43,376 nt of DNA from an uncultured Nitrososphaerota archaeon. GTDB taxonomy: Archaea; Asgardarchaeota; Njordarchaeia; Njordarchaeales; Panguiarchaeaceae. The stretch is taken from NCBI GenBank assembly GCA_964636085.1, contig CAZWPQ010000009.1, positions 1 to 43,376 on the forward strand. Direction: 5' to 3'. The translations under genes were made by a program, and so were the position numbers. Below the pieces are notes generated by a model, which was not told the DNA's origin, did not search any database, and saw only the letters and a list, made by a program, of their open reading frames with translations. Shown one piece after another: positions 1-43,376 of the stretch (the first letter of the stretch is position 1; the number at the start of each line of letters is the position of its first letter).

Positions 1-309
1 AGTTATTAGGGCCCTCTTAAAGTGGAACTCTGCAAAGATAAAGCATACTGGTCGAGGATGTGGTTGCATTTTTCTATATATAATTATTGCTGGTGCCCCA
101 ACAGCCTGTTTTAAGTCTCTCCTATTGAAATCAAGTGATAATGTATCCAGTAACCGTTCAATAGCGGCCTTTAATTGCTTACCTCGGTCAACAAGATATA
201 ACTCGTCGAATTTCTGAAATTTTTTAAGGAAGTCTGACTTTATCCTCGCTAGAATATCCTTCTCAAAGTCATTTTTTGTGTACCTTGTTTTTCTGGGTTT
301 TTTCTGCAT
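1..309 (-). CDS. Hypothetical protein, 3'-partial (runs off the window start)
   Basis: ATG at 309 preceded by a GGTGA Shine-Dalgarno. Manual translation is open for 103 codons to base 1 (MQKKPRKTRYTKNDFEKDILARIKSDF...). Not in the ORF track. Confidence 0.6.
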   Translation of the reverse strand, partial: MQKKPRKTRYTKNDFEKDILARIKSDFLKKFQKFDELYLVDRGKQLKAAIERLLDTLSLDFNRRDLKQAVGAPAIIIYRKMQPHPRPVCFIFAEFHFKRALIT

Positions 310-394
310 CGCATCACCTATTCGTTAATGCTAAAAAAATCCATTTTATATAAACCCCAACGTATTTTTTCGACAAGCTCAAATGGTCGCGATT

Positions 395-1414
395 CTACTC
401 TATTATGCCTCCAGTTTTTATAAGCTCTATTGCTCCTTCTATATTCATGCTCCCAATATGTTGACTTATCTTCCTTATTTTGTCCAGACCTCGAATCTCC
501 TCAGATATATATGGTATTACCCATAATTTGTTTTTGGGGAATATCTCCTTTATTTTTTTGAGTTGACTAAGATGGAATTTTGACATTGTGTTGCAAAATT
601 CGCATGATCCAGAGTATATCCTCACAAAGTTCACTACTATATTTCTGTTAGGTATAGAGTGAGCTTCGAGCTCTGATGCTAGTCTTTCACTCTCAAAAAT
701 CGACATGTCATTTGGTATCATTATAACTACAAACTCCGTAGAGCTTGGATCAGTTAAGATTCCTCGTACCGCCTTAATAATGTTTCTTGTTTCCTCTAAC
801 ATTTTTAGGGTCAGGTCAGCCTTATCCTCTCTACCAAAGCCAAATATCGCCTTTATCCTCGAGAAAAACTTTGATAAACGTAGTCTAAAACGTATGAGTT
901 TTCCATAGAAACTATCGAGAAACTCCGGCAACTTCAATAGTTCTAGAGTATGGCCTGTCGGTGCCGTGTCGAATATGACAGTATCATATTCCTTTTTCTC
1001 TATTAGACTATGAAATAATTTCATGAATCCTATACCTTCCGCAAATTCATATGGTATCTGCATATCTACAAGGAGGTCAATCATTTCATCGTCCACTGGC
1101 AACATGCCGGTTCCAGGCCCCCCTTCTGGACTAACAATTTTTTGGAGAACCTGCTTTTCGACCGCGAATAATTGGACAGGGTTGAACTCTAGTGCGTATA
1201 GCTTTTTGTTTATTCTCTTTATATTATTGCCTATCTCCATATCAAATGCATCACCCAGCGAGTGGGCGGGATCTAGAGACACAACCAATGTTTTTTTACC
1301 TTGATCAGAGAGCTTATATCCTAACGCTGCAGAGAATGTTGTTTTTCCAACACCACCCTTCCCTGATACTATTATATAGGGAATCCTCCCCAGTTCTTCT
1401 ATCAAGTCATTCAT
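395..1414 (-). CDS. ArsA/Get3(TRC40)-family ATPase
   Basis: Deviant Walker A GKGGVGKTT, switch I DPAHSLGD, switch II DTAPTGHT, C-terminal CxxC (CEFC), single ATPase domain. Start placed at ATG 1414 behind a GGTG RBS. Confidence 0.92.
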   Translation of the reverse strand: MNDLIEELGRIPYIIVSGKGGVGKTTFSAALGYKLSDQGKKTLVVSLDPAHSLGDAFDMEIGNNIKRINKKLYALEFNPVQLFAVEKQVLQKIVSPEGGPGTGMLPVDDEMIDLLVDMQIPYEFAEGIGFMKLFHSLIEKKEYDTVIFDTAPTGHTLELLKLPEFLDSFYGKLIRFRLRLSKFFSRIKAIFGFGREDKADLTLKMLEETRNIIKAVRGILTDPSSTEFVVIMIPNDMSIFESERLASELEAHSIPNRNIVVNFVRIYSGSCEFCNTMSKFHLSQLKKIKEIFPKNKLWVIPYISEEIRGLDKIRKISQHIGSMNIEGAIELIKTGGIIE

Positions 1415-1622
1415 TGCTAACACCTAAAGCATCTTGGTTCGACACAATTTTTTTGATCAGCTTTTTGTGGCTTACTCTATAATTAACAAATTTATCAAAA
1501 GGTGACCACCTCGGCGGATGTGCCGACATTACAAGACCGTTACAATGTGGACAGCGATCCCGCCTAAGTGTGTATCTCCCACATTTAGTACACTTAAATA
1601 TTCTCTTTGGCAATTTATTCAC
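1407..1622 (-). CDS. nop10: H/ACA RNP protein Nop10
   Basis: KCTKCGRYTL...CPHCNG...SAHPPRWSPFDKF matches the archaeal Nop10 zinc ribbon and HPPRFSPxDK motif. Confidence 0.92.
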   Translation of the reverse strand: MNKLPKRIFKCTKCGRYTLRRDRCPHCNGLVMSAHPPRWSPFDKFVNYRVSHKKLIKKIVSNQDALGVSNE

Positions 1623-1703
1623 ACGAAACTATCCAACGTCTTTCTCTAATAAATACGGCAATTTAATACTCATGTTATACATATATTAAAGTGGTGATAA
1701 GAT

Positions 1704-2150
1704 TTGAACGAGAACAAAAAAAGACAAAGTCCCGATGTCATGGGGTATACATACATGGATATGCTTGAAATGGCCTTGTCGCAGATACCAGAGAATGTAA
1801 AAACGCCCGTTATTGTGGAGATTCCCGAGTTTGAGGTCATAAAGGAATCTGACCGAACAATCATCGTAAATTGGAACACAATAATTAATCGTTTTAATAT
1901 AGATGAAAAACTCCTTCTTAGATTCCTGCAAAGACGTCTCGGTACTATAGGAATGATTCAGAGGTCCCGTCTCTATCTCCAAGGAGTCTACACACGGGTC
2001 CGACTTAACAGATTATTAGAGGCGTTCATAAGGGAGTATGTTATATGTGATGTATGTGGTCGCCCTCACTGCATAGTCACAAAGGAGCGAGGTAGTTTAA
2101 TTAAAAAATGCCAGGCATGTGGAGCTTGGAGAGCTGTGGAAAAACCATAG
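1704..2150 (+). CDS. eif2b: Translation initiation factor aIF-2 beta subunit
   Basis: YMDMLEMALSQIPE N-terminal helix, RTIIVNW, FIREYVICDVCG...CQACGA zinc ribbon. TTG start after GGTGA. Confidence 0.92.
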   Translation: MNENKKRQSPDVMGYTYMDMLEMALSQIPENVKTPVIVEIPEFEVIKESDRTIIVNWNTIINRFNIDEKLLLRFLQRRLGTIGMIQRSRLYLQGVYTRVRLNRLLEAFIREYVICDVCGRPHCIVTKERGSLIKKCQACGAWRAVEKP

Positions 2151-2196
2151 TTTTATCTAACTAAAACAGATATGTCCCTTCTCTAAGTGATTCTTT

Positions 2197-3708
2197 ATGC
2201 TCGACCCGATAGATGTATATAGGTTGGACATCAACTCCAGATGGCTTGGCATATCTACGGATTTGCTTATGGAAAATGCTGGAAAGAATGTGGCCGATAT
2301 AGTAGAACAGAAATATAGGGATGCTACCAAGATTGTATGCATTTGCTCCAGAACTAACAATGGAGGAGACGGCCTTGTAGCCGCCAGACACCTCTCTATG
2401 TCGAGAAAAGTAACAGTCCTATTCATTGGCAGACCAGAGCTCATCAGAACGCCCGAGACAAGGAAAAACTGGGAAATTATTAACAGGCTGCACTCTGTAA
2501 GAAAAGTAATTATCAAAAATGAGGAGGATCTTCCCCTACTTGAGAACATACTATCCGATGCTGATCTCGTGATAGATGCAATCTTCGGTATTGGTATTAG
2601 GGGCAAACCTAGGGGACTAGAGGCGAGAGTCATAGAAACATTGAACAAACTAAAGAAACAATATGGCTTCAAGGTAGTTAGTGTTGATGTACCAAGCGGA
2701 TTTGATTGCTATAGAGGAGAAAGAACAGAAATAACTGTAGAGGCCGATACAGTAGTTACTTTCCATGACTTAAAAAAAGGACTAGATAAATTGCGTGCAG
2801 ACTTATACATTCGCGGAATTGGTATCCCCCGCGACGCTGAGATATTTGTGGGGCCGGGAGATCTCTTAGACATACTAAGACCCAGACACGAATGGTCGCA
2901 CAAAGGCGACTTTGGCAAGATCCTGATAATCGGTGGATCAAAATACTTTACAGGGGCCCCCGCTCTAGCAGGACTATCCGCCCTAAGGTCTGGGGCTGAT
3001 CTTGTTGTTATATATGCACCGGAGGCAATAGCTAATACCATCAGATCCTTTTCGCCTAATCTAATTGTTTGGCAATACGAAGGAGAAAAACTAAATGAGC
3101 TCGCTTTAGAGAATCTCCCCGGGATCATTAATAAGTTCGACACAATCATTATTGGTCCAGGGATCGGTGCCGATGATGAAACAATCGATACTGCACATAA
3201 TGTTATATGTCTAGCTAGTCAGCACAAACCAACAATAATTGATGCTGACGCATTAAAATCTATAGCTAAACATGGTATCCCGAAGGGAGATATCATTATA
3301 ACACCCCACGCGGGAGAGTTCAAACTTATCTTTAATGTTAAGCCGACAACCGATATAGACGAGAGGGCAAATCTTGTGATCCAAAAGGCGAAGGAGTACA
3401 GGATCACCATTTTACTTAAAGGACACATAGACATTATTAGTAATGGCATTGAAGTCAAACTTAATAGAACAGGCAATCCCGGAATGACTGTGGGTGGAAC
3501 TGGAGATGTACTCACTGGTGTTATAGCATACTTTAGGTCCCTTGGTCTTGATTCCTTTAGAAGCGCATGCTCAGCTGCTTTTGTCTGTGGATATGCAGGG
3601 GATCTAGCCTATGAGAAATATGGATACCAACTCTTGGCGACTGATGTTATAGATTTCTTACCAACAGCGATCGAAAGGACCAAGGAATTTATATATGGTC
3701 CAGGATAG
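2197..3708 (+). CDS. nnr: Bifunctional NAD(P)HX epimerase/dehydratase (YjeF/Nnr)
   Basis: LMENAG, NNGGDG, DAIFGIG, DVPSG (epimerase). HKGDFG, GPGIG, DADAL, TPHAGEF, LKG, GGTGDVLTG (dehydratase). Confidence 0.95.
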   Translation: MLDPIDVYRLDINSRWLGISTDLLMENAGKNVADIVEQKYRDATKIVCICSRTNNGGDGLVAARHLSMSRKVTVLFIGRPELIRTPETRKNWEIINRLHSVRKVIIKNEEDLPLLENILSDADLVIDAIFGIGIRGKPRGLEARVIETLNKLKKQYGFKVVSVDVPSGFDCYRGERTEITVEADTVVTFHDLKKGLDKLRADLYIRGIGIPRDAEIFVGPGDLLDILRPRHEWSHKGDFGKILIIGGSKYFTGAPALAGLSALRSGADLVVIYAPEAIANTIRSFSPNLIVWQYEGEKLNELALENLPGIINKFDTIIIGPGIGADDETIDTAHNVICLASQHKPTIIDADALKSIAKHGIPKGDIIITPHAGEFKLIFNVKPTTDIDERANLVIQKAKEYRITILLKGHIDIISNGIEVKLNRTGNPGMTVGGTGDVLTGVIAYFRSLGLDSFRSACSAAFVCGYAGDLAYEKYGYQLLATDVIDFLPTAIERTKEFIYGPG

Positions 3709-3813
3709 TATCCAACCCCTGTAATTATATAAATTAATTGTTTTACTACTTTTGTCTATGCACTATCCTGCCATCTGCATCATATCAATATCCACCCCAC
3801 AAGGAGACAATCT

Positions 3814-4986
3814 ATGGTGGTTTCCTTGAATGATGTCTTTGTTATACCGCTCTCGCCAACTGAAATTATTGTTTTATCGATATCCACCGCATGGATATTA
3901 CTCAACTTCGTATTCTTGAGAGAGATATTGAACAATGAAGAAAGCGTACTCCTTCAGCTCTTTTCCCGCGACACCATCAGTAAGTCCATACTTGTGTTCC
4001 TTGTTAGGTTCTTTGCATCATTTCTAATTCTGTCCCACATGGAAAATTTTTCTATTCATGAGTTCACTATACACGAACAGACACTCTTCATCAACGATGC
4101 ACTAATACTTGTGGCTTTGATCTGGCTCCCAGAAATACTGGCTGTGATACAGTGGGGAATAATATTCTGCGTGTTTGCACTCGCAGGCTTGGGTGCCGCC
4201 ATAATTATAGATCGTCTATATTTCTATAATTACTATGTTTGGGGCGGATTTGGACCCATCAGTACATTAATCCTTATACTTATAGTCCTTAGCTTCAGAT
4301 ACTTCTCTAACTATAGTATAAACGAGATAATCAAAATGGCCAAAAATATCAAATTGCTTAGGTACATTCTACTACTGGCAAGTATCGCGTTTATCCTAAT
4401 AGGCGGAGGAGTATTGTGGCGATTGCTCATCTCTAGCAGATTCTATAAGGAAAAACTCAGCAAACTTCTTGATCATATTGAGACAGCAACCACCGCTATC
4501 AGCGTGATAGTTATTCTATTTGTTCTGCCTCTGCAATTCCCCCAGACACCACTTTGGATACAAATACTTATCATTATTAACGCACCAATCGCATTTGCAG
4601 CTGTGGGCATCCTACTGGTTAATAATAGATTTAAGGCTTGGAAAGCAGTATTTGAGGTCTATACGGAAGAGTTTTCCGCCCAATCCCTCATAATCAAGGA
4701 TATGATTGCGAATAGAAAGAAGTTCCTTATGATCGCCCTAATCGGGAACTGGGCCGCAGTTCCAGTAGCACTATATAACATTGGAACCGTCATCTTCTGG
4801 ATAATCAACGACCTATTGCTGACAATAGTAGCAGTGGTTATACTGGGATACAGATACATCTCCTCGATGATAGACGCAACCATTGAAATTACGAAAGAAA
4901 TAAAAACAGAAAAACAAAACACAGAAGAATCAAGAGTTCCATCTAAATCGAATCTGGAAGCAACTAATCATGACACACAGTATTAG
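3814..4986 (+). CDS. Multi-pass membrane protein, unknown function
   Basis: 390-aa ORF with about ten hydrophobic segments. GGAG RBS before the ATG. No motif recognised. Confidence 0.7.
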   Translation: MVVSLNDVFVIPLSPTEIIVLSISTAWILLNFVFLREILNNEESVLLQLFSRDTISKSILVFLVRFFASFLILSHMENFSIHEFTIHEQTLFINDALILVALIWLPEILAVIQWGIIFCVFALAGLGAAIIIDRLYFYNYYVWGGFGPISTLILILIVLSFRYFSNYSINEIIKMAKNIKLLRYILLLASIAFILIGGGVLWRLLISSRFYKEKLSKLLDHIETATTAISVIVILFVLPLQFPQTPLWIQILIIINAPIAFAAVGILLVNNRFKAWKAVFEVYTEEFSAQSLIIKDMIANRKKFLMIALIGNWAAVPVALYNIGTVIFWIINDLLLTIVAVVILGYRYISSMIDATIEITKEIKTEKQNTEESRVPSKSNLEATNHDTQY

Positions 4987-4999
4987 CATTCAAAAGCGA

Positions 5000-5971
5000 T
5001 CATGAGAATATCCTTATCAACCTTCCATATGCGCTAGGAGATCCATAGACCACGACCTTATCCCCTGATAACATCTTTAGCTCCTTCGTGGGATACATCC
5101 ATTTTCCATTCCTCATAATCGCTAAGACTTTGATTCCCGTCTCCTCTTCTATATCTTCAACAGTTATCCCGCTAAGCTTCGAGTTCTCATCTATCTCCAG
5201 TGTTATAATGTTTTGGTCTCTTGCTGATATGTTTAGAAAAGCACCAACAAGATACGAGCTAACTGCTGTATTCATTGGAGATATTACCTCATCCGCGGTT
5301 CCAGACTTTATGAGAAGGCCAGCAAGGCTATCATCGTATATCCTCACAACTACTTTTATCTTAGGATTTAATTCCTTCACTCTCTCTGCGATTCTTGCGT
5401 TAAGCAAGTCATTATTAACCGCTATAATAACTGCTTTAGCCTGCTGGATCCCAGCATCCTTTAATACATCAGGATTCAATGCATTCCCAAAAATTATGGC
5501 CCCTCCCTCATCCAGCAACCGTATCACATACTCATTCTGTATTTTGTCTCTAGACAGGACTACTAATGAAAAATCTATATGGAGCACCCTTAGTGATTCT
5601 ATTATCTTCTTTCCCAAATCTCCGGCCCCAATTATAACAACATGATCCCTAAGACTCCTCGCAACTATCCTAGCCTTATCTTCCTTCGACATCGTTCTTA
5701 TCTCCACAAAACCCATTACGGGGGAAAGCTCCAATAAGATTGTAAAAAATAATGCGAGAGCCTCGAGCGTATTATGAGGCTCATAATTGAGGGACAAAAA
5801 TAATACGAGATTCGTAATAGACATCTCTGTTCGTGCAAGAACCATTAGCGTATACATTGAAAAGAAAAAAATAGAGGCATATATGAGTGTCTTCCTTACC
5901 GTCAACAAAGCAATCTTTATCTTAATAATAAACCTTTTAAAATCCCCCATCGGCATCGGAGTAATAGTCAA
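5000..5971 (-). CDS. TrkA-N/TrkA-C (RCK) domain protein with two N-terminal TM segments, potassium-channel-like
   Basis: DHVVIIGAGDLG Rossmann motif, GNALNPDVLKDAGI, NNDLLN, VISP, then a TrkA-C domain (GDKVVVYG). Confidence 0.85.
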   Translation of the reverse strand: MTITPMPMGDFKRFIIKIKIALLTVRKTLIYASIFFFSMYTLMVLARTEMSITNLVLFLSLNYEPHNTLEALALFFTILLELSPVMGFVEIRTMSKEDKARIVARSLRDHVVIIGAGDLGKKIIESLRVLHIDFSLVVLSRDKIQNEYVIRLLDEGGAIIFGNALNPDVLKDAGIQQAKAVIIAVNNDLLNARIAERVKELNPKIKVVVRIYDDSLAGLLIKSGTADEVISPMNTAVSSYLVGAFLNISARDQNIITLEIDENSKLSGITVEDIEEETGIKVLAIMRNGKWMYPTKELKMLSGDKVVVYGSPSAYGRLIRIFS

Positions 5972-6067
5972 AAATACAATATATATTTAAAGAAACAACT
6001 TTAAAGTGCTTACGAACCAATAAATATGTTTAAAAAAGACTGATTATATATCTCTTAAATTGAATCA

Positions 6068-9000
6068 CTAAATAATCTCGCTCGTGCGTAGTTGTACACG
6101 AATACCGAGACTTTGAAGCTCTCTAATTAACAACACAAAGGTGTACGGAACGGTGATCCTTGAGACGCTTTTTGTTTTAAGACCGCAAATGGGGCATATC
6201 CAACGTTTACTACGAGGATCATAACGAGCTATATAACCGTGTTCATCACATATGAAGATATCGATACCATCGCTAGAATCAACGAATCTTTCCCTTAAGA
6301 AGAAACTTAGTCCATGCCCAACCAAAGCATCTCTTTCCATTTCTCCTAATCTTAAGCCGCCGCCTCTTGCACGACCTCCCGGCGGTTGTAATGTCATGAG
6401 TGTATATTTGCCTGTTGCTCTTGCATGTATTTTATCGCGTGCTAGGTGTTTTAGACGTTGATAGTACATGGGGCCTACCAATATATGAGCTTTGTATATT
6501 TTTCCTGTTCTTCCATCATATAGTGTCTTTTCCCCGTAGTAGTTTAGTCCTAGTTGTTTCGCCCAGTTGATTAGGTCGTCTATCCAGTGTTCTGATTCGA
6601 ATGTTGTTCCGTCTATTGGTCTTCCTATTTTACATGCTATACTCCCCGCTAGGGCCTCTAATAGGTATCCTATTGTCATTCTGCTTGGTATTCCGTGGGG
6701 GTTGAATATTATGTCTGGTATTATTCCGTCTTCTGTAAATGGCATGTCCTCTTGCGGGATTATTAGGCCTACTACTCCTTTCTGCCCAGATCTTGATGCG
6801 AATTTGTCTCCTAGTTCTACTGGTCTTGGTTGTCTTAGTTTTGCATATATCTTTATTCCTTTTTGCCCCATTTCACCCAACGATACAACTATTACTGAGT
6901 CTACATATCCTGCTTCTCCTGGCCTTATTTTCTCTGACGTCTCGTCGAATAGTTTTAGGCTCCTTATTTCCCTTCTTTTGGGGGTTATTCTTCCTACGAT
7001 TTCCTGTTCTTCTTTTAGTAGTTCCCCTTCCCATGCTATTCCATCTTCTGCTAGTGTTTCTAGTTTTCCTTTGTCTTTTCCTCGTATGTCTAATGGAAGA
7101 GTTATTTCGTCCCTTAGGCCCCCCGCGTGCGTTCTTTCTGGAACTTCATATATTCTGACGAATGCCCCATTGAATAGTCCGCGCTCTATCGCTGATTTGT
7201 TTATAATTATCGCGTCCTCTATGTTGTATCCTTCATATGAGAGTACTGCAACTATGGCGTTTTGTCCAAATCCCCTCTCGCTTATTCCTATGAATTCAGA
7301 GGGTCTTGTCGTGACTAGGGGCTTTTGCGGATAATACATTAGATAGGTGGATGTTTCTGGTTTTATTCTATAGTTAAGCGTCGGAATAGTTAGTGCTTGT
7401 TTCGCCATTGATGTTTCATGTATTATTTTTGGTGCTTGGTCCGTGTTTGCGAATGGCACTATGTTGGGTATCAAGTCTAGCACTGTTGCTGGTGCTATTT
7501 CTAGGTGTGTGTGTTCTGGCGTTAGATCTTTTTCCCAGACCGCAATATAGGCATCTTCTTCCTCCTCAGCATCCAACATCTCTACTACTCCAGTTTTAAG
7601 AAGATCCTCAAATGTCAACGCCCCCTTCATGAGTTTTTTAGCGTGCTCAATTGTATATTTTGGTTTACCGTTCTCAACTATAATTAGTGGTCTTAGTATC
7701 CTCCCAGAGTCTGTAGATATGTGCACCTCCCTATATTCCTCCCAGTATTTTATATTCGCCTCCCAGTGTATCTCTCCCCTTCTTCTCATTTCTCTAAATG
7801 TTTCAACGAATTTCTTTGGATTTTTGCATACCCCTACAATGTTTCCGTCGACAAAGACAGGCACATCGGGATATGGTACCCATCCCTTTGTTATCTTCAC
7901 TTCCTTTAGTCCACATTTGGGAAGCATTTCTCTTACCATTTTCTCTCTTTCTTGTCTTCTAAGACCAACACTTACATACGCTGAAAGCGCCAGTTGCTTT
8001 GTCAATCCACATAGTGTTCCCTCTGATGTCGTCGTTATACAGATTCTGCCCCATTGTGTAGGATGAAGGTCACGTGCCTCAGGTTTACCATGTTTCGCTT
8101 GGGTGCGTGTAGTGAGTATGTTTTTAACCCTCCGAAGATGACTTAGCATTTCGATATGGTTTAGTTTTCCAAATACCTCTGTTACGCCAGTTACGCCCGT
8201 AGGCCATGTTCCCGTTGCAAGAGCTCTTTCCATAACCTCTACCAATTTTTCCGTTTTCAATATATCCCTATAGTTTAGTCTCTCAACAATATCTATTGCT
8301 CTTCCCGCCAACGCGTCTCTAGAAGCCCTAATGAATTCTCTCCACGCATACGCAAATAGTTCTCTGAGGAAATCACCCACAAGTTTAAGTCTTTTGTTCT
8401 TATAATGATCCCTATCATCTGGTTTTACCTTACCTAGATAAACCAGAATCGCCCTTCTAACTATTCTAGCCAAGTAATATGCCTTAAGATATAGAGACTC
8501 CTCCGTCGTGCCTAAGTGAGGTAGAAGAAATCTATTCAAGATATCCTTTACAAATGCTATCTTCTGTTGTTCGGCTTCAAGCGATATCATTCTTCCACGG
8601 AGACCCACTTTCTGTATATACTTATACAATTCCTTGAGTGCTGCTTCCTGACTAACAAGAGCCTCAGACGGTGCATATCTAATATTGAGAAATAGGAACT
8701 GGTATATGTCTCTTCCCTCCTCCTTGCCCTTGAATACCTCTGGAACTACTAGTTGCATGAATTCTCCTATTGTGAGGCCTAGGGCTCTAACTAATATCAT
8801 CAATGGTACGAATTTGTTCTGTATAATTCTTGGGAATCTAACAACTATCCTCATATCTCTCCTTGATATGAATACGCTAAGCCTATTTCTATATACGCCC
8901 GGAGATGTTATCCAAGCCACAATCTTATATTTTGCCGATATTTGTGAAGTACCAGTAAGTTCCTCCACTATTATTCTTGACCTTACTGTTTCTTCTCTAG

Positions 9001-9598
9001 GCAAGAACACTCTTTCGGAACCATTGATTATCACATATCCCTCTGGTTGTAGCGGATCCTCCCCGATCTTTATTAAAAACTCTTTGTTATGTCTAAAATA
9101 TTTGTTTAGATGAGGATCATACTTCGACCCAACTACCATCGGTACTGTTCCAATACGTATCTCTCCTCTCTTAATCTCCTCCTCAATTGTTTTTACTCCC
9201 TTGGACGTCTCCTCGAACCTAACACGTTTTATTGCAAACTCAACATTGATAGGTAATGCATACGTTAGTTCTTTCCATCTACATTCGAGGGGGGTGAATT
9301 GTACTTCCTCCCCCTTTGGTATTACCTTGACCTCACCGTCCACTATAAAATCAAAGAACACCCCTACTTGAGCATCTATCCTTGGAAACTTCTCAATTAT
9401 TTGAGGTATCTCCTCATCTACAAATCTTTCAAATGATCTTGTATGATGACTCGTCAGTCCAAATTCTTTAATCATTGCTTCGATAATAGCCCAACGTGCA
9501 TTAGCATTTAGAGTTACATCACCATGACTTTTTTCCAACCACGCTGGCTCTATGCTAAATGTTGATATGCTCCTAACCCTCCTTCGCTTCTTCGGCAA
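6068..9598 (-). CDS. rpoB: DNA-directed RNA polymerase subunit B (Rpo2), undivided
   Basis: GYVIINGSERV, DDRDHYKNKRL, GYNIEDA, GDKFASRxGQKG, NPHGIPSRMT, DKIHAR, GGLRLGEMERD, C-terminal zinc site. Start placed at TTG 9598 behind GGGGA; the ORF extends to 9661. Confidence 0.96.
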   Translation of the reverse strand: MPKKRRRVRSISTFSIEPAWLEKSHGDVTLNANARWAIIEAMIKEFGLTSHHTRSFERFVDEEIPQIIEKFPRIDAQVGVFFDFIVDGEVKVIPKGEEVQFTPLECRWKELTYALPINVEFAIKRVRFEETSKGVKTIEEEIKRGEIRIGTVPMVVGSKYDPHLNKYFRHNKEFLIKIGEDPLQPEGYVIINGSERVFLPREETVRSRIIVEELTGTSQISAKYKIVAWITSPGVYRNRLSVFISRRDMRIVVRFPRIIQNKFVPLMILVRALGLTIGEFMQLVVPEVFKGKEEGRDIYQFLFLNIRYAPSEALVSQEAALKELYKYIQKVGLRGRMISLEAEQQKIAFVKDILNRFLLPHLGTTEESLYLKAYYLARIVRRAILVYLGKVKPDDRDHYKNKRLKLVGDFLRELFAYAWREFIRASRDALAGRAIDIVERLNYRDILKTEKLVEVMERALATGTWPTGVTGVTEVFGKLNHIEMLSHLRRVKNILTTRTQAKHGKPEARDLHPTQWGRICITTTSEGTLCGLTKQLALSAYVSVGLRRQEREKMVREMLPKCGLKEVKITKGWVPYPDVPVFVDGNIVGVCKNPKKFVETFREMRRRGEIHWEANIKYWEEYREVHISTDSGRILRPLIIVENGKPKYTIEHAKKLMKGALTFEDLLKTGVVEMLDAEEEEDAYIAVWEKDLTPEHTHLEIAPATVLDLIPNIVPFANTDQAPKIIHETSMAKQALTIPTLNYRIKPETSTYLMYYPQKPLVTTRPSEFIGISERGFGQNAIVAVLSYEGYNIEDAIIINKSAIERGLFNGAFVRIYEVPERTHAGGLRDEITLPLDIRGKDKGKLETLAEDGIAWEGELLKEEQEIVGRITPKRREIRSLKLFDETSEKIRPGEAGYVDSVIVVSLGEMGQKGIKIYAKLRQPRPVELGDKFASRSGQKGVVGLIIPQEDMPFTEDGIIPDIIFNPHGIPSRMTIGYLLEALAGSIACKIGRPIDGTTFESEHWIDDLINWAKQLGLNYYGEKTLYDGRTGKIYKAHILVGPMYYQRLKHLARDKIHARATGKYTLMTLQPPGGRARGGGLRLGEMERDALVGHGLSFFLRERFVDSSDGIDIFICDEHGYIARYDPRSKRWICPICGLKTKSVSRITVPYTFVLLIRELQSLGIRVQLRTSEII

Positions 9599-9653
9599 CG
9601 TTATCCCCAGAACAATATCCCTTATAAGCATCCACAATACTAGGTTTAAAAAA

Positions 9654-12467
9654 TTAACCAAATACTTGAGACTTAATAAACCTTGCCTCCAATTCTTGCA
9701 GTGTTTCTAGAAGTACCCATTCATCATAACCATGCCTTAATATACTTAATGCTTGTTGTAGATTAACACCACTTGCAGCCACCACAATCTTTGTTAGTTT
9801 AGGATACTTCCTCAGCATCATACCTATCGAAAACAACACATCTATCCTATTTTTCTCGCTAGGTGTCAATTCCATTCCTCTCTTAAGTTTCTCTACAATA
9901 AATTCTGAAAAATCAAATGGTTTTGATACTGTTATTATTCTCGACCCACACTCAGGACATTTTGACCAGCCAGCATCAGCAACTCTCAGTATTTCTGAAT
10001 ACCCGCATTGAAGGCACAGCCATTTTATTCTTCTTCTAAGTAATCTCTCCTTATATTTTGCTAGTCTTGTACCTACATTCATCCCTAGTTCAGCCGTGTC
10101 GGCCAGAACAAAGTTTGGAATCGAGAGCGATGATAGACCTCGTCTTATCCATAATTCAATCCTGCCCGTCTTTATCTTCTCTATAACTTTCTTTAAGTTC
10201 TTTAGATCTGCTTTTGTGTTCAAAAATTCGTTTACGGCCTCCTCCATTAATATCGAATCCCTGAATTTTTCCATTAGAAACCTAATCTTCTCCCTCGAAA
10301 CGCTCTCCTCATCGATTAGGTTGAATCTTCTCGCTACATTTAGGAAATACCAAAATAACGACTTAGTGTCTTTTCTCACGGTATCCCTCACAAAGGCCTC
10401 AAGATCATCATGTCTTTCACCTAGGATCCTAAACGCTTTTATGACTGCATTTCTTATGTCCTCATCGGTTATATTCATTGAATACAGCTGTATTAATATT
10501 CTGTATGGGTCTGTCGCATACCCCACAACGGGAAGACTTGTATATTCTAGCAATACCCTAAATACGAGCATGCCGAGTATCCTATTTACTTCATCACCAA
10601 AACATGCATTCATAACAACAACGCTTGGACTTAGGGGTAGCTGCTCATATTCAACCAATATAACGTTTTCATCGGGGATAATCTTGCCCCCCTGAAGAAC
10701 TTTTTCAACGATCCTTATGTCCTTTGCATAAGCAAATGTCCTCAATTCTTCTATTTCACCAGCAAAAATTTTCTTCCTTAAGACAGCCACCTTTCTAGCC
10801 ACGATATACGAAACAGGCAATAACTCACCGACCCATGATGGAGGAGACGACACGTCCTTTATGGTCTTGACTACAACCTCCCTATCTAATTGATCAACCC
10901 TCAATACTTCTCTGCACTTTCCACCCAAAATAAATTTGTCCCCCACATTGAGTTCTAACACATATTTTTCATCCAGCTCGCCTAGAAGCTTCTTTGTGGC
11001 CACGTCAATGACCCTATACTTCGGGCTATGGGGAATCATAGATAAATTCCTAAAGTAAAGCCTTATTGATCCTCTCCTTAGGCCTAATCTGCCATCCATA
11101 ATTCTTACTCCCCGCGATTTTTTCTCCAAAAACCTACAGACCGCTAAGAATTCCTCCATGCTTAGATCTTTATATGGGTACGCCCTTCTGACGATCCTAT
11201 ATACTTCATCCAGGGCTGGATATTCGCCTTTATCAAATTTGTAATCTCTGACGATTCCGACCACTTGATGCGCCAGTACATCATAGCTCTTGTATATTAA
11301 ATTTACTGGTTCCACAATACCCTCTTTCGCCAATAACGCTATAGACAATGCCTCTAAGAAGTCATCAATGCTTATCGTTAGTATCGTACCCCTTGATGTC
11401 CTTTCTATAAAATGTCCTGATCTTCCTATGCGCTGAAGAGCTACCTCCACCCTGCGAGGAGAATTCACTTGAACTACATGCTCAATATTCCCTATATCTA
11501 TGCCCAGCTCTAGTGAGCTTGTAGCAACCGCTAGATCAATATCGTGCATCTTGAGGCCTTTCTCAACTTTGACTCTCAACTCTCTGGCTATTGATGAATG
11601 GTGTATACCGATTCTATGTCTCATTGTCCTTTTGAGGAAATTACCCAATGCCTCAGCCATGTCCCTTGTATTTGTAAATACAAGAACCTTTCCCCTCGCC
11701 TTAGACAGTATTGATTCAATGATCCTTCCAAGCCACCGAAAGTTTGGTCTTATAATAGCCATACCAAACGATTTCTCAATCTTGGGGGCCACATACCTTA
11801 CACGAATCTCATAATTTTTCGACTCACCTGTATGTATCACAATACCGCCTTTACCCCTAGTATAATATTTTAATACGTCTAAGGGATTCGATACGGTGGC
11901 GCTTAAGAGAATTAACTGAAAATCTCGCGATAATAGCCTTATTCTCTCCAATACCAATGATAGTTGAACCCCACGTTTACTATCCGATACTTCATGGATC
12001 TCATCAATAACAACATATCTAACATTGGCAAGAAACCGTCTTAACTTTGGTGCCCACAAGAGGATATTTAGTGTCTCGGGGGTTGTTACTAAAACTATGG
12101 GGGGTTTCTTAGTCTGTCTCCTACGTATGCTATCAGGAGTATCACTGTGTCTTATGTCAACACTTATACCAAGATCCGTCAGGATTCTCTTGAGCCTATA
12201 AAATATGTCCCTATTGAGCGACCTCAAGGGTGTCACGTAAATGAAAGTAAATGGGTTCAGCTCGCCCCTCTCCAGCATCTTTGATAATACTGGTAGTATC
12301 GCGGCCTCAGTTTTTCCTGCACCTGTCGGCGCTACTATTATGATATCTTCATCACTGGTCAGTATCTGAGGAATAGCCTTTTTCTGTGCAAGTGTAGGGT
12401 TTCTCAGCCCTAATTTATCCACCACACCCTTTATATCCTTGTGTAACATTGAGAAAATTTCCATCAT
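9654..12467 (-). CDS. lhr: Lhr-family SF2 helicase with C-terminal Cys4 zinc finger
   Basis: APTGAGKT, TTPET, DEIHE, SKRGVQL, SAT, HHSSI, ATSSLELGIDIG, QRIGRSGH, DVLAHQ, PSWVGE. C-terminal CLQC...CPEC. Confidence 0.93.
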   Translation of the reverse strand: MMEIFSMLHKDIKGVVDKLGLRNPTLAQKKAIPQILTSDEDIIIVAPTGAGKTEAAILPVLSKMLERGELNPFTFIYVTPLRSLNRDIFYRLKRILTDLGISVDIRHSDTPDSIRRRQTKKPPIVLVTTPETLNILLWAPKLRRFLANVRYVVIDEIHEVSDSKRGVQLSLVLERIRLLSRDFQLILLSATVSNPLDVLKYYTRGKGGIVIHTGESKNYEIRVRYVAPKIEKSFGMAIIRPNFRWLGRIIESILSKARGKVLVFTNTRDMAEALGNFLKRTMRHRIGIHHSSIARELRVKVEKGLKMHDIDLAVATSSLELGIDIGNIEHVVQVNSPRRVEVALQRIGRSGHFIERTSRGTILTISIDDFLEALSIALLAKEGIVEPVNLIYKSYDVLAHQVVGIVRDYKFDKGEYPALDEVYRIVRRAYPYKDLSMEEFLAVCRFLEKKSRGVRIMDGRLGLRRGSIRLYFRNLSMIPHSPKYRVIDVATKKLLGELDEKYVLELNVGDKFILGGKCREVLRVDQLDREVVVKTIKDVSSPPSWVGELLPVSYIVARKVAVLRKKIFAGEIEELRTFAYAKDIRIVEKVLQGGKIIPDENVILVEYEQLPLSPSVVVMNACFGDEVNRILGMLVFRVLLEYTSLPVVGYATDPYRILIQLYSMNITDEDIRNAVIKAFRILGERHDDLEAFVRDTVRKDTKSLFWYFLNVARRFNLIDEESVSREKIRFLMEKFRDSILMEEAVNEFLNTKADLKNLKKVIEKIKTGRIELWIRRGLSSLSIPNFVLADTAELGMNVGTRLAKYKERLLRRRIKWLCLQCGYSEILRVADAGWSKCPECGSRIITVSKPFDFSEFIVEKLKRGMELTPSEKNRIDVLFSIGMMLRKYPKLTKIVVAASGVNLQQALSILRHGYDEWVLLETLQELEARFIKSQVFG

Positions 12468-12498
12468 GTCCTCATCCTAGAGAAGGAAAACATACTAA

Positions 12499-12999
12499 TC
12501 AATCACTCACGGGTTCTACATCCTCAGGTTTTACCTCTATTAGTAACATAGCGCCACTCATTAGATCGAGAAACAGCTTATTTTTGGATACACTAACAAC
12601 TCTAGCTTTTCTATCCTTAAATGGCCCCCTTATTATCCTAACAATTTGCCCAATCTCGAACTTTATCTCTTCGACCTCCTCTATCCCTTCAGCCTTCTCA
12701 AGAGCCTTTTTTAGAGAATCAACCAGATTATAATATTCAGTAGGAGATAATGGGGTCTCAAAAGGCCTAGCATACCTAAAGTATGCCACCGCCTTAGCTA
12801 CAGACACGAAATCATTGGCTTCAACAAACACAAGATCAGGATGCTCCTCAAGAACCACTGCAGAGTATATAGGTAGCTTCAAAAGTTGCTTCCTCAACTG
12901 AATAAGATGAATAAGATCTATCCCCCTACCCTTAGGGACCTTAACCACAAAAATTTTAGGGATCTCTTCTTCAGACTCTTTTTCCTCCAGATTACCCAC
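12499..12999 (-). CDS. spt5: Transcription elongation factor Spt5 (NusG)
   Basis: NGN domain (LPIYSAVV...VFVEA) plus KOW domain (GQIVRIIRGPFKDRKARV). Lies directly after secE, as usual in archaea. Start uncertain (GTG 12999). Confidence 0.88.
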   Translation of the reverse strand: MGNLEEKESEEEIPKIFVVKVPKGRGIDLIHLIQLRKQLLKLPIYSAVVLEEHPDLVFVEANDFVSVAKAVAYFRYARPFETPLSPTEYYNLVDSLKKALEKAEGIEEVEEIKFEIGQIVRIIRGPFKDRKARVVSVSKNKLFLDLMSGAMLLIEVKPEDVEPVSD

Positions 13000-13189
13000 C
13001 CAAAACCCCAACAAACGATTGTATCAGCATCCTAATGACAAAACCAACAAGCCCCAATACAACAACCAGCAATCCGATAATTTTTAATAGTTGCCACACC
13101 TCCTTAGTAGTAGGCATCGTCGCCATTCTAGAAACCATCCTTGTCCTTCTAACAAAATCTTCGAACTTAGCACCAACACTCTCCCCCAT
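12992..13189 (-). CDS. secE: Protein translocase subunit SecE/Sec61-gamma
   Basis: RMVSRMATMPTTKEVWQLLKI followed by a single TM (GLVGFVI). Synteny with spt5. ATG 13189 with GGTG RBS. Confidence 0.85.
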   Translation of the reverse strand: MGESVGAKFEDFVRRTRMVSRMATMPTTKEVWQLLKIIGLLVVVLGLVGFVIRMLIQSFVGVLGG

Positions 13190-13458
13190 AATGATACACC
13201 ACAAAGACAAAATCCAAATCATTAGACTGATACTAAACATAACTACAATATTTTAAATACTTAAGTTAAAACACTTATTTTCTCATCCTTTTTTCTATGC
13301 TATATTGGTTCTAATAGTCATCAATTGATTTTTTCAATGGAGATTTACAGTAGATTTATATTGGTTAGAGGAATAATATCCCCTTCATCTCTACACCTTT
13401 TGGTGTTAGTTCTATGTTGTATTTGTCCACATACGGCAGACCCCCTAAGGCTGGTGGT

Positions 13459-13899
13459 TTACCAGAATTCAGGCTCACTGCTTTGGCGTGGTTTCATATC
13501 TTTTTTAAGTGTCCAGATGCCCTCAGCGGGGTCAAGAATTACTATCTCGAATGTAGATATGGCTCTGTCATTCAGAAGGACGGTATCGGCGTGTTCATCT
13601 ATTATTGCATCCCCCTTAATCGTTTTTCCCTCGCCTATGAGTTCTATATCAACGCAGTCTGGAATAAGATAGAGCTCAACTGGACCGCCTGCTGTGTCAT
13701 ATACCTCTATATGGGAATGTTCCTCCAGGACTTTGCGATTAATGCATAATTCACGTGCCAGTCGATATGGTAGTCTAACAATAGGTTTGCTTGGTGTACC
13801 TGGGTAAGGATGACCAAAACTACTATTGAGAATCGCGCTAGTCTCTATGCTTTTATCACAAAACCTAGATCGTAGTCTTATTCTTATCCAGACGACCAT
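13459..13899 (-). CDS. Archaeal clan-AA (retropepsin-like) aspartyl protease homologue
   Basis: WIRIRL..ETSAILNSSF..LPxxLAxEL..DTAGG..VLLNDRAI..ILDPAEGIW resembles the small archaeal aspartyl-protease-like family. The catalytic D[TS]G is replaced by NSS. Confidence 0.6.
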   Translation of the reverse strand: MVVWIRIRLRSRFCDKSIETSAILNSSFGHPYPGTPSKPIVRLPYRLARELCINRKVLEEHSHIEVYDTAGGPVELYLIPDCVDIELIGEGKTIKGDAIIDEHADTVLLNDRAISTFEIVILDPAEGIWTLKKDMKPRQSSEPEFW

Positions 13900-14115
13900 T
13901 AGATCGCACCATCGTCTTTGATTTTTTTGGTATCATATATCCAATCATCATTCTCTTTCGCTTTTTTTTAGGGGCCAATTTGAGGAGTTGACCAATCATT
14001 ATCCTTCTCATATCTTTCTCCTAATAGATAAAATACTTGTTAAGGAATAAAACTTTGCTTTAAAAAATTTGGGAACAGTATATTACCAAACAGTGGTAGA
14101 AGGAAGGGAGAAGAA

Positions 14116-14194
14116 TGGTAGCGGCGGGTGGATTTGAACCACCGACCTCCGGGTTATGAGCCCGGCGGGCTAGACCTAGCTACCCTACGCCGCT
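14116..14194 (-). tRNA. Initiator tRNA-Met (CAT), CCA encoded
   Basis: Reverse complement AGCGGCGTAGGGTAGCTAGGTCTAGCCCGCCGGGCTCATAACCCGGAGGTCGGTGGTTCAAATCCACCCGCCGCTACCA. It has A1-U72 and three consecutive G-C pairs in the anticodon stem. Confidence 0.96.
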
Positions 14195-14215
14195 TTCAGA
14201 GCCTTATGTTTTTCG

Positions 14216-14227
14216 TTTATATTTTTA
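14216..14227 (-). promoter_or_regulatory. Putative TATA box of tRNA-iMet
   Basis: TAAAAATATAAA on the minus strand, about 22-33 nt upstream of the mature 5' end. Confidence 0.5.
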
Positions 14228-14634
14228 TGATTGGTGATTTTTTCGTTTCTCTGTTATCTATTATATTGTTTTGGGGATTTTTAAAGTTTTGATTTATATT
14301 GTGTGATGATTTTTTCCATATGTCAATTTCTCAGTACCTTTTGCCGGTATTGGTTTTTATCTCCCCTTCGATTCTTATAGTTGTTCTTTAGAATGCTTAA
14401 GATAGATGACTTCACAAGAATCATAGCCTCTATATCACGAATAAAAACAGGAAGCAAAAACCGACATGTGGTTTTTGTGAGTTTTTCTTTTCTTTGGGTT
14501 TGGGGGTTCTTTTGTTGGGTCGTAGATTTTATTCTTATGCTTGGCTGATGTTATGGACTTTTTGATTTTTGTGGTGTGTATGCTTTAAATCGTTTCTTTT
14601 TATATTTATTGTTAACGGACATGGGTTGTGTGGT

Positions 14635-14946
14635 ATGAGTGAGAGGATTGATAAGATTGCTAGGATTCTTAAGATGTTTCTTGAGGAGATTAAGGATATA
14701 AGAAAAAGGATTGCAAATATTGAGAAGCGGCTGGATGCTCTTAAGGCACGGGTTGATACGCTAGAATCTTCATCTGGCATCGTGGAGGAGCCCTCTTCTG
14801 TGATAAAGAGATTATTTGATATTGATATGGAAACCGAATCTGAGAGAGAAGCAAGACAATCCTTAATTGAGCTCGTAACTCTGTATGATAGGTTTCTCGA
14901 AATGAAGAAGTTGGGGGAAGAAATTTTTGAGGAAACTGAGGCTTGA
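14635..14946 (+). CDS. Small coiled-coil hypothetical protein
   Basis: MSERIDKIARILKMFLEEIKDIRKRIANIEKRLDALKARVDTLE heptad pattern. Start moved to ATG 14635. Confidence 0.7.
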   Translation: MSERIDKIARILKMFLEEIKDIRKRIANIEKRLDALKARVDTLESSSGIVEEPSSVIKRLFDIDMETESEREARQSLIELVTLYDRFLEMKKLGEEIFEETEA

Positions 14947-14967
14947 ATTTGTTTACTTAGTGCACTA

Positions 14968-15042
14968 TGGGCCCGGCGGGATTTGAACCCGCGACGTTGG
15001 GCTCCGGAAGCCCACGTGATGTCCTGACTACACAACGGGCCC
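14968..15042 (-). tRNA. tRNA-Arg (CCG), CCA not encoded
   Basis: Reverse complement GGGCCCGTTGTGTAGTCAGGACATCACGTGGGCTTCCGGAGCCCAACGTCGCGGGTTCAAATCCCGCCGGGCCCA. Anticodon loop TTCCGGA; A20 present. Confidence 0.93.
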
Positions 15043-15061
15043 TTGGTTGTATGTTATTTTT

Positions 15062-15889
15062 TCAGATCCCAAGCAAGTTTATGACTTTTATTTTATCGCT
15101 AGTTAATTTTGCTATTTTTGCGTTTACTGTTTGGCCCACATAATTTATGGATGAGAATATGCTCAGTAGTCTTTTGTTGAAGTACCATTGTGCCCCATCA
15201 ATTAAGAATGTGTGGGCCCTTATTAGTCTTTTGAGACCAGCATCATTCATAAATTCCTCGAATGCTTTTTTTCCATATAAAAATACTCCTGGCCCTCTGA
15301 ATGATGGGGCGAAATATTCGATGGATTCATCTGGGTCGTTCCACAATATTTGGAGGAGAATGTCGCTCTCCACCTTCATGTCCCCCTTCTCTATTTTTCT
15401 TATATCACTCATTCTGTATCCTTTGGGTATACCGCCATGTACACATAGTATCTCGGAGTTCACAATGGATGCTACAGGCATTCTTGAAAATGTCTTATTA
15501 AACTCATTATAGAGATAAAGGGCATTTGTTTTGTATTTTAGCTGTAGCTCTGTTAGGAATCCATATTGCTCATTCGCTATTACTGTTTCGTGATTCCCAC
15601 GTAATAATAATATCCTTTCGGGGTCTTTTATTTTGAGCCTAAATAGCCCGATAATTGTCTCGACGCCATATTCTCCTCTATCTACATAGTCTCCAAGAAA
15701 TATAAACCTACTCTTCGTTTTCTCAATTAGCCTATATATTTTTGTAGCGGATGAAAGATCCGCATGGATATCACCTATGAAGAATATATCGCTGGAATCT
15801 ACCTCCACAACAATATTTTCCCCGTCAAAAATTCCCCTAGTAGTGTCTAATATCTCCAATATATCGTCGGGACGCAGTGGCTTATACAT
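15062..15889 (-). CDS. PPP-family serine/threonine protein phosphatase
   Basis: GDIHAD, GDYVDRG, LRGNHE, CVHGG, LWNDP, IRAH, SIFSSINY. Confidence 0.93.
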   Translation of the reverse strand: MYKPLRPDDILEILDTTRGIFDGENIVVEVDSSDIFFIGDIHADLSSATKIYRLIEKTKSRFIFLGDYVDRGEYGVETIIGLFRLKIKDPERILLLRGNHETVIANEQYGFLTELQLKYKTNALYLYNEFNKTFSRMPVASIVNSEILCVHGGIPKGYRMSDIRKIEKGDMKVESDILLQILWNDPDESIEYFAPSFRGPGVFLYGKKAFEEFMNDAGLKRLIRAHTFLIDGAQWYFNKRLLSIFSSINYVGQTVNAKIAKLTSDKIKVINLLGI

Positions 15890-15929
15890 TGGGAACTACC
15901 AACGAAAAATAATGTTATGTTGAATATGG

Positions 15930-16559
15930 CTATATTAGTTTTATGGTCTCTATTTTTCCCTCTTTATCAATAGCCTTTACATATGCGATCTCAGCATATC
16001 TGCCAACCAAAACATCTCTTCTGGCTACACTCTTTATCGTCCTTATGATTAGATCCCTAGCTTCTTCAAATGTTATGTCTTCTTTATATGATCTCTCGAG
16101 GAGTCCGTATGCTACCTCTGCTGATAGTCCAGACGCCGTATAGTTTTCCTCAATTATGGAGCCAAATGGGTCTAAGTCAAATAGTCTAGCTCTACCATCG
16201 ATATCTATTCCACCAATAATTCCAAATGCTATGTTTGGGAATAACTTATAGGAGAATAGTACGATACCCGTATACTTTGCTATTTCTTCTACGGATAAAT
16301 CTCTTTCCCTTTTCAGTTTTTCTCTCTGGAAGAACCAAGAAATTTCTCGAAACATATATTGTATGTCTGGAACGTGGCCAGAGAATGTCACTATTATTTT
16401 TCTACCAAATATACGTATTAGCGTTGCATTTTCGGATATGACTATTGGACCATACAAACTTCGCTTGGATGAGCCGATGATTACAAAGTCCTTGCCTTTT
16501 AATCCTACACTAAGAGAGGTTATCAGACCAGGAGATATTTCCGACAACATGCTCACCAT
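15930..16559 (-). CDS. psmB: 20S proteasome beta-type subunit, probably non-catalytic
   Basis: Ntn-fold motifs VGLKGKDFVII, FSGHVPDIQ, IIGGID, LDPFGS, YTASGLS, AYGLLE, RRD. Thr1/Asp17/Lys33 equivalents appear to be missing. Confidence 0.85.
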   Translation of the reverse strand: MVSMLSEISPGLITSLSVGLKGKDFVIIGSSKRSLYGPIVISENATLIRIFGRKIIVTFSGHVPDIQYMFREISWFFQREKLKRERDLSVEEIAKYTGIVLFSYKLFPNIAFGIIGGIDIDGRARLFDLDPFGSIIEENYTASGLSAEVAYGLLERSYKEDITFEEARDLIIRTIKSVARRDVLVGRYAEIAYVKAIDKEGKIETIKLI

Positions 16560-16588
16560 GAATATCAAATTAAAAACTAAAAGAAAAA

Positions 16589-17218
16589 CTATTCCTCTAC
16601 AGGGCGGGTCCCTGGCTTTACATTGATGCCCATTTCTTTTAAAAATAATACCACATCTTCCTTTTTTACCCTATGTCTCTCTGGAATTTTTGATTTACAG
16701 AGTCTTCTGCGAGAGACCCTATAGCCATTCCTTCTAAATGAGACACAAACATCGAATCCAATTATACCCAACTCAGGCACATATTCAACGCCTGGAATTT
16801 CGATATGCTCTTTCACACCAAAGGAAAAGTTTCCATATTTGTCCATTTGCTCCTCATATATTGTATAGTCAACCACTTTGAGGAGCCTTTTCAGCCATTG
16901 ATACGCTTCTTCGCCCCGGAGTGTTAGCTTCCAACCATGGTGCTTTCCCTTCCTAACACCCCATGCATGTATAGTTTTTCTTGCCCTAACCCTAGAGAAT
17001 GTTCTTCCAAAGACACTTTCCAATATCTTTCTTGCTTTTTCAAGTTTTGTGGCGTCAGATCCCGCCGAATAGTTTATAACGACCTTGTCTAATCTTGGGA
17101 TTAGATTCGGATTGGAGTATCTTTCCTTATATTTGCTTAGCAACGTTTGCTCTATATCCTTAAGCGAATGTGCAAGTGTGATCTTAGTTTTTTCTTTTTC
17201 CTCCGACATCTCACTCAC
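16589..17218 (-). CDS. rpl5: 50S ribosomal protein uL5
   Basis: IPRLDKVVIN, ARKTIHAWGVRKG, TLRGEEA, GNFSFGVKEHIEIPG, GIIGFDV. Confidence 0.95.
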   Translation of the reverse strand: MSEMSEEKEKTKITLAHSLKDIEQTLLSKYKERYSNPNLIPRLDKVVINYSAGSDATKLEKARKILESVFGRTFSRVRARKTIHAWGVRKGKHHGWKLTLRGEEAYQWLKRLLKVVDYTIYEEQMDKYGNFSFGVKEHIEIPGVEYVPELGIIGFDVCVSFRRNGYRVSRRRLCKSKIPERHRVKKEDVVLFLKEMGINVKPGTRPVEE

Positions 17219-17978
17219 CTATAGGGGGCAGGGATATGTCTGGCTTATCCTTCCCTATTACCAGGATGTAAGACAAACTTGTAGAAATGTATTCTCCTAG
17301 GGGATTCTTTATAGTTACTATACTGTATTTTCTCATCAGTTCTTTAGAAATCTTCACGATTTTTCCGTGCTCTCCAGCATGCGTCCCACCCATTATAATT
17401 CCATACATATCCTCCACCAGACTGTAGTGTTCTAATATATCTTGTGATGGGAGCGATATTCTCAGAGAGTCCCATGTCTTATATTTTCTAAGTATTTCCT
17501 TTCGTTCTTCGTCGTCCCTGACTTTGAATATTATGTTCCTGCCATCCTCTAATCCAAGCTGTATCCAGCCATTTTTTATGTATTTCTTCACCATTATTTT
17601 TACGATTTTATACTTTGCCTCTTCTGGTGTTATTTCATGGAACATAATCTTATTCTTGTAGGGTAGAGCCCTCCAGTACTTATCCAGTCTCTCTATATAT
17701 AGAACATCCATAAGCCCTATGGGGAATCTATAATCCATTATAACTCTTCCATCCACATAAACCAGTCTTTGGCTAACTATTCGTCTCGCTTCTCTTAGTG
17801 TTTTAGCATATCCTAAGATATCTCTCAAAACTATAGCTAATGGCACTGATCTAGTGCATGGATGAGGACCAGGGGAAGATTTAATCGTGTATTTTCCATG
17901 GGGCCTTTTTCGGGGTATTGGATATATTCTTGGGGCCGCCAGCCTTTTCTGATGCCTTGATCCCCCTAGCTTGGTCAT
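17211..17978 (-). CDS. rps4e: 30S ribosomal protein eS4
   Basis: RHQKRLAAP, SPGPHP, PLAIVLRD, VDGRV, FPIGLMDV, GGTHAG. Confidence 0.97.
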   Translation of the reverse strand: MTKLGGSRHQKRLAAPRIYPIPRKRPHGKYTIKSSPGPHPCTRSVPLAIVLRDILGYAKTLREARRIVSQRLVYVDGRVIMDYRFPIGLMDVLYIERLDKYWRALPYKNKIMFHEITPEEAKYKIVKIMVKKYIKNGWIQLGLEDGRNIIFKVRDDEERKEILRKYKTWDSLRISLPSQDILEHYSLVEDMYGIIMGGTHAGEHGKIVKISKELMRKYSIVTIKNPLGEYISTSLSYILVIGKDKPDISLPPIGE

Positions 17979-17979
17979 G

Positions 17980-18384
17980 TCATTCCCCCTCTAATTCCTC
18001 CATAATTTCAACCTTCCTTTTTCTATCCAAGATCTCTCTTCGCTTGGGATCGGATAGATCCAAATCAACAATAGCAACATTCCATGCATAGATCGGGTAG
18101 TGAATGATTGATCCTCCAGCCCTTTTTAGAGTCGCTCCTTCGACATAAACCTTGAACTTCTTTGGAATTACTTCCACCACCTTACCCATAACCCCCTTAA
18201 ATCTTCCTTTTCTTATGATAACAGTATCGCCCCGCCTTATTGACATTCTCTTAACACCATACTTTTCCACTGCCTCTTTTGTGAGAGGAGCCACCATTAC
18301 CTTATGTCTCCTATGATGCGGGAGATTATAGAGCCTCTTCCTTATTTTCCTCGGTTGGGACGATATTTTTGGACTAAACTTCAT
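17980..18384 (-). CDS. rpl24: 50S ribosomal protein uL24
   Basis: SSQPRKIRKRLYNLPHHRRHK, IRRGDTVIIRKGRFKG KOW motif. Start placed at ATG 18384. Confidence 0.95.
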   Translation of the reverse strand: MKFSPKISSQPRKIRKRLYNLPHHRRHKVMVAPLTKEAVEKYGVKRMSIRRGDTVIIRKGRFKGVMGKVVEVIPKKFKVYVEGATLKRAGGSIIHYPIYAWNVAIVDLDLSDPKRREILDRKRKVEIMEELEGE

Positions 18385-18450
18385 TCCGATCAACCAATAA
18401 TAACCCTTCAATACAGATTTATTTGGGTATATATTAAAACATCCTCAATT

Positions 18451-18741
18451 CTATTCCTCCTCAATTTCTAGCCAAGATATCGGTATTAGCTGGTATTCAC
18501 CCGTGGGGAGAAACCTTAATATTGTAATTGGTACTCTTCCCTTTTTAACGGCATACCTGGCGATGCTTATGGGGTCCGTCTTGCCGATGGACTCTATCTC
18601 TCTCTCAGACAGTAGAACGGGTGCACCATATGCTATCTGAACCGCAAGCATAGCCACTATAGCTGCGTATTCGTATCTTGTCAGTCTTGGGGGGCCAATT
18701 TCAACCTTATCGCTTTTTATTCTCTTGCCAAGTACCACCAT
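18451..18741 (-). CDS. rpoK: RNA polymerase subunit K (Rpo6), divergent
   Basis: GPPRLTRYE...QIAYGAPVL...DPISIA...VPITILRFLPTG. Confidence 0.88.
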   Translation of the reverse strand: MVVLGKRIKSDKVEIGPPRLTRYEYAAIVAMLAVQIAYGAPVLLSEREIESIGKTDPISIARYAVKKGRVPITILRFLPTGEYQLIPISWLEIEEE

Positions 18742-19508
18742 TATGAATCCTCCGACATATCTAACTCGTTATGTATCTCTTTAACAAACTCGTCATATTT
18801 TTCTGGAAAATATTTTCTAACGAACTGGAGTATGGCCATTATTGTATCTTTGAATTCATCTAAATTTTTTTTGTAAATATATATGGCCTGATGTAACTCC
18901 TTTAGCGCCTCATCCACCTTATGAACCTTTGCATGTATCTCAGCCAATGTAGTCAATAGCTCTGCGTATTGTGGGTCCATACTAAGGTTCTTGTAGCTGT
19001 TAGTAACATTGCTTATGACTTGTTCGACAAGCACTACATTATCCTTCAACATATATGGAACCCATATAGTCACTAGGAATGCTATGTAATATCTCAAAAC
19101 GATTTTATTTGGACCACACCTTTTAATTACTTGTTCAAACTCAAGACGCGTAGACTCGACATATTCTGGAATATCTCTACATATAAGCCCCAACCTAACC
19201 TTCTCTGCTCTTACCACCGCCTTACATGCAAGAGCGGAACATTCGTTCATCTCGGCTAGTTCCTCCTCTATAGAATCTAATAACATTTTAGCCTTCCTGT
19301 CGTTACCAAGTAGCATATAGGACCTAGCAATCTGGATAAATGCGGAGAACTTTCCATATATGTCTTGAATATCATCCGCAAATTCTATGGCCCTATCCAA
19401 CAATTTCTCTGCTGAATCTTTTTTTCCCCTTTTTATCATGTCGCATGCTTGACTAAGCAATATTGTTACATGATCATAATTCGAAACTTTTTTCCTCATA
19501 TACCTCAA
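18741..19508 (-). CDS. TPR-like alpha-helical repeat protein
   Basis: Repeated amphipathic helix pairs (AEKLLDRAIEFA; LAEIHAKVHKVDEALKELHQAIYIY). Overlaps both neighbouring genes. Confidence 0.7.
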   Translation of the reverse strand: MRYMRKKVSNYDHVTILLSQACDMIKRGKKDSAEKLLDRAIEFADDIQDIYGKFSAFIQIARSYMLLGNDRKAKMLLDSIEEELAEMNECSALACKAVVRAEKVRLGLICRDIPEYVESTRLEFEQVIKRCGPNKIVLRYYIAFLVTIWVPYMLKDNVVLVEQVISNVTNSYKNLSMDPQYAELLTTLAEIHAKVHKVDEALKELHQAIYIYKKNLDEFKDTIMAILQFVRKYFPEKYDEFVKEIHNELDMSEDS

Positions 19509-20031
19509 TCCTATCCGATACTATCTGCATAATCTTAGTCCTAACTCTTCGATCACTTATATCCAAAACTGCCCATGTTGGATAGCCATAGCCCCCACTA
19601 CCCCCCCATACTCCACATATACTACCTGGATTAACTATAAGCACATCCTTGTACTTCCGTGCAAGTGGCGAATGCGTGTGTCCGGTCAATATCATATCAG
19701 CGTTATTATCCTTAGCGATTGCATACAGTTTCTTTGAATCCCCCCGGGGATATATTCCATGACCATGAAAGACAACGATATCTAGGTCGTTTATTTCTAG
19801 CGACACTTTCAATGGTAATTTTTCCGCTTCTCCTTCATCCATGTTGCCCCTTACCGCTACAACCTCATAGGACATGTCCCTAAATATTTTTAGAACACCG
19901 ATCGTAACTAGATCCCCTGTACATATTAGCTTGCTCGGCTTTAGTCTATCCACATATTTAAGGAATAGAGGCGGAAGCCTATGCGCCCTATAGGGTATAT
20001 GTGAGTCCCCCCACACAACTATTGTAGGCAT
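19474..20031 (-). CDS. MJ0936/Vps29-family metallophosphoesterase
   Basis: GDSHIP, CTGDL, VRGNMD, HGHGIYPRGD, GHTH, NPGS. Confidence 0.9.
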   Translation of the reverse strand: MPTIVVWGDSHIPYRAHRLPPLFLKYVDRLKPSKLICTGDLVTIGVLKIFRDMSYEVVAVRGNMDEGEAEKLPLKVSLEINDLDIVVFHGHGIYPRGDSKKLYAIAKDNNADMILTGHTHSPLARKYKDVLIVNPGSICGVWGGSGGYGYPTWAVLDISDRRVRTKIMQIVSDRIEVYEEKSFEL

Positions 20032-20101
20032 TCTCCTATAACCATATCGAACTAGCTTATAGCCCCAACAAGATTTCCTGGAGAATACTAGTTAACCATA
20101 G

Positions 20102-20557
20102 CTATCTACTGTATCTCGGTCTCCAACCCAATTCATAACAAAGATCCTTTAAATATACATATTTGTACCTGCCAGATGTTACATCAATAATCGCATCCCT
20201 AATCGTTATCGTCTTAACGTTCTTATATTGCCTTGGAACCCCCATATATACCTTTAGTCTCTTGTATACGACTCTAGACCTCTTATGTTTCCAATATGAG
20301 GGCAACATTCCACGTATTCTTCTTTTGAGGAAAAGATCTGGTCTCGTATGATGGAACGGTCCCTTTCTTGGGTTAGTTAATGTTCTGATTTCCATCCATT
20401 TTTTCCATTTGTCCAATACAACCTTGAAATCACCGACAAAAAGGGCTTTTTCGGCATTCAAAATGACTACTGACTTATTTTCCAGCAACATTTTGGCTAC
20501 TCTAGTGGCCAATCTTCCTACCCTATGATTAGTAGCATCAATATATATTGTCTCCAT
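20102..20557 (-). CDS. rpl13: 50S ribosomal protein uL13
   Basis: IDATNHRVGRLAT, NAEKA, NPRKGPFH, RRIRGMLP, LKVYMGVP. Confidence 0.96.
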   Translation of the reverse strand: METIYIDATNHRVGRLATRVAKMLLENKSVVILNAEKALFVGDFKVVLDKWKKWMEIRTLTNPRKGPFHHTRPDLFLKRRIRGMLPSYWKHKRSRVVYKRLKVYMGVPRQYKNVKTITIRDAIIDVTSGRYKYVYLKDLCYELGWRPRYSR

Positions 20558-20568
20558 TTCCGCTCCCC

Positions 20569-20937
20569 CTAAATAATTATCTTGACCCCAGAACCTCTTG
20601 GCCTCTCATTTATTAGTTCCTCAATGGTGATTAGTCTGCTACCCGAGTCTAATAATTTCCTCTTAGCTGATTCGCTAAATGAAAAGGCAGCAATCGTTAT
20701 CTTGTGATTAAGCTTCCCCCCACCCAGAACCTTTCCTGGTACCACTACTATATCACCATCCTTTGTATGCAAATCTAGCTTTGAAAGATTTACCTCAACC
20801 TTTAGTCTTCTAGGTCTCTCCAATAATTCTGCTATGTATCTCCAAATCCTAGCATTATTTTTTTTCGATGCTTTTTTAAGTGTCTTTATCAGTGCTAGCT
20901 TATGGACATTGGTTATTCTTTCATATCTCTTGGGCAA
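20569..20937 (-). CDS. rpl18e: 50S ribosomal protein eL18
   Basis: NARIW, PRR..EVNLSK, VVVPGKVLG, AAFSFS, PRGSGVKII. Confidence 0.96.
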   Translation of the reverse strand: MPKRYERITNVHKLALIKTLKKASKKNNARIWRYIAELLERPRRLKVEVNLSKLDLHTKDGDIVVVPGKVLGGGKLNHKITIAAFSFSESAKRKLLDSGSRLITIEELINERPRGSGVKIII

Positions 20938-20971
20938 TTTCTATCACTACTCGACCCCTAATTGTTTAATG

Positions 20972-21340
20972 TTATTCAGTTATAAAATATTTTATTTGAC
21001 CACTTTTTTCCATCCTATCCATGATTTCCTCCATTGCCTCCTCGTTGCTTAATTGCGAATTCCAATAGTCCGCGGTGATAACAGACTTGTCTATTAACAC
21101 TCTTATTTTCCAGTCCCCTATCTCTAGGTCTCTCCTTAGAACATAAAGCATCGCCGCGGATATGGCGAGTACCATTGGACAAAATGGGACTGTGGGTGTC
21201 CATGAAACCTCTATAATTTTTTGTTCCTCCTTTATATCAACGCTACTAATAAGGCCTATATCAACGACATTCCCGCCGATTTCTGGATCAAGAACTTTTC
21301 TTAGTACATCAAGTACTAGCTCTTTCACAATTCTTCCCAT
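20972..21340 (-). CDS. DUF59/SufT/MIP18(CIA2)-family Fe-S assembly protein
   Basis: LRKVLDPEIG.NVVDIGLI and TPTVPFCPM motifs. Confidence 0.88.
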   Translation of the reverse strand: MGRIVKELVLDVLRKVLDPEIGGNVVDIGLISSVDIKEEQKIIEVSWTPTVPFCPMVLAISAAMLYVLRRDLEIGDWKIRVLIDKSVITADYWNSQLSNEEAMEEIMDRMEKSGQIKYFITE

Positions 21341-21421
21341 TTTCGCATCCCCCGATTACTTATCTGTTAAGGATTAAATTTACTCTATTTAATTGACCAA
21401 CATAATATTGGGGCTAATATC

Positions 21422-22294
21422 ATGAAGATAAAAGAGGCTATAGCTAAACTGCTATATGATATTCACATCGACCCAGCCGAATACAGAGTTATCTTTAAAC
21501 ACCAAGCGGGAGAATATTGGGATGTACCATTTAACTTCATCAATATAGAAGGGAACTACTTCACATATAACAAGTCCACTACACTTTATCCCTTATATAG
21601 AATCGTGGCGATATATAATAGAAGGGGAGAGTTTCTTGTATGTAGGGCATATCCTAAAGACTGTGTCACTGTTAAACCTAAATCCATAGATCTTGTACCT
21701 GGTATCCATATCAGTGCATATATAGACAATTTTACTATTGCGCGCTACGCTTGGCTTATTCTTCAGCATGTTGAAAGACTGATAGCTGACGGCATAAAAG
21801 ATGACGCCATCGAGATTTTGGGGCCACATCAAGTAGACAAGGATTTTATAGTTATAACGGATGGATACTTCAGGGGGACGACAATCTATGAAGGCAAAGT
21901 ATATAGGGGGAATATGCCAATACCATTTCATACAATCAGAGACAAATTATCGCATCAAAGAATATATGTTTTCAGCCCAGGCGAAATATGCGTTGCTCAT
22001 ACGATCAATGATAAAAATGTACGTGTTACTAGAGAACATTGCATGAGTACTAATCAACACTCCATTTTACCAAACAAGGATTACTCTATAATGTTACTTG
22101 ATGGCCTTCCGTTTGCCATATGCGACAATAGTTCCAAAATGCTTCTAAATCCAAGCATAGCCTCCAACATATATACTCAACACCATATTAACCACAGAAA
22201 ACATAGATCAGTAGTAACAAAGGAATGGCTATATGATAAAAACTCTATCCTACTCATTGCTGATTATGATACAATACTAAGCATAAATGAATAA
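21422..22294 (+). CDS. DUF504/MJ1316 domain fused to a degenerate Pab1020-like RNA-ligase region
   Basis: N-terminus MKIKEAIAKLLYD...YRVIFKH...VPF...YPLYRIVAI is DUF504-like. The middle RGTTIY..VYRG and ICVAHTINDKNVRV resemble archaeal ATP-dependent RNA ligase motifs. Confidence 0.65.
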   Translation: MKIKEAIAKLLYDIHIDPAEYRVIFKHQAGEYWDVPFNFINIEGNYFTYNKSTTLYPLYRIVAIYNRRGEFLVCRAYPKDCVTVKPKSIDLVPGIHISAYIDNFTIARYAWLILQHVERLIADGIKDDAIEILGPHQVDKDFIVITDGYFRGTTIYEGKVYRGNMPIPFHTIRDKLSHQRIYVFSPGEICVAHTINDKNVRVTREHCMSTNQHSILPNKDYSIMLLDGLPFAICDNSSKMLLNPSIASNIYTQHHINHRKHRSVVTKEWLYDKNSILLIADYDTILSINE

Positions 22295-22649
22295 TTCACA
22301 TTTAATCCATGCTTGTTTTTTCATTCATATTACACTGATTAATCACATCATAAACGCATAGAGACCCAAATCATTCAAATTGGCATACCCATACATCAGT
22401 AATGTATAGAGATTATGAAGAACAGATCGAAAATATGATTATTGCGAAAATTGCGTCTAACGAATATAAAACCACTGGTAAAAGTCATCAACAAAATCCA
22501 GCATTCTCAATATGTACCATTTCAACGTACAAGCAGCAAAGGAAACGCGATAAAGTTAAAGCTTTAAAAAAATATACAAAATAATATATTAGGAGAACAC
22601 TATAGGGGGTCTTGCCAAGGAGTCCCGCATACCGCCTAAGGGAATAAGG

Positions 22650-22724
22650 GGAGGGGTGGAGTAGTGGTAGCTCGTAGGCGTGGCAGGCCTAAGGCCGCGG
22701 GTTCGAGTCCCGCCCCCTCCACCA
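22650..22724 (+). tRNA. tRNA with Ala anticodon (GGC) and atypical A3-U70, CCA encoded
   Basis: GGAGGGG-TG-GAGT-AGTGGTA-GCTC-G-TAGGC-GTGGCAG-GCCTA-AGGCC-GCGGG-TTCGAGT-CCCGC-CCCCTCC-A-CCA folds into a complete cloverleaf. Confidence 0.9.
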
Positions 22725-22800
22725 TTTGTATTGTTCTTGATGAAAAACGATCTGGATTGGCAGATATATAATTATAAACGTGAATTTCTTCGCGTCTGTG

Positions 22801-24591
22801 CTAGATTCTGACAGTTTTAACACGCTCTACCGTATTTTCTGTGGCTCTTAGTATCATCACTTCGTAGTTTGATAAATCCATTACATGAAAATATCCGATT
22901 GTGGGTGATATTCCTATGTCCCTCTGCCATGTTGTTAGGCCCTCAAAGGATCCAGGAGATAATATCGCCGTACCTTTATATGTGCCTACACTATATATGT
23001 GTAGATGTGCTGTAAGGACTACATCCGGCACCTCATCAATAACAAGTATATCATCTTCTATCGGCGCTAGTGAGAGAACCCCCCACTCTGGGTATAGATG
23101 CCTATATCTAAGTAATTCAGCAACTATTCGGTTGGGTTCTTTTAGTGGTATATTTAGCAATCCAGAAAGTCTTTCAAGCCCTACACCATGATACATCAAT
23201 ATTTTTACACCGTCTATTCCAATCATCGAGGGATTAGAGAGTATCCTAACATTGGACAGGTCATATAGCGGGGCCGCTACTTCTTCGCTAATTGGTGGCT
23301 GAGGTATCATTCTTGTCGATGCATCATGGTTTCCTGGGATACAGATTATTAATTTTCCATCTGGTATCATCCCTAGATATTTTGCGAGAACTTCATATTG
23401 TTTTTTCTGGTCTGGTATTGCCAGTTCATTTTTCTGTTGTGGATATACACCTACACCATCAACTAGATCACCTACAAGGAGTATATATTCTACCTCTTGG
23501 GCTATTTCGTTCATTTTTTCGTCCTTCATTTCGCCCCTTATAAATTTTATTAGATTCTCGAACTGTTTCTTCATAAACACTCCGCTTCCAACATGAAGAT
23601 CTGCAGCTATTAATACCTTCTTTGAAGTGGATGTCTTATGTCTCTCTCTAAGCCTTGGAATATCAGGAAAAATTATGTCCCTAGCGATGACAAAGTTCTT
23701 GCTTTTAACTGCCTCTATCCTTACGGCTACAACACAATCTGGTATTATATGTTCAAATTTCACTTTGAGCTCGGGATATCTATCAAATGGAAGATAAATC
23801 CTAACGCGACCGTATTCGTCATCGGCGGTTATTATTCCCCCTCTTCCTTTTTTCGACTCACTTTTAGAATCAACCATCACAACCATATACACATCCTCAT
23901 ACTTGCCAGGCGCAAGATTAACCGTGTTCATTAATTTGCCGAATACATTGCTGGCGATTATATCCCTAAGTTTTTTGTAGCGACTTTGAAAATATGATTT
24001 GAATGCATCGATAGAATCACTTATAGTGTACCAATCTTGGAATTTTATTATCTCTATCTCTGGCACTTTTTGTCTTGACTTAGAAGGAATTACATACTTT
24101 TTGGTATATTCAACCCTAGGTTTTACTGGAGGTACTATCATTTTTGGGGCCACATCTAGTTCAGGGGGGATAGATAGCACTTTTGCCTTTTTTTCTGCTT
24201 CGATTGAGATAGGAGGTTGTTTTTTTAATGCTAACACTGATGAATTTTGTTGTTTAGGCTCTTGTTCTCTTTCCCTTACATGTTTTGATATTAATGACTC
24301 CAATGTGGTAATTTCTCTTATTCTAGATATTCTTCGAGTCCTACCTGGCCTCGCAGAGGATAAAACCTCCCGAAGTACCTCACTTAGTAATCTATTATCT
24401 AGTATGGGTGGATTTCTCTTCCTAATATACACCTCTATATTGGCCATTATCGTATCGAAGAGTTGTCGCGGTAATGTTGTCTTAAGCGAATAAAGCACCA
24501 TAAATGCAGATGGTGTTATATTTATTCCCAAGTTCCTAACAATTTGGAGAATAAGACTTTCTGCTTTCTCTCTATTCTCTATAAAAAACAT
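22801..24591 (-). CDS. DNA polymerase II (PolD) small subunit DP1
   Basis: YFQSRYKKL, OB fold, ADLHVGS, GDLVDGVGVYPQQ, PGNHD, YHG, RHLYP, AHLH. Confidence 0.95.
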   Translation of the reverse strand: MFFIENREKAESLILQIVRNLGINITPSAFMVLYSLKTTLPRQLFDTIMANIEVYIRKRNPPILDNRLLSEVLREVLSSARPGRTRRISRIREITTLESLISKHVREREQEPKQQNSSVLALKKQPPISIEAEKKAKVLSIPPELDVAPKMIVPPVKPRVEYTKKYVIPSKSRQKVPEIEIIKFQDWYTISDSIDAFKSYFQSRYKKLRDIIASNVFGKLMNTVNLAPGKYEDVYMVVMVDSKSESKKGRGGIITADDEYGRVRIYLPFDRYPELKVKFEHIIPDCVVAVRIEAVKSKNFVIARDIIFPDIPRLRERHKTSTSKKVLIAADLHVGSGVFMKKQFENLIKFIRGEMKDEKMNEIAQEVEYILLVGDLVDGVGVYPQQKNELAIPDQKKQYEVLAKYLGMIPDGKLIICIPGNHDASTRMIPQPPISEEVAAPLYDLSNVRILSNPSMIGIDGVKILMYHGVGLERLSGLLNIPLKEPNRIVAELLRYRHLYPEWGVLSLAPIEDDILVIDEVPDVVLTAHLHIYSVGTYKGTAILSPGSFEGLTTWQRDIGISPTIGYFHVMDLSNYEVMILRATENTVERVKTVRI

Positions 24592-24601
24592 CTGGGGGTA
24601 C

Positions 24602-25042
24602 CTAGCTCAGGAACAAAGTTTTCCTTATAACCATCTCCTCCTCGGGAGACAACTCTAACAAATTATCCTTCTGATATACTAACCTAAATTCATGGCTATA
24701 AATGTACAGAGAGAGACCATCAGTAAGGACAACATACCAGGGCCTTATAAACTGTATGTAGGGGTATATTATAAGGTGTTCATATCTTCTACGTATGCTC
24801 GGATCCCTTATGTTGACCTCGGGGTCCATAATTTCGAAGACAATAACAGCAAAACCGTTGTGAAGCCATATAAGGTCTGGCTGTAAGCCTTTAAATTCCT
24901 GCATTACAAGGATATTTTCTCTTGGTACCCCCAAATTCTGAAGGTACAACTGAAACAATGCCACAATATAATCGTGTTTTCTTTTCTCACTATAAACAAT
25001 CTCGGCTATCTTTTTAAGGCTGTAATTACTCGGTCTGGACAC
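24602..25042 (-). CDS. Hypothetical protein with HsdR-N-like PD-(D/E)xK fold
   Basis: LQNLG...QE...QPDL...IVFEI...VVLTDG resembles type I restriction HsdR N-terminal domains. The catalytic Lys appears replaced by Met (EIM). Confidence 0.5.
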   Translation of the reverse strand: MSRPSNYSLKKIAEIVYSEKRKHDYIVALFQLYLQNLGVPRENILVMQEFKGLQPDLIWLHNGFAVIVFEIMDPEVNIRDPSIRRRYEHLIIYPYIQFIRPWYVVLTDGLSLYIYSHEFRLVYQKDNLLELSPEEEMVIRKTLFLS

Positions 25043-25210
25043 GTAACCACCAACATTATCCTCTAAATACGTAAAAATAACACCCTCTTATAATATACAT
25101 AAGTGTAAAGTTATTTATTATTCGTATTATTCAATTTATGACTGAATAATTTGTCCAAATATTTTACATATAATATTTTAATGGATACATGTTGCCATGC
25201 GTGATTTGAG

Positions 25211-26836
25211 TTGGATTCGGCCTTTGAACAGATACTTGAAAAATTTGTCCTGCTCTACAATCAACTCGAAAGTACAGCGGATAAAAAATTATGTATCTCC
25301 CAATTTGTTGAGGCAACAGAAACAATTAAGTGGCCAGGCATAGCTACAATTATAGAAAAAATCTCGGAGGATATCCTCGCAAAGGAGAAGTCTGGTACAA
25401 TACTCGCTACGATAGCTAAAATCATGGCAAAAACAGCGCCCGATGTTGCCCTTAATCTAATTAAAACTGTAGATTCATCCCCCGATCTCATGTTTGAATG
25501 GGAATTCGACGCCGCACTATCATACGGCCTCATGTCGGAGGCAGTAATGGATATGGGAGATCGCAATACTGCAAAGGAATACTTGGATAAGGGCCTGAGA
25601 TATGCCATAAGTATACCTGATAGGTCAGACCGATCTATAGCTCTGGCACGCTTAATGACACTTATCTATGAGTTCTATGGATTCGATAAATCCCTCGAAT
25701 ACTTGGAGAAAATCACTTATGAAATCAAGAAATCTGAGGCCATAATTCGAATTATTCGTATTGCTTCACGGAAAGGAGATAACATAGATCTCAGAAAACT
25801 CTTGTCCCTCGCCCCACGTCAAAAGAGGCCATATATCCTCTCAGAGTGGGCAAAAAACATAGCTGAGAGAGATCTCATAAAAGCAAAAGAGATGAGTCAG
25901 CAATTCCTACCATTTGCCGAATCCGATCTAGGTAATATTGATAATCTTAGAGCCATGGTGAATTTTCTTGATATATTTTTGCATGATGAATCTTCCGGAA
26001 ATGTTGTCTGGGACATATTGGGGAAAATCAAATCTGCTATACTTGCCAATATTCATAAACGTGAATTCATGGCATTGATATTTGATGTAATGGACACATT
26101 ACTGAAACACAAATTGAATAATGAGGGGCAAAAATTATTAAGCGAAATGCGTACATACATCGGCGATAAAGATCCAGCAAGCAACATTTTTATTCTAAAT
26201 AGACTCACAAGGATTTATGCGAAGTATAAGTATTTTGACTCAGTGAATCTGTATCTATCAAATAGTTATGAGGTTCTTCAGACCGTCGATATTGTGATAC
26301 GTACACCCCTCCTAGTGGAGACACTATCAACAGCACTTTTTGCTATAAATGAGTTTCCTGAAGACGTCTCGGTCGACATTGCTACCAAATATGCTGAGAA
26401 GATTAGACCCGCCGAGATCGCAGAATTGAAGATAAAACTCTTTAGGGATAATCTCGCATACCTGAAGGACGCCTATGCATCCGTATCGCTTGATGACGCC
26501 ATTAACGAGATTGTATTCAGGGATCGAGTACTTAATCTACGCGAACTTGAGAGAAGAGCTAAGAGCATCCTTATGGAGATTATAGAGAAACGTGATGGAA
26601 GTTTCATACTTCATTATGTCCTTAAATATGCTTATGAGGCAAATCTCCCCGAAGCTACTAGACTTGAAATACTCGAGTTTATTGGATCATCTACATCCGC
26701 ACTCCTTCAACAACGTATAGATGTGGCTAAGGAATATCTTGAGTTGGCCCTAAAGGAATTTGAGCGCCGTAAGGTTCCCTTGTTACCGATAGTTCTGCGT
26801 TTCTTCCAGGAGTATCTACTTATGTCGCTTCCTTAG
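25211..26836 (+). CDS. Large alpha-helical repeat (solenoid) hypothetical protein
   Basis: 541-aa ORF, amphipathic helical throughout, with TPR/HEAT-like segments (GDRNTAKEYLDKGLRYA). Confidence 0.7.
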   Translation: MDSAFEQILEKFVLLYNQLESTADKKLCISQFVEATETIKWPGIATIIEKISEDILAKEKSGTILATIAKIMAKTAPDVALNLIKTVDSSPDLMFEWEFDAALSYGLMSEAVMDMGDRNTAKEYLDKGLRYAISIPDRSDRSIALARLMTLIYEFYGFDKSLEYLEKITYEIKKSEAIIRIIRIASRKGDNIDLRKLLSLAPRQKRPYILSEWAKNIAERDLIKAKEMSQQFLPFAESDLGNIDNLRAMVNFLDIFLHDESSGNVVWDILGKIKSAILANIHKREFMALIFDVMDTLLKHKLNNEGQKLLSEMRTYIGDKDPASNIFILNRLTRIYAKYKYFDSVNLYLSNSYEVLQTVDIVIRTPLLVETLSTALFAINEFPEDVSVDIATKYAEKIRPAEIAELKIKLFRDNLAYLKDAYASVSLDDAINEIVFRDRVLNLRELERRAKSILMEIIEKRDGSFILHYVLKYAYEANLPEATRLEILEFIGSSTSALLQQRIDVAKEYLELALKEFERRKVPLLPIVLRFFQEYLLMSLP

Positions 26837-27746
26837 CCCCATCCAATTTTTTATATCTTGAAAGAATATTCTCAAATTTGTTCCAGAGAAAATCTACATC
26901 TAACCTATACTTCTTATTGAAGAATCTCAATATCTGCTCTATGTCTTTTTCAAGATATTCCTCCGCTTCACCATGCTCGACGTCAATCCATTGAGGCCAG
27001 TCAATAATCCATATTTCCCCGCTCTTTTTGTTAACCAATACATTATACTCGCTTAGATCGGCATGCACTATACCTGCATTATAATATGCCTTGAGTACTT
27101 CCTTAATGATGGATTCAAATATTTCCAAAGGATTTTCTAGTATTATCTTATGTAGCTCTTCGCCTGGCACATACTCCATCAATATCATATGATATGCTCT
27201 CATTAAAGGTTTTGGTACAGACACGCCACCCATCCAGAGTTTTTCTAATATGTCATATTCACGGTGAGCCGCTTTGATGTTCAATCTTATCCACCCTCCC
27301 GTAGAGACGGAATATTCGGGCCTAGCGACTCTTATTTTCTTAAAGCTAGTTCTGCCGATCCTATATGCCTTTATTATGTATGGATCACCCAATTTTGAGT
27401 AGCATAGATATATATCTGCCTCTTTTCCTACATCATATCTATGTCCAATTTTTTCAACATCCACAATCTCCGATAAAGCATTTAGTGCAAGTACATCGAG
27501 CCCAAGAGTCGTTATTCCGTATCCCTCGTAATCCTTTGTCCTAATTTCTATAAGCCCATGTTCCTTCAGATATTGTGCTTCTTTTCTTACAAAATACGAT
27601 TTGATACCCAATTTGCTAGCCATAACATAGACTGGAACATATCTGTATCTCCTTAGCATCTTCACGATCGTTTTTAGAAATTTAAAATGTTTAGTCCTTA
27701 ACTTACTTACCAATTTCACAGCGTCTCTTAAGAGCATATAAACCAC
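26820..27746 (-). CDS. rio2: Rio2-type Ser/Thr kinase
   Basis: N-terminal winged helix (YRYVP; GYGITTLGLDVLAL), VGKEADIY, RIGRTSF, HADLSEYN, IDWPQ. Confidence 0.94.
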   Translation of the reverse strand: MVYMLLRDAVKLVSKLRTKHFKFLKTIVKMLRRYRYVPVYVMASKLGIKSYFVRKEAQYLKEHGLIEIRTKDYEGYGITTLGLDVLALNALSEIVDVEKIGHRYDVGKEADIYLCYSKLGDPYIIKAYRIGRTSFKKIRVARPEYSVSTGGWIRLNIKAAHREYDILEKLWMGGVSVPKPLMRAYHMILMEYVPGEELHKIILENPLEIFESIIKEVLKAYYNAGIVHADLSEYNVLVNKKSGEIWIIDWPQWIDVEHGEAEEYLEKDIEQILRFFNKKYRLDVDFLWNKFENILSRYKKLDGAKEAT

Positions 27747-27757
27747 ACCAATCTCGT

Positions 27758-28645
27758 TTATTTGGAGAGCATTATGTTATATTTACCATAGAGGCCCTTC
27801 ATTGGAATGAGCTCGACATTCCTTGTCCTTGGCGACAACTCAGCGTGTTGCGAGATCCATACCGATCCGATCCCACCGACTATTCCAGCCAGAGCATCTA
27901 TTGGTACGATTTTAACTCCAGTATTCCCAACTATATATGCTTCTACCCAAGCATGCGGATTATCTTTGTATAGCCCCCTAATCACAGTTGCAGGAATATC
28001 ACATGCTCGAAGTATTGTAACTATTAAATCCGATATGCTTAGGCATGATCCTTTTTTCCTTCTTATTGTATCGGTAGCGCTTAGTCTGACATATGTCCTC
28101 TCATACTTTATGTTTTCTATGATCCAGTATACAGTGTTTCTTATAGTTTCAAATGGTTTGTCGGACAATACTCTCTTTACGATCCTGCCGATTGTACCCG
28201 ATCTGTATCTTTGGTAAGGAGCTGGCTGTATTAGCTTTTCCCAGTCATATAATATTTTAAAACATTTCTCCTCATTGACTACTTTGAACGGCCTCGTCTT
28301 GACTAGATACCGTATTGGAATCCGTACCTTGGCTTTTGGTCTTAGGACAGGAATGAATGTTTCATGATAGAAGTTTCCTAGTTCATCCGTCTCCGTTTTT
28401 AATTCATAGGTTGATTTTGTTTTTACTATCTCTTGGTGGGGATCTCTACGTAGACCTAAGCATCGAATCTCAATGTCGTGTACTGGTTTTTTCAGATTAT
28501 TACATACCTCGATTTCAATGGTTAGGGGTATCTCTGAGATCGTTCCCATCTCAACGTAATAGTCCGAGTAAAGGGTCTCCAGTACAAATGATGGATTATA
28601 TGCAGGGGTCTTTGTTCTGGCTACCTTAACTCCGTAGAACCCCAA
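27758..28645 (-). CDS. Transglutaminase-like domain protein
   Basis: NIKY, KKGSCLSIS (Cys), ILRACDIPA, HAWVEAY (His), PID (Asp). Confidence 0.85.
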   Translation of the reverse strand: MGFYGVKVARTKTPAYNPSFVLETLYSDYYVEMGTISEIPLTIEIEVCNNLKKPVHDIEIRCLGLRRDPHQEIVKTKSTYELKTETDELGNFYHETFIPVLRPKAKVRIPIRYLVKTRPFKVVNEEKCFKILYDWEKLIQPAPYQRYRSGTIGRIVKRVLSDKPFETIRNTVYWIIENIKYERTYVRLSATDTIRRKKGSCLSISDLIVTILRACDIPATVIRGLYKDNPHAWVEAYIVGNTGVKIVPIDALAGIVGGIGSVWISQHAELSPRTRNVELIPMKGLYGKYNIMLSK

Positions 28646-28676
28646 TAAAGCTCACATTAATGAATCAGAATGCATG

Positions 28677-29225
28677 CTACCTTAGCCTCCTGTAGATAAA
28701 TAATCCTACCACCATCAGTATGACATCCGCAATAATGGCCCACACTATTGTTGGGATCGTTATCGCTGATTTTATCCAAAATAGATGCCCCTTAACTACA
28801 TAGTTTTCAACTTCTCCCGCAGCTCCAGCCGTGAATTTTGTAATCACACATACAGTTATGTTGTACCTAGCAGGGGTGTAGTCCAGTTTTATCCGTATTT
28901 CTATCGAGAAAACTTCTCCAGGATTTATAAGTTGTCCTATTTCGCGAGTTCTACTGTAAACCCTCTCGATATTTCTCCAGCGATTATATCTTTTCTCTAT
29001 CCGCCATATTGTCGTATTGACCTCAGTAATATTCAGAATATTTGTTCCAGAGTGGTTATTAAATACGGACACATAGATAACCATTTCCTCCCCTTTCCGA
29101 TATACCTCTTTGAGTTCTGATGCAGAAGTAAGAACATCCTTTGCTTCGACGCCCTTAATGGCTATGTGAAGGGGCAACATTAATAATAGCAATACCAACA
29201 ATACCCTCGCATTCATAGACGTCAT
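28677..29225 (-). CDS. Type I membrane protein (signal peptide, Ig-like domain, C-terminal TM anchor)
   Basis: Hydrophobic N-terminus ending VEA, beta-rich body with N-x-S/T sequons, C-terminal TM followed by RRLR. Confidence 0.75.
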   Translation of the reverse strand: MTSMNARVLLVLLLLMLPLHIAIKGVEAKDVLTSASELKEVYRKGEEMVIYVSVFNNHSGTNILNITEVNTTIWRIEKRYNRWRNIERVYSRTREIGQLINPGEVFSIEIRIKLDYTPARYNITVCVITKFTAGAAGEVENYVVKGHLFWIKSAITIPTIVWAIIADVILMVVGLFIYRRLR

Positions 29226-29320
29226 CCATATACAAATTGTTATATAGACACTTTCCCATTTTTTTACGACTGTTTACATATTATGTTTTAAGAATTTTAA
29301 AATAAGTTAAGGTATCAGAA

Positions 29321-29782
29321 TTGAGCATTGAGATTGCCTACAGGCTTTTCTTCACAAATAAGATTGATGAAGCAAAAAAATTGGTTAAGCGAATTGTACA
29401 GAAATCTCCGTCATCTAAGGCTTTTTTCCTTTTCGCACTTATACACTATAATGAGGGGCTCTATAATGAGGCTTTTTGGGCTGTTGATAAGGCTCTGGAA
29501 CTCGACGATAGTTATTACGAGGCATGGATCCTTAAGTCTCATATACTGCGGAAAATGGGTAGATATCAAGCTGCCCTAGACTGTTTGGATAAGGCGTTTG
29601 ATATACAGTATAAACTGGAGGATTATGTCGATTATGAGATATACGTGTTGAAGGCCAGAATTTATTTAGAGATGGGTAAAGTCCAAGACGCTATAAAGAT
29701 CCTAGACATTGCAAAGAAGATAAATCCCATGGACGAAGAGATACTGGAATTATCCAAGCAATTAAGAAGGCGCACCAAATGA
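29321..29782 (+). CDS. TPR repeat protein
   Basis: Canonical TPRs (YNEAFWAVDKALELD; GRYQAALDCLDKA; GKVQDAIKILDIAKKINP). Confidence 0.85.
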   Translation: MSIEIAYRLFFTNKIDEAKKLVKRIVQKSPSSKAFFLFALIHYNEGLYNEAFWAVDKALELDDSYYEAWILKSHILRKMGRYQAALDCLDKAFDIQYKLEDYVDYEIYVLKARIYLEMGKVQDAIKILDIAKKINPMDEEILELSKQLRRRTK

Positions 29783-30366
29783 TGAGTCGCGTCATATATT
29801 TTGTTACTAGCAACAGACATAAGTTTCAAGAAATTTATGACATCAGTAAACATCACGTGCCTTGGATTGAGATAAAAATGAGAGAAGATGTACCAAAGCT
29901 CGAAATACAGTCGCATAGATTGGAGGAAATAGCGCTTTTTGCTGCCGAAAACGCGGCCAAAAAATTCGATGAAACCTTTATTATTGAAGAGGCCGGCCTA
30001 TTTGTAAAAGCCCTTAATGGTTTTCCTGGGCCATATTCAAGCTATGTGTTTAAAACAATTGGCTGTACCGGCATACTCAAACTACTCCAAGACCAGAGGG
30101 ATAGATCAGCCGAATTTAGAAGTGTACTAGTACTACATCATAGAGGCTTCTTTAAAGTATTCATCGGGACGGTAAAAGGATTAATATCTTACGAGGAGCG
30201 AGGAAGCCAAGGATTTGGGTTCGACCCCATATTTATCCCCCAAGGCCACAATAGAACATTTGCAGAGATGACTCTACAGGAGAAGAATAATTTAAGCCAC
30301 CGAGGAAAATCAACAAGACAACTAATCAAATTCCTTAAAACCCTATTTGAATCTGAAAATAGATAG
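29779..30366 (+). CDS. rdgB: XTP/dITP diphosphatase (RdgB/Ham1)
   Basis: FVTSNRHK, EIQS, GLFVKALNGFPGPYS, GFGFDPIF, EKNNLSHR. Confidence 0.95.
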   Translation: MMSRVIYFVTSNRHKFQEIYDISKHHVPWIEIKMREDVPKLEIQSHRLEEIALFAAENAAKKFDETFIIEEAGLFVKALNGFPGPYSSYVFKTIGCTGILKLLQDQRDRSAEFRSVLVLHHRGFFKVFIGTVKGLISYEERGSQGFGFDPIFIPQGHNRTFAEMTLQEKNNLSHRGKSTRQLIKFLKTLFESENR

Positions 30367-30459
30367 AAGAACATTAGCTAACTTTTAAAAAACAGTTTAA
30401 CTATAATAGTTATAGTGGTGGTGGCACTCACCAATGTACTCATCTACAGAAATCATGGA

Positions 30460-30552
30460 GGGCCCGTGGCGTAGCCAGGGGAAACCTTATCCTGAAAGCG
30501 CGTCCGGCTCATAACCGGACGGTCGAGGGTTCAAATCCCTCCGGGCCCACCA
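30460..30552 (+). tRNA. tRNA-Ile2 (CAT) with a 15-nt D-loop intron (30482-30496), CCA encoded
   Basis: GGGCCCG acceptor stem and CCGG-CTCATAA-CCGG arm are typical of archaeal Ile2 (agmatidine) tRNAs. A CAGG/CCTG helix with 3-nt bulges defines the intron; spliced length is 78 nt. Confidence 0.85.
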
Positions 30553-30653
30553 TCGCGGGCCTTCTATTCATGATTCTAATTCTTTCTTATAGTTTTGGAG
30601 ATATACATATTTTAGGTTGGCCACTATTGTTTAGGACAACCTAGTGGTAAAGC

Positions 30654-33194
30654 ATGAGTAGGGCTAAATGTCCACGTTGTGGCAAGAATTTAGAGGTAGA
30701 AATAACGAGCATATCGGATAGTACTTTAAGAATTCTTCTATACTGCCCAAGCTGTGGGTATTATCAACAAATTAAAGCTGAAAAAAGGAGGACGAATACC
30801 ATTAAAGAAGTTAAAGAAGAGTCAAAACAAACGCTTATTCAACCAATTAAGAGGGTCCCGAATACCGCCCCCAAAGCCGTAAAGTATCTCATGAATATCT
30901 TTAGAGATATGGGTTACTCCTCGTTTATCCCAACCTATTATGCAGATCTTCATATAGAACCGCCAGAGTTTGGATGCGATACATCTCCAAACTCTCTACG
31001 AAGGTTGGGTTTCTCAGCAGAAATAGCCGATGTACTTTCGCGTCTGCTTCGGGAACGTGGAATTTATCGATTTTATAAGTTTCAGGAGGAGGCAATAAGA
31101 AATATACTTAGTGGTTTAAACATAATTATTGTTGCACAGACTGCTATGGGAAAAACAGAGGCATTCCTACTACCATCTTTGCAGATTGCTATACGATCTA
31201 AAAGAAAACCATCTGTTCTTGCTATATATCCCACCAAAGCTTTGGCACGTGACCAACTCTCCAAGTTTGTATATTATTCAAGACCTCTGGGCATAAGGGT
31301 AGGAATTCTGGATGGGGATACCCCATGGGCTGAGAGGAAAAGAATAGTTATGAACCCCCCAGACATACTTATAACGAATTTCGATATGATCCACTATTGG
31401 CTACCTAGACGCCATACCAGAGGCGGAGCAATTGTTAAACTCTTCACAACGGCTAGACTTTTAGTTATGGATGAGGCCCACGTATACAGTGGTGCTTTTG
31501 GTACCCATGTACATTATATCCTCAAGAGATTATCAAGAATTATTAAACGCAATAATGGTGATATACAATTCGTGTTATCATCAGCAACTATCGCGAATCC
31601 TAGCGAGTTCGGATCACTACTCATTGGGGAAAACATAAAAACAGTTATGGGGCGGGGGAGAAGATGTAAACTGTCCATACTTTTTATATACTGCTATGAT
31701 CCACCATTTAGAGCCTCCGCTAAAATCTTGGCTGAATTGGTGCGCTCCAACACGAAGACCTTAGCTTTTTTAAATACCAGATCCTCGGCCGAGTTGGCCT
31801 ATAATATAATCAAGAGGGCAAGGAATCCATATCTAAGAAACAAAATTGAGCTACATCGAGCAGGCCTACCGGCAAGGACTAGAGTCTCAATAGAAAATAG
31901 ATTCAAAAAGGATATCTTAACAGGTCTTATCAGTACGCCAACACTCGAGCTAGGAATCGATATTGGAAGTGTATCGGCGGTTATAACCTCACTAACTCCA
32001 GTTGATAGGTTTATACAGAGAAGCGGGAGAGCTGGTAGGAGAGACCAGCCCGGTGTGGCAATCCTATTGTTGCGTGCAGACGACCCAATATCTGAATATT
32101 ATGCATTAAATCCCGAGGAATACTTCAGGGATATAGCCAGTAGATTTTTAGAGCCAAAAAATAAGTTTATCGCGAAGAAACACATATATCTTATGGCCTA
32201 TGAGGCAGCATTGACAAAAAAGGAAGTCGATGAATATGCTATTCCCCTTGACCTAATTGAGGAGCTTGTAGAAGAAAGGGGCCTATTTAAGACCCATGAA
32301 GGATGGTTTGCAAATGGTGTTCTCTTTAACAAATACTTTAGCAGGAACATAAGGGGGATAGACATTCAGATAGATGTATTTCACAGAGATAAGCGAATAG
32401 ACCAAAGAGAAATTCTTTTGGCTTTAAAGGAATTATACCCTGGAGCAGTATACTTGAATCGAGGAACCAAATATGTCGTAACTGAGCTTGATGTTAAGAA
32501 TAGACGTGCCATCGTCGAAAAAGCTCCCGCTGAGTATCAGTATTTTTATACCAAGCCTCTATATAGTTATAGCGCCATCCCAGAAGACAAATTAGAGCAA
32601 AGAAAAATATGCGGCACGGTTGTTTATTATGGACTGTTGAGAATGACAATTTCAGTTTGGGGATACCTAATATTCAAAGAAGGAGAAAAGAAACCAATTT
32701 CCCAACGTGAATTAGACAAAGAGATACAATATACATATCCAACCTATGGACTATTTTTCAAAGCCCCAATCTATTTTTCTCAGGACGAGGATGAAATTGC
32801 TGGTGCCTATCATGCAACAGAACACATATTAATCGAGGGAACCTATAGAATCTCTGGAGGGTCTGAATATGATCTGGGAGGAATCTCCTACGGAACTTCA
32901 GGCCTCATAGTTATACATGAAGCTCTACCTGGGGGCAATGGCGTGGCACGCCTACTATTTGAGAGATTTAGGGAAGCAGTGAAAAAATCCTACGAACTCC
33001 TAAACAGCAAGACTTGTTTGGCCAAAGAAATTCTAAACAAGTGTGTATTCTCTTACCACTGCGGCAATAACAACAAGCCCCTTAATCAAGTAGGCGCGAG
33101 GAAGATTCTAGAGAAAATGATTGCATGCGAGCCCGTAGAGGGAGCCGAAAAAGCACCAGAATTATTAAGACTATTCGAGAAAGGGATCGTATAG
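30654..33194 (+). CDS. Hrq1/MrfA(SftH)-type DEAH helicase with N-terminal zinc ribbon and DUF1998 C-terminus
   Basis: CPRC...CPSC, TAMGKT, YPTKALARDQ, DGDT, DEAH, SSATIANP, HRAG, TLELGIDIG, QRSGRAGRR, HATEH, GGNG, CGNNNKPL. Confidence 0.92.
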   Translation: MSRAKCPRCGKNLEVEITSISDSTLRILLYCPSCGYYQQIKAEKRRTNTIKEVKEESKQTLIQPIKRVPNTAPKAVKYLMNIFRDMGYSSFIPTYYADLHIEPPEFGCDTSPNSLRRLGFSAEIADVLSRLLRERGIYRFYKFQEEAIRNILSGLNIIIVAQTAMGKTEAFLLPSLQIAIRSKRKPSVLAIYPTKALARDQLSKFVYYSRPLGIRVGILDGDTPWAERKRIVMNPPDILITNFDMIHYWLPRRHTRGGAIVKLFTTARLLVMDEAHVYSGAFGTHVHYILKRLSRIIKRNNGDIQFVLSSATIANPSEFGSLLIGENIKTVMGRGRRCKLSILFIYCYDPPFRASAKILAELVRSNTKTLAFLNTRSSAELAYNIIKRARNPYLRNKIELHRAGLPARTRVSIENRFKKDILTGLISTPTLELGIDIGSVSAVITSLTPVDRFIQRSGRAGRRDQPGVAILLLRADDPISEYYALNPEEYFRDIASRFLEPKNKFIAKKHIYLMAYEAALTKKEVDEYAIPLDLIEELVEERGLFKTHEGWFANGVLFNKYFSRNIRGIDIQIDVFHRDKRIDQREILLALKELYPGAVYLNRGTKYVVTELDVKNRRAIVEKAPAEYQYFYTKPLYSYSAIPEDKLEQRKICGTVVYYGLLRMTISVWGYLIFKEGEKKPISQRELDKEIQYTYPTYGLFFKAPIYFSQDEDEIAGAYHATEHILIEGTYRISGGSEYDLGGISYGTSGLIVIHEALPGGNGVARLLFERFREAVKKSYELLNSKTCLAKEILNKCVFSYHCGNNNKPLNQVGARKILEKMIACEPVEGAEKAPELLRLFEKGIV

Positions 33195-33265
33195 CATGTA
33201 ACCCTGATAAAGAGCGATGATATACTAAAGTTTTATACTAATCTCTAATTCTTCAATTATATATG

Positions 33266-33287
33266 GCATATCAAATTAGTGATATGC
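33266..33287. repeat. Perfect 8-bp inverted repeat between a TATA-like element and tRNA-Arg(CCT)
   Basis: GCATATCA-aattag-TGATATGC, with TTATATAT at 33257-33264 immediately upstream. Confidence 0.6.
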
Positions 33288-33306
33288 ATACCTATATTAG
33301 CCACTA

Positions 33307-33405
33307 GGGCCCGTGGCGCAGCCAGGAGTCCCACCCTGAAAGCGCGGTGGCCTCCTATAGGGGGAAAGCCACGTGTCGCGGGTTCAAATCCCGCCGGGCC
33401 CACCA
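33307..33405 (+). tRNA. tRNA-Arg (CCT) with two introns (33329-33340 in the D-loop; 33358-33366 at 37/38), CCA encoded
   Basis: Removing TCCCACCCTGAA and TAGGGGGAA gives a 78-nt cloverleaf with anticodon loop CTCCTAA, A20 and a GGGCCCG/CGGGCCC acceptor stem. Both junctions form bulge-helix-loop motifs. Confidence 0.85.
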
Positions 33406-33419
33406 TAAGCCTATAATAC

Positions 33420-33504
33420 ATGATGAATGTTCCGCAGAAATATATGATGAGAGGATGTACCACCGAGCTGTCCGCGATGAAGATTTGGTCCTTCTCTGAG
33501 CATA
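33420..33504 (+). ncRNA. Box C/D guide sRNA
   Basis: Core: C box ATGATGA 33444-33450, D' CCGA 33463-33466, C' GCGATGA 33474-33480, D CTGA 33496-33499. An extra ATGATGA lies at 33420-33426 and CAGA at 33435-33438. The locus is intergenic. Confidence 0.75.
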
Positions 33505-33531
33505 ATTATTACACGAGATCTTGTAATTTCG

Positions 33532-34678
33532 TCACATAGTGAGTGGTATCCCTAACTCCCTCGCAGTGTTTATAGCTCTGCTATATTCTTCATGAGTTAT
33601 TCTTCTGCTGATTTCCTTGTAGTCATGTGCTTTATATTCTGGCCTGTATTGTGCCATTATGTTTACTCTTACTTTGGCCAAGTCCATGTTGTTCTTAATC
33701 CATTTTAGTATTGGTATTGTGCAGCAATCCAGATGATTCGGAAGTACCAAGTGCCTTATCAATATCTCATCGCCATTTTTATTTACAAAAGTGAAGTTTC
33801 TTGATATTACATCAAAATATCTTGGGGCTTTTGAGAGTCTCATCGCACACTCATTGTTGCCATATTTAAAGTCTGGTAACCATAGGTCTATAACACCGTC
33901 TAATAGCTTTAATGCCTCAACACTCTGGTAAAAGTTAGAGTTCCATATTTGTGGAACTGAAGCGTTGGTATGAAGCAATACATCAAATATATAGTGTATG
34001 TTGGGGCCGGGGTCTCCACCAACCCCAGTTAACATTCCTTATCTCATTGCTATTCCAACGCTTTTCTATCGTTATTGCCAACTCTATGGGTGGTATTGTC
34101 ATGCCCGTTGTTCTCTGGGAAATGTCCCAGTTCTGACAATAGACACATTTGAAGTTACATCTAGAGAAAAATATAGTAAAGCTTGGAACGAGTTCTGGTT
34201 CTTCGCCTACATGTATAAATACTGATGCTATCCTCGCATTGCTGTTTAGTTGACAAAAACCTAGCTTACCTTCGATTCTATTAACGCCACATAGTCTCTC
34301 GCAAAATCTACAGTTGGTCAACATGGCCCAAGCAATATCTCTCTTTAGTTTTAGAAGATTGTTATCCTCTACATGTCTTGATTTGTACCATCTTTCGATC
34401 TCATCGTCGTCCTTCTCATGAAGCAATTCTTTTAGCTCCTCCATGTATATATCATGAATCCTCCACATGGTGTCTATATCGTTGGGGTTAAATGGTTCTA
34501 CATTTATTTTCTTGCACAGCAAGAATTTTGCTATCGCCTTTCCCGCTAGGATTCTCCAGTATCTATTAAACCTGAATATTGCGTCTTTATCCTTTAGAAT
34601 ATCTACACAATCTGGTCTCCAGAAGGTCACAGGTACACTACTTAAGTCAAGGTCCATGATGACTTTATTGACCGACAA
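33532..34678 (-). pseudogene. PflX-like radical SAM protein, split by a +1 frameshift (true pseudogene or sequencing error)
   Basis: The 5' ORF has CRFCERLCGVNR, GEEPEL and CNFKCVYCQN; the 3' ORF has GGDP, WNSN, PDFKYGN, IRHLVLP and MAQYRP. Deleting one G from GGGG at 34023-34026 restores NVNWVGGDP. Confidence 0.85.
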
Positions 34679-34726
34679 TTTAGAAAACCTTTAAGATCCC
34701 AAAAAATGTCGAAGCAAATATTGACA

Positions 34727-36433
34727 TTATCTAGCAGAGGTAACTATTCGAAGCAAGTCAAGCGTTGGGCGATCCTTTATCTTTATTATCAAGTAGCCCA
34801 TTTTTTTAGAGATAATAATGCTCTGTTTACCTATCAGTATTATGAGTCTTGCATCAGTCAGATTATCCACCAATGAGGCAAGGTTCATTATATTCCTGAT
34901 AAAATCTTCCTGCTCCTTAGCTAAGAATGCATCACTATCATGAGCCACGACATATGTGCCATTCTCCTTAGTAACTATATAACAACTAATTGCATTTGGT
35001 ATAATTCCCTTAATACTTCTGGCTATATCCCAGACATTCTCAGTTTTGTTTAGTGCTAAATTTATTGACTCAGACTTCTCAATAGGGATAGGTGTTTTAT
35101 AGCTCTCCTCTACGGATAATGACGACAGGAGAAACAGCATATCTTGGACATTTTCTCCCTCCAACTCTAGCACCATTGTTCTCTTACCAAAAATAATACC
35201 ATAAGCCTTTTTCTCGCCACTAATATACATGGCACTTGGCTCAAAAATCCCTGCTGCGCCTACAACCTTTATGAGACTGCTTAAAAGATCCCGAATTTCT
35301 TGGGTTAGTTCTTTGTCACCTCCATGGGACACATGTATTCTATTCCTATCATATGCCATAATGAAACATCTCGACACGAAGGGTATTTTGCCTCTTAGAG
35401 TTCTCGCAATGTTCCATAACTCATCATTAGGCTCGATTTCGATTTCGATAGGTTTTACCCTGTGTGCCGGGGCTTTTTCTTTGGGCAAACGGGGGGATGG
35501 TCTCTCTATTTTTACTTCTTTTGGCAAAGCTTCTTTCATTACATCTACGGGACTTGGTACCTCTGGTAGTTTTTCTATACCTGTTTCTAAACTCTCTAAT
35601 TCCTTTAATGGTTCTTCATGTAGAGTCTCGGTAGTAGGTGGAGGTGTTGGTACTTCTACCTCTTCCACCCTGATTTCCTCTACTAACTCACTGGGTTTTT
35701 CTAGAGGAGCTTCTGCTGGCTTAATTTCGGGAGGGGTCGCAGTGGCTTCTGATTTAGGAGCTTGGACACTGGTGGGTTTCTCTTCAGTACCGATGGGTTT
35801 TTCCGTACTCTTTAGTTTCTCTATTACTGTCTTTGGGGGTCTTAAGTCAAAGTTTATGCTCTCTATACATAGGAACGTAAGTGTGACATTATTCATATCC
35901 ACACATGATATGACCACATGGGGCACCGAGTATCCATAGAGCATTGTAGTATGCTTTGATAGATATTTAGCGATTTCCTCACCTTTGGCTACAGCGTCAC
36001 CATTTACACCCAAATCTCTTTTTGTCCCTACGACCATCATAGCAATAGCACTCTTAAGTTTTCGCGCTGGTTCTAGTTCATCTTTTATCATACTCATTAG
36101 TATCTCCGCGGATGAAGGATCCGTTGCATCATACATAAATAGCCATCCAACTATCTTAGAAAGCGCGTCGAGCCTTTCATCTTTATATTCTGGTCGCCCT
36201 GGGACATCGACAAGTGTTAACTTGTATTTTTCCACACTTATAGCAGTTCCAAATTCCGTTGGTCTTTTATATTCTCTTAGTACCTCCTCCTCTTGGCTTT
36301 TTTCACTGGGTTTTGGGGAAGAAGCATCTTTCCTAAGCAACATGTTTCTAAATAATGTTTTACCAGCGTTGCTAGGGCCATATAAAGCTATTTTTACTCT
36401 CGGTATAGCTCTAGGTATAAATTCTTCGCCCAT
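34727..36433 (-). CDS. Ras-superfamily small GTPase fused by a Pro/Glu-rich linker to two tandem roadblock-like domains
   Basis: G1 GPSNAGKT, G3 DVPG, MYDATD, G4 TKRD, G5-like ISC. The C-terminal repeats begin LWNIARTLRGKIP and VWDIARSIKGIIP. Confidence 0.8.
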   Translation of the reverse strand: MGEEFIPRAIPRVKIALYGPSNAGKTLFRNMLLRKDASSPKPSEKSQEEEVLREYKRPTEFGTAISVEKYKLTLVDVPGRPEYKDERLDALSKIVGWLFMYDATDPSSAEILMSMIKDELEPARKLKSAIAMMVVGTKRDLGVNGDAVAKGEEIAKYLSKHTTMLYGYSVPHVVISCVDMNNVTLTFLCIESINFDLRPPKTVIEKLKSTEKPIGTEEKPTSVQAPKSEATATPPEIKPAEAPLEKPSELVEEIRVEEVEVPTPPPTTETLHEEPLKELESLETGIEKLPEVPSPVDVMKEALPKEVKIERPSPRLPKEKAPAHRVKPIEIEIEPNDELWNIARTLRGKIPFVSRCFIMAYDRNRIHVSHGGDKELTQEIRDLLSSLIKVVGAAGIFEPSAMYISGEKKAYGIIFGKRTMVLELEGENVQDMLFLLSSLSVEESYKTPIPIEKSESINLALNKTENVWDIARSIKGIIPNAISCYIVTKENGTYVVAHDSDAFLAKEQEDFIRNIMNLASLVDNLTDARLIILIGKQSIIISKKMGYLIIKIKDRPTLDLLRIVTSAR

Positions 36434-36510
36434 TATTAATCCCTAAAAACTCTATGACAATAATATAGGCATTCACAAATAAATAAAATTATCTTTAAAA
36501 GGTATCAACT

Positions 36511-37587
36511 ATGGAAAAAACCTTGGAACCAGGGAACCCATTTAAAAGAGTCCCATTGATCTCTGCTATGGGGGAGTTAGATAGAGCGATACGCAAAGCA
36601 GTAGCATTGCCTCTACCGCGAGTAAAGAAAAATGCTTTTACAAATCACAAAATCCGCTTGCTTAATAGAATTGAATATATAGAACAACATCTCATAAACA
36701 AGCTTGAGAGAGTTCTGAAGGCAATACCAAAGATAAATCATCTGCACGAGTTCTATGTTGCTATGATAGACATATATTCCGATCGTAACATATTCAAGAA
36801 AACTCTGGGTAGAATTAATGGCGCTATTAGGGTAATTAGAAAAATTTCTGGGGAGTACAAATCATTGATTCGCACGTCCAAGACAATTGGATACAGGAAT
36901 GATAAAGATGCGATAAAGTATTTATATAAGCTATGGCGCCAATATCTTGCCAGACTATCCTCGTTTATAAATGAGATAAATGACGCTTTTATCTATCTAA
37001 ATAACCTAATGAAAATACTAAGAAAACTTCCTGATTACAATCCGGAACTACCTACAATCGTAGTTTGTGGGCCGCCTAATAGTGGCAAGAGTAGCTTGGT
37101 TGGTGCACTTTCGAATGCCCGCGTCGAAATTGCGGAGTATCCATTCACAACAAAGGAATTGGTATTTGGTCACATAATTATGAACACAATCCCACCAGTC
37201 ACCATACAAATTGTGGATTCACCTGGTTTGTTCGACAGACCTCTTCAAGGCAGAAAAAAGGAGGAGCTCTTGGCCCTAGAGGCTATAAGAACCATCGCAA
37301 ATTGTGTAATTTTCTTGTTTGATTGTAGTTATGAGAGAACCATAGATATTAATGGCCAACTCAGCATTTTTGATGAAGTCATATCCTTCCTCGGGAATAG
37401 AAATATGATTGTCGCTCTTAACAAATCGGACATAAAAGATCCCAGCTTCATATCGAAAATCCTGGGGCTTCTGGAGGCCAGAAATATAAAACCTTTACTG
37501 ATTAGTGTTAAGTATAAATATGGATTAAATATTCTCCTTAACAAGGCAGTTAAGATCCTTTTTGGTCATAGGATATGGAAACAATAA
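36511..37587 (+). CDS. Nog1-family GTP-binding protein
   Basis: LHEFY, PTIVVCGPPNSGKSS, EYPFTTK, DSPGLFDRP, FLFDCS, NKSD. Confidence 0.93.
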   Translation: MEKTLEPGNPFKRVPLISAMGELDRAIRKAVALPLPRVKKNAFTNHKIRLLNRIEYIEQHLINKLERVLKAIPKINHLHEFYVAMIDIYSDRNIFKKTLGRINGAIRVIRKISGEYKSLIRTSKTIGYRNDKDAIKYLYKLWRQYLARLSSFINEINDAFIYLNNLMKILRKLPDYNPELPTIVVCGPPNSGKSSLVGALSNARVEIAEYPFTTKELVFGHIIMNTIPPVTIQIVDSPGLFDRPLQGRKKEELLALEAIRTIANCVIFLFDCSYERTIDINGQLSIFDEVISFLGNRNMIVALNKSDIKDPSFISKILGLLEARNIKPLLISVKYKYGLNILLNKAVKILFGHRIWKQ

Positions 37588-38360
37588 AACCACATGAAAT
37601 GGTGCTCCTCTACAACCCTGCCAGAAATAAAAAGATATGTGTATTTGTCCAGCCTGGTGAAAAAATACATACACAATGGGGATATATCGAGACCGATAAC
37701 ATAATTGGCGCCAAGCCGGGAGATATCATTAGTACTCACTTGGGCGAAAAATTGATAGTGTTCAGGCCGCTCCTTTATGAAAAAATTGAGCACAATAGAT
37801 ACTTCAAATATCCCACGCAGATTGTCAGACCGAGAGACTGGGGATTGATAATCAGCTATTCTAATATTAGACCTGGTAGCATTGTTGTGGAGATCGGAAC
37901 TGGTAGCGGTGCATTTACTGCTTTCCTTTGTGAAATTGTCCAACCCAATGGATTTGTGTATTCATACGAATGCATACCTGAGAGGGCTACAATTGCTAGG
38001 AAAAACCTTGAAATGCTCAATGTTCCCAAAATCTATGAAATAAAAATAAGAAACGTCACAAAGGATGGATTGGACGAAAAAAATGTTGATGCAGTATTCG
38101 TTGATATACCAGAACCATGGAGTGTCGTGGCAGACGCGTATGGAGCCCTGCGGCCAGGCGGCATGATAATCTGTTATGTGCCAACATTTAACCAAGTGTA
38201 TAGATTATTAACATCTTTATATGAAAACAATTTTAGTGATATCAAAATAGTGGATCATTTTTATAGAGAGATCCAGCCAAAAACCCATGCTATCAGACCA
38301 CTGCTTCAATCTTATGTCTTTTCAGCTTTCATTATATTTGGAAGAAAAACTTTTCGTTGA
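37575..38360 (+). CDS. trmI: tRNA (adenine-N1)-methyltransferase TrmI (Gcd14 family)
   Basis: HTQWG, THLG, TQIVRPRD, EIGTGSG, DAVFVDIPEPW, PTFNQ. Confidence 0.93.
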   Translation: METIKPHEMVLLYNPARNKKICVFVQPGEKIHTQWGYIETDNIIGAKPGDIISTHLGEKLIVFRPLLYEKIEHNRYFKYPTQIVRPRDWGLIISYSNIRPGSIVVEIGTGSGAFTAFLCEIVQPNGFVYSYECIPERATIARKNLEMLNVPKIYEIKIRNVTKDGLDEKNVDAVFVDIPEPWSVVADAYGALRPGGMIICYVPTFNQVYRLLTSLYENNFSDIKIVDHFYREIQPKTHAIRPLLQSYVFSAFIIFGRKTFR

Positions 38361-38418
38361 CCCCTTTTTATTTTTATTCACTATATTTTAACCATTATGA
38401 TGACATGGATATATGTGA

Positions 38419-38865
38419 TTGTATATGTCTTCACGGAAAAGGGAAATCCTAAAATCTAGGAAGAAAGAAAAAATAGCTCTACTCATTGACTTAGATACTG
38501 TTAGAGATCTGCAGACCATTATAAAGATGTATGAAATAGCGAACTCGCGTGGAGAAATCGTCTATTCCTGTGTATATGCTGAAGAGAAAGACTTAACATT
38601 GATCAGTACCATAAGTGGCGAGATAGAAAAAAAAGGGGCCGAAATAAAGGTAACTGTCGGACCCAGCGAGATAACAATGGCGCTCGATATTGTCGAGTTT
38701 TCTTATGGAAACAAAATAGATGTAATTATTACATGTACCAGAAAAAATACCCTTATTCCAGCATTTGTAGAGACTAGACGTCTTGGAAAGAAACTAATTA
38801 TAATGGCACCCATTTCGGCACCAGCTAGTCTTGAAGAAGTTGCTGATGAGATAGAAGTAGTGTGA
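38419..38865 (+). CDS. NYN/LabA-domain protein, degenerate active site
   Basis: IALLID, MALD..E, IDVIITCTR, RLGKKLII, LEEVADE match the NYN (PIN-like) topology. Confidence 0.75.
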   Translation: MYMSSRKREILKSRKKEKIALLIDLDTVRDLQTIIKMYEIANSRGEIVYSCVYAEEKDLTLISTISGEIEKKGAEIKVTVGPSEITMALDIVEFSYGNKIDVIITCTRKNTLIPAFVETRRLGKKLIIMAPISAPASLEEVADEIEVV

Positions 38866-38884
38866 CGTTTCTCTATACTTTTAA

Positions 38885-40099
38885 CTACTCTATTTTTGTC
38901 AAAACACAAGCAAATAGTCCAATGTCATCATGAGAATCTGGAAATACCCTCAGTGCATACTCATGCCCTTTAAATCCCGGTATTCCACGGGATCCAAACC
39001 TTATTGGTAACTTAGTTGGCCTAAGATCCAAAATATCTATCATTCTCTCCATAATCATTTCGCCCTCTAACGGATCCAAGGACTCTGTGATGTAGAGTAG
39101 CTTGCCATTAGGACTGAGACCCTCCGAAAACTTGGATACCAAAAACCATGCGTCCCTAGCACACCTAATAAAGTCCCTCTCCTTAAGGAATGCAGTTAGT
39201 CGGGGTCTTATACCCGTTTTTGTACTCCTTGGGTGTATGTATATATAGTCAAAATATTTTGGTGTAACACTAATTCTTTTAAGCTCTCCCGCTATCCATC
39301 TTATTCTATCAGCAACATCATCCATCTTCATTCCAATAAGCCCACGTTTTAGTTTTTCTTCTTCAGATGAACTCTTGGACACAACTACGATCTCTCCCCT
39401 TCCCTTAACTTTAGCTAATGTCCAGATCAAATCTGGTAGCCTAGGCGACACCAACAAAATCTTCGAATCTGGTTGAGGATTCCACAATATTAATGCTTGA
39501 GTACTCGCCATGTCGGCCTCGTATGCAAACCCCCTTATAAATACTTTAAGGGCCTTTAAGTTTGGCTTAAAATATAGACTTTTGGTTATCTCCGCCACCA
39601 AACCAGATGGTTTCTCGCCAGATGCCACATGGCTAACCCCCACCGCAATTTGACGCCCAAATCTAGTTACAATGGCTACCTTATCGCCCGGCCTGATACC
39701 ATCACCTATCTCAAGGACACCAGGGTCATATAGTCTTGGAGCCCCCATCATTATTTCCTCAGCCGCCTGGTCTTTTATAACTATTTTTTTATCGATTTTT
39801 TCGAGTTCATTCGGCCCTTCTATAGGAATCGTTAGGACTTCTCTAAACAGTTTCGAGTACTTAGGGGTCAAGCCAGCGGCCTTAAGTTCTTCGAAAACAT
39901 ATCGGGGATTGCTCCTTAGCATATTCACTCTAATTACAGCCTCCTTTGGTGGTACTCTAAGGGCCTTTATCATTGATAAGGCACGCGTGAAGGAGTACCA
40001 GAATGAAAGCCTAGCAACTATCGCTGGAGAATAGTGGTATTTGCTGGATATTTCCCGAATTATTTTACCAATGTATTTTCTCTTGATTTTCATATACAC
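38885..40099 (-). CDS. RsmB/NOP2/NSUN6-like protein with PUA domain, apparently catalytically inactive
   Basis: IRVNMLR, IEGP, PUA domain (GAPRLYDPGV, GDKVAI), GIRP, LYITESLDPLEGE, RVFPDSHD. Confidence 0.85.
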   Translation of the reverse strand: MYMKIKRKYIGKIIREISSKYHYSPAIVARLSFWYSFTRALSMIKALRVPPKEAVIRVNMLRSNPRYVFEELKAAGLTPKYSKLFREVLTIPIEGPNELEKIDKKIVIKDQAAEEIMMGAPRLYDPGVLEIGDGIRPGDKVAIVTRFGRQIAVGVSHVASGEKPSGLVAEITKSLYFKPNLKALKVFIRGFAYEADMASTQALILWNPQPDSKILLVSPRLPDLIWTLAKVKGRGEIVVVSKSSSEEEKLKRGLIGMKMDDVADRIRWIAGELKRISVTPKYFDYIYIHPRSTKTGIRPRLTAFLKERDFIRCARDAWFLVSKFSEGLSPNGKLLYITESLDPLEGEMIMERMIDILDLRPTKLPIRFGSRGIPGFKGHEYALRVFPDSHDDIGLFACVLTKIE

Positions 40100-40146
40100 A
40101 CCACCGTTTTAGCATCATGTATTAATAAGTCTTTCTAATCTCTATC

Positions 40147-41448
40147 CTAAAATGGGAATAATAAAAGTATCGCAAAATATGACAGAATAATCAAGACAAT
40201 TAAAATCACTGTGAATGCGGCTACCTTAAGTACAAGCCATCTATCGCCCCCCGCAATTTTGACATATAAGATTTTATTGGTGATGCCTGCACATAAAGCA
40301 ATATTAAGCGATAATAATGCATCTAGCAACGATATTTTATTCGCCAGCAACATTGATGCTATTGCCAATTCTACACCTGTCACACTAAATAGACCTCCAA
40401 GGAACGCCGCCACAAATACTAGTTCTATACTTAGCCTCCTTAGGTATACAATGACCACGCTAAGAATAAATAGAATTGTTGCGAATTTAATAGCACTAGA
40501 ATACGAAAGTGGAGATGTCAAGAGTTTGCGTTTTTCGAACACTACCACTGGCTGCTTCTTGAAACTCATATAGGAAAATAATACACCAAATATAACACTT
40601 AAGCACACCGAAGATCCAAATAACAGTATTATCATGGGTATAGGAAAGACTAAGATGCTTAGAAATAGAATGCTGCGAAGAATTAATGTTGTGTCAACGA
40701 TCAGAATAGCTATTGAGGTCAATTCAGACGATAATTTAGGCTTTAGTTCGTTATACATTCTCGTTATTTCTAAGGTGGTACTTTCGGAGTGCACTAGAGC
40801 CCCTAGCCATGCAAATGCCACTAGACCCTTCCTTTCCCCTAGATGCCTAACCGCTACATACCCCATGAATTCTACCAGCAATACGAATACCAAAAATATA
40901 ATAAACACTTGCAGGTTTATTGCCTCTAAAATAATGACTGGAGGGACAATTGGTAGTATTAGTAGTGCCAAGATTGCTATCTGCAGGGCTGAAGTTATTT
41001 CTCTATACTCCAAAGATTTGAGTAGCGCGAGCACCTTATATTTAATGCTTAGAATAGCTGTTATGAATACACTAATAATAATCGCCCAATAAAGTTCTCC
41101 TAGACCAACAAACACGCCTAGAATATAGGCCAAAATAGCCGCTATTGATGTTGTTAAACTGAGCTCCTTCTTAGTAGCTATATTGTAATAAAGATAGACC
41201 CCCACCATCATCAATATGCCCATAAAGCCTATTATAACCAAATTTGCTATGCCATACTCTATCTCCAATATAGAAGTAGCACTACCCATTAGCGATATTA
41301 GACCAAATGACCTAACTCCTGGTCCCTCACCCATAACGTCCTCTTCTCTTCGTTCCTTTGCGAATTGTCTTTCAAGACCAATAATACTGCCCACGACAAA
41401 CGCCACAATAAGTTTAAATTGGAAACTAGATAGAATCTCTGCCGACAT
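40147..41448 (-). CDS. MgtC/SapB-family membrane protein with DUF4010
   Basis: GSIIGLERQ, GVRSFGLISL, LTTSIA, GYVAVRHLG..KG, SSAIKFA; many TM segments. Confidence 0.85.
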   Translation of the reverse strand: MSAEILSSFQFKLIVAFVVGSIIGLERQFAKERREEDVMGEGPGVRSFGLISLMGSATSILEIEYGIANLVIIGFMGILMMVGVYLYYNIATKKELSLTTSIAAILAYILGVFVGLGELYWAIIISVFITAILSIKYKVLALLKSLEYREITSALQIAILALLILPIVPPVIILEAINLQVFIIFLVFVLLVEFMGYVAVRHLGERKGLVAFAWLGALVHSESTTLEITRMYNELKPKLSSELTSIAILIVDTTLILRSILFLSILVFPIPMIILLFGSSVCLSVIFGVLFSYMSFKKQPVVVFEKRKLLTSPLSYSSAIKFATILFILSVVIVYLRRLSIELVFVAAFLGGLFSVTGVELAIASMLLANKISLLDALLSLNIALCAGITNKILYVKIAGGDRWLVLKVAAFTVILIVLIILSYFAILLLFPF

Positions 41449-41469
41449 CTAGGTACTCCCTTCGAACTT

Positions 41470-42762
41470 TTATATATGTTTACCTATTCTTTTTAAAAAT
41501 ACCCCGTGCTCATAAATTAGCTGACCTCTTATGAATGTAGCAATTACTTTCCCAGTCACGATCATACCATCATAGGGCGAAATCTTGGCTTTTGATAAGC
41601 ACTGGTCAGGATCAATAACCCATTTTCTTTTAGGGTCGAATACAACTATATCAGCATAGTTTCCAGTCTTTATCCATCCACGTTTTTGTATTCCAAATAT
41701 CTGCGCGGGGTTCTTGGAAAGCATAACTAAAATTTTCCGGAAATCAATTCGTACTTTTTTACATAGGCTAAAAACTAGTGGGAGTAAATACTGAAGAGAT
41801 TGTATACCATAGGCACCACTATGAAAATTATTTTTCTCATCAACTGCATGAGGTGCATGGTCACTACATATGGCATTTATATGTCCCTCTCTAATAGCTT
41901 GTATTAGAAAATCCCTATCCTCCTTCTTACGTATGGGGGGAAGAACCATAAAGAGGGGAGAGGATTTATCTATTTTCCCTTCATAAAAAACAAGATGATG
42001 AGGAGTAACATCACATGTAATATTGAGGCCTTCCTTCCTTGCCTTTATTATTTCTAACAGCCCAGCCTTAGTAGTTACGTGAGTTATGTGCACATCTAGT
42101 CCTTTTTTAGCCAACTCAACAACATATCTGATCCCCATTAGTTCTGCAAGCGGTGGCCTGAGCTTACTAAGTTCATCTATGCTCGAAAATTCTCCTTTTT
42201 TTATGTATCTTGGGTGCTCTGCATGAAAAACATATTTTAAACCCCTTAGGATATCGCCTCTCGATATAAGCGAGTAATGCCGCTCCATAGGGAGATATAC
42301 CTTCACCGCTCTAGGCGGCACATCAAGCTTCACTACTTTCGTCAATTCATTAGACGCATTCATATCCACATAAAGAAAATAATCACAATACGACTTATTC
42401 CTTATCTGACCAATCTTATACCTATATGTTTCAACACTATCAATCCTAGGTATATTGTTAGGCATGTCCCCAACTACTGTAACACCCGAAGCTACTGCGC
42501 ATTTGGTTCCCGTCTCAAAATCCTCCTTGTATGTCAAGCCGGGATCCCTAAAGTGCACATGACAATCTATCAGTCCGGGCAATATCAACAGATCCTTTGC
42601 ATTATATATTGCATCGACCTTCGATAGATAAAATCTGTTTGTCTTTGATGATCTAAATATCTTTATAATAAAACCGTCACTGGATATTAGTATGTTTACC
42701 CTAGACCAATATGGCCCTATTAATGTGCGTCCTTTAACTACTAGAAAGGCAGACCCCTCTAT
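41470..42762 (-). CDS. pyrC: Dihydroorotase (cyclic amidohydrolase family); true start unresolved
   Basis: LPGLIDCHVHFRDPG, KEDFETGT, DMPN, HAE, TPHHL, SDHAPH, ADIVVFD. The frame stays open upstream of the track's TTG (42588) to a stop at 42775-42777 and encodes a typical N-terminal beta domain. Confidence 0.85.
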   Translation of the reverse strand: MEGSAFLVVKGRTLIGPYWSRVNILISSDGFIIKIFRSSKTNRFYLSKVDAIYNAKDLLILPGLIDCHVHFRDPGLTYKEDFETGTKCAVASGVTVVGDMPNNIPRIDSVETYRYKIGQIRNKSYCDYFLYVDMNASNELTKVVKLDVPPRAVKVYLPMERHYSLISRGDILRGLKYVFHAEHPRYIKKGEFSSIDELSKLRPPLAELMGIRYVVELAKKGLDVHITHVTTKAGLLEIIKARKEGLNITCDVTPHHLVFYEGKIDKSSPLFMVLPPIRKKEDRDFLIQAIREGHINAICSDHAPHAVDEKNNFHSGAYGIQSLQYLLPLVFSLCKKVRIDFRKILVMLSKNPAQIFGIQKRGWIKTGNYADIVVFDPKRKWVIDPDQCLSKAKISPYDGMIVTGKVIATFIRGQLIYEHGVFLKRIGKHI

Positions 42763-42813
42763 ATCTTCAACCGATCATATTTTATATCTTATTTTTTCAG
42801 CACCACTTGGCTA

Positions 42814-43376
42814 TTATCTAATTATCCCATATTTTCCTCTCAGTGGTACGAATCTCACTGCTTCCAGTTCTTCCTTAATATATGCATCCTCTCCTATTCT
42901 CTTCACCTTTACTAATACCTGCCAATCAAATCTTCCTATTTCGATGGGCATAACTAAACAACCACCAATATTCAGTTGCCTTTTAAGAGGTTCAGGTACA
43001 ACCCTCCCCGCCGCAGTAACAATAATAGCATCAAACAATCTGTCTCCTGGCCAGCCAAGCGTCCCGTCGCCATGCCTCACGTCTACGACCCTAAGGTAGT
43101 TCAGACGCTCAAGATTTCTCTTCCCAAAAACATATATATCGTAGTCGACCTCTATTGTACAAACAGGCTTGACTTCCCGCTCCTCTATTTTTCCACCAGT
43201 CACTATTTCGGCACATAGAGCAGCATTGTATCCAGATCCTGTTCCAATTTCCAATACCGTCTTACCGAGATCCAGTTCTGCATGTTGACACATTATCAGG
43301 CACATACTTATCGCTGAAATAGTTGCACCTTTCAGTATGGGGAGTGGCGTGTCAACATATGCGTATCGTATATATT
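42814..43376 (-). CDS. pcm: Protein-L-isoaspartate O-methyltransferase, 5'-partial
   Basis: Manual extension gives AYVDTPLPI..TISA. Also VLEIGTGSGYNAA, GDGTLGW, FDAIIVTAA, FVPLRG. Confidence 0.93.
   Translation of the reverse strand, partial: YIRYAYVDTPLPILKGATISAISMCLIMCQHAELDLGKTVLEIGTGSGYNAALCAEIVTGGKIEEREVKPVCTIEVDYDIYVFGKRNLERLNYLRVVDVRHGDGTLGWPGDRLFDAIIVTAAGRVVPEPLKRQLNIGGCLVMPIEIGRFDWQVLVKVKRIGEDAYIKEELEAVRFVPLRGKYGIIR

Follow-up and report, generated by a model that had tools for sequence, protein, structure and literature searches.

Can a tRNA that carries an alanine anticodon, but lacks the base pair by which alanine tRNAs are recognized, still deliver alanine? The G3:U70 pair of tRNA-Ala is the founding example of a tRNA identity element, and the question is raised by a gene in the stretch of DNA analyzed here (the window, 43,376 nucleotides from an uncultured archaeon of the Njordarchaeales), which encodes a tRNA-Ala(GGC) with A3:U70 at this position (Table 1). 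A first interpretation made from the letters alone, which we call the sequence-only reading, offered as explanations a G:U-independent alanyl-tRNA synthetase (AlaRS), charging with another amino acid, RNA editing, or a role outside translation. From the comparisons described below we consider it probable that the gene encodes a functional tRNA-Ala and belongs to a lineage-wide, G:U-free alanine identity system of the Njordarchaeales, in which AlaRS has co-evolved with its substrates.

Table 1. Position of the tRNA-Ala(GGC) gene and its elements in the window.
Feature	Position	Strand	Details	Basis
tRNA-Ala(GGC) gene	22650..22724	+	75 nt, intronless, CCA encoded	ARAGORN + Rfam RF00005
A3 instead of universal G3	22652	+		sequence
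U70, Watson-Crick partner of A3	22718	+		sequence
Acceptor stem, 5' strand GGAGGGG	22650..22656	+		sequence
Acceptor stem, 3' strand CCCCTCC, with discriminator A73	22714..22721	+	CCCCTCC at 22714-22720, A73 at 22721	sequence
Encoded CCA	22722-22724	+		sequence
Anticodon loop G32-U33-G34-G35-C36-A37-G38	22680..22686	+	anticodon at 22682-22684	

The gene is well formed. Its match to Rfam RF00005 spans the full model and reaches 63.5 bits, where the gathering threshold is 29, and the acceptor stem is as it was first described: seven of seven pairs are Watson-Crick, A3-U70 among them, and none is G:U. Other features of a tRNA-Ala are in place (NGC anticodon, 7-nt loop, U33, A37, A73, G1:C72 and G2:C71), and the one that is missing is the major AlaRS determinant, G3:U70. 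An alignment of 25 intron-free orthologues and paralogues (alignment A2) folds into a flawless cloverleaf in which 11 pairs show compensatory changes, and its 3:70 pair (column 3/72) is A:U in 19 sequences, G:U in five and U:A in one. Together with the RF00005 score and the encoded CCA, these compensatory pairs bear out the original view that the gene is intact and not a decaying pseudogene. A single-sequence MFE fold yields no cloverleaf (z = -1.57), as is common for GC-rich tRNAs; both the covariance model and the alignment fold recover it. The unusual G32/G38 loop was also read correctly, with G32 confined to the window's genome, position 32 being A or U in the orthologous GGC isoacceptors, and G38 found in three other genomes as well (G003, G010 and G013).

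The identity of base 22652, which the sequence-only reading had singled out for verification, is A both in close relatives and in a metagenome contig from a hydrothermal-vent DNA run (X1), which spans 22400-22721 with zero differences; this run may be the source sample of the assembly. Contigs of two other runs, X2 and X3, leave position 22652 uncovered. Flanking DNA is unconserved among four congeners, whereas the tRNA itself is conserved. Upstream, a small ORF of ~60 codons (window 22403-22585, plus strand) occupies much of the gap between a 290-aa gene and the tRNA, and an AT-rich, promoter-like stretch (~22565-22596) is followed by a 50-nt GC-richer leader and then the tRNA. A 596-aa ORF on the minus strand (22801-24591) converges on the gene; it has Metallophos and DNA_pol_E_B domains and resembles the small subunit of DNA polymerase D.

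Elsewhere in the window's genome (G000; 2.41 Mb in 102 contigs, 83% complete), ARAGORN applied to the whole assembly gives two further tRNA-Ala genes, with anticodons CGC (contig C1) and UGC (contig C24), the latter intron-bearing and miscalled as a serine tRNA. The GGAGGGG/CCCCTCC stem is common to all three isoacceptors, and no canonical G3:U70 tRNA-Ala, with anticodon GGC or any other, was found by ARAGORN in this 83% complete assembly; the other isoacceptors, which the sequence-only reading had proposed to inspect, share the anomaly. The 3:70 pair is G:C or C:G in the other 39 of 42 tRNA genes, the three tRNA-Ala genes being the sole exceptions. Since G1, G2 and A73 are shared by the Val, Lys, Phe, Arg and Met tRNAs of this genome, a further discriminator is needed for tRNA-Ala. 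Two other tRNAs in the window are irregular in their own ways: tRNA-Met(CAT) at 30460-30552 has an insert in the D-loop region, and tRNA-Arg(CCT) at 33307-33405 combines an insert in the D-loop with an intron in the anticodon loop.

To place the gene in its lineage, every findable tRNA-Ala was gathered from the 14 species-level genomes of the order (Ca. Njordarchaeota, Asgard), which are metagenome-assembled genomes (MAGs) of 66-91% completeness. In family f1, which holds the window's genus (five genomes), A3:U70 is present in 15 of 15 genes, all with the GGAGGGG 5' strand, and in f2 (one genome, G005) it is present in both genes found. Family f3 (seven genomes) is mixed, with 11 A3:U70 genes, three U3:A70 genes (GGUCGGG/CCCGACC, restricted to the CGC isoacceptor of G006, G008 and G010) and three G3:U70 genes, all of which belong to a single genome, G013. 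The 34 genes of these three families thus comprise 28 with A3:U70, three with U3:A70 and three with G3:U70, while the basal family f4 (G007) has canonical G3:U70 (GGGCGGG/CCCGUCC) in three of three. None of the 37 tRNA-Ala genes of the order has G:C or C:G at 3:70. All seven acceptor pairs are Watson-Crick in every one of the 31 A:U and U:A genes, with no G:U at 2:71 or 5:68. A3:U70 occurs in 12 species-level genomes assembled by several groups, and the bins come from independent studies (Guaymas GBS bins, JZ-1 hot spring, M288, GB_136, M2 and a co-assembly). The recurrence of the same stem in the other tRNA-Ala genes of G000, together with A3:U70 in 11 further species-level genomes, shows that the change is due neither to chance nor to error.

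Searches of 400 Asgard genomes with two patterns identical except at position 3 give the same picture. The A3 pattern matched in 12 genomes, namely 11 Njordarchaeales and one Heimdallarchaeote (G111); the G3 pattern matched in 221, and among the Njordarchaeales solely in G007 and G013. The twelfth A3:U70 genome of the order, G011, was missed because its copy has C33. This replacement of the near-universal U33 in tRNA-Ala(GGC), giving the loop U-C-GGC-A-A, is seen in two members of genus g3 (L030:1402-1478 in G006 and L009:1501-1576 in G011). Several Njordarchaeales also have tRNA-Ala introns at non-canonical sites (between 33 and 34 in L006, in the D-arm in L068 and in the variable region in L064). 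In g3, physical linkage of the genes for enzyme and substrate is seen in four genomes (L038, L039, L042 and L012, from G012, G013, G009 and G008, respectively), where tRNA-Ala(CGC) lies ~170-1,200 bp from the AlaRS gene; G006 has the two ~8 kb apart on one contig.

When the A3:U70 pattern was run on one genome per species (185,579 species), the sole other genome with several A3:U70 tRNA-Ala genes was the same Heimdallarchaeote, 'Ca. Heimdallarchaeota archaeon S146_22' (G111). Two isoacceptors were found, with anticodons GGC and CGC and the stem GGACCGG/CCGGUCC, and its family mate G110 has G3:U70. By these comparisons G111 switched to A3:U70 independently of the Njordarchaeales. The G111 bin also contains a G3:U70 tRNA-Ala(UGC), on L263 (G111:C521:1-4894), where it accompanies bacterial-looking tRNA-Lys and tRNA-Trp genes and adjoins a VgrG/phage-baseplate-like gene; contamination or a mobile element is the probable source of this contig. 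Elsewhere in the scan we found scattered single genes, often with imperfect stems. In the one such case that was checked, a Methanococcoides MAG, the genome has, in addition to the variant, a tRNA-Ala with the usual G3:U70 and an AlaRS of canonical type (MYDSHGIPP). A match in Haloarcula is not a tRNA-Ala; the G3:U70 genes of that genome are canonical, and its AlaRS is of the LYDSHG type. Fully paired A3:U70 genes with alanine anticodons occur in bacteria, in Pseudescherichia vulneris, three Paenibacillus species, Heliophilum fasciatum, an Opitutus MAG and Clostridiales RUG363 (loci L215, L208, L211/L223, L189, L193 and L224); the Opitutus gene is a near-twin of the adjoining tRNA-Ile. These sporadic prokaryotic genes share the acceptor change with those of the Njordarchaeales, but they are single and often degenerate copies, in contrast to the complete Njordarchaeal set.

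If alanine tRNAs have changed, the enzyme that reads them might be expected to carry a trace of the change. The window's genome has one AlaRS (PF01411, 314.6 bits, on contig C10), with 378 bits to the A. fulgidus enzyme (3wqy), 407 bits to that of P. horikoshii (2zze) and E values of 1e-111 to 1.4e-120 against archaeal structures, and it shows the tRNA-synt_2c domain, editing HxxxH motif and C-terminal domain of an archaeal-type AlaRS. It appears as two ORFs (576 and 305 aa) because of a 10-N scaffold gap (L031:1494-1503), which lies inside the editing domain, and the downstream piece begins at the HxxxH motif; a split enzyme like that of Nanoarchaeum equitans was rejected on these grounds, and annotation of the gene as two ORFs or as a pseudogene is to be expected. 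Each of 12 Njordarchaeal genomes gives one AlaRS match, with open frames of 811-987 aa in the relatives.

In the A. fulgidus enzyme, G3:U70 is contacted by Asn359 and Asp450, and only Asp450 substitutions relax discrimination against Watson-Crick 3:70 pairs, with charging of the wild-type tRNA unharmed (PMC6055181; PMC8583063). Inspection of these two residues, which the sequence-only reading had pointed to, gave a divided answer: the major-groove Asn is kept (N352 in G000) and Asp450 has become Leu448, but the loss of Asp is not diagnostic by itself. Many Asgard AlaRSs from genomes that keep G3:U70 have a different residue there (E, R, Q, V or T), and the basal, G:U-bearing G007 has Val. We therefore rejected it as a specific correlate; loss of Asp450 is at most a permissive precondition and not a signature of the switch. 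Loss of the Gly-rich motifs of C-Ala (GGxxGG ... GGG) was rejected as well. They are present in 15-16 of 16 Asgard outgroups and lost in Njordarchaeal families f1-f3 (L035-L043), and they are missing in both f24 Heimdallarchaeotes (L139 and L140), that is, in the G:U-bearing G110 as well as in G111.

Other changes follow the tRNAs more closely. Compared with 16 outgroups, AlaRSs of the A:U clade carry R345K (A. fulgidus numbering), G363A or G363C at a glycine that is conserved in 16 of 16 Asgard outgroups and lies four residues past Asn359, and a 2-residue insertion directly before the Asp450 helix. In genera g1 and g3, which represent two of the three switched families, Ser451 has become Asn, giving (F/L/I/M)Y(L/I/V)N(Y/H)G; the Asn position is S, T or A in 17 G:U-bearing outgroups. 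The Heimdallarchaeal pair differs in the same way, with LYDSHGIPP in G110 (G:U) and FYTNYGIPP plus a 1-residue insertion in G111 (A:U). A degenerate DNA pattern run over the same 400 Asgard genomes, with a reversed pattern as control, found Y-x-N-[Y/H]-G-x-P-P within AlaRS solely in Njordarchaeal g1 and g3 (the revertant G013 included) and in G111; the ten remaining matches fell in ORFs that are short or unrelated, with a frequency close to that of the control. A homologous-protein search with AlaRS residues 415-475 returned one close relative and no further lineages. The motif appears to track the tRNA switch, imperfectly: G005 (A:U) keeps Y-I-S-H-G, G013 (back to G:U) retains the Asn, and G111 retains Gly at the position of A. 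fulgidus 363. Because there are only two independent origins, the argument for co-evolution is statistically weak. Among the explanations first offered, a G:U-independent AlaRS is nevertheless the one that is favored by the clade-wide loss of G:U, the single AlaRS per genome and the apparently convergent change of a minor-groove motif in two lineages.

The AlaRS tree suggests how such a system could have arisen. G007 is basal in the order (98/94), f1, f2 and f3 form a clade (100/100), and G013 lies inside g3 as sister to G006 and G010 (91/88), a topology for which one gain and one reversal are most parsimonious. In this history the ancestor had G3:U70 and an AlaRS already devoid of the Asp; all three isoacceptors switched to A3:U70 once, at the base of f1-f3; within one subgroup of g3 the CGC isoacceptor later exchanged A:U for U:A; and all three G013 isoacceptors returned to G:U. 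Loss of the acidic residue is placed before the tRNA switch since the basal, G:U-bearing G007 already has Val at this position, and since the A. fulgidus Asp excludes Watson-Crick pairs, its loss probably enabled the switch.

Tolerance of three different pairs, but never G:C or C:G, suggests that the enzyme needs a "non-G:C" pair at 3:70. AlaRS may recognize such a pair in an otherwise all-G:C acceptor helix, in addition to G1:C72, G2:C71 and A73, and in thermophile tRNA sets with all-G:C acceptor stems a non-G:C 3:70 pair is still a unique mark of tRNA-Ala. The recognition domain would have been remodeled from Y449-D450-S451-H452-G453, which reads G3 in A. fulgidus, to Y-(L/I/V)-N-(Y/H)-G with a 2-residue insertion, and at Gly363 to Ala or Cys. 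Rejection of G:C might operate through the minor groove, with the hydrophobic-plus-Asn motif sensing that no guanine 2-amino group occupies the Watson-Crick position. On balance, and with less assurance than we attach to a G:U-free alanine identity system as such, we lean towards the view that the most conserved of the known tRNA identity elements has been replaced in the Njordarchaeales and, independently, in one Heimdallarchaeote. Their AlaRS would have passed from reading of the G:U shape to reading of A:U or U:A as a weak Watson-Crick pair, by means of the Y-(hydrophobic)-N-(Y/H)-G motif. If so, no earlier example of a cytosolic alanine system without G:U would exist in any domain, and this one would have been reached through loss of the excluding Asp, the tRNA switch, fine-tuning of the enzyme and one reversal.

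It is also conceivable, if rather improbable, that 3:70 is no longer read at all, identity having moved to A73, G1:C72, G2:C71, the elbow or the tRNA-Ala-specific variable loop AGGCC, and that the pair has drifted neutrally. The occurrence of A:U, U:A and G:U within one genus whose AlaRSs are closely related would fit such drift, as would the degenerate Gly-rich motifs of C-Ala in the clade. Against this, G:C and C:G are absent from all 37 tRNA-Ala genes of the order while filling 39 of 39 other G000 tRNA genes; moreover, the pair is identical among isoacceptors in most genomes, G1, G2 and A73 are held in common with five other tRNA families (Val, Lys, Phe, Arg and Met), and the AGGCC variable loop is also found in G:U-bearing relatives.

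Somewhat less probable again is a post-transcriptional modification or editing of position 3 or 70, such as A-to-I, which would restore a wobble-like geometry for a conventional AlaRS. Archaeal tRNAs are heavily modified, which lends the idea some credit, but we know of no editing at acceptor position 3 in archaea. The chemistry that would serve A3:U70 cannot make the U3:A70 of three genomes G:U-like, the convergent changes in the AlaRS motif would be left unexplained, and I3:U70 was inactive in the classical E. coli work, as summarized in PMC6055181. We regard as very unlikely the involvement of a helper protein or an unrecognized second synthetase that would charge these tRNAs in place of the canonical AlaRS alone. 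The MAGs are incomplete and a short AlaX-like ORF (231 aa) is present on contig C4 of G000, leaving some room for such a factor; AlaX-type proteins, on the other hand, are editing factors and not synthetases, the 12 Njordarchaeal genomes each have a single AlaRS-class match, and that AlaRS carries clade-specific changes exactly at the elements that read 3:70. A remodeled AlaRS that reads a non-G:C pair remains our preferred interpretation.

The union of an alanine anticodon with loss of the alanine determinant might instead suggest that GCN codons have been reassigned or are deliberately mistranslated, the tRNA carrying another amino acid in the manner of the ProRSx/tRNA-ProA pair; this was among the first suggestions, for GCY codons, and it does not withstand the codon evidence. 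In an alignment of EF-2 from eight A3:U70 genomes and 21 outgroups, columns in which the outgroups have invariant alanine are filled by GCN in 53 of 56 cells of the A3:U70 genomes (GCT 28, GCA 10, GCG 9 and GCC 6), a degree of conservation on par with that of other amino acids' columns. Outgroup-invariant alanine columns of AlaRS contain GCN in 115 of 138 cells in the order's rows, the revertant G013 included. GCN thus fills alanine columns as faithfully as other codons fill theirs, all three isoacceptors are altered and a canonical set was not found in these genomes, and no such archaeal reassignment is reported in large code surveys (bioRxiv 10.64898/2026.04.02.715157). We therefore hold this explanation to be highly improbable, and by these alignments GCN appears to be read as alanine still, with reassignment or systematic mistranslation excluded. 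As the only alanine decoders found are A3:U70-type tRNAs, they must be charged with alanine, presumably by AlaRS; on the same ground the non-translational role that had been entertained is excluded. An assembly artefact or decaying pseudogene, to which the support of the window locus by one low-depth contig might point, can be dismissed given 31 changed genes (28 A:U and three U:A) in 12 Njordarchaeal species-level genomes from several studies, two more in G111, and a perfect structure with covariation.

If alanine is indeed specified without G:U, these archaea provide a natural experiment on how the "second genetic code" can change, and they do so as a series in which the switched families and their U:A variant can be set beside a basal family with G:U, a genome that has reverted to it and a second lineage that made the switch independently. 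Other readers of G3:U70 (the AlaRS editing site, AlaX and DTD) must have adapted or lost their dependence on it. Among prokaryotes, eukaryotes have their closest relatives in the Asgard archaea, to which the Njordarchaeales belong. On the practical side, tRNA annotators and identity predictors that rely on G3:U70 will mis-score Njordarchaeal genes, and genetic-code engineering may find in the Njordarchaeal AlaRS and tRNA-Ala a pair that is orthogonal to systems dependent on G:U.

No publication on a G:U-free alanine system turned up in a literature search that paired U70 with the names of Asgard, Njordarchaeal and TACK groups. With the canonical G3:U70 system, represented by the A. fulgidus complex (PDB 3WQY/3WQZ), the Njordarchaeal system shares an archaeal-type AlaRS, G1:C72, G2:C71, A73, NGC anticodons, the major-groove Asn and the meaning of GCN as alanine. 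It differs in an acceptor stem without any G:U, in a 2-aa insertion followed by Y-(L/I/V)-N-(Y/H)-G where the canonical enzyme has Y-D-S-H-G, and in Ala or Cys for A. fulgidus G363. The A3:U70 variant is reportedly a textbook non-substrate in A. fulgidus, in work said to be that of Naganuma et al. in 2014.

None of the mitochondrial, N. equitans and Streptomyces cases matches a complete G:U-free cytosolic alanine system. In Streptomyces, tRNA-ProA and ProRSx likewise combine an alanine anticodon with absence of the alanine determinant, but they form an extra tRNA and synthetase beside the canonical set and mistranslate alanine codons, whereas in the Njordarchaeales the whole set has changed and GCN means alanine. 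The N. equitans AlaRS-alpha charges minihelices independently of G:U in vitro, while the tRNA-Ala genes of that organism keep G3:U70 (PMC11392972). It offers a precedent for archaeal AlaRS activity without need of G:U, like that proposed here, but the effect is one of a split subunit in vitro, and the AlaRSs of the Njordarchaeal relatives are intact frames. Animal mitochondria have G2:U71 in D. melanogaster and G5:U68 in human, where mt-AlaRS is G3:U70-independent (PMC6451123). These systems are also natural, with a 3:70 pair other than G:U and an adapted synthetase; in contrast to the Njordarchaeal tRNAs, which have no G:U and belong to free-living organisms with a full tRNA set, mitochondrial tRNAs keep a translocated G:U and reside in reduced organelles under strong drift. 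Exceptions to G3:U70 are held in a review to be confined to mitochondria (PMC9976931), and a free-living archaeal order with G:U-less alanine tRNAs contradicts that generalization.
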